This document shows, piece after piece, positions 1 through 36,244 of a DNA stretch of 36,244 bases. The DNA lies in IMG/VR virus record IMGVR_UViG_3300039306_000021, positions 1 to 36,244 of that record. One strand, given 5' to 3'. The notes below the pieces were generated by a model, which saw only the letters and a list, made by a program, of their open reading frames with translations, made no database searches and had not been told where the DNA came from. The position numbers were made by a program, and so were the translations under genes. The stretch is from a virus (lineage: Duplodnaviria; Caudoviricetes). Position 1 is the first letter of the stretch, and every line of letters begins with the position of its first letter.

Positions 1-513
1 ATGAAGAATTTGGCCTACTACCTGCTATTCGGCTCCAGCCTTGTGCTGGCTGGCTGTAACGATAAAAAAGGCGATCCACAAACAGACACGCAAGAGCCCG
101 CGGAGTCAACCCAGTTTCGGGTAGTGGTGAAAGCCACTCAATCTGGTAAGCAGACAGGTACCAGCGCACGGGTAACACTCTCCGGCATTCCCATAAAGTC
201 AGGCAATGGCGTTTTCATGAGTGCCCCTATCTACCCAAATTCAACCCAAACAGTTGTCATTGACAAGCAATGGAGAAAAGTAGATTATCCTAGTAAAAAA
301 ATATACGTCAGCTTATATTATGAAGACGTATTGCACTCTACCTTTTCAGCCCCAACGGGTACGGATAAAACTGAGATTGATGTATCCGTAGACGGCGGTG
401 AGCCCAGTCGTTTGCTACTTAATGCTGCCGCGTTCAACGATCCTTCCTTGCGCTGGAAGGATGCGCAAGGCAAAACAAATGTAGGGATAGAGACAACCAT
501 CGCTTACAAATAA
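1..513 (+). CDS. Lipoprotein, unknown function
   Basis: N-terminus MKNLAYYLLFGSSLVLAG-C is a type II signal peptide with a lipobox; 170 aa. Confidence 0.8.
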   Translation: MKNLAYYLLFGSSLVLAGCNDKKGDPQTDTQEPAESTQFRVVVKATQSGKQTGTSARVTLSGIPIKSGNGVFMSAPIYPNSTQTVVIDKQWRKVDYPSKKIYVSLYYEDVLHSTFSAPTGTDKTEIDVSVDGGEPSRLLLNAAAFNDPSLRWKDAQGKTNVGIETTIAYK

Positions 514-1030
514 CCCTGCCATGAAAAAGCCTCGCCTCTCATAGTAGGTAAGTCCTTTTTATAGGGTTGCTCTTGCACCTTTTGCCGTATCACTGATATA
601 ACAAGAGGCAACATCGTACAATTCGAATATCTCGACATCAATTACTCTTCTTGAGACAGTGTAGTCATACAGATAATTTTATCCAACCTATTCGCTTTCT
701 CTAATTAGTTAGTAGTTATAAAAAATGATCCGATTGCTACGATTTGCTCCCCTCATGGTGGGTAACTCTGATGCTACTAATAACCCAGCACCCGTCACAT
801 AAAACCAGCCAGAGTATTATAGCACATATGAGGAGAGGCTTGCAAAGGGGCAAATCATCCGCAGCAGTTCAGTAATGAATACGGTGGAATACTCAAGATT
901 TTAAGGATGCTATCACTACTAAAAAGAGACCGTACAAGTAAGCAATTCTGAACGGTAAGCCGGAATTGCCGGCAATACTGGCGTGATCTGCTCTATGGCT
1001 TGTAAAAACCTATTTTGCTTCTAAAAAACA

Positions 1031-1063
1031 AGAGCCCTGGCCTAGATAGACCAGGGCTTTTTT
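1031..1063. terminator. Intrinsic terminator, probably bidirectional
   Basis: AGCCCTGG-10 nt-CCAGGGCT stem followed by a T run and preceded by an A-rich stretch. Confidence 0.7.
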
Positions 1064-1204
1064 GTGGTATAGCAGATCCATTAAAGGCGTCAAAATGCGG
1101 GATATAGCGGAACCATACTCTTGCAAAACAAATGGCCACTCAACTACAGGCTCAAATATGATTACCGCAAGCAGAAGCAATGATCGCAATCGAGTGGTGA
1201 CTCC

Positions 1205-1384
1205 TTAAGGCTGTTTCAGATGCGGTACAGAATCAGCAAGTTCTATAACTGGCTTTTCTGCATTAAGTAGAGTGCTATCACCCGCCATAGGAATAGCAGT
1301 TTGTTGCGCAGTCTGCTCTTGAGGCGCGTGATTACAACTGGTCAAGGATAAGGAAAGAAGAGTAGCAACCAGAAGCTTTTTCAT
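1205..1384 (-). CDS. Small lipoprotein (59 aa, possibly truncated)
   Basis: MKKLLVATLLSLSLTS-C lipobox; start moved to the ATG at 1384. Confidence 0.6.
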   Translation of the reverse strand: MKKLLVATLLSLSLTSCNHAPQEQTAQQTAIPMAGDSTLLNAEKPVIELADSVPHLKQP

Positions 1385-1459
1385 AGTGGCGGACAACGTA
1401 TACATGCTAACTATACGGGGAACGTTGCCCTGCGTAGGTTGGTGCTTTTCAAATGTTGC

Positions 1460-2000
1460 TAACGCGCCTTATTAAGCGGTCTAAGCTGACTTTTCAGGTT
1501 GAGTGTCATAGTTATGCGTAATCTCCTTTTCACGATCAAAAGAAGCTGTCGGAGTGACAGGAGTTAATTCAATTTATAATCATACGCCACTTCCCGTCTT
1601 TCTAAGAACGAACTCAACCTCTACTTCCAGCTTAGTTAAACCAAAATCTTTTGTATTCTAAATACCTTCCGCTGCCTCAATAGTTGACTTTAGGTACGAT
1701 CTGTATGTCTCAACCTTATCTGCAGTCATAACACTGTCCTGTAGATTCTTATTCTTGTTTTCCTCAAATGAGAATGTGGCTTTTTTGGAGTTCGACTTAG
1801 CTCTTGAGTACTCTCTAGAAAGCACCCACAGCTTGACGCCACCACTAGTCGTGGTAGTAGCGAATACTAAATCAATGTTCTCGATCTACAGCATCATTTT
1901 TTCTGATTCAGCAATGGCTTCCTATGTTGGCTAGATAAACAGTTCTAAATGTTTGATTTACGTCTACTACTTCTACTTTTTCCTGATTCTGTTGCGCAGA
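1460..2000 (-). pseudogene. Decayed gene with two Trypco2-like (trypsin-co-occurring) domains
   Basis: Manual translation gives L*IENIDLVFATTTTSGGVKLWVLSREYSRAKSNSKKATFSF and FGLTKLEVEVEFVLRKTGSGV*L*IELTPVTPTASFDREKEITH, with 4 in-frame stops and frameshifts at both ends. Confidence 0.5.
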
Positions 2001-2327
2001 CTATGGGAACCGCGGGCCTGGTACTATTCAGGCCTCTGTTCATAGCACCAAGGCGCACGTTAGCAATGTCACCCTCAGCAATAAGCGTGGCCGGGTCTCC
2101 CTACCCGCGCTTACCACCCAGGTGCAGCTGCTTATACGCGAGGAGGATAGTTACAAGAAGGCTTTAGGTTAGAATACCGATAGCAGGGCCGCTAAAAAGG
2201 TCACTTGATGAAAAGCTTACAGAAAGCAATATGGGCGCATTCTTGTGATATGGGCACAAAAAAAGCCGTCCCCACCCGGAAACGACTAATCTTTGTTTAT
2301 ACGCTGAGAACGCACTTTTATCAAAAC

Positions 2328-2348
2328 TGGGGGCGGATTTGGGGGCGG
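2328..2348 (+). repeat. Tandem direct repeat TGGGGGCGG x2 (12-bp period), possible integrase arm-type site
   Basis: Exact 9-mer at 2328 and 2340 in AT-rich intergenic DNA; the function is inferred. Confidence 0.35.
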
Positions 2349-2438
2349 GTGTTCGTTTATAAACTCAATTTTTGCTTCACTATTGCAACCAATTCATGTT
2401 GTAGAGGCTCTACTAGTTACACCTATCTCCTATTCGTG

Positions 2439-2873
2439 ATGAAACATCTACTAGTCCCTTTCCTCGCCCTAGCTACACTAGCCTCTTGCCAGAAGGATGA
2501 CTCGGCAGAGGTGCAGGTGGGCGCGTATCCCCAAACGTGGCAATTAGTTAAATCAACGTCATCCTGGACAAACAAGGTCTGGACGGGCGCGGAACTACCT
2601 TATCAAGAGAAATACGTGTTCCAAGCCGATAGCACCTTCACTAAAACGCGACAAGAAGGTGATCAGACGCTTGAAGCGAGCGGTACCTTTTCCGTGCGTC
2701 CCTACGGCGGTAGGCAGTATACCATTCTCACCTACAGCGCGGCTAGTAAACTGATTGGCACGTGCTACTCCCGCTCACTGCGGGAAGACCTCGCGCAGAT
2801 GGCAAGCGATACCCTTCGCAATACGTGGGAAGCTTGTGATGGCCCTCGCCTCGAATACAAGCGAGTGCAATAG
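2439..2873 (+). CDS. Lipocalin-like surface lipoprotein
   Basis: Likely start MKHLLVPFLALATLAS-CQKDD; TWQLV and F..D.TF beta-barrel pattern; QKDD resembles the Bacteroidota lipoprotein export signal. Confidence 0.75.
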   Translation: MKHLLVPFLALATLASCQKDDSAEVQVGAYPQTWQLVKSTSSWTNKVWTGAELPYQEKYVFQADSTFTKTRQEGDQTLEASGTFSVRPYGGRQYTILTYSAASKLIGTCYSRSLREDLAQMASDTLRNTWEACDGPRLEYKRVQ

Positions 2874-2892
2874 CCTTACTGGAAGTAATCGG

Positions 2893-3447
2893 CTAGTGGC
2901 TCAGTAGTCGCTTGTAGCGCTTGACGGTACTCTCACTAATGCCTGTTACCTCCACAATCTGGTGCACGGAAAGACCTGCCGCAAGGGAGGTCTTTACTTT
3001 TTTAAGCCGTTCCTCATCCACACCGACTGGCCGGCCCATGTGTTTCCCCTGAGCCTTGGCCAGCTCGATGCCCGCCTGGCGCCGCTCCCCGTTACTCTCC
3101 CGCTCAAACTCGGCCAGCGCCGCAAACACCGAGAGCACCATACGCCCGGCCGGCGTATTGGTGTCGATGCCCAGGTCGAGCGCCACAAAGCGGATATCGT
3201 TTTTGCTGAAGTCGGCAATGAGCTGTATGATGTGGGCGGTGTTGCGGCCGAGGCGCGAGAGCCGGTTCACCAGCACCGTGTCGCCGGGCCTGAGCATGGC
3301 CAGTAGCTTGTCGAGTTCGGGACGGCTCGTGCTGGCGCCGGTTATCTTCTCCTGATAGATGCGGTCGGCGCCGGCCGCCGTGAGTTCCTGAAGTTGGGTA
3401 TCGAGGTTCTGATCCTTCGCCGACACACGGGCGTAACCAAAGTTCAT
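2893..3447 (-). CDS. Small serine recombinase (resolvase/invertase family)
   Basis: GYARVS catalytic motif, RLSRLGR, FAALAEFER..ER, MGRP linker and C-terminal HTH; 184 aa. Confidence 0.95.
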   Translation of the reverse strand: MNFGYARVSAKDQNLDTQLQELTAAGADRIYQEKITGASTSRPELDKLLAMLRPGDTVLVNRLSRLGRNTAHIIQLIADFSKNDIRFVALDLGIDTNTPAGRMVLSVFAALAEFERESNGERRQAGIELAKAQGKHMGRPVGVDEERLKKVKTSLAAGLSVHQIVEVTGISESTVKRYKRLLSH

Positions 3448-3449
3448 AA

Positions 3450-3590
3450 ATAGGTCAAAAAGGTTGGTTCAGAAAGGTACGCCTTACAGCTTGCTTGACC
3501 CTACTTTTTGGCCCCATCTTTTGCACATAAGTCGGCCCCCACCGAATCAAGTTCAGCGGGGGCCGAATAGGTATACCTTAATGAGCCATC
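3450..3590. promoter_or_regulatory. Probable res site / autoregulatory region of the resolvase
   Basis: Inverted pair GGTCAAAAAG (3453) / CTTTTTGGCC (3504); TCGGCCCCC/GGGGGCCGA dyad at 3532-3566; palindrome AGGTATACCT at 3569-3578 resembling a site I core. Confidence 0.5.
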
Positions 3591-3618
3591 TTACTGGTAT
3601 GTTCGGCCACAGTAGAAG

Positions 3619-4110
3619 CTAAATGGCCGAATAACAGATTTCTTCCACAACTTGGCCCTGTATACTTGACTGGGCCTGTTTTATGGTCAGCGTTGTCTCC
3701 GATAGTTCTACGATGTCATACACGTCGCTGTAGGGGCTAAAGGGACGGGCGAAGGCCATGATCAGCTGCGATTCATTGCTTCCCGGACGAAAGCTCCAGC
3801 GATCTACCCGCTGTTGAGGATCACCCGGCGCGCACGTCATGGCTCCTTCGTCGAGCAGGAGGCTGTAATCAGGCTTAAACTGGAGAAAATCATCGTGCCA
3901 ACAGGCAGGGCGGCCGTCGTAGACATTGCCCCCCGTGAAGGCTTTACGGTTCGTGCCAAAGGGAGACGACACGGTGTGCCCTACTTCCCGCCATGGGCGG
4001 CGGGTCAGCAGGTCCATCTTGGACGGGGGAACAATGGGTGTTGCTGGCTCTTTTTTACAGCCAACCAGCATAGCTGGTGCAACTAGAAGTAATAGAAATT
4101 TTCGTGTCAA
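3619..4110 (-). CDS. Lipocalin-like surface lipoprotein
   Basis: TTG start; MTRKFLLLLVAPAMLVG-CKKE lipobox; LLT..PW, C..DD...F and DEG...C patterns typical of Cytophagales lipocalin-like lipoproteins. Confidence 0.75.
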   Translation of the reverse strand: MTRKFLLLLVAPAMLVGCKKEPATPIVPPSKMDLLTRRPWREVGHTVSSPFGTNRKAFTGGNVYDGRPACWHDDFLQFKPDYSLLLDEGAMTCAPGDPQQRVDRWSFRPGSNESQLIMAFARPFSPYSDVYDIVELSETTLTIKQAQSSIQGQVVEEICYSAI

Positions 4111-4439
4111 GGAGATAAAGAATACAGGTCGTGACCAAGATAGGAAAACAACTTAAAACACGCGTCCAGCGAAAGGGTCGTAAGAGTGCCTTTTATCCAA
4201 GCTAGTAGCAGAAGAGCAAGCTTAGCTGTAGGCCAAGCACTTTTTTTTGCCCTCCTTTAAACGGCATAAAAAATGACCCCGAAAAAACGCATTTTCGGGG
4301 CCGTTGAAACTGGTGGCAAAAAAGTGCTAACACCGGACGTTTCTTGGATGGGTCTATAAGGCTTAAGTTGATTAGCTAGTTCAAGCTATATAAGACGGAA
4401 ATAGTTATAGGATCAAAATAGAGCGCATAATATGATCAC

Positions 4440-4934
4440 TTATCGTAAAACGAACGATTCCACTACGGACCTATAGGTATTTCTTAATGATTCCACGTCT
4501 TCCATACCACAACTCGTAGTTAGTACGTACAGATTTCTACCTCTAAAGAACATGCAAGACGTTATTCGAACTTGACTGTTCGCTCCTGCTGACACTATAG
4601 TATAGAAATAGTCTCTTCCATTTACATAACCTAATCCCCTACTAAGAATTCTTGGGTTTCTGACTTGCTGTCGGTAACCTGAGAGCAGCATTTCGTTTGA
4701 TACTTCGCTAAAATCTTCAGCATTCCCTTCACTCGATAATCTAGTAATTCGCACACCGATACTACTACCATTATACCCCATGGCATAGTAATCATACCCT
4801 GGTAGTGATGTTACTGTGAACCCTCTAGGGGTTGTCAAACTATAATCGTACGTGCGACTTCTGGATGTACCCTGCGCTAAACTGGCCATCGACATTCCGA
4901 GTACAATAGCGAGAATTAATAAGATGTTTTTCAT
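4440..4934 (-). CDS. Secreted protein, possible PsbP/Mog1/DcrB-like fold (moron)
   Basis: Signal peptide MKNILLILAIVLGMSMASLA-Q; AT-rich; Y.L..P.GF ... NG ... LYVLT ... VVESFVL pattern. Confidence 0.6.
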   Translation of the reverse strand: MKNILLILAIVLGMSMASLAQGTSRSRTYDYSLTTPRGFTVTSLPGYDYYAMGYNGSSIGVRITRLSSEGNAEDFSEVSNEMLLSGYRQQVRNPRILSRGLGYVNGRDYFYTIVSAGANSQVRITSCMFFRGRNLYVLTTSCGMEDVESLRNTYRSVVESFVLR

Positions 4935-5018
4935 ATCATCAATATATGCATTATTATTACTATATATATTAATATTTGGAAAAATCCACGATAGCAACTG
5001 ACACCGGTAAAGCTTCCT

Positions 5019-8000
5019 TTAGGAAATTCCACCAGCAGCCTTTACCTTCTTTACATACGCTAGATCATCGTCTAATTCGCCGGTGTGCTGCACCACCTGC
5101 AGCGTTGTGGCCCAGGACTCCATCTTCCCAAGTCGGCTGCTGAGTTGCAGCAGCACGTCGCGGTTCTCGCGCAGCAACTGCGCCATATCTCCTCCACCGG
5201 CCGAGTCGCCGGTGACTACAGGTGGAGCCGCCTGAGAGGTAGGCCCACCGACGATGAAGCCGCGCTGCTGGCGCTTGGCTTCCAGCCACTGCTCGACCTG
5301 CACCACCTGCGGATCCTTGCGCAGCCACTCCGGTATCACGTACTCATTCTCATGCACGACGCCGGCGATGGGGAAACCAGCTGCATCAAGCAGCTTACCA
5401 TTGGCACCCACTTGCGCGCCACCCGTAGGCCCACCCTCCCGGAAGCCCAGACCCAGGATCTTGGCTGTCGCGGCCGCGGCGCCGGCCGTCGACAGCGCAT
5501 TGGAAGCGACCGTGTAGGCCACGCCGAGCGGCACAGTGAAGGGCGGCGCCATGGCCGATATCTTGGCGCCAGCCTCGGAGTTTGCGGCCCACTGCTTGGG
5601 TACACTCATGGCAATTTCCGCAATGGCCAGCGTCTTCTGCAGCGCCATAGCTGCTTTGTAGAGCACCGTCTTTTTCCCCAGCGAATCCATCAGCATAGTT
5701 ACCTCCTCCGAACTCATCAGCTTGCGGCCCAGCGCAATGGCTTTCTCAAAGTTCGACTGGTCACCATCGAGCTTTTTCTTCTTGGCGGCGTAGTCGGCGT
5801 CGTTCTGGGTTTTCTCGGTCGTGAGCTTCTTATACTCCACCGACTCAGCGCCCAGCTTCTCCTTAATCAGCGCCATCTCCCGCTCGTTTGCCGACTGCTT
5901 CACAGCGTACACCGCATCCTGGTAGGCCTGCTCGGTGAACTGCCCACCAGCCAGCTTCAGGTCCAGCTCGGCCAGGGCCTGCTCCTGCTCAGCCTGGGCA
6001 ATAGCAATTTTCTTATCAATTGCCTCCTGCCGGCGCTTCTCATCCTCGGCATCGAACTTGGCCTGCAGCTCACGCAGGGCCAGGTCTCGATCCTTTACGA
6101 TGGCCTCCAACTGCTCGGAGTAGTCCTGCTCCTGGCCAGTGAGTTTACCTACTTGCGCCGTAGCGGCCTCGAACAGCTTCTGGCGCTGCTGGTCGCGGCG
6201 CAGCAGCTCGTCATTGTAGCCGGCCCGGTCGCGCTGCGCCGAGAGCGTATTGCGAAACTCCAGCTCCTGGCCCTCGGCTTTTACCCACACTTTGGTAGCA
6301 TCCAGGCTTTCCTGATCATGCTTTTTCTGCGCAGTTAGCCGCTCTTTTCGCTCTTTTTCACGGGCCTTTTGGGCATCGCTGGCCGCTTTATCGCGCTGGG
6401 CCTGGGTGGTCCCATCGCCACCAGCGGCACGAGTGGGCGGCTCCACACCACCGGCGGCCACGGTGCTCTTGGCCTGCACCGGCCCCTCTTTGGCCAGGGC
6501 GGCAGTGAAGGCTTTCTGGAACGAGGAGGCCGCATCGGAGCCCAGGGCGCCGAACTCCCGCTTGGCCCCATCGAAGTCACCGCGCAGGGCGGCCTTGATG
6601 CCGGCACCCACTCGCGAGAAGGCCGCATCAGCCGAGGCCGACCAGCCGGCGAAGTAGGCCGGCCCCTCCATCAGGATGTTGTAGAGGTTGCGGATTGGGG
6701 CCACCATCAGGTAGAGGAAGCCGCGGGCAATTTCCGATTGCTTGGCCCACTCGATGATACCCTTGGCGGCCATGGCAAAGCCCTCGTAGGAAAGCTTCAG
6801 CGGAATGAGCAGCACCCGCAGAACGGTCCCGATGCCGGTGGCAATGTCTTTTACCAGGCTGCCTTCCTTGCTCACCAGCCCCATGGACTCACCTAGCTCC
6901 AGTAGCTCCTGCCAGATTTCCTGCACCGGCGCATACAGTTCCTTGAACGTGACGGCCAGCGAGGCCAGCAGCGTGTAGAGGAAGGTCATGGCCCCATTGG
7001 TGAGCACCTCGACGGAAGCCCCGGTGCCCTCAAACTCTTTGGCCAGATCATTCTGGGCGCCGGCCAGCTCCTTCTGCGACGCGAGCAGGCGCTGCTGCTG
7101 GAGCACGTAGGGGTTGGTCTGGTCGATGAGGGTATCGATACCACCACCGATGTTTTTCAGCGACTTCAGGTACTCGATGCCGGCATCTTCCCCAGGGCCA
7201 CCAAATACGTCGGCAATGACGGTCTGCAGCTGCGAAGCCGGAATCTTGGTGTCGTTCATCTGCTGCGACACTTGCTGCAGCGCCTGCACCGACGTGATGC
7301 TGCCGTCGTTGATACCCTTAAACAGCTTCTGGGTAAACTCGGTCCCGAACGCCGCCTCCATGGCGTCGCTGGTGGACTTGGTTTGCTCCCGGATCCGCAG
7401 GCCAAATTCCTTCACCACGTCGGCACCCTTATCCGAAAACACCCCATCGGTCTGGGACTTGCTCACGATGGCGATGAATTCGGAGGCCGACACGCCGGCG
7501 GCCTTAAACTGGCCAGGGTATTCCTTCACTTGGTCGAGAAACTCGCCGTTGATGTCGGCGCCGGCCACGAAGCCTTTCTCCAGCAGGCTCAGGGCTTCCT
7601 TCTGAGAAATGCCCATTTGCTTGCTCAGCGCGTTACTGGCCACGAGCACCTCATTGTACTCCTTGCCAAACATCTGTGACAGGCCGCGCACGCCCACGGC
7701 CAGCTCATCCAGCTCGGCCCCCGTGGCGCCGGTGAGCCCGTTGATATCGGCGCGCATCTTGCCTAGTTCCTTGGTGGTGTTAATCACCTCGGCACCCAGC
7801 TCCTTCAGCATATCGAGGGCGGCTTCAGCGGAAACAGTTACTCCAGCAAACGCCAGCGCATCTTTAAAGGTGAGGCCCTGATCGGCGGCCTCCCCCATTT
7901 CCTTCTTCACGCCCTCGATCCGGTCCTGCAGCTCGCGGTAGTCCTTGATCATTTTGGCCCGGCCCGGATCGTCGCTGGCCACGTCGTGCAGCTGCCGCTC

Positions 8001-8360
8001 CAGCTGCGCGGCCGCCAGCTTCATCTGGCCGAAGGTGGCCTCGACCTTCTGGCCATTGAGGATCACCTCGCGGTTTTCCTGATTGACTCGCTCCGCGGCT
8101 TCCGCCAACTTGCGGTGCTCCTCAGCCAGCTCCTCCTCTGTCTTAATGACCAGGCGCATCTCGGCCCGGGTTTCAGCAATGCGCGCATTCAGGCGGGCGT
8201 AGTCCTGCTGGAGCTTCTCTCGGCCCGGATCATCCTGGGCCATTTTCGAGAGCTGGCTGTTGAGCACGGCCAGGCCCGCCCCCATTTCCTTGAGGCTGGC
8301 GTTGGGCTGCTGGGCGTCCAGCACGATGCGGACTTTCCGCTCTTCGCTATTCTCTGCCAT
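5019..8360 (-). CDS. Tail tape measure protein
   Basis: 1113 aa, helical and Ala/Leu-rich; DKGADVVKEFGLRIRE and ADVFGGPGEDAG TMP motifs; C-terminal GFREGG..AGVVHENEYV motif; duplicated N-terminal DDPGR unit. Confidence 0.92.
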   Translation of the reverse strand: MAENSEERKVRIVLDAQQPNASLKEMGAGLAVLNSQLSKMAQDDPGREKLQQDYARLNARIAETRAEMRLVIKTEEELAEEHRKLAEAAERVNQENREVILNGQKVEATFGQMKLAAAQLERQLHDVASDDPGRAKMIKDYRELQDRIEGVKKEMGEAADQGLTFKDALAFAGVTVSAEAALDMLKELGAEVINTTKELGKMRADINGLTGATGAELDELAVGVRGLSQMFGKEYNEVLVASNALSKQMGISQKEALSLLEKGFVAGADINGEFLDQVKEYPGQFKAAGVSASEFIAIVSKSQTDGVFSDKGADVVKEFGLRIREQTKSTSDAMEAAFGTEFTQKLFKGINDGSITSVQALQQVSQQMNDTKIPASQLQTVIADVFGGPGEDAGIEYLKSLKNIGGGIDTLIDQTNPYVLQQQRLLASQKELAGAQNDLAKEFEGTGASVEVLTNGAMTFLYTLLASLAVTFKELYAPVQEIWQELLELGESMGLVSKEGSLVKDIATGIGTVLRVLLIPLKLSYEGFAMAAKGIIEWAKQSEIARGFLYLMVAPIRNLYNILMEGPAYFAGWSASADAAFSRVGAGIKAALRGDFDGAKREFGALGSDAASSFQKAFTAALAKEGPVQAKSTVAAGGVEPPTRAAGGDGTTQAQRDKAASDAQKAREKERKERLTAQKKHDQESLDATKVWVKAEGQELEFRNTLSAQRDRAGYNDELLRRDQQRQKLFEAATAQVGKLTGQEQDYSEQLEAIVKDRDLALRELQAKFDAEDEKRRQEAIDKKIAIAQAEQEQALAELDLKLAGGQFTEQAYQDAVYAVKQSANEREMALIKEKLGAESVEYKKLTTEKTQNDADYAAKKKKLDGDQSNFEKAIALGRKLMSSEEVTMLMDSLGKKTVLYKAAMALQKTLAIAEIAMSVPKQWAANSEAGAKISAMAPPFTVPLGVAYTVASNALSTAGAAAATAKILGLGFREGGPTGGAQVGANGKLLDAAGFPIAGVVHENEYVIPEWLRKDPQVVQVEQWLEAKRQQRGFIVGGPTSQAAPPVVTGDSAGGGDMAQLLRENRDVLLQLSSRLGKMESWATTLQVVQHTGELDDDLAYVKKVKAAGGIS

Positions 8361-8372
8361 ACGTGGCTTGCA

Positions 8373-8822
8373 TTAAAAGGTAATAGTCAGGTCCTCGGCC
8401 GGCAGGGCCTCCGACACGGCGCTGAGCAGCAGCGTACCGTGCAGCTCGCTCATCAGCTCTGCCAAACGCTTGGTTTGGTAGCCCAGCTCGCGGCTGTACC
8501 ACTTGCGCGCCTTGCGCTGGTGGCGCTTGAGCTGGCCACGGGTGTTGCGGATCCTCTCGTAGCCATCATCGCCCTTCTTCACGCCCTGGCCCATGCCGCG
8601 GCCGACGCCCAACTCGATAAACTTGCCGTAGAGCGCGTAACTAAGCTGCAGCTGCAGGCGCCCGGAGGCCGAGCCGATAACCTGCTTTTTAAAGCTGGCC
8701 ATCAGCGCGCCGGTGTTCTGGATCCGGAGCTTGCGCATGTTCTCGACGAAGCTCTCGATGGTAAAGTCCAGCCACTTGGTGGCCAGCTCCAGCTGCGCCT
8801 GGTGTAGTTGCTGCTCGGTCAT
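8373..8822 (-). CDS. Putative neck/tail-completion protein
   Basis: Start moved to ATG 8822 (ATGA overlap with the upstream stop); NTGALMAS and YGKFIELGVGRG motifs reminiscent of HK97 gp10-like proteins. Confidence 0.55.
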   Translation of the reverse strand: MTEQQLHQAQLELATKWLDFTIESFVENMRKLRIQNTGALMASFKKQVIGSASGRLQLQLSYALYGKFIELGVGRGMGQGVKKGDDGYERIRNTRGQLKRHQRKARKWYSRELGYQTKRLAELMSELHGTLLLSAVSEALPAEDLTITF

Positions 8823-10297
8823 AGCGAGATGTTGCGGTAGGTAACGCGGGCCGACTCCAGCCGGCGGCCGGTGGGCACGCTCAGGCTGATTTTCTCCCAC
8901 AAATACTTGCGGTAGCCCACCAGCTCCTTGCGGCCCGGATCCAGGCTGAGCAGATCCGCCACCCGGAACTCCATGGTGCGCTCCTCCTTGCCGGCGGCCG
9001 AGAGAAAGTCCAGCCAGGGCTTATGGCTCCGCGCGTACAGGCCCAGCTCACCACGCCAGTGCAGGGTGCTCTCTCCCACCACCTGGCCCTGAAGGTTGGT
9101 GTTCAGCGGCGAGGCCAGCGGGTAGAGCTTGCCGTCGCTGGCTGGCTGCAGACCCTGGTCGAGCAGCAACGCCAGGCCCAGCCGCGAATCATCCCCCAGC
9201 TCGAACTCCGGGCTAGCACCCTTGCTCTCCAGCATCGGTACCAGCACGTCGACGTTGCGGATGGTGTCGCGCACGGTGCCCACGTGCAGGGTCGTGGCGC
9301 TGGTACTGACTGGCTCCTTGCCGGCACCGAGTAGCAGCTTGCTCCAGCTCGTGTCGCGGGTTTTGTTCAGCTCATCGTCGAGCAGCTTCATCTCCAGCGT
9401 GTAGCCCTGGTACTGGGGTGGGAAGAGCCGGGCCTTGCCACCCTGGCGGGTCACGTAGGCTGGATCAGCCACAATGGAGCCCAGGCGTGTGATGCGCAAC
9501 TGCCGGCGCACCGGGTCGAAGCTGTAGCCCAGGCCCAGGTACTTCTGCAGGGCCACCAGAAACTCTCCCACGCTCATGTCGGGCACGTGCTGATTGAGCT
9601 GCACGGCCCCAACGTAGGTATTGAGCTTATTGACCACCTTATCCGCGGCCCGGTTGGAAACAACAATCAACTTCCGCGCTTCCGGCTCCTCCGTCCAGGG
9701 ACCGGAGAGCGAGTAGCCCACGGCCGCCAGCACCCGGCGCAGCAGCGGAATGAGGCGCGGGCACGGCACCAGCGCATGGTAGTTCAGGGCCGTATTGAAG
9801 GCATAATAGCCGGGGAAGTAGTAGTTGAGCCAGCCGATATAGTCCTTGTTGGCCGAGCCATAAAACGCCGTGTTGCGCATCATGGGCAGGGCGTAATCGG
9901 CGGCATCGTGGCGCCGCTCCAGCGGCACGGTGCCTAGCTCGAGGCTTTTGAGTGAGACGCCCTCGATGCGCGACTGCAGGTCCGCCGCATCGGCCAGAAA
10001 CTTGTACTGAAACACCTGCTTTTCTTCATCATAGGACTCATAGACCAGCGCGCCTACCCGCCAGAGCACGCCGTCGATGTAGAGCTCCGCCGGCTCCGGC
10101 GCCGGCACCTGGCCCTGGGCAGCGCGCCGGTGCGGGAAATTGAGCTTGCGCTTCGTGTCGTCTGTGCCGGCCAAGCTAAAGGGATAGGTCGTGATGCCGG
10201 GCACCGAGTTGAAGCCGAAGTAGGGATTGCCAATTTCCAGGCTCACGGTACTGCTGGCGAGCATCAGCCAGCCGGCGGCGCATTTCAGTCCGATCAT
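8819..10297 (-). CDS. Putative tail-tip/hub protein
   Basis: 492 aa in the tail operon; N-terminal L..NPYF...G..TYPFSL pattern; HVPDMSVGEFLVALQKYLGL helix typical of hub proteins. Confidence 0.55.
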   Translation of the reverse strand: MIGLKCAAGWLMLASSTVSLEIGNPYFGFNSVPGITTYPFSLAGTDDTKRKLNFPHRRAAQGQVPAPEPAELYIDGVLWRVGALVYESYDEEKQVFQYKFLADAADLQSRIEGVSLKSLELGTVPLERRHDAADYALPMMRNTAFYGSANKDYIGWLNYYFPGYYAFNTALNYHALVPCPRLIPLLRRVLAAVGYSLSGPWTEEPEARKLIVVSNRAADKVVNKLNTYVGAVQLNQHVPDMSVGEFLVALQKYLGLGYSFDPVRRQLRITRLGSIVADPAYVTRQGGKARLFPPQYQGYTLEMKLLDDELNKTRDTSWSKLLLGAGKEPVSTSATTLHVGTVRDTIRNVDVLVPMLESKGASPEFELGDDSRLGLALLLDQGLQPASDGKLYPLASPLNTNLQGQVVGESTLHWRGELGLYARSHKPWLDFLSAAGKEERTMEFRVADLLSLDPGRKELVGYRKYLWEKISLSVPTGRRLESARVTYRNISL

Positions 10298-12231
10298 GGC
10301 AGCAGCTCGTCAAGGGTGGGCAACGCCGGCACCACCATGCCGGCGGGCAGGTTGGGCAGCAGCGGCGTGAAGCTGCGCTCCCGCGGCAAGTAGAAGTCCA
10401 GCTCCAGCGTGTTGATGTACTTGCCATCCTCCACCAGCGGCACCGTTTTCGGCTTTATCACGCCCGAGAGCAGCTGGCCCTGGGCGATGAGCAATGCCTG
10501 GCGGGTGAGCAGCAGGTCCTGGTGAGCCGCCATCTCGGCGCGGGTGCGCAGGCCGCTGGCCAGCTTGAGCACGGGCCGCAGCACGCGCTCCTGCACCGAC
10601 GTATCGCCCAGCTGCGGGTCGTAGTCCCAGGGCAGGGAGAGCTCCACGTCGTCGCCACTTACTTCCAGCTCCAGGGCGGCCTCGCCGGTGGCCACGAATG
10701 TATTCATGCCACCCAGCGAGTTGGCATACAGTACATAGCGGCGCGGGCCATCCTCTTCCAGCAGCTCGTAGTGGCGCACCTCCGATGTAGTGAGCCCATC
10801 GGGCGACTCCACCCACACGTCCCATCCCACCAGCAGTTTCTCGCCTTCATCGTTCAGCCCTAGCTGCCGCCGGCCCACCGGTAGGCACAGCACTTCCCCT
10901 CGCACGAGTGGTGCCAGCAAGCTAGGCCCAGCCACCGGCGCCGAGGTGTCATCGCTATAGTAGCAGAGCACCTGCAGCTTCACGCCACTGAGCGTGCCTG
11001 GTACCAGCCAGTAGAGGAACTCGGGCTGATCGGCAAACACGGCCTTATGCACCGGCTCCCAAGTAAGGAAGGGCCGGCGGGCGGTGGCGTACTTGTTCCA
11101 GGCCTCAGAGCGAGCCTCCCGGAAGCTCAGCCCACCCAGCAGCACAAAGTGCGTGGTGGAGATGGCAATGGCATCGCGCTCCGGCGGTGTGCCGAACTTA
11201 GGCGCGTAGTGCAGATAAAACCGCTTGTACTGGCTGCTGGCCCGCACAATCCCCTTCTGCCCCAACTCGGGCACAAATTGGCGCAGGTAGGGCGAGAGCA
11301 GCTCCTGCACCTCGAACACGGTGCGGCCCTCACGGTCGGCCGGCTGCTCCAGCACGGTGGCCACCTGGGTGAAGTCGCCGGAGCCATTCACCTCCTCCAC
11401 AAACACCTCACAGACGAAGCTCAGATTGGGCATCGTCGTAGGGTCAGCGCGGTACTCGTCGCCAGCGTCCAGGGCCTGGGTGATGGCGTTACGCGAGAAA
11501 TACAGCTTATAGGCCTCGTAGTCCAGATTGACCGTCTGGGTGCAGCCGACAGCATCGGTTACAACGCACGAAAACGCAGAGCCCGGCGCGATATCGTCGC
11601 GGTGGTCCAGCGTCGAGTTATCGTCCCACAGGTACGTGTAGGGTGCCATGCCGCCGATCACCACCAACGTTACGGTGCTACCCTGCTGCTGCACGTCGAC
11701 GTTAATGCGCGGGTTTTGGTCGGCCTTCAGCGAAACCGTAGCCTTAGCTCCAGTGGGCACATCATAGACCGTTGCGCTGTAGGTGCCAACGGGCACCAGG
11801 CCCCGCTCCTGCTCCGTTGGCCCATCGGACCAGGCAAAGGTGAACGGCCCAGGCAGCGTACCACCGACTTGCAAATCCAGCTCCCCGGAACTGGAGCCAA
11901 AGCAAATGGCAGTAATCAGCTCCAGGGTCAGCTCCAGCGTGTTGACGCCTTCAAAGCCATCATAGAAATACGCCGTAATAGTGCCAGGGCCTGGCACCTC
12001 GTGCACCACTTCATCTAATGGTTTGTAGTAATCTTCAGGAGGATTGGAGTCGCCTCCAGCACTAAAATCTTGATTGTAGGTCCCATAGGGATAGGCATAC
12101 ACCACTTTCAGCGTCTCCGTGTTGAAGTGCCAGGCGTTGGAACGGTAGTAGTAGCCATAGGACCCCTGGCCATTACGGTCGCCATACTCCCCTTCCTGGG
12201 CCCAGTTCTCGCGTAGTAAGATCAGGGCCAT
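10294..12231 (-). CDS. Minor tail protein with SprB-like repeats
   Basis: CFGSSSGELDLQVGGT..PFTFAWSDG...GTY.ATVYD and GGMAPYTYLW...VVTDAVGCT repeats; C-terminal YANSLGGMNTF phage tail motif. Confidence 0.65.
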   Translation of the reverse strand: MALILLRENWAQEGEYGDRNGQGSYGYYYRSNAWHFNTETLKVVYAYPYGTYNQDFSAGGDSNPPEDYYKPLDEVVHEVPGPGTITAYFYDGFEGVNTLELTLELITAICFGSSSGELDLQVGGTLPGPFTFAWSDGPTEQERGLVPVGTYSATVYDVPTGAKATVSLKADQNPRINVDVQQQGSTVTLVVIGGMAPYTYLWDDNSTLDHRDDIAPGSAFSCVVTDAVGCTQTVNLDYEAYKLYFSRNAITQALDAGDEYRADPTTMPNLSFVCEVFVEEVNGSGDFTQVATVLEQPADREGRTVFEVQELLSPYLRQFVPELGQKGIVRASSQYKRFYLHYAPKFGTPPERDAIAISTTHFVLLGGLSFREARSEAWNKYATARRPFLTWEPVHKAVFADQPEFLYWLVPGTLSGVKLQVLCYYSDDTSAPVAGPSLLAPLVRGEVLCLPVGRRQLGLNDEGEKLLVGWDVWVESPDGLTTSEVRHYELLEEDGPRRYVLYANSLGGMNTFVATGEAALELEVSGDDVELSLPWDYDPQLGDTSVQERVLRPVLKLASGLRTRAEMAAHQDLLLTRQALLIAQGQLLSGVIKPKTVPLVEDGKYINTLELDFYLPRERSFTPLLPNLPAGMVVPALPTLDELLP

Positions 12232-12234
12232 AGC

Positions 12235-12780
12235 TTAAGCAGAAAAAACGGCCGCATTGTAGGCCAGGACCACATTGGCCGGGTTGATAAAGTCGAAGTC
12301 GAAGCGGGTGCCGTACCAGGTACCGTCACCGAGTGGGCCGATGGTGTCGCTGGTAATGGACTTCTCGTCAAGGCGCACCTTGGCCTGGCCGGCCAGCATG
12401 TGCAGCAGGGCGCCCAGGATCTGCTCGCCCGTTTCCTCGGTGGCATCGATAGCGGCCTCGATAGCATCTTGGTCCTTGGCATTGGCTACTTTCTCAAACA
12501 CGTAGTAAGCCCCCGACCGGCGGCGCTGCTTGTTGTCGCCACCATTGTCGAGGTACTGGGTGTGGCAGCTTTCCACCACGAGCATCTGCGAAGTGGAGCC
12601 TGGTTGGTAGTAGCGGCCCAGCTGGGCCTCGGCCATTTCGGCCAAGTCGACTTGCTTTTGGAAGGGGTCAATGCTGACGATGACGCGGGCAAAGCGGCGC
12701 ACCTGAGGCGAGTGCTGTATGCGCTGGTGGCGCGTGGCCAGCTCGCGCAGCACGGCGATATAGTGGGAGTGACGAAGCAT
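12235..12780 (-). CDS. Phage structural protein, possible tail terminator
   Basis: Start moved to ATG 12780 (TAATG overlap); 181 aa; ends in a G..WYGTRFDFDF beta motif. Confidence 0.5.
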   Translation of the reverse strand: MLRHSHYIAVLRELATRHQRIQHSPQVRRFARVIVSIDPFQKQVDLAEMAEAQLGRYYQPGSTSQMLVVESCHTQYLDNGGDNKQRRRSGAYYVFEKVANAKDQDAIEAAIDATEETGEQILGALLHMLAGQAKVRLDEKSITSDTIGPLGDGTWYGTRFDFDFINPANVVLAYNAAVFSA

Positions 12781-13601
12781 TAGCGGGAAGTGGTAGTGGC
12801 AGGTTGTAGGCGCTGGGCCTCGCGGGCCAGGTCGCAGAGTTCGGCCAGCACCGTGCGCACGGGCTGGCGGGAGGTTTGCTCCAGCGGACCGAACGTGTCG
12901 CCCGAGAGGCTGCGCAGCACCCGGCCCCAGTCGCCTGTTGCGTGGCGCTTGGCGTCGCGCTCGGAAGCCTCGAAAACTTCCGAGTAGTCCGCCTGCAACT
13001 GGGCGCGGCAGCCGCGGTACCAAGTCACGATGCTGAGTTTATCCACGTCGGGCAGCCAGCGCAGCATGTGGGCGTAGTGCTCCAGGTTGTGCTCATTGAA
13101 GGGCACGCGCCGGTCGCCGCTCCAGTCCGGGTCGCCGGGCTGCGGTCCCTTTATGCGGGCTGGGCGGTAGAGGGCGGCAAGTAACAGGTGCAGGGCCTCA
13201 GCCGATTGGTGCTTCGCGTAGGCGCAGAAGTAGGTATCGGCGAAGATGAACTCCCCGAAGCTCACGCTGGCCAGGTTATTACCAGGGCCCGTCCAGCGGC
13301 GCTTCTTGCGGTCGACTTGGGCGGGCAAGCCTAGCTCGGGCAGCAGCTGCCGGGTCAGCCGGTGCTGCTCCGAAAACAGAAAGTCAGTGAGGCAGTAGAG
13401 CCGTTTCACTTGCAGCTCGGTTAGCTCAAGAAGCACGTCCAAGGGCGCGCCACTGACGATACTCAGCAGCCGCAGCCGGGCCGGCCAGAAGTGCTCCGGC
13501 CCGTGGAGCACGCCCAGCACCTCGGCCAGCTGCCGGCGGGTAAGCTCATCCCAGCTGCTGGCCGGCGCATAGCTTGTGCCCCAGATTTCGAGTCGTTCCA
13601 T
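12780..13601 (-). CDS. Phage hypothetical protein (first gene of the tail operon; possible assembly factor)
   Basis: 273-aa ORF with good codon bias, directly behind promoter copy P1. Confidence 0.7.
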   Translation of the reverse strand: MERLEIWGTSYAPASSWDELTRRQLAEVLGVLHGPEHFWPARLRLLSIVSGAPLDVLLELTELQVKRLYCLTDFLFSEQHRLTRQLLPELGLPAQVDRKKRRWTGPGNNLASVSFGEFIFADTYFCAYAKHQSAEALHLLLAALYRPARIKGPQPGDPDWSGDRRVPFNEHNLEHYAHMLRWLPDVDKLSIVTWYRGCRAQLQADYSEVFEASERDAKRHATGDWGRVLRSLSGDTFGPLEQTSRQPVRTVLAELCDLAREAQRLQPATTTSR

Positions 13602-13605
13602 GGAG

Positions 13606-13640
13606 CAAAACTGCCGCAGGCTGCCTCGGGTGAAAAGGAC
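13606..13640 (-). promoter_or_regulatory. Late promoter copy P1
   Basis: GTCCTTTT-19 nt-CAGTTTTG, 4 nt before the ATG at 13601. Confidence 0.75.
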
Positions 13641-13642
13641 AC

Positions 13643-13672
13643 AAAAAAGCCCCAGCTGCCGGGCCGGGGCTT
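13643..13672 (-). terminator. Intrinsic terminator abutting P1
   Basis: AAGCCCC/GGGGCTT stem with T6 on the minus strand. Confidence 0.7.
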
Positions 13673-13694
13673 CGTGGATTCTGTAATAGCCGGA

Positions 13695-13985
13695 CTAGTC
13701 CTGCTTGCCTAGTTCTTTCTCCAGGCTCGCGATGATCTGCAGGAGTTGCAGCTCCGTTGTGCTCAGGGGCGTCAACGGAAATATGTCATACGCCCCCAGG
13801 ATCTCGAACGCCTCTGACTGGCCCACATAGGCCGGCACTACTTTGGGCAGGCGCGCTGGCTTCTCTTCCGGCGCCTGCTCATGGTCTAGCCCCTGTAAGT
13901 AGCGGAAGCCATCCCCTGTCCCATTGGGATCGGGATCCGGTCGACGACCGAAGCCAATCGGGACCTTTTCGTTGCTTTTTGCCAT
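13695..13985 (-). CDS. Small hypothetical protein (96 aa)
   Basis: Likely start MAKSNEKVPIGF at 13985, just after the spanin-like gene. Confidence 0.55.
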   Translation of the reverse strand: MAKSNEKVPIGFGRRPDPDPNGTGDGFRYLQGLDHEQAPEEKPARLPKVVPAYVGQSEAFEILGAYDIFPLTPLSTTELQLLQIIASLEKELGKQD

Positions 13986-13998
13986 CGGATTGCGGCCT

Positions 13999-14412
13999 TT
14001 ACGTACGCCAGGGCTTAAGCCAGCACACCAGACCCACAATACCCAGGAGCACCACACTCGTGGTGAGTTGCCGTCCAGTCATACCCTGGTGCACGGTTGC
14101 CTCACTGTGGTCGTCGGTGTTGCCCACATTTTTGAGTTTTACCTTGCCGGCAGCTGGTGCCCCAACGTTGGCTAGGGCCTTGGTTTGGGCGTTGGTCCAC
14201 TTCTCACGCTGCCTGGGCGTGGCCTGCGCCGGCGGCGGTACCAGGTACGCCGGCAACTCGGCCTGCTGTTGCAGCTCCTCGAGGGGAGTCGGCTGCAACA
14301 GCGCTGGCACGGCATAACGCTCAGTGGTGCAGGCAGCACAACACAGCCACATGGTGCCCAGCACAACGGCTATCAGCATCCAGTCCCGGAATTTTAAGTT
14401 GAGCTGCTTCAT
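13999..14412 (-). CDS. Putative unimolecular spanin
   Basis: ATGA overlap with the lysozyme stop; N-terminal hydrophobic signal ending CAA-C, plus C-terminal TM segment VVLLGIVGLVCWL followed by KPWRT. Confidence 0.55.
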   Translation of the reverse strand: MKQLNLKFRDWMLIAVVLGTMWLCCAACTTERYAVPALLQPTPLEELQQQAELPAYLVPPPAQATPRQREKWTNAQTKALANVGAPAAGKVKLKNVGNTDDHSEATVHQGMTGRQLTTSVVLLGIVGLVCWLKPWRT

Positions 14413-14858
14413 GCTTTCAGGTAGAGGGCAGCCTCCCGGCCGCGGCGAGCCTCGATAGCTGGATTGGGCTGGCCATTCACGTTGCGCCACAGCTTGAAGG
14501 CCTTGGTAATAGCGGCGGCGTCGGTGCTGCCGGCATTCACCAGCCTCAGCAGACTGGACTTGACCAGGGCGCCTTCGCCCAGGTTGAAGGCAAAGGAGAC
14601 CAGGGCATTGAACTTGCTCTGGCTAATGGGCCGGGTTACCGCCCGGTTCACAGCTGCTTCGAAGCGGGCCAGGTCCCGGGTGAGCAGCGCTTGGCTCTGC
14701 TCCCGGGTAATGGTTTGCCCAGCCTTCACGTCGGCGCCGGTGTGGCCGACGCCAATGGTGAGCACGCCGGCGGCGCACTTGTAGGTTCTGAGTACTTCGC
14801 CTTCTTCTTTGGTGATGAAGGCACGCCCTGCGGCGTCGGTTGTTAGGTTTTCGCTCAT
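14409..14858 (-). CDS. Endolysin, GH24 lysozyme
   Basis: EG....Y.CAAGV.TIGVGHT catalytic motif, FNALVSFAFNLG, RR.REAALY. Confidence 0.95.
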   Translation of the reverse strand: MSENLTTDAAGRAFITKEEGEVLRTYKCAAGVLTIGVGHTGADVKAGQTITREQSQALLTRDLARFEAAVNRAVTRPISQSKFNALVSFAFNLGEGALVKSSLLRLVNAGSTDAAAITKAFKLWRNVNGQPNPAIEARRGREAALYLKA

Positions 14859-14879
14859 ACGGCGGGGGGTATGGCCACC

Positions 14880-15377
14880 TTAAGCAGGGGCCGGTTCAAC
14901 AGATGCTTCAGGTGCTGGTGGCAGCTCTTCAGGAGGAGTTTTGCTGCGGAACTGGCCGGTTTCTTCCCAGTCCGTCATGCCCCTGCGCAGAAACTTGGGC
15001 AGCGGCAGGCCCGAGCCGCCCAGGCCACGCAGATTCTCATCAATGCTCTTGGTCTCGATGATCAGGATGAAGAGGTAAATGGTGAATTTGACGCCCAGCG
15101 ACATGTAGTCCGACCAGGGCACGCGGCTCCCATCAATTTCAAATTCGCTGAACACGTGGGCCACAATAATGCCCACCCCGTAGTCACGCAGCTTGGTGAA
15201 CATCTGGCGCATGCCGCGGCTGTGAAAGCGTCCCTGCTTGAAGCTGCGGGCCATACCCAGCATGGTATCGATCAGGAACAGCACCATCAGGAAGGCCAGG
15301 CCGTTCCAGTCCTTGAACACGTACTTTTGAAACACCTGGGCAGCCGTTTCCAGCACTGACAACAGTAGTAAAAGCAT
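14880..15377 (-). CDS. Holin (phage holin 4-like)
   Basis: Several TM segments, IDTMLG and E..SIDENL..LG..LP..L motifs, adjacent to the lysozyme. Confidence 0.85.
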   Translation of the reverse strand: MLLLLLSVLETAAQVFQKYVFKDWNGLAFLMVLFLIDTMLGMARSFKQGRFHSRGMRQMFTKLRDYGVGIIVAHVFSEFEIDGSRVPWSDYMSLGVKFTIYLFILIIETKSIDENLRGLGGSGLPLPKFLRRGMTDWEETGQFRSKTPPEELPPAPEASVEPAPA

Positions 15378-16396
15378 CAGATAAAACGGTAGAGGCGGCT
15401 TTCCGCGGTATTAAGAACTGGGGCCGGCGTCGAGGGCGCGCGGTATGGCCCGGTGGTGAAGTAGGTGGCGTACCGGGTGGCCGAGGCACTGCGGTTGAGG
15501 AAGGAGCGCATCTTCTCGAGCAGGATATCGGCCGTGCGCTGCGAGTTGAACCCACGAGCCTGGAGCAGCGAGTCCAGGCCGGCGTCGGCTTCCTTGGAGT
15601 TGTCGGTATCGATGCGCGCGACCCGCAGCTCAATGCCGTCGCCCGTGAGGCGCAGGCCTAGTTCCGGGATGGCTTTGGCCAAGGTGCAGGCCGCCAGGGC
15701 CGGGCGGATAAAGTCCTCCAGCAGTTGCTCATTTTCGGCCGTCAGCGAGCGGGTGCGTACCTGCTCGCGCAGCTCACTCAGGAAGTCGTAGCCTAGCTGG
15801 GGCTCCAGAATAAAGAGCTCCTGGGTGCGCAGCAGTGGCCGCAGGGCCTCGAACACTTCCCACGAGTCCTGAATGTTCTCAAACCGTGAAAACTCGGTGG
15901 CCGATACCAGCAGCTGCCGGCGGTGGTGCTGGCCTGGGCCGGCGGCCCAGGCCTTCAGCTCATCGGACTTTTCCCGATTCGCCTCCAGCCAGTGCAGCAG
16001 CGTGTTCAGGGCCAGGTAGCCTTTCCGCATGAGGGCGCGGTCTAGGCCCGTAGTCTGCCACTGGAATGCCGTTTTAGTAGTAGTAGTGGTCGTAATGTGT
16101 ACGCCGGTATCGTCCAGGCTTACCTGCAGCTCCTGCAGCGAGCCGGCGATACTCAGCCGGGCCAAGGCGCCTTGCACTTTATGCACCAGCTCTCCGGCCA
16201 GCGAGTCGTCGTCGGCCGTTACGCCCGCTTCGTACTGCGCATCCAGCCAGTGCAGCAGCGGTGCCCCGAGTAGCGGCAGCAGCAGCAGCTCCCGCAGGCG
16301 CTCCTCCTCGTGGTGCACGGGCTTAGGCACCTGAGTAAAATCGACGCGCACGAAGCGCGCCAGCTCGTTACTTGTCTTAAGTAGCGTTAGCATCAT
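15377..16396 (-). CDS. Putative head-tail adaptor (DUF6712-like)
   Basis: Follows the portal; two internally similar halves (LLPLLGAPL / LEPQLGYDFL) and an AFQWQ motif. Confidence 0.6.
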   Translation of the reverse strand: MMLTLLKTSNELARFVRVDFTQVPKPVHHEEERLRELLLLPLLGAPLLHWLDAQYEAGVTADDDSLAGELVHKVQGALARLSIAGSLQELQVSLDDTGVHITTTTTTKTAFQWQTTGLDRALMRKGYLALNTLLHWLEANREKSDELKAWAAGPGQHHRRQLLVSATEFSRFENIQDSWEVFEALRPLLRTQELFILEPQLGYDFLSELREQVRTRSLTAENEQLLEDFIRPALAACTLAKAIPELGLRLTGDGIELRVARIDTDNSKEADAGLDSLLQARGFNSQRTADILLEKMRSFLNRSASATRYATYFTTGPYRAPSTPAPVLNTAESRLYRFI

Positions 16397-17768
16397 CAGC
16401 AGTGCCGCCGGTGGCGGTTGAGGTGTTGGAATCAGACACGTCGGCGGTCTGGGCCAGCGGGTTGAGAAAGCGAAACTCCAGATCGGCGGGCCAGCCGTTG
16501 TAGTCGCGCACCAGGTAGAGCGGCTCTAGAATCAGGTCCTGGTGGAAGCGGTGGGTTGAGATGAAGTTGTTGAAGGCGATGCGCTTATCGCTACCGCTGC
16601 CGGCCCCCATGCCCTTGCCGGGCGAGATACCTACCAGGGTGGGGTCCACGCTTAGGGCAGTATAGATGTGGCTGCTGGCCTCCTGCGAGTCTTCGATGTG
16701 CAGGCCGCTCTTCACTTTATCATCGATGGCCGTCACCTTAAAGGCCGACACCGTGTCGCCGGTGCGCGGGTCCGTCACGGCAACTGACAGAATCGACTTG
16801 CCCGCGCCAGCGGCGCCGGTCATGGTCTTTTCGAAGTCGGCCAGCTCGTCGCTGATAATCTGCCGGCGCTGCTCGGTAGTTTTCGTGTCCCAGTCGGGGT
16901 ACTTCCACTTCCAGTAGCGCTCATCGGTTTCAATGAGGTACTTGATGCTGAGCTGGTTTTTGAACATGGCGGCCTTGAACTCGGGAATGGCCTGGGCCAC
17001 GTCGAGCCAGCCCGAGCGCCGGATACTGTTCCAGCTGGCGAGTTGGTAGAGGGCCTTACCAGGCGAGGGCAGCGCCAGCGGATAGATGTACTTGAAGCCG
17101 CGGGTGTCGGCGCGCAGCGCCTCCACCGGCTCATAATAGGGATCCAGCACCGGCACGGAGGTCGTGTACTCATCACCCGGCTTGGCCTCCGGCCAGTTGG
17201 CGGAGATGTGCACCCAGTCGGGCACGGGCTGGTGGGCTTTGGGTACCGAGTAGCGGCAGAAGGCCGTGTCCTGGGTGGTGAGCGTGGTGATCTTCTGCTT
17301 GTTCAGGGACTGAATCAGCTCGGGGTAGCTCTGCGCGTAGGTGAACAGGTTCTGCAGGCCCTCGTAGGCGTAGCGCGGGATGTTGCTGCGGCGGAAAAAC
17401 GTTTCCACATCGGGCAACCGCTCGCGCTCAAAGATTTCATTGCCGGCCTTATCAAAACCCGTAATGCGCCCGTAGACCACGCCCCCACCGTACACGGCCC
17501 GCGTTTTCCACTCCAGCACGCTGGGCAGAATCGTATTCGACTCCAGGGACTTGAGTACCAGCTGCGGAAAGTCGTTGCTCTCGCCCCACAGGGCAACATC
17601 ACCCGACTGCCCTTTCTCGACCGGTGAGGAGGGCGTGGCCCCGTCCTGAGTGGCGGAGCTGCCGGCACTGCCGGCGGCCGCGCCGAAGCGCAGGACGGAG
17701 CCGGCCAGCGCACCCGCAGAAGACCAATACGCCGTGTTGCCGGCGCTGCTGAATAGAAGTTGTTGCAT
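16377..17768 (-). CDS. Portal protein
   Basis: 463 aa; WGESNDFP start, ALSVDPTLVG and SGSDKR motifs of Bacteroidota phage portals; follows the terminase. Confidence 0.8.
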   Translation of the reverse strand: MQQLLFSSAGNTAYWSSAGALAGSVLRFGAAAGSAGSSATQDGATPSSPVEKGQSGDVALWGESNDFPQLVLKSLESNTILPSVLEWKTRAVYGGGVVYGRITGFDKAGNEIFERERLPDVETFFRRSNIPRYAYEGLQNLFTYAQSYPELIQSLNKQKITTLTTQDTAFCRYSVPKAHQPVPDWVHISANWPEAKPGDEYTTSVPVLDPYYEPVEALRADTRGFKYIYPLALPSPGKALYQLASWNSIRRSGWLDVAQAIPEFKAAMFKNQLSIKYLIETDERYWKWKYPDWDTKTTEQRRQIISDELADFEKTMTGAAGAGKSILSVAVTDPRTGDTVSAFKVTAIDDKVKSGLHIEDSQEASSHIYTALSVDPTLVGISPGKGMGAGSGSDKRIAFNNFISTHRFHQDLILEPLYLVRDYNGWPADLEFRFLNPLAQTADVSDSNTSTATGGTADDANAT

Positions 17769-18100
17769 TAAAGTACTGCTCTGCCTTGCACTTCGACAAT
17801 GAGATAGATGTGGACCTTCACCAGCTTGCCCGTTTGCGTATCGACCAGATTGCGGGTGGCATTCTTGTAATGGCAGGCGCGCTTTCGCTTGGGCGGGGCA
17901 GCGGCCGGGCCGGTGGGCACGAGTGCCGCAGCCGCGGTGGCCTGACGCTTGCCACTGCCGAGGCGGGCAGCCTTCAGCTCGCGAAACTCGCCACCCGTAT
18001 CACGGCGCCTATCGTAGGTCACAAAGCGCACGGATACCGGCGCCGGGCCTTCCAGCAAAGCCAGTGCATCCTTTAGGCGTAGGGGTTCGGGTGTTGACAT
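17768..18100 (-). CDS. Small basic phage protein upstream of the portal
   Basis: 110 aa behind promoter P2; H..N.TRN and KVHIYLI motifs. Confidence 0.7.
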   Translation of the reverse strand: MSTPEPLRLKDALALLEGPAPVSVRFVTYDRRRDTGGEFRELKAARLGSGKRQATAAAALVPTGPAAAPPKRKRACHYKNATRNLVDTQTGKLVKVHIYLIVEVQGRAVL

Positions 18101-18108
18101 TGTGAAAG

Positions 18109-18143
18109 CAAAGCTGCCCTCCTACACGCCCCTTGAAAAGGAC
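18109..18143 (-). promoter_or_regulatory. Late promoter copy P2
   Basis: GTCCTTTT-19 nt-CAGCTTTG, 8 nt before the ATG at 18100. Confidence 0.75.
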
Positions 18144-18366
18144 AGAAAACCGGCCTGAGTGGCCCTAAAACCTACAAAAAGCCAATCTCACCGGGTATAG
18201 CCCTCACGCGCTGCAAACAGCGGTTTTGGGCCTTTTGAGCGTTTTGCAGTCTCACCAGTCTAGCGCGATGCCCCGGCTTGCACTGTCGGCTGCCGGCAGC
18301 TGCCGATGGCTGCCTCGGTGATATCTGTGGAGGCCGGTGTATGTGACTCTCATGTGACGCATGACA

Positions 18367-18401
18367 CAAAAAAGCCCCAACGCTGACTGCGTTGGGGCTT
18401 T
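18367..18401 (-). terminator. Intrinsic terminator after terL
   Basis: AAAGCCCCAACGC/GCGTTGGGGCTTT perfect stem with a T tract. Confidence 0.85.
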
Positions 18402-18424
18402 ACTTATGTGACGGTACTGTGACT

Positions 18425-20083
18425 CTAGACCACTAGTACGCTATTGAAGTCGGGCATACTCATGATTACGTCAGTGCCGACGTAGAGCATGTGCAGATCC
18501 ACCGTATCGGTGAAGTGAGTGGCGTGCTCCTGCGGGAAGCTTTCCTTCCGCTCACTGGTCTTGATCTTAGCGATGTTGCCCTTGGTGTCCTGACCTACGG
18601 GGGCCAGCAGCATGGCCTGCACCACGTCCTTGGTATTGACCTTGTTGAAGCGCATGCGGTACCGACGTGGGTCCTTCTCCTCCAGTATCTCCTGCCCTAC
18701 CAGGTAGCGCGTGGGGTGACCGGGCACGCGGCCCAGGCTCGCCCGAGTCACGCGCCAGCCCCTGCTCTGGAGCACCTTGATGAAGGTCTCATTCAGGGTC
18801 CAGGGGCTGTTGGGGTTGCGGTTGTTACCCCACTCGGCATCTTCCAGGAAGATGAGCTCCTTGCGCAGATGATGCTGATAGTAGTCACAGAAGGCATGCG
18901 CCAGGTCACTTACCATCTTCGGGTGCTTGACGTACATGCCCTTCAGCAGGCGGTATTCACGCACATCCTCGTGCTTCTGGCCCAGGGTGAGCACGGAGAT
19001 CTTACCACCCCAGTCCACGGCCCCTACGATGGGCAAGTGGCTGCGACAGTCCGAATCCATCCGACTATCCTGGGCACTGAGCTTCTTCAGGTTAAACTCC
19101 AGGCCCAGTACGTACTCATCGGCATCCGCATCCACCACGTGGCGGGCCTGGTTGAGTTTAGGGTAAAACCCACCCTCAACCGTGGTAGGCCGCCGATTCA
19201 TAATTTCGATCATGAAGGTGAAGTCCGTCATGAAGCGGCGCTGGTCGAGCAGGTACTGCAGGCCCAGGTTCTGGATATTATCGAACGCGTTGGCCTCCGA
19301 GTAGAAACTACCCTTATTGGCCGCGCTCGGGTAGTAGCGGATGTCCTGCATCAGCTTTACCACCTCTTCCCGCCAGATATGCAGTCGCTGCTCATCGGTT
19401 TCGGCGTCAATGAAGCGCACCTGGGCCGCAATCAGCTCATTCTGCCGCTGGGTAAGGTCTATGCCGTCGTTTTCGTAGTAGTTAGCTTTGTCCAGCAGCC
19501 AGCGGCCCTGGTCGCCCCAGGGCATGGACGAAAACAGGAATACGCCGTGATGCTTCGGGTTTTTACCAAAATACTGGCCGTTGCCGCGGTTGGTGGCTGA
19601 GAGGTCAGCATCGAGCTTCTCCTTGTTGAAGAGCAGGGCCTCATCGCCAATAAAGCCGTCCACGTTCAGACCACGCGAGGCCGAGCCACCGGCATCCAGG
19701 CTTACCAGGTGAAAGCCAGTGCCGTTGCGGAAGATGATAAAGTGGTCGTAGCTCAGCGGCCCCTGGATGGGCCGATCAAAGAGCTTAGAGGGTGGCGGGC
19801 GGCGGCCCACGTAGAAGTCCCGGTCCAATTGGTAGCCCAGGGCCTCCAGACCGGCAATCGTCGAGGGCAACGTGCGCGTGAGCACCTGCTTGTAGGTCGA
19901 GCCCACAATGACCCAGCTGCTGCGGGGCATCGTCTGCACGATTTCGTGGATGTCCCAGGCGATAATCGTCGACTTACCCGTACCGCGGCCCCAGACGCTG
20001 GTTCCCTCCTTCTTGCCCTTGGCCGTGATGTAGCGCAGTTGCGGCTGGTTGAAGCGCAGCTTAATCTGATCAACGATGACCAC
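18425..20083 (-). CDS. terL: Terminase large subunit
   Basis: Walker A WGRGTGKS, Walker B GFIGDEA, nuclease-domain VDWG and THFTDTVD. Confidence 0.92.
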   Translation of the reverse strand: MVIVDQIKLRFNQPQLRYITAKGKKEGTSVWGRGTGKSTIIAWDIHEIVQTMPRSSWVIVGSTYKQVLTRTLPSTIAGLEALGYQLDRDFYVGRRPPPSKLFDRPIQGPLSYDHFIIFRNGTGFHLVSLDAGGSASRGLNVDGFIGDEALLFNKEKLDADLSATNRGNGQYFGKNPKHHGVFLFSSMPWGDQGRWLLDKANYYENDGIDLTQRQNELIAAQVRFIDAETDEQRLHIWREEVVKLMQDIRYYPSAANKGSFYSEANAFDNIQNLGLQYLLDQRRFMTDFTFMIEIMNRRPTTVEGGFYPKLNQARHVVDADADEYVLGLEFNLKKLSAQDSRMDSDCRSHLPIVGAVDWGGKISVLTLGQKHEDVREYRLLKGMYVKHPKMVSDLAHAFCDYYQHHLRKELIFLEDAEWGNNRNPNSPWTLNETFIKVLQSRGWRVTRASLGRVPGHPTRYLVGQEILEEKDPRRYRMRFNKVNTKDVVQAMLLAPVGQDTKGNIAKIKTSERKESFPQEHATHFTDTVDLHMLYVGTDVIMSMPDFNSVLVV

Positions 20084-20768
20084 TGCCTGCGCCCTCCTCG
20101 CGCCGCTCCACGAGCATAGCCTCCATCTGGTCGGCGCCGAACACGCTCTGCTGCACCGCCTGCTGGATCAGCTCAAACTCGGCCTCCTGCACGTCGTCGA
20201 GCTTGCTCAGATCGATCGTGCGCGGCTTGCTGGAGCCCTGCACAGTGAGGTTAATCACGTAGCTCGTGTTGCCCCCACCACTGGCCGCTTCTTCCTGGCC
20301 CGAGTCGGCCCGTAGCAGCCCGGCGATGTTGGCCTCGAACTTCATCGCCTGCAGGGCCGCCCGGGTGTCGGGCGGCCGCTGGGTGAGGGCCAGTTGGAGG
20401 ATCTTGCGGGCAAATTCGATCAGGATGGCTTTGCGGCCCTCCTTGCGCACTTTCTTCAAATCGCCCATCAGGTTCTGGGCATCCGAGAGGCGCCGGTAGC
20501 ACGTGGCCCGGCTCAGCCCCCCGAATTGCTTGGAGAGTAGCGGCCAAGCCTGGTCGAAGGTGTGGTAGTTGCTCAGCAGCGCGTAGGCGGCCTCGATCTG
20601 CTGATTCACCAGCTGATCGGCCGGCGAGAGGCCCCTGATGCCTGGGCCGGTGCCGTTGGCCTCCTCGATGCTGGCAGCGTAGATGCGCTCGACGGCCGTC
20701 GACTTGTGCAGGATCACGTCCGAAGCCCCGGGCAGATCCTTTGGCGGCGGTTGGGGGGTGATAGACAC
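20070..20768 (-). CDS. Putative terminase small subunit
   Basis: Overlaps the terL start; HTH-like LSKQFGGLSRATCYRRL; helical. Confidence 0.55.
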   Translation of the reverse strand: MSITPQPPPKDLPGASDVILHKSTAVERIYAASIEEANGTGPGIRGLSPADQLVNQQIEAAYALLSNYHTFDQAWPLLSKQFGGLSRATCYRRLSDAQNLMGDLKKVRKEGRKAILIEFARKILQLALTQRPPDTRAALQAMKFEANIAGLLRADSGQEEAASGGGNTSYVINLTVQGSSKPRTIDLSKLDDVQEAEFELIQQAVQQSVFGADQMEAMLVERREEGAGSGHR

Positions 20769-20769
20769 G

Positions 20770-21378
20770 TTACGGAGTAGTTAGTGTTGAACGGATGAGG
20801 GCGATATCCCTCTCAATACCCGGCAGCTCCTCGACGCGCTCCGGGCGCTTGCGGATTCGGGAGCGATGGGCAATCAGGTTGGTGAGGCGCCGCTGCAGGG
20901 CAGCCGCATCAACCTCATCGGCCACTGGCACCGGACCAGGGAGCCGGCCGTGCTCGATCACATGCTTTTCGGCTTCTTCGAGCTGGTACACCTGGTCGGT
21001 CAGCTCGCAGATGCGAGCGCACATCTTCTGGCGATCGGTTTTGGTTACCCGTGGCGCTGTCAGCTGCGCCCGGAGTCGGTCGCGCTCATCGCGGCAGGCC
21101 TTCTTGCGACTGCGCAGCGGCTGCAAGGCTTGCTCCTGCCCCAGCGCCGCGCCCCCTGACGCGGGGGCAGCCAGGGGCGCGGCGCTGGACCTAGGCAAGG
21201 GCGGGGCCGCGGCCAGCGCCTGGAGCGCACGCACGAGCAGCTGCCGGCTGTAGCGCGTCTCGCCCTGGGCAAATAGCTGCTGGTAGGTAGCACTGCTGCC
21301 CAGCCGCGCGTAGAGCTGCACGCCGGCGGCATAATCAGCCGGCTGCGCGAGCCAGGCAGTGAGGTCAGGTGATTGCAT
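20770..21378 (-). CDS. Phage hypothetical helical protein
   Basis: Start moved to MQSPDL at 21378, 4 nt after promoter P3; WL....DY..GVQLY motif. Confidence 0.7.
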   Translation of the reverse strand: MQSPDLTAWLAQPADYAAGVQLYARLGSSATYQQLFAQGETRYSRQLLVRALQALAAAPPLPRSSAAPLAAPASGGAALGQEQALQPLRSRKKACRDERDRLRAQLTAPRVTKTDRQKMCARICELTDQVYQLEEAEKHVIEHGRLPGPVPVADEVDAAALQRRLTNLIAHRSRIRKRPERVEELPGIERDIALIRSTLTTP

Positions 21379-21382
21379 GACC

Positions 21383-21417
21383 CAAAACTGCCGCGGGCTG
21401 CCTCGGCGAAAAAGGAC
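21383..21417 (-). promoter_or_regulatory. Late promoter copy P3
   Basis: GTCCTTTT-19 nt-CAGTTTTG; spacer nearly identical to that of P1. Confidence 0.75.
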
Positions 21418-21419
21418 GC

Positions 21420-21450
21420 AAAAAAGCCCCAGCCATGCGGCTGGGGCCTT
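21420..21450 (-). terminator. Intrinsic terminator abutting P3
   Basis: GCCCCAGCC/GGCTGGGGC stem with T6 on the minus strand. Confidence 0.8.
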
Positions 21451-21472
21451 TCCCTCACTCACCGGTTTCTCC

Positions 21473-21718
21473 CTACACGGTGTTCTTTTTCTTACCTACT
21501 GGGGCCGCTTTCTTCCCCCTCTTCTTCTTGGCCACCAGGTAGGTGAATTCGGGATCCTTCACCAGCTCATCCGCTTCCGAGAGGGTAAGCCGGGTGAGGT
21601 CTACTCGACGGCCGAGTCGCTGGATATCGATAACACAGGGCGTTAGAGTGGCAGTGTACTTATCGGCGACTTCCGGCCGCAGGCGTTGCTGGCGAAGGAT
21701 CTGCTGCTGGTCCATCAC
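21473..21718 (-). CDS. Small phage protein
   Basis: 81 aa, overlaps the tube stop codon, basic C-terminal tail. Confidence 0.65.
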   Translation of the reverse strand: MMDQQQILRQQRLRPEVADKYTATLTPCVIDIQRLGRRVDLTRLTLSEADELVKDPEFTYLVAKKKRGKKAAPVGKKKNTV

Positions 21719-22311
21719 TAGTTGCCGGCCGCTGGCTCTGGCTCGGGTGAAGGCACGTTATTGACCGTATTTTCGGGCTTGTAGGTGATATCGCCTTTGT
21801 AGATTTTGATACCGCTGGCGTAGCACTCGCCTTTGAGCGTGGTGCCGCGACGGCCCCCCGAAATTTTACCCGAGCCGTAGGCCGGCGCTATTTCCACCGG
21901 CAAGCCATCGGCGCCCACCTGGATGTAGGTGCCATCGGCATCCGGGGCCAGCATGATGCCGTCGATGTTCTTGAGCAGGTTGAAGAATTCCAGCGCCTCG
22001 GGCTTGTTGCCGGGGTGAAACCCGTCGAATTCGATTTTCTGCCCGCGGCCGTCCCGTTCGCCCACCACGCTTCCTTTCAGCTCGTTGCTGTCCAGGGTGA
22101 GGTAAATGCGGATGAAGCCGAAGCCCGGCTTGAAGACGTGTTTATCAGCGATGATAGCCGAGGTGCCGGCGGCCGCCGTGGCCGAGTACTTCGGGGCCTT
22201 GGCAATGGTCTGGAACCAGTCGGTGGCGGCCCAGAGCACGTAGTTGAGCAAGCCGGGGGTGTTGTCCTCGCCGTTGAGGCCACCCAGGCTCTGTAATTTC
22301 GACAAATCCAT
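21718..22311 (-). CDS. Major tail tube protein
   Basis: 197 aa beta-rich; EDNTPG start and DADG..IQVG...P....YGSG...RRG pattern. Confidence 0.65.
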   Translation of the reverse strand: MDLSKLQSLGGLNGEDNTPGLLNYVLWAATDWFQTIAKAPKYSATAAAGTSAIIADKHVFKPGFGFIRIYLTLDSNELKGSVVGERDGRGQKIEFDGFHPGNKPEALEFFNLLKNIDGIMLAPDADGTYIQVGADGLPVEIAPAYGSGKISGGRRGTTLKGECYASGIKIYKGDITYKPENTVNNVPSPEPEPAAGN

Positions 22312-22366
22312 CAGGAGTGGGTCGTTAGTCTTGGTTGAATGAGTACTTGGCTACTGCTGGGCAGAA

Positions 22367-22828
22367 CTACTTGGTGGCCTGCACCTTTACAAGGGGCACG
22401 AGCAGGCCGCTCTTCGAGTCAACCAGGTGCTTGAGTGCCTGCTCGTTTTCACCCAAGTCCTCAGCCTTCACCACCTCGCCCTGCACCTTAAACTGCTTGC
22501 CCAGCACGCGGTACTGCTGCCCGGCGTAGATCACCACGGTAGTATCGCTGGCCGCCACCGCCGACTCGGCGCTCTTTAACGCTTCGGCCTGCCCCTCAAT
22601 AACTGCCTGGGCGGCAGTCAGCTCACTCTTAACAGCCACCAGTTCAGCCCTGGCAGCCGCTACGTCGGTTTTAGCGGTGGTCAGTTTGCCCTTGGTGGCT
22701 TCCAACTCACTTTTGGCCGTAGCCAGTTTGCTCTTTGTTGTATCGAGCTCGCCCTGCAGGCGGGTATTTTCTGCCGTTACCGACTCGAGGGAAGGCTGGC
22801 GGGTTTCTTCGGTAGTATTCTCAGGCAT
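22367..22828 (-). CDS. Coiled-coil phage protein
   Basis: Clean heptad repeats (LDTTKSK LATAKSE LEATKGK LTTAKTD) plus a small C-terminal domain. Confidence 0.75.
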   Translation of the reverse strand: MPENTTEETRQPSLESVTAENTRLQGELDTTKSKLATAKSELEATKGKLTTAKTDVAAARAELVAVKSELTAAQAVIEGQAEALKSAESAVAASDTTVVIYAGQQYRVLGKQFKVQGEVVKAEDLGENEQALKHLVDSKSGLLVPLVKVQATK

Positions 22829-22922
22829 GGCCAGTAGAAGCTAAAGGATGAAAATGAAACTGCGGTTGCATGCGCTGCACAAGGGCCAGCCCCCAGGCAG
22901 GGACCGGCTCCTGTCATCCGGC

Positions 22923-23882
22923 TTACCCCAGCTCCTGGTCGTTGGTAAAGACGATTTCGGGGATGATGAAGCCCAGGCCCATGCTGAAGTCGGTAAAGAA
23001 CTTGAGCAGACGGTCGATGCTCTCGATCTGCACCTTGCTCTGGTTCTGCATGCGCTTGCGCAGCATGATAGCATTGCCCTTGGGCGTGCACCAGATCTTC
23101 TGCGTGTTGCGGTGCGAGGGCAGCGGCTGCAGGGTGATGTTGGTGTTGTTGACCGTCAGGCCCAGCGCCCCACCCCCGGTGTTCTTGCCGTACTTGCGCT
23201 CCTGGCCCCGCAAAAAGGCCCGGGCTACGGACTCGGAGCAGCCCAGCATCATGGGAATGTTCCAGTAGTCCTTGTGGATGTTATCCACGAAGGCTTCGAA
23301 CTGATCCACCAGCGCCAGCGGGTCGCCTACTTCCAGCGCGCCGGTGACGATGGGCTCCATCCGGCCCGATTGGATGTGGGTGTTGATGGTGTATTTGAGC
23401 CCGTCCAGGGACGTGCCGGCGGCCCCGGGCACGCCGGGCTGCGGAGCCACATACTTGCCCTGGAAAATCTCCTCGAACTCGATATCCTGCTTGATTTGCG
23501 GGATCAGGTACACTTCCACGTACCAGCGCACGAAGGGCCAGGTCTTGCGGTCAATGTCCTCGCCGTCGAGAAAGCCCAGCCAGCTCGACTCCAGATCGTC
23601 CGGGTACTCCTGGGCGTCGACCTTCATCTTGAACTGCTTGATCTCTACCGGCACGAATTCTACGCCAGCCAGCGGCGTGAAGGCCTTCTGGAAGGGCTGC
23701 ACCACGCGGGTAAACAGGGCCTTGGCCGCGCGCCAGATGGTGTCGTCCGTGTTCACGGGCGTGAACATGCTCTCCGTGGTGGTGGCCGAGCGCAGCAGCG
23801 TGTAGAGGCGGCTCAGGTTCTGGCCCTGGTTGAGGTAGTAGGCGCCGAACTGGGCAACTACGTCGGTAATTTCTAAAGCCAT
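22923..23882 (-). CDS. Major capsid protein
   Basis: 319 aa directly after the protease-scaffold; VVQPFQKAFTP, SWLGFL and WPF..W motifs. Confidence 0.8.
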   Translation of the reverse strand: MALEITDVVAQFGAYYLNQGQNLSRLYTLLRSATTTESMFTPVNTDDTIWRAAKALFTRVVQPFQKAFTPLAGVEFVPVEIKQFKMKVDAQEYPDDLESSWLGFLDGEDIDRKTWPFVRWYVEVYLIPQIKQDIEFEEIFQGKYVAPQPGVPGAAGTSLDGLKYTINTHIQSGRMEPIVTGALEVGDPLALVDQFEAFVDNIHKDYWNIPMMLGCSESVARAFLRGQERKYGKNTGGGALGLTVNNTNITLQPLPSHRNTQKIWCTPKGNAIMLRKRMQNQSKVQIESIDRLLKFFTDFSMGLGFIIPEIVFTNDQELG

Positions 23883-23934
23883 CAGATGGGGCTTGGTAAG
23901 GGTGAAAAACTTGAGTTAGTGCGGGAGCCGAAGC

Positions 23935-25302
23935 CTAGCTCAGGCCGAGCATTTTGTTGTGCAGGGCCTCCACCGTCTTCTGGTGGTCGCTGGCGCCGGG
24001 CTCCTGCACGTCGTTTTTGCCCTCTGACTTGTGGGGAGTGGTTACATGCGCCCCGGGCTGCTTACCGAGGCGCTCCACTTCCTTTTCGGCCTTATCAGCG
24101 CGCTCCGTCTCGTTTTTGAGGTCGAGCGCGGCCCTATCGGCGGCATCTTTCGCGGTAGCCGCCGCCTTCTCAGCCGCCTCTACCCGGCTGGCCTTGGCCG
24201 TCAGGGCATCAAAGTCAGCCTTGCTGACAAGAGCCGCATCCGTGATGTTTGCTTCCTCCAGCTGCTCGTTGGCGGCCTCTACCAGGGCGGTCGTCATAGC
24301 GGCGCCGGTCAGGCCTGCCAGGGCGGTCAGCGCCGAGAATTTGTTCTTTCCGAACATGGTATTGTCAGGTGAATTGATGACTTTTTTGGGGGTACTACCG
24401 CCTCTGCGGGCGGCGTTTTCGGCCAGGTTCAGGGCCAGCTGCACAGCCTCCTCGAAGGAGCCCATCTGGTCGGCCAGGCCGTTGCGTACCGAGGCCTCGC
24501 CGATATAGACCATGCCCGAGAGCAGCTCTTTCTCCTGCTTGGCATCGAGCTTACCGGCGCGATTGGCGCGCACAGCGTCCAGGAACACGTTGTTGAGCGG
24601 ATCCAGCAGTTGGGCTCGGATGGGCTTATAGTTGCCCTTGATCGCCTCCGCGAAGGCCGCATTCTTGTTGGTAGACTCGGTGGCGTTGATCACGTGGTCC
24701 TCAATACCCAAGCGCGCATTGGCCTTGGAGTAGTCGCGGAAGCTGACCATGGTACCAATGGAGCCCACCATGGCCGTGCGGCCGGCCACGACGATGGCAT
24801 CGCCGCTCGAGCCGCTCCAGTAGCCGGCCGAGCACATCTGCTGGGCCCAGCTCACGAAGGGCTTCTGGGTGCTGGCGATGATGCCCGCGAAATTTTCCAG
24901 GCCCTGGGTCGAGCCGCCGGGCGTATTGAAGCGGCCCACGTGCGCCACGATGCTCTGGTGGGCGTCGGCCTCGCGGATCAACTGCCCGATGCTCTGGGTG
25001 CCCAGGCTCCAGCACGTGTCCGACTCCATCATCACGCCCTCAATGGTATGCACGGCCACCGAGCCGGCCGGCACATCCTCCAGCGACTCGTAGCCCATAA
25101 TGCCCAGTTCCGCGGCGTGTGGGGTCAGGGCGAAGAAGGCCTTGCTCGGAAGCGTAATTTCCACGCCCTCTCCCACCCAGTCGGCTGCCCGGAACTTGCC
25201 CTCGCGCAGCTGCTCTGCCAGGGGCAGATAGTTCTGGATGGCATTGGCTTCCAGCAGGAAGAAGCCATTCAGGACCGCAAAGAGTAAAGGATTGACGCGC
25301 AT
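23935..25302 (-). CDS. S49 (SppA/ClpP-like) prohead protease with C-terminal scaffold
   Basis: NTPGG, CSAGYW and VGSIGT S49 motifs; start moved to ATG 25302; Ala-rich coiled-coil C-terminus. Confidence 0.9.
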   Translation of the reverse strand: MRVNPLLFAVLNGFFLLEANAIQNYLPLAEQLREGKFRAADWVGEGVEITLPSKAFFALTPHAAELGIMGYESLEDVPAGSVAVHTIEGVMMESDTCWSLGTQSIGQLIREADAHQSIVAHVGRFNTPGGSTQGLENFAGIIASTQKPFVSWAQQMCSAGYWSGSSGDAIVVAGRTAMVGSIGTMVSFRDYSKANARLGIEDHVINATESTNKNAAFAEAIKGNYKPIRAQLLDPLNNVFLDAVRANRAGKLDAKQEKELLSGMVYIGEASVRNGLADQMGSFEEAVQLALNLAENAARRGGSTPKKVINSPDNTMFGKNKFSALTALAGLTGAAMTTALVEAANEQLEEANITDAALVSKADFDALTAKASRVEAAEKAAATAKDAADRAALDLKNETERADKAEKEVERLGKQPGAHVTTPHKSEGKNDVQEPGASDHQKTVEALHNKMLGLS

Positions 25303-25324
25303 CGAGTAAAGGTTGAAATCGATG

Positions 25325-25359
25325 CAAAGCTGCCGGCGCCGCGGCCACGCCAAAAGGAC
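25325..25359 (-). promoter_or_regulatory. Late promoter copy P4
   Basis: GTCCTTTT-19 nt-CAGCTTTG upstream of the protease gene. Confidence 0.75.
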
Positions 25360-25361
25360 AC

Positions 25362-25393
25362 AAAAAAGCCCTCGACCAGCTACAGTCGAGGGC
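25362..25393 (-). terminator. Intrinsic terminator abutting P4
   Basis: GCCCTCGAC/GTCGAGGGC stem with T6 on the minus strand. Confidence 0.8.
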
Positions 25394-25417
25394 GGTGTAA
25401 CCAGGCGCCTGGTACGG

Positions 25418-26383
25418 TTAGAAAAACAGCACCGAATTGCCCGGCGTGAAATACACGTAGGTGTTGGCCTTGATTTCTAGGTCAAGATAATTTGCTTCAC
25501 CCGTGAGGTTGCGCACCTCATAATCAATCGTGGAGCCGCCCCCTGCGTATTGAATTTCCCCATTGAGCTTGATGCGGTACTCTATGCCGCGGCCCTGCCC
25601 AATGTTGAGCCGAATGCCGCTGAAGATGTAAATGCGCACCGTGTTCAGCCATTCACCTGCCGTGCCGGTTCGCTCCGGACTGGTTTGCGACCCGGTCCAG
25701 CCCGGGCCAAACACGTAGTCCTGGTACGTTAGGGGCCGCGCCAGATTGCCTTGCACCCGCACCTCATGGAAGGCGGAGCCGCCCACGCCGCCGAAAAACG
25801 CTGCCGGATAGTACAGGGCCTGGGGGGCACCACTGGGCTCGGTATACAGCAGCTGCGTGCCGCAGAAGTAATCGATGCGCGTATCGTGCACGTCAATCAT
25901 CAGCCGCTGGTCGGGTTGCATGGTGCCGGCCGCTTTCTGCGAGCCGTTATGCAGCACTAAGTAGTCGTAGCCGTTCAAGGCAAAGCAATAGTCCAGGCTC
26001 CGTGCCAGGATGGTTTCGCCCGCATTATACACCGTGGACTTCCACCCTATGCGGTTTTCTCCGGCCGAGCCGTTGTAGCCCGCGGCCAGGCGGCCCCGCA
26101 GGCCCGCACCGTTATTTTGCAGGATCGGACTCCCCTGCCCCCACGAGCTGCCGCCCCCGGCGCTCGCGATCACGGTGCCGTTGGCCTGCGCAGCGGACTG
26201 ATTCAGCTGCGGCCAGCCGACAATGATCCCGAAGGGCGCGTTCGGGCTTGCCGGCACGACGGCCGTGGCCTCGTAGCCGGCGGGGATGTTGCCATTAGCC
26301 CGCTTGCGCAGGTGTACGACTTGCCCCGGCGTTGCGCCAGGTAGTTGAAACGGGTTGGAAAGCGCTATTTGCCAGTCAGCCAT
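25418..26383 (-). CDS. Appendage tip protein (G5), beta-sandwich/lectin-like, candidate receptor binding
   Basis: 321 aa, Gly/aromatic beta-rich; last gene of the fibre operon. Confidence 0.55.
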   Translation of the reverse strand: MADWQIALSNPFQLPGATPGQVVHLRKRANGNIPAGYEATAVVPASPNAPFGIIVGWPQLNQSAAQANGTVIASAGGGSSWGQGSPILQNNGAGLRGRLAAGYNGSAGENRIGWKSTVYNAGETILARSLDYCFALNGYDYLVLHNGSQKAAGTMQPDQRLMIDVHDTRIDYFCGTQLLYTEPSGAPQALYYPAAFFGGVGGSAFHEVRVQGNLARPLTYQDYVFGPGWTGSQTSPERTGTAGEWLNTVRIYIFSGIRLNIGQGRGIEYRIKLNGEIQYAGGGSTIDYEVRNLTGEANYLDLEIKANTYVYFTPGNSVLFF

Positions 26384-26385
26384 GT

Positions 26386-27369
26386 CTAGGAAAGATAAAA
26401 TTCGTACTCACTCGGCACCTCGCCCGCCGGCAGGTTCCATTGCGTATTGCCGCGGTAATCCACCTGCAGGCCCGTTGGCGCGGCCGGCGTGCTGGGGGTG
26501 GCGGGCGCACTCGTGCCGCTGCCCTCGTTAATGAGCCGGTAAATGGCCTGCAGCGGCGTCAGGCCCGCCCAGTCCTGCTTGGTGGCATTCAGGAAATTAC
26601 CATCCAGCAACACCGATTCCAGTGCCAGCACCCGGGTGCTCAGCGCGGCCGTGGTGGCATTATTCGTCTTGTTATTGACCGCGGCCTGCAGCGCAGCCAA
26701 CTCGTCCTTGGAAGCCGCGTTTTGCAGCTGAATGAGCAGGGCATTGGTGAGAGCGTTTGTATCCGGGTTGCTCTCATAGGCTGCTTTGATCTGCGAGGCC
26801 GAGAGCCGCTCGTTGAGCAGGTCCGGGTCCGAGAGCTTCACGTACGCAGCGTTCTGCCCCGTGCTGGTGGCCCGGTACAGGGCCCAGCGCCCATCCCCGT
26901 CATCCGAAACGAACACATTGAAGGGCAGCTTGGGAATGGTATAGGCGTTACGGTCAGCCACGGTGGCCACCGTCACCTCCGAGAACTGCCCGGCAATCAG
27001 GTTGTAGAGCTTCTGCAGGGTGTTGCCCGCTTCCGGCACTCCATCCTGCAGGTGCACGTCGTAGGCCTTGAGCAGCACACCGACAGCCTCCGAGAAGTCC
27101 GAGATGGTGCTGGCCGGCTGCGTGCCGAAGTGGTTGGGGCGGTACTTGGCGTAGTAAATCTGCTCGGCCGTGGCGCCGCGCTCGTTTTCCAGCGCATCAA
27201 GTCGCCGGTCCTGCGCTACCAGCTCCTGCTCGGCCTCATCGAGGTCCTGGAATACGGTATCAAGTTGCCGCTGCAGCGCCACGTCCGAGCCGTCCACGTA
27301 CTGCGTGGTGGCCCGCTCATCCAGTTCCTGCCGGAGCCGGTTAACCTCTTTTATTTCGAGAGCATCCAT
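26386..27369 (-). CDS. Fibre shaft protein (G4)
   Basis: Start moved to MDALEIKE at 27369; coiled coils; DGVPEAGNTLQKL, VATVADRNA and SQIKAAYESNPDTNA fibre-type motifs. Confidence 0.65.
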   Translation of the reverse strand: MDALEIKEVNRLRQELDERATTQYVDGSDVALQRQLDTVFQDLDEAEQELVAQDRRLDALENERGATAEQIYYAKYRPNHFGTQPASTISDFSEAVGVLLKAYDVHLQDGVPEAGNTLQKLYNLIAGQFSEVTVATVADRNAYTIPKLPFNVFVSDDGDGRWALYRATSTGQNAAYVKLSDPDLLNERLSASQIKAAYESNPDTNALTNALLIQLQNAASKDELAALQAAVNNKTNNATTAALSTRVLALESVLLDGNFLNATKQDWAGLTPLQAIYRLINEGSGTSAPATPSTPAAPTGLQVDYRGNTQWNLPAGEVPSEYEFYLS

Positions 27370-27373
27370 CGTC

Positions 27374-28195
27374 TTAGTTGTAGGCCCAGAGCCAGATTCG
27401 TTTGCCGCTGAAGCGGAATAGGTCAGCCGTAAGGGCGAGCAGGCGCATGCTGGCATCGTAGGTGTAATCCACCTCCGGCTCCAGCTCCAGGCCAGTGCCG
27501 AAGAACACACTCACGTCTCGCACCCCGGGGGCCAGCGTGAAGTGGGTATGCTCCGCGTCATAGGTGCCGAGGGAAACCTTGGTGCGGGTAGGGCTGCTCA
27601 GGTAGTAGTAGCCCCACAGCCGCACCCCCGCAAACTGCGCCAGCGGCAGGGTAATCGTGACAGTAGGCGGCGTGGCCAGCAGGTTGAGCGTGTAATCCAC
27701 CTCCGGCTCCAACTCCCGCCCACCACCCGTTTTCACGTCGAGCGACTTCGTGCCGGGGGGTAGTTCATATACTTGGTTGTCTGCCGAGTAGCGTCCGGGA
27801 AAACTGAGTTTTACTCCCTTGGTACCGGCGCCACCGGCACTGGGTGTGCTCGTGGCCGTGACCCGGCGCCAGTTCGCGTTATCGAGCAGCGCGGCCATGC
27901 GCTGCTCAGGGCTGAGCTGCGCATAGCCGCCAATTTCCAGGCGCATCTCGTACCAGGCTTCCGGAGGGCCCTCGCGCACGAGCACCGTCATGCCATGGGT
28001 GCGCTGACCCGAGCCATCCCCGTAGGCATTGAGCTTGCCATCGGGGTGCACCCCAATGGCCTGGAGCTCCTGCAGGGTATCAACGCCCCGGTCCCAGTTG
28101 CCCTTCTGCGCGAAGTGCGTGTTTTTGCCATTCTCCGCCCCGGTGGTGAGCGGGTCGAGCACGACGGTACCGAGCGGGTTGGCGCTGGGATTCAT
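27374..28195 (-). CDS. Appendage protein (G3)
   Basis: N-domain paralogous to the G2 N-domain; two tandem beta domains, each with ELEPEVDYT. Confidence 0.65.
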   Translation of the reverse strand: MNPSANPLGTVVLDPLTTGAENGKNTHFAQKGNWDRGVDTLQELQAIGVHPDGKLNAYGDGSGQRTHGMTVLVREGPPEAWYEMRLEIGGYAQLSPEQRMAALLDNANWRRVTATSTPSAGGAGTKGVKLSFPGRYSADNQVYELPPGTKSLDVKTGGGRELEPEVDYTLNLLATPPTVTITLPLAQFAGVRLWGYYYLSSPTRTKVSLGTYDAEHTHFTLAPGVRDVSVFFGTGLELEPEVDYTYDASMRLLALTADLFRFSGKRIWLWAYN

Positions 28196-29491
28196 TTAGT
28201 TGACGCCGATGGTGAAGGTGCCCGTGTCCTTGCTGCCCCACTCCAGCTTGAAGTTTTCGGTAAAGCCGTCGCTGTTGGTAAAGGGGAATACCCGGCCCAG
28301 GAAGGCATTGTTAGGCAGCCCATTGACCGTGTAGCTGCCATTGCCGGCCTCTTCCACCCAGGCAAACACCGGGTACTGGTTAGCCAGCGTGATGTCGCGC
28401 GTCTGCTGGCGCGCGGCCTGCAGCTCCTGGCCAGCCAGCGCGCGCAGGGCGGCCGAAATTTCGCTGTTGGACATGGTGGCCGGATCCTGCGCAACGCCGC
28501 CCCAGAAGCGCATCGACGTGTAGCGGATGCCCACGGACGTGCTGGTCGACTTATTGGCCGTGTCGGTCGCCGTAATGGAGAAGTCGGTGTTGGTGTTAGG
28601 GGCCGTGTTGGCGTTTACCACGCCCGAGAGTTTTACCGAGCCGTCGCCATTCAGCTGGGCCTGGCCAGCTACTACTACCGTCTGCAATGGGTAGGTACGC
28701 TGGCCCACGTTGAAGTGCAGCGTAACGGCCGTGCCGGCTCCTTTTTGGCGCAGGGGGTTGTCTGCCGAGAGGCTCACCGAGGGGGCGTAGTCCTTCACCA
28801 GCAGCTTTTTCCAGAAGTCGGGCCCCTTGCCTGTATAGTCGCTTACGCCCGCAAACCCTCCGATTTGCTCCGTGATGCCGGCGATGGTAAACTCCTGCTC
28901 TGCTCCCCCTGCAGGCCGCTTTTCCAGCTCATCGAGGCGCTGATGGATGAGCGTGAGCAGCTGCTGCAGGTCCACCCCTTCCGGATACTGCGTGAAAAGG
29001 ATGAGCAGCTCGCGCACGGTGCTCACGAGCGTATCACCGTCGCCGGCCTCGTTGCCGATGATGGCCTCCGTGGCCAGCAGGCGCTCGTGCAGCTTGCGCA
29101 GCGTGTCGCCCGAGAGCGGCACGCCATCGCGCAGGATCCGGATGGCCTCACTGGGGTCCCCGGTGCCTTCCCCCGTCACCAGCACCCAGTTGCCGTTGTC
29201 GGCCAGGGCGTTGACTTTATCCGACTCTGAAGGCAGAGTGGCAAAGTCCGGAATGCGCAGCTGATACTTCGCGCCGCTGAGCAGCGTAATGGTCATGTTC
29301 ACCGTGCGCTGGCCCGAGCCGATGCCGAAGGCATTGAGCTTACGGTCGGGCGCCACTTTGATGGCGTCGCGCTCCGTCAGGTCTTTGACAGGCTTATCCC
29401 AGTCCCCTAATCGGGCATAGTGGGTGTTTTTGCCGTTATCGGCGGCCGTGGTGGCGGCGTCGAGCAGAACGGTGCCGAGAGGATGTGCCAT
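28196..29491 (-). CDS. Appendage/fibre protein (G2)
   Basis: N-domain shared with G3, middle DGVP..GDTLRKL shared with G4, C-terminal ~195 aa shared with G1. Confidence 0.65.
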   Translation of the reverse strand: MAHPLGTVLLDAATTAADNGKNTHYARLGDWDKPVKDLTERDAIKVAPDRKLNAFGIGSGQRTVNMTITLLSGAKYQLRIPDFATLPSESDKVNALADNGNWVLVTGEGTGDPSEAIRILRDGVPLSGDTLRKLHERLLATEAIIGNEAGDGDTLVSTVRELLILFTQYPEGVDLQQLLTLIHQRLDELEKRPAGGAEQEFTIAGITEQIGGFAGVSDYTGKGPDFWKKLLVKDYAPSVSLSADNPLRQKGAGTAVTLHFNVGQRTYPLQTVVVAGQAQLNGDGSVKLSGVVNANTAPNTNTDFSITATDTANKSTSTSVGIRYTSMRFWGGVAQDPATMSNSEISAALRALAGQELQAARQQTRDITLANQYPVFAWVEEAGNGSYTVNGLPNNAFLGRVFPFTNSDGFTENFKLEWGSKDTGTFTIGVN

Positions 29492-30771
29492 TAGTCTACT
29501 GTGAGGTTAAAGGTGCCGGAATCAGGCATCGCGCTCCGCTCGATGCGGTAGAGCTCCCCGAATCCGTCAGAGTTGGTGAAGTGAAAAGTCTTGCCGCTGA
29601 AGGCATTGTTGGGCAGGCCGTTGACCTTGTAGCTGCCGGCGCCCAGCTCGGCCGGCCGGGCCACCACGATAAACTCCTCCACCAGGGTCACGGCCATGCT
29701 CTGGGCGCGGCTGGTGCTGAACTCCTGGCCCCCGAGCGTGCGCAGCACGGCGCTCAGCTGCACATCGCTCAGGGAGAACGGATCCTGCCCCATACCACCC
29801 CAGAAGCGCCTGCTCTGGTAGGCCACCTGCGCCGAGGCCTGCACCGTAGCGCCTGTGGAATCGGTGGCCACCAGCTGGAAGGTGGTGTCGGTACTGGCCG
29901 CGGTAGTCGTCGATACGGTACCGGCTAGCTTGGGCGAGCCATCGGTGTAGCGCTGCTGCTGCCCGGCCACGACAACGTTGGTGATGGGGTTGGTGCCCGG
30001 CGTGACGGTAAAGGCCAGGCTCACGGCCGTACTGGCGCCTTTCTGGCGCAGGGGGCTACTGGCCTGCAGCGTGGCCGTGGCCGGCGAGTCGGGTGTGAGC
30101 ATAATTTCCATCGCGTCACCCGTTTTATCCGCCATGACCGTCACCTCGTCGCCGGTGGCAATGTCGCCGACGCTCGTCGTAGCGACGAAAGAGCGAGTGC
30201 CGACCGGGCCGCCACTCCCACCAGAGCCGGGCAGCGGGCCGCCTTCCATGCCTTCTGATGACTGCAGGCCCCCTTCGGCCACAAGCCAGGTGCCTTGGTA
30301 CGGGCGGGCCGGGCGAATCGTGTCGCCCGTGAACTGCCAGTCGTAGCCGTTGCGGGCGGTTTCGGTGCCCGTGCTGTAAGAAGTGGTGAACTCCAGCGGC
30401 TCAGTGGGCGTGCCCAGCAGCTGCACCTGCCCGTTCAGGTCACGGTAGAGCACCACGAAGCGGCCGCCCCGCAGCTTCTCCAGGGCCGCCGCCAGGCCCG
30501 GCGTATGGCGGGCCAGATCACCGGTAAGCTTATGGGCCGTGGCCTCGCCGTGCCGGCCCATGGGCTTAGCGGTGGCAGCATACTTCACCGAGCCGCGCAC
30601 GGCCCGCAGCACGTACCACAGCGCGCCGGGCCGGAGCTCCAACTGCCGGAGTAGCAGCGGGCCGCGGGCCAGGAAGCTGACCAGGTTCGCGGCCGCCGTG
30701 TACCAGAGCAGCTCGACGCCCCCGAGGTTATCTGCCCGCTCCTGCTGAAGGTTAACGAACGGATGCGCCAT
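29491..30771 (-). CDS. Tail-tube-like domain fused to an appendage anchor (G1)
   Basis: Start moved to MAHPFVNL at 30771; DNLGG...DLNG.V.LLG...P....YSTG...RNG resembles 21718-22311; Gly linker; C-domain shared with G2. Confidence 0.6.
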   Translation of the reverse strand: MAHPFVNLQQERADNLGGVELLWYTAAANLVSFLARGPLLLRQLELRPGALWYVLRAVRGSVKYAATAKPMGRHGEATAHKLTGDLARHTPGLAAALEKLRGGRFVVLYRDLNGQVQLLGTPTEPLEFTTSYSTGTETARNGYDWQFTGDTIRPARPYQGTWLVAEGGLQSSEGMEGGPLPGSGGSGGPVGTRSFVATTSVGDIATGDEVTVMADKTGDAMEIMLTPDSPATATLQASSPLRQKGASTAVSLAFTVTPGTNPITNVVVAGQQQRYTDGSPKLAGTVSTTTAASTDTTFQLVATDSTGATVQASAQVAYQSRRFWGGMGQDPFSLSDVQLSAVLRTLGGQEFSTSRAQSMAVTLVEEFIVVARPAELGAGSYKVNGLPNNAFSGKTFHFTNSDGFGELYRIERSAMPDSGTFNLTVD

Positions 30772-31378
30772 GCTGCAGCAGATCAACCAGGGGGAGCGGC
30801 AGGGCCATAACGTGCTGACGCAGAGCCTGCATGCGGGCCTGAAAGGACAATTCTGTCGTTTTAGAAGACACTTCGGCCGTTTTAGAGGACAAAACTGCCG
30901 GGGATTTCTTCGCGTTTTTGCGCGGACGCACCCGCACGCCGGCGTTGCGCTGCACCGCCTTCTTGAGCGTCTGCAGGGGCATCTCCTCTTCTTGGATATC
31001 GTAGAGGGCGCAGTACGTGAGGATGGCCTCCGTAATAGGCAGCCGGTGCATGACGCGCCCGCAGTTGGCCCGCACCCAGAGGTAGAGCTCTTGGTGGATC
31101 AGATCGTCCACGTAGCGGTTAAAGCGGGAAATAGTAAAGTCACTGGCCCCCGTTACCCGGAACTGGCGGGTAGGATAGTTCTTTAAGTCTATCGGGAACG
31201 TATCGGTGCAGTCGTCGAGCTTTCCCACGCCGCGCTGGCCCTTGGGCTGGCGCTGCAGCAGGCCGCTGAGGTAGAGGCCAAACCGGTCGTTTTTGGAGAG
31301 CACGTACTCCGGACCCACATGAGCCAGCAGGTACTTGCGCACGTGCGGCTTCACAGGCAACTGTAAGACTTTTAGCAT
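30752..31378 (-). CDS. Basic phage protein, candidate DNA-binding late regulator
   Basis: N-terminal LPVKPHVRKYL strand-helix and C-terminal EAILTYC..YDI.EE...LQTLKKAVQR HTH-like segment; behind promoter P5. Confidence 0.5.
   Translation of the reverse strand: MLKVLQLPVKPHVRKYLLAHVGPEYVLSKNDRFGLYLSGLLQRQPKGQRGVGKLDDCTDTFPIDLKNYPTRQFRVTGASDFTISRFNRYVDDLIHQELYLWVRANCGRVMHRLPITEAILTYCALYDIQEEEMPLQTLKKAVQRNAGVRVRPRKNAKKSPAVLSSKTAEVSSKTTELSFQARMQALRQHVMALPLPLVDLLQHGASVR
30845..30890 (-). repeat. 21-bp tandem repeat (about 2.3 units) carrying TGTCY motifs
   Basis: Units at 30847-30867 and 30868-30888 match at 17 of 21 positions; encodes LSSKTAE VSSKTTE LSF. Confidence 0.7.
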
Positions 31379-31398
31379 ATAAGCAACTTAGAATAGGT

Positions 31399-31433
31399 CA
31401 AAACTAGTATTCCCTGCTGCTAGAATAAAGGAC
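31399..31433 (-). promoter_or_regulatory. Promoter copy P5
   Basis: GTCCTTTA-19 nt-TAGTTTTG, with a canonical Bacteroidota -7 element TAnnTTTG. Confidence 0.7.
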
Positions 31434-31747
31434 CCATGTAAGAGAGCTCCATCCAGCTCGCTTCCATATCCATCTGATCCAAACAACTGAAGAATATGCT
31501 ATTTACCACTCTCTGCAAGTTAGATATTGCAGCCCCTAATAATCAAGCTTCGTGCAAGATAAATAACTGATTTATAGCGTATATACGACCTTTAAAAATA
31601 CGTTTAACATACGTTTAAATTACTATTCTGCGCGGCTGGCTAGCACTTATCGGTGATGCCGTGAACTGTATCGGGCGGCGACGGCTTAGTTCCGGAAAGA
31701 TTAGCCTCTATCTTGCCACGGTTAAATTTTATCCTATTCTTTTTTAG

Positions 31748-32362
31748 ATGATCTACGCACATCGCTCAGCAAGCCTGCTACTTCTCCTCACGACTACTGC
31801 CCTGCTGACCAGCTGTGGCAAGGAGGAGGCCACTCCCGAGGTAAAAGAGGAAGCCACGCTTTCCCGCTCCCTGGTTTACGATCCAGCCACGACCAGCAAG
31901 GCACCCTTTGTTACCTCCTACTCGGCAGCCAATACTAAGACAAGCGCCAGGATCACTCCGGAGTCTAGTACAGTACCTACCGACTTGCTGCAACTCAGCT
32001 TGAGCGGCGATGGACCTGACGCGTCAGATAGCCTTCACATTACGCTGCCCGTTTTCAAACTAAAGCCTAACTGGGTCGGCACCTATACCCTTTCCCAATC
32101 AGGAGCGGATGGTTCGACGGCGTATACCTTCCACAACAAGAAAAGTACGCCAACCTATTACGCTCTTTTTTATTCTTCAATAGGAAGCATTACCATTACT
32201 TCCTATGATGCGACCACTCGGCACGTGAGCGGCACCTACTCGCTGGCAATGCCCAGAGCGGTTGATTTCTCGGATATTTCCAGCGTTTCTGGCCCTATCC
32301 AAACCGTATTTGGCAAGCTCACGCTAACGGGCTCCTTCTCACGGCTGCCCATAGCTCCCTAA
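31748..32362 (+). CDS. Lipoprotein moron, opposite strand to the phage genes
   Basis: LLLLLTTTALLTS-CGKEE lipobox; GSITITSYD....VSGTYS beta motif; AT-rich upstream region with TATCTTG. Confidence 0.8.
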   Translation: MIYAHRSASLLLLLTTTALLTSCGKEEATPEVKEEATLSRSLVYDPATTSKAPFVTSYSAANTKTSARITPESSTVPTDLLQLSLSGDGPDASDSLHITLPVFKLKPNWVGTYTLSQSGADGSTAYTFHNKKSTPTYYALFYSSIGSITITSYDATTRHVSGTYSLAMPRAVDFSDISSVSGPIQTVFGKLTLTGSFSRLPIAP

Positions 32363-32387
32363 CTCAGCGCTTCAAGCGGCAACCACT

Positions 32388-32435
32388 CTCCGGCCCCGGC
32401 CCGCAGCTATTAGGAGTTGCGGGCCGGGGCCGGAG
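32388..32435. terminator. Long GC hairpin between convergent genes
   Basis: 21-bp arms with one G-T mismatch and a 6-nt loop; no T tract. Confidence 0.6.
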
Positions 32436-32439
32436 CTCG

Positions 32440-32841
32440 TTAAAGCTGAAACCACGAAGTCAGGTTCTGCGCCCGCTGGTGCACCTTGCCCAGGCAGCAC
32501 TGCAACTGCGGCTGCTGATCGGGTAGCAGGGGCCGCAACTCTCCAGTCTGGTAGAGCTTAAGCACCTGCAGCAGCTCATCGTAGGCCAGGCGTAGCGAAC
32601 GGGGCCGCGCCATGGGGCGCTGACCACCCCGCCCGGCCCGCTGCCACGAGCCGCAGAGCAGGCGCGTTAGCTGCCGGCAGATGCTGGTGAGAGGCCGCAG
32701 GCTAAGTGCCTCAGCCAGGGGCATGGGACGCATGGTTGCGCGCACGGCCACATCGTGCAGGTAATGCTGCAGGGCACTGAGCAAGGCCACTGCCTCCCCT
32801 TCCCACAGCTCAATTTTCTGGTCTAGCTCGCGCAGGTTCAT
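32440..32841 (-). CDS. Hypothetical protein
   Basis: 133 aa, ATGA-coupled to the upstream gene. Confidence 0.65.
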   Translation of the reverse strand: MNLRELDQKIELWEGEAVALLSALQHYLHDVAVRATMRPMPLAEALSLRPLTSICRQLTRLLCGSWQRAGRGGQRPMARPRSLRLAYDELLQVLKLYQTGELRPLLPDQQPQLQCCLGKVHQRAQNLTSWFQL

Positions 32842-33158
32842 CCGTTCCAGCTGCCACGCTCCTTGCGGCAGATTTCCGGGCGGCCCGGGGCCTGATTGTC
32901 ATAGATCACGCAACGGGCCACCTTCGCCCCCATCTTGTCGACCATCTTACGCAGGCCCTCCAGCCCATAGCGGCGCGGGTCGGCGACTTGGTAGCGGCCC
33001 GAGGAGTCAAAGCTGTAGAAGTCGGCCTGGCCGGGCGTGCCGGGCTGCGGGGCGGCCCAGTATACCCGGGCTTTAGTCAGGGCCGTCAGGCGCAGGCTAG
33101 CGTAGCTGGAAGTGGCCGGAGCGGCCATCTGAGTAGTTGTGGGGGGCAGGACTGCCAT
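32838..33158 (-). CDS. Hypothetical protein
   Basis: 106 aa, follows the initiator gene in the same operon. Confidence 0.65.
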   Translation of the reverse strand: MAVLPPTTTQMAAPATSSYASLRLTALTKARVYWAAPQPGTPGQADFYSFDSSGRYQVADPRRYGLEGLRKMVDKMGAKVARCVIYDNQAPGRPEICRKERGSWNG

Positions 33159-33193
33159 GGGGAGGGAAAGCTGAGTGGGATGATAAAGAATGG

Positions 33194-34543
33194 TTAGGTG
33201 AGCAGCGTGAGCACCTGCTGGTTGTACTTGTCGGTGGCTAGCGGGCCGCCGAGCTGCCCGAGCGCGGCCTGGTGGCGCTGGTAGAGCTCGGCAAAGGAGC
33301 TAGCCTGAATGTGCTTAGCGACCCGGCGCGGAGTTTTCTCTCCCCGATCCAGCTTGCGGCGCAGCTTGAGCTCACTGAGGGCCTTGGCCACGGCCCGGTT
33401 GACGCGGGCAAGGTGCTCGGCGCGCTCATCGGCCACGAGCCAGGCCATGGTGCCGCGGAAGCCCTTCTGGTTTTCCCAGTCGAAGTAGCCGCGGCCGCGA
33501 ATGAGCTCGGCCCAGGGCATGGGGGCGTAGTAGCGGCCGGCGTGCTTGGCAAAGTGCTTTTCTACCAGTTCGATGCGGCGCAGCACGCCCTGGTGGTAGC
33601 GGGCAAAATCAAAGTGCGGATCCTCAAACTCGCGGTACACGCCGCGGCGGATGGCCTGGCAGGCCAGCTCCTCCTGGTGAGCCGAGAAGCGGTGCTCGGG
33701 GTAGAGCAGGGCCTTGGCGTAGCCCCAGGCCGAGTTGACGTAGGCCGCGTACTGGGCCTGTTTCTCGGTTTCTGGGCCAGGCGCCGCGGCGGGGGTACTT
33801 GGGGCTGGCCGGTCGGCCGCGCGCCCCCCCTGCCCTTGTTTCGCCGCCTGGCCGGCGGCGTCAGAGCTCGGGTTGCGGCCCTCCGCTTCCGGAAAGGGTC
33901 TTTCTGAAAATTCGTCCGAGGCATTTTCTCCACATTGCCCGATTTCAGATTTCTGAGTTTCCTGAAGTTCAGGAAGCTCAATAGGCGGAAATTTTGTGCC
34001 GTTTGTGGATAAAACCGCGCCGATTGTCTGATACCCAGACTCAGCCGCTACGGGGCTTTCCACGGCCGGCTGGGGTACTTGGCACACCAGCTCGGGGTTT
34101 ATCCACAGCTCGAAGCTGCGCTTGCGCCCGTGCCACTTCTTGCGGGCGATCAGGCCCACGGAGAGCAGCTGCGCGAGGTGGTTGCGCATGGTGCGCTCGG
34201 TGAGGCTGCGCTGCTGCATGAGCATGCGCGCGTCCACCAGAATCGAGGGCAGCGTCAGCTCCCCGGTGTCCGTGACGACGGCCCCGAGCAGCAGGGGCTG
34301 CTGGAGCATGCGCTCCAGGCGGCGGCGGTAGAGCTTGAGCAGCAGCTCGCCCGTGACCTTGGCCCCATCACAGACGGCGCGCGGGCCGCGGCGCACCACG
34401 GTCTGCTGCGCGCCGGCGCGGGGGCCGCGGGTGATGGTGCGCTCGACGATGATGCGCGGGGTCTGGTGCCAGAGCGCATCGACTTGTAGGTGCCACTGCA
34501 GCAGGCAGTGGCTTAAGGAATGCAGGGTAACGGGAGAAACCAT
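33194..34543 (-). CDS. Putative replication initiator (winged HTH)
   Basis: LTERTMRNHLAQLLSVGLI...HG....FELWIN wHTH, low-complexity linker, helical C-domain; start probably MVSPVT at 34543. Confidence 0.65.
   Translation of the reverse strand: MVSPVTLHSLSHCLLQWHLQVDALWHQTPRIIVERTITRGPRAGAQQTVVRRGPRAVCDGAKVTGELLLKLYRRRLERMLQQPLLLGAVVTDTGELTLPSILVDARMLMQQRSLTERTMRNHLAQLLSVGLIARKKWHGRKRSFELWINPELVCQVPQPAVESPVAAESGYQTIGAVLSTNGTKFPPIELPELQETQKSEIGQCGENASDEFSERPFPEAEGRNPSSDAAGQAAKQGQGGRAADRPAPSTPAAAPGPETEKQAQYAAYVNSAWGYAKALLYPEHRFSAHQEELACQAIRRGVYREFEDPHFDFARYHQGVLRRIELVEKHFAKHAGRYYAPMPWAELIRGRGYFDWENQKGFRGTMAWLVADERAEHLARVNRAVAKALSELKLRRKLDRGEKTPRRVAKHIQASSFAELYQRHQAALGQLGGPLATDKYNQQVLTLLT
33895..34110. 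promoter_or_regulatory. Putative replication origin with DnaA boxes
   Basis: Perfect TTATCCACA boxes at 34004-34012 (minus) and 34099-34107 (plus); TTCTCCACA at 33926; AT-richer patch; dyad at 33959-33975. Confidence 0.6.
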
Positions 34544-34958
34544 GATGTAGCAGCGGGAAGCAGCCGCCTGGTAGCGGCGGAGTACGGGTACTGTGGGGCA
34601 AGCGTGGCCCACTGTCCGGCCCGGGGGCGGGTATTCCCACCGGGCGGCCTCGTGCGGGCCGGATCTCAGCTAGGGGCTGCAGACCCTCCGGGCTCCCGGC
34701 CAGCGCGAGCTGGCCCCTTCCCTGTATTGTGGTCCCACCCGGTGGGAACGGTCGGCTTCGTGCTGGCCGACGGGAGCAATGGTGCAATAGGAGTTGTGCG
34801 GTAGGCAGGACTCGGTTCCTCGCCCGGCCTCACGGCCGGCCCTGACACTCAAATGGCTTTCCCAGGCTTTTCAAGCAGGGGGCCATGCGGCCACGAGGAA
34901 AATGCTTCAGGGGTGCCCGGCGCGTGGTGGCGGGCCGCACCGGGGCAAGCGGCTGCTC

Positions 34959-35309
34959 TCAGGCGGCCTGCCCTTCCTGCTGCGGCAGGCCGAGCGCCTG
35001 ATCGAGCTGCTGCAGGCGCTGCTCATAGCGGGCAATGTCCACCCGGATGTCGGCTAGTTCCTGGGCCAGGCGAAAGTGCGGCTCGGCCAGCGCGAGCAGG
35101 CTGCGGGCGGTGCTGAGCTCGCGCAGCAGCTCCGCGCGCTCGGTGCGCAACTGCTGGCGGGTAGGGCGCCGGGTGTCCGGGGCGGGCAGCGCGCTGGGCG
35201 AGTCGTGCAGCAGCACGGGCTTACCTAGATTATCAGCCAGGCACTCGGCCGTGGCGCGCACCTGCTCGCTGGCGCGGGAGGCGTACAAATGAATCAGTGG
35301 GGTCGTCAT
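34959..35309 (-). CDS. Hypothetical coiled-coil protein
   Basis: 116 aa, early operon. Confidence 0.6.
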   Translation of the reverse strand: MTTPLIHLYASRASEQVRATAECLADNLGKPVLLHDSPSALPAPDTRRPTRQQLRTERAELLRELSTARSLLALAEPHFRLAQELADIRVDIARYEQRLQQLDQALGLPQQEGQAA

Positions 35310-35348
35310 GGGAAGTCGCGTGAAGGCAGTAAGGAAAAGAGGCCTGGC

Positions 35349-35672
35349 TTACAGGGAGGCCAGATCAAAGCCCAGCCCCTGCCCGAAGGCGGCGAGGGCG
35401 GGCCAGGGAATGCGCGGCTCGGTGGGCGTGAACCAGTAGGCCTGCAGGGTGATGATGGCGCCGGCGCGGCCGGGCTTGCCCTGCTTGATCCAGCGCTGCA
35501 CCGTGCTGCGGCTCACGTGGCACTCCTCCATTACCTGCTCGATGGTGAGCAGGCGCGGCGGGGACCCGGCGCCGGCCGTGGGCACGGCCTCGCGCACGGC
35601 TTGTAAGTGGCTCAGAACGGTCTGGCAGAACTCGTGAAAGGAACCCACGGTGAGCAGATCAGAAGCTTGCAT
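35349..35672 (-). CDS. Excisionase-like HTH protein
   Basis: LLTIEQVMEECHVSRSTVQRWIKQG MerR/Xis-type HTH. Confidence 0.8.
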   Translation of the reverse strand: MQASDLLTVGSFHEFCQTVLSHLQAVREAVPTAGAGSPPRLLTIEQVMEECHVSRSTVQRWIKQGKPGRAGAIITLQAYWFTPTEPRIPWPALAAFGQGLGFDLASL

Positions 35673-35684
35673 ACGATTAGAGAG

Positions 35685-35906
35685 TTAGCGGGCTACGGCC
35701 ATCACCGCCGCCCCGGGCTCGTTGCCGGGCAGCAGCCGGTGGTAGAGTTCCTCCTTGAGCTGGGGGTGGCGGGTGGCGAGTACCTGGTAGAGCTGGTTGT
35801 AGTTGCGCGGGTCGTGAATGGGCAGGCAGGCGGCCTCGAGCACGGCGTCGGCGACGGGGAGTTCGGCCGGATTCACCGGCCCCTCGGGAGCGGGCAGGGT
35901 CAGCAT
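35685..35906 (-). CDS. Small hypothetical protein (73 aa)
   Basis: Start MLTLPAP at 35906 through a TAATG overlap. Confidence 0.55.
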   Translation of the reverse strand: MLTLPAPEGPVNPAELPVADAVLEAACLPIHDPRNYNQLYQVLATRHPQLKEELYHRLLPGNEPGAAVMAVAR

Positions 35907-36244
35907 TAGGCGGCCCACTTGAGCAGCACGCGAAACTCGCGGCGGCAGTCCGACAGATCTACTTCGCGGATGCTGCCCAGCGGGCGCAGCACCACTTCTT
36001 CCTGGGTGCGCTGCTCCTCGGCCGCGGTGCGCAGCTCGGCGGGCATGGAGCCGGGCAGATATACCGTGAGGCGGCCCGGCGGGCGGTGCCAGTAGCCAAG
36101 AATGGGCTCGGGGGCGGCCAGGGCCACAGGTTGGCTGTGGGTGAGCGCGCACAGGGCGCTGCCGCGCTCGAAGTGGGAAACGCGGATGCGCTTGCCGCTG
36201 AGCGCTTCCGTCAGGCTGACGGGCGGGCAAAACGTCTTCTTCAT
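35906..36244 (-). CDS. Hypothetical protein
   Basis: 112 aa ORF ending at the window edge, translationally coupled to the next gene. Confidence 0.6.
   Translation of the reverse strand: MKKTFCPPVSLTEALSGKRIRVSHFERGSALCALTHSQPVALAAPEPILGYWHRPPGRLTVYLPGSMPAELRTAAEEQRTQEEVVLRPLGSIREVDLSDCRREFRVLLKWAA

Follow-up and report, generated by a model that had tools for sequence, protein, structure and literature searches.

A candidate connector pair, modules B and C, repeated across gene boundaries in the fibre cassette of a Hymenobacter-type prophage

How are fibre proteins that are encoded by separate genes joined to one another and to the virion? Fibre attachment to virions is understood for only a few enterobacterial systems, and the question is raised here by a cassette of five genes, G1 to G5, read from the sequence of a Hymenobacter-type prophage (36,244 nt; the whole stretch analysed is referred to as the window). 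The cassette comprises G1 (29491-30771, 426 aa), G2 (28196-29491, 431 aa), G3 (27374-28195, 273 aa), G4 (26386-27369, 327 aa), which has a coiled N-terminus, a fibre domain at residues 131-230 and a C-terminal half domain, and G5 (25418-26383, 321 aa), which has an N-terminal half domain and a variable tip; every gene, domain and signal given coordinates here lies on the minus strand. The stop of G1 and the start of G2 overlap, and 0 nt, 4 nt and 2 nt separate G2/G3, G3/G4 and G4/G5, respectively. The tight coupling claimed in an earlier, sequence-only reading is thus borne out, with every junction either overlapping or spanning 4 nt at most.

Sequence comparison within the window revealed two modules shared between neighbouring genes. 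Module B, of about 215 aa, ends both G1 (residues 213-426; 29494-30135) and G2 (residues 216-431; 28199-28846) with 46.5% identity over 217 columns (E 3e-58), and module C, of about 110 aa, begins both G2 (residues 1-110; 29162-29491) and G3 (residues 1-117; 27845-28195), residues 2-110 and 5-117 being 51.8% identical over 114 columns (E 2e-28). At the DNA level a repeat (29304-29637 against 27999-28339; 65.9%, 346 columns, E 9e-15) covers the gene junctions, so that the repeated unit is indeed B-stop-C and crosses the gene boundary, as had been proposed. Between its two modules G2 carries a helical shaft (28847-29161) having a short GxTLxKL motif in common with G4, which we take to be typical of trimeric fibres. 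A relationship between C and the G4 fibre domain, in which a short motif aligns, is not claimed, the hhalign probability being just 0.6%.

The B of G2 is modelled confidently as a monomer (pLDDT 96) and is predicted to consist of a helix, an Ig/PKD-like domain (residues 233-326) and an unnamed beta domain, B2 (residues 327-431; 28199-28513). Pfam and PHROG searches returned no family for the window's B, and a PDB sequence search gave weak Ig matches only; kelch-like designed-protein matches from that search were rejected as summed weak repeats. The fold lists for B were filled by its Ig domain, B2, searched as part of B, being without a listed fold, and the Atlas placed B2 with five unnamed, mostly viral clusters. 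B belongs to a large unnamed family of 1,549 clusters, in which, for 149 of the 150 best hits, no more than 21 residues separate the end of the match from the C-terminus (judged by eye), and B is joined to many different N-termini, including those of 1,250-aa proteins, some entries being named baseplate wedge or tail fibre. In a phylum-wide sample the full B was found in only 2 of 401 genomes (8 weaker matches were mostly Ig-only), and thus the B/C pair is viral and patchy.

Module C starts within 20 residues of the N-terminus in 129 of 133 proteins and is divided, in G2 as in G3, into an arm and a small core, which in G3 are residues 1-30 and 34-115. The arm is conserved (G9 94%, T10 89%) and is of low confidence when modelled alone, with a pLDDT of about 50. 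The core weakly resembles small trimerisation domains, its neighbours being collagen XV/XVIII (3n3f, 9bnb), tailspike necks (24qi, 6e1r, 6eu4) and the Mtd N-terminal domain (1yu0), with 44-53 residues aligned, rmsd 1.9-2.8 and Z of 3.1-4.7; all the fold matches of C have Z of 4.7 or less, below the bar of the tool. Based on these fold neighbours the core may form a trimer, although C differs from them in adding the conserved 30-residue arm. No match to the core was returned by Foldseek, no sequence match to C by PDB or Pfam and no family for the window's own C by PHROG, and C members from elsewhere match PHROGs named virion structural protein (45/135) and tail protein (32/135).

Is B-stop-C then a peculiarity of this window? 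Loci were gathered through short conserved patterns, which under-samples divergent members, and the first scans with narrow seeds gave few matches. In the B-anchored set of 179 loci, scored with a C profile built without training on these loci and with 15 cut or short hits dropped, the 181 informative B hits include 164 whose next gene has C at its start. This corresponds to 108/122 clusters at 90% identity, about 88%, and 45/54 at 60%, and after one iteration to 104/119 and 53/65 clusters, respectively. The reverse holds in the C-anchored set (33 loci), where B lies directly upstream for 34 of 36 C hits (27/28 clusters), against a background of 6 in 715 non-B ORFs, about 1%. Natural fusions, with B followed by C within one chain, were looked for and none occurs among 455 domain-bearing ORFs (from loci that are partly redundant) or among 275 proteins. 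The exceptions are the 14 of 122 B clusters for which the profile finds no adjacent C, a locus in which B and C are separated by 3.6 kb (L008), another with a C and no nearby B (L009), and Pseudomonas Lu11, which has two C-core genes without B upstream. By eye, several of the next genes in those 14 clusters look like a divergent C and others do not.

The B-stop-C order is also present in Vibrio pVp-1 and D93, Bacteroides DAC16, Tunturi_5 and a 642-kb phage, the pair being found in Bacteroidota, Vibrio, Acidobacteria and 640-kb phages, and chains of the form B/C..B/C recur in other phage groups. The linked B domains of other phages are about 15-30% identical to those of the window, and their flanking domains are unrelated. 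Judged from sequence, therefore, the arrangement is more than an accident of local duplication, the same order being kept across very different phages.

In light of these data, B is probably a socket and C a plug, through which separate fibre proteins would be linked end to end, following the order of their genes. G1 would tie the chain to the virion as its anchor, followed by G2 as spacer, G3 as adaptor and then G4 and the G5 tip. At each B/C joint the C core would trimerise the downstream fibre and offer three arms, and B would grip these N-terminal arms, which may fold as they engage the B2 domains of the trimer upstream, in a linear 3:3 arrangement. Every protein of the C..B type would add one segment, and the outcome would be a long side fibre whose tip could be exchanged. 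The support for this model is genomic or predicted throughout: of the connector pair put forward from the sequence, the linkage across gene boundaries is observed in genomes, and the physical binding is what we infer. Covariation between B and C, measured by MI, is weak, exceeding shuffles, which remove relatedness, only in a reduced alphabet (7.4 against a shuffle maximum of 5.4) and lying within them in the full alphabet (5.1 against 5.3); among the 12 top pairs between the modules, 8 involve C residues 11-31. Complex prediction of the G2 B with the G3 C, as single copies, with alignments and without controls, scored 0.02 twice against a mark of 0.32, which is no evidence either way.

The ends of G1 in sister prophages bear on the same joint. 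The N-terminal domain of G1, of about 165 aa (30277-30771), is a conserved anchor of the fibre slot with matches in 49 of 165 Hymenobacter genomes. In 25 of 30 G1 homologues the protein ends in a different 50-aa tail instead of B, and in 18 of these 25 the next gene starts with another conserved N-terminal peptide; the slot thus holds a different tail/head pair of peptides in sister prophages, and both ends were swapped together. The anchor domain had been called tube-like, and it is possibly so, although we regard this as a lead only: the Atlas feature score is 0.83 to the Phage_tail_2 (44% of members) and Phage_TTP_16 clusters, whereas hhalign against the window's putative tube gene gave a probability of 1% over 100 columns and a PDB search gave no match.

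The long tail fibre of T4 is made of several gene products, gp34, gp35, gp36 and gp37, in gene order. The proposed chain is alike in building one long fibre in this way, whereas the T4 fibre is not known to have a reusable terminal pair of the B/C family, the T4 proteins compared below being gp9 and gp10. In the Klebsiella phages KP32, K11 and KP34 (PMC13352976), a branching domain of RBP1 pairs with a conserved N-terminal peptide of RBP2; as in the proposed B/C chain, a domain of the upstream product is paired with an N-terminal element of the next gene product and the first protein alone attaches to the virion. C is an element of this kind, conserved at the N-terminus and linked with a domain encoded by the gene before. 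The branching domain of KP32 gp37 is, however, internal (around residues 224-227) and makes a side branch, whereas B lies at the very C-terminus and is used again in series. With single-sequence templates, which exclude close homology only, hhalign gave 0.2% for the B profile against KP32 gp37 residues 1-360, 0.1% for B against T4 gp10 and gp9 and 0.1% for C against KP32 gp38. In the neck fibre of cyanophage A-1(L) (PMC10966104), gp82, gp81 and gp80 are anchor, middle and cap joined head to tail through N-terminal elements, and their three genes form an operon at a distance from other structural genes; the window's anchor, middle and cap genes likewise share one operon apart from the tail-tip genes. 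The A-1(L) gp80-82 locus gave no B or C profile match at E<1, and hhalign of B against gp81 gave 0.1%. The connector principle is thus already known and, by these profile comparisons, B/C is not homologous to either system. We found no description of the B/C pair in the literature, a weak negative, since the modules lack a searchable name and coverage was partial.

The sequence-only reading had also proposed that G2 self-polymerises, its own B binding its own C, into a many-copy bead chain of variable length capped by G3. G2 does carry both ends, the key motifs are common to both B copies and likewise to both C copies, and middle genes of the C..B type occur in 16 clusters, with B upstream in 14 and C downstream in 13. 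A precedent is given by A-1(L), where gp82, gp81 and gp80 occur at about 1:14:1 from a separate three-gene operon (PMC10966104). In that fibre a single globular bead, gp81, recurs about 14 times, whereas repetition of G2 is hypothetical, and B and C show no homology to gp80-82. Moreover, one locus (L207) holds two different C..B genes in series, which gives a longer chain, successive B or C copies inside one locus are mostly just 40-60% identical, so that the pairs could be orthogonal, and C..B genes are only 24 of the 455 ORFs, most loci being without any. Self-polymerisation is therefore a possibility that we doubt; variable length is unsupported, and L207 and the divergence of the copies fit an ordered chain equally well or better.

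It is unlikely that the fibre branches instead, with each B monomer holding a whole C trimer and the fibre multiplied threefold per step. Branched receptor-binding complexes do use a domain with a docking peptide (PMC13352976), B folds confidently as a monomer and the Ig spacer under B could splay outward. The terminal position of both modules, however, fits an axial joint. We consider it very unlikely that B acts as a chaperone in the folding or assembly of the fibre trimer that follows and does not remain bound in the virion. Fibre chaperones are often encoded beside their clients, and the strict B/C adjacency fits such a role, but B is fused to the many N-termini described above, 1,250-aa, baseplate wedge and tail fibre entries among them, and on the anchor gene it takes the place of a different terminal peptide. 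That B-stop-C is only a stretch of linked DNA, propagated through duplication and recombination, with domains that do not touch, is highly improbable, for although the window repeat is a true DNA duplication over the junction (66%), the linkage persists at low B identity beside unrelated flanking domains and the background is so low.

Under the plug-and-socket model the chain would continue from G3 by other means. G3 carries two E repeats of about 73 aa each (27377-27820), the repetition noted earlier being confirmed by a 33-bp DNA match at 91% and by the two-unit pattern kept in 5 homologues; these may be another kind of socket, one that takes up G4. The G4 fibre domain is common to tail fibres of phiKZ-like phages (phrog_32345, E 1e-20; 51% to PhiPA3 gp168). 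In H. perfusus the coiled N-terminus of G4 is conserved, the G5 tip is replaced and the G4/G5 half domains, possibly one split FN3-like domain, stay in register. The half domains described earlier are supported to this extent, but an unsplit homologue was not found in the collected loci and proteins with a two-sequence profile of both halves, and a search of 165 genomes with the G4 half domain gave 2 marginal matches. A -1 frameshift fusing G4 to G5 is not supported: in the window 8 upstream codons are open, and no slippery site is shared.

Of the promoter and terminator assigned to the cassette, the terminator has a plausible candidate. A terminator-like hairpin at 25368-25393 (11 pairs and a T run) closes the cassette ahead of the S49 protease and has the longest stem of 7 such sites, against 6.3 in shuffles. 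G1 overlaps by 20 nt the upstream gene G0 (30752-31378), the first gene of the transcript, and the sole minus-strand promoter-like site, a weak one (31374-31401, 9/12 matches), lies upstream of G0; hence a dedicated G1 promoter is not supported. G0 is without a match in Pfam and PHROG searches and is a probable late regulator; a gene similar to it precedes the G1 homologue in 7 of 8 regions, which are those holding this prophage family. Nor is a special location of the operon supported, the spot ahead of the head protease being the usual fibre slot in this family.

More speculatively, and rather doubtfully as a whole, B/C may be a portable non-covalent coupler, by which any B-ending virion part could carry any C-starting fibre; C..B proteins would be extension rods, some of which, like G2, would self-polymerise, with length set by the rod:cap ratio and no ruler. 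This coupler reading spans over 1,500 B clusters, of sipho-, myo-, crAss-like and megaphages. The B/C pair would name the joint in a large number of unannotated genes of cultured phages of Bacteroides (DAC16, SJC03), Vibrio (pVp-1), Acidobacteria (Tunturi_5) and crAss-like phages, and would mark the downstream host-binding tip gene and give the order of assembly from the order of genes. If the binding is true, B and C would be a small natural serial protein coupler of two domains.

The window spans a whole 36-kb virus record, has genes for a portal, terminase, S49 head protease, holin, endolysin and tape-measure protein, and is closely syntenic with a Hymenobacter perfusus prophage. Its five fibre-cassette genes, G1 to G5 (25418-30771), lie on the minus strand, flanked by the protease gene and by G0 (30752-31378), a probable regulator. 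As the sequence-only reading had proposed, module B (about 215 residues) ends G1 and G2, the copies matching at 46.5% over 217 columns, and module C (about 110 residues) starts G2 and G3 (51.8% over 114 columns). A DNA repeat of 346 columns (66%) crosses both gene junctions, so the duplicated unit is indeed B-stop-C. The operon had also been given its own promoter and terminator; the latter agrees with a strong, terminator-like hairpin at the cassette end (25368-25393), whereas the former has to be abandoned, since G0 and G1 share 20 nt and the sole minus-strand promoter-like site lies upstream of G0. Elsewhere in the window, a 67-bp direct repeat (85%) with two intergenic copies (13606-13670 and 21383-21447) is a possible regulatory or RNA element, and long intergenic palindromes of 48 bp (32388-32435) and 31 bp (18371-18401) are probably terminators. 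Several genes that are low in GC or lie on the reverse strand have signal peptides of lipoprotein type, judged by eye (1-513, 2205-2873, 3619-4110 and 31748-32362), and are likely cargo, as is a resolvase (2893-3447). In a gene of the tail-tip region (10294-12231) there are SprB repeats (Pfam PF13573, E 2e-10), a host-type gliding-adhesin repeat.

The pairing of B with C is more than a local duplication. With the B profile, 1,549 clusters (50% identity) were matched, 359 of them at E<=1e-10, and in 149 of the 150 best matches, read by eye, B lay no more than 21 residues from the C-terminus, preceded by very different N-termini; C began within the first 20 residues in 129/133 proteins. Loci were collected separately by each module, 33 viral loci via C alone and 179 via B alone. 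In the C-found viral loci, a B-ending gene was directly upstream of 34/36 C hits (27/28 clusters), the other two hits being one gene whose end is B-like by eye. In the B-found loci, 196 B hits were scored and 15 cut or short ones excluded; a C-starting gene lay within 150 nt of B for 164 of the 181 left (108/122 clusters at 90%, 45/54 at 60%). When both profiles had been iterated once, it was 154/172 hits (104/119 and 53/65 clusters), against 6/715 for the remaining long ORFs in these loci. The expectation that a C-starting gene always follows B thus holds for most clusters and not for every one, and the survey for natural fusions found B followed by C in one chain in none of 455 ORFs or 275 proteins. 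The median gap was 3 nt (133 non-redundant pairs). An unrelated Hymenobacter phage also has B followed by C, there next to tail-tip genes; the order is present twice in a 642-kb phage, and occurs in Vibrio pVp-1 and D93, in Bacteroides DAC16 and in Tunturi_5. In Cellulophaga phi12:1, two C-core genes follow a gene with a structural annotation whose end resembles B weakly (E 0.19). Exceptions are locus L008, with 3.6 kb between B and C, and L009 and Lu11, with C but no adjacent B.

Individual loci showed further variation. In T4-like phages (L017, L034, L035) B terminates the gene 3' of a gp5-like spike gene, and 1,250-aa proteins carry it in L139-L154; the B socket would thus be mounted on differing virion parts. 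After B in L084, L220, L230, L233 and L277, genes that the C profile missed, or matched only in the core, start with other conserved-looking peptides, which suggests further plug subtypes. L021 (6001-9626) has a C protein of just 131 aa that shares a terminal D-C-G motif with the product of the following gene, whose N-terminus we take to be Mtd-like; two connector systems may act here in series.

B is predicted (pLDDT 96) to fold into a helix, an Ig/PKD-like domain (best fold match Z 9.1, with rmsd 2.7 over 86 aligned positions) and a further beta domain, B2. Taken as a whole, B has matches among predicted viral proteins (50 at E<=0.001), some of them tail-fibre or baseplate-wedge entries by name, from crAss-like phages, siphoviruses and myoviruses. 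The C model has a pLDDT of 77 overall, and near 50 for residues 1-30, the arm, despite their conservation. The C core aligned weakly (Z 3.1-4.7) with neck domains of tailspikes, trimerisation domains of collagen XV/XVIII and the N-domain of Mtd, kinds that account for all of the top seven fold rows, and C members match PHROGs of virion structural and tail proteins. B2-C covariation in paired sequences was weak, with 8 of the 12 top pairs on the C arm.

The B / C..B / C arrangement was found in the window, H. perfusus, Hymenobacter YC55, L032, L072 and the group L139-L154, and L207 has B / C..B / C..B / C. Among 16 C..B clusters, 14 had an upstream B and 13 a downstream C, one miss per side lying close to the edge of a locus; identity between successive copies in one locus is 29-73% for B and 39-61% for C. 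We consider it probable that the C core holds the downstream fibre together as a trimer while its three arms dock onto B2 domains of the upstream protein, which would build a chain in gene order from the anchor G1 to G2 and G3. The sequences show the order of the domains, their linkage and the joint replacement of both ends, and the folds are predictions; we infer that B binds C, as well as the trimer state, the stoichiometry and the place of the chain in the virion. The E repeats of G3 and the half domains of G4 and G5 are candidate additional joints, and G4, which has a domain common to phiKZ-like tail fibres, would with G5 form a variable tip; both are replaced in H. perfusus. The G4 end and G5 start (26230-26520; 12720-13010 in the H. 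perfusus locus) resemble halves of one FN3-like domain, a possible strand-completion joint; in both loci the junction is a stop, 2 nt and an ATG in register, and the remainder of both genes differs. Self-polymerisation, a variant of the same connector that overlaps the ordered chain, is a less likely option, and branching, a variant of the same kind, is rather unlikely. A chaperone role, a true alternative to a connector, is improbable, and neutral linkage, the other true alternative, slightly more so.

Functionally the pair is analogous to the branching domain of KP32 and its partner, a conserved peptide, as far as part of the source describes them (PMC13352976), and the cassette resembles the A-1(L) neck-fibre operon in the portion of its description available to us (PMC10966104). 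Profile comparisons found no close homology of the pair to KP32 or A-1(L) components, nor of B to T4 gp9 or gp10. The crAss001 atlas, in the part consulted, leaves the outer fibre joints unresolved (PMC10172136), and shared N-terminal anchors different from this pair are described in an excerpt of 10.64898/2026.05.12.724579. A description of the B/C pair was not found in the literature searched, supplements aside. We regard the B/C pairing as real and general, and the two modules as an unnamed, widespread and probable connector pair whose principle is known.

Homologues of the G1 N-domain occur in 49/165 Hymenobacter genomes. Longer regions have the order regulator, G1 homologue, fibre-like genes, protease, so the cassette occupies the position where this family normally carries its fibre genes. 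Among the best 30 G1-homologue loci, taken for the tail and peptide comparison, 25 have a different 50-residue tail, and in 18 of these 25 the next gene has a different conserved N-terminal peptide (by a strict pattern); the other five comprise the B form of H. perfusus and four loci left unassigned by the script. Since relatives carry an alternative tail with an alternative next-gene peptide, both ends changed together in the window lineage, which swapped the anchor tail and the next gene's head jointly, as a socket and plug would be. The 50-aa tail and the peptide are the family default (L235-L264, L267-L272, L274) and a candidate second socket-plug pair. Several B proteins (e.g. P0025) begin with the same peptide as this default pair, and such proteins would be converters between both systems.
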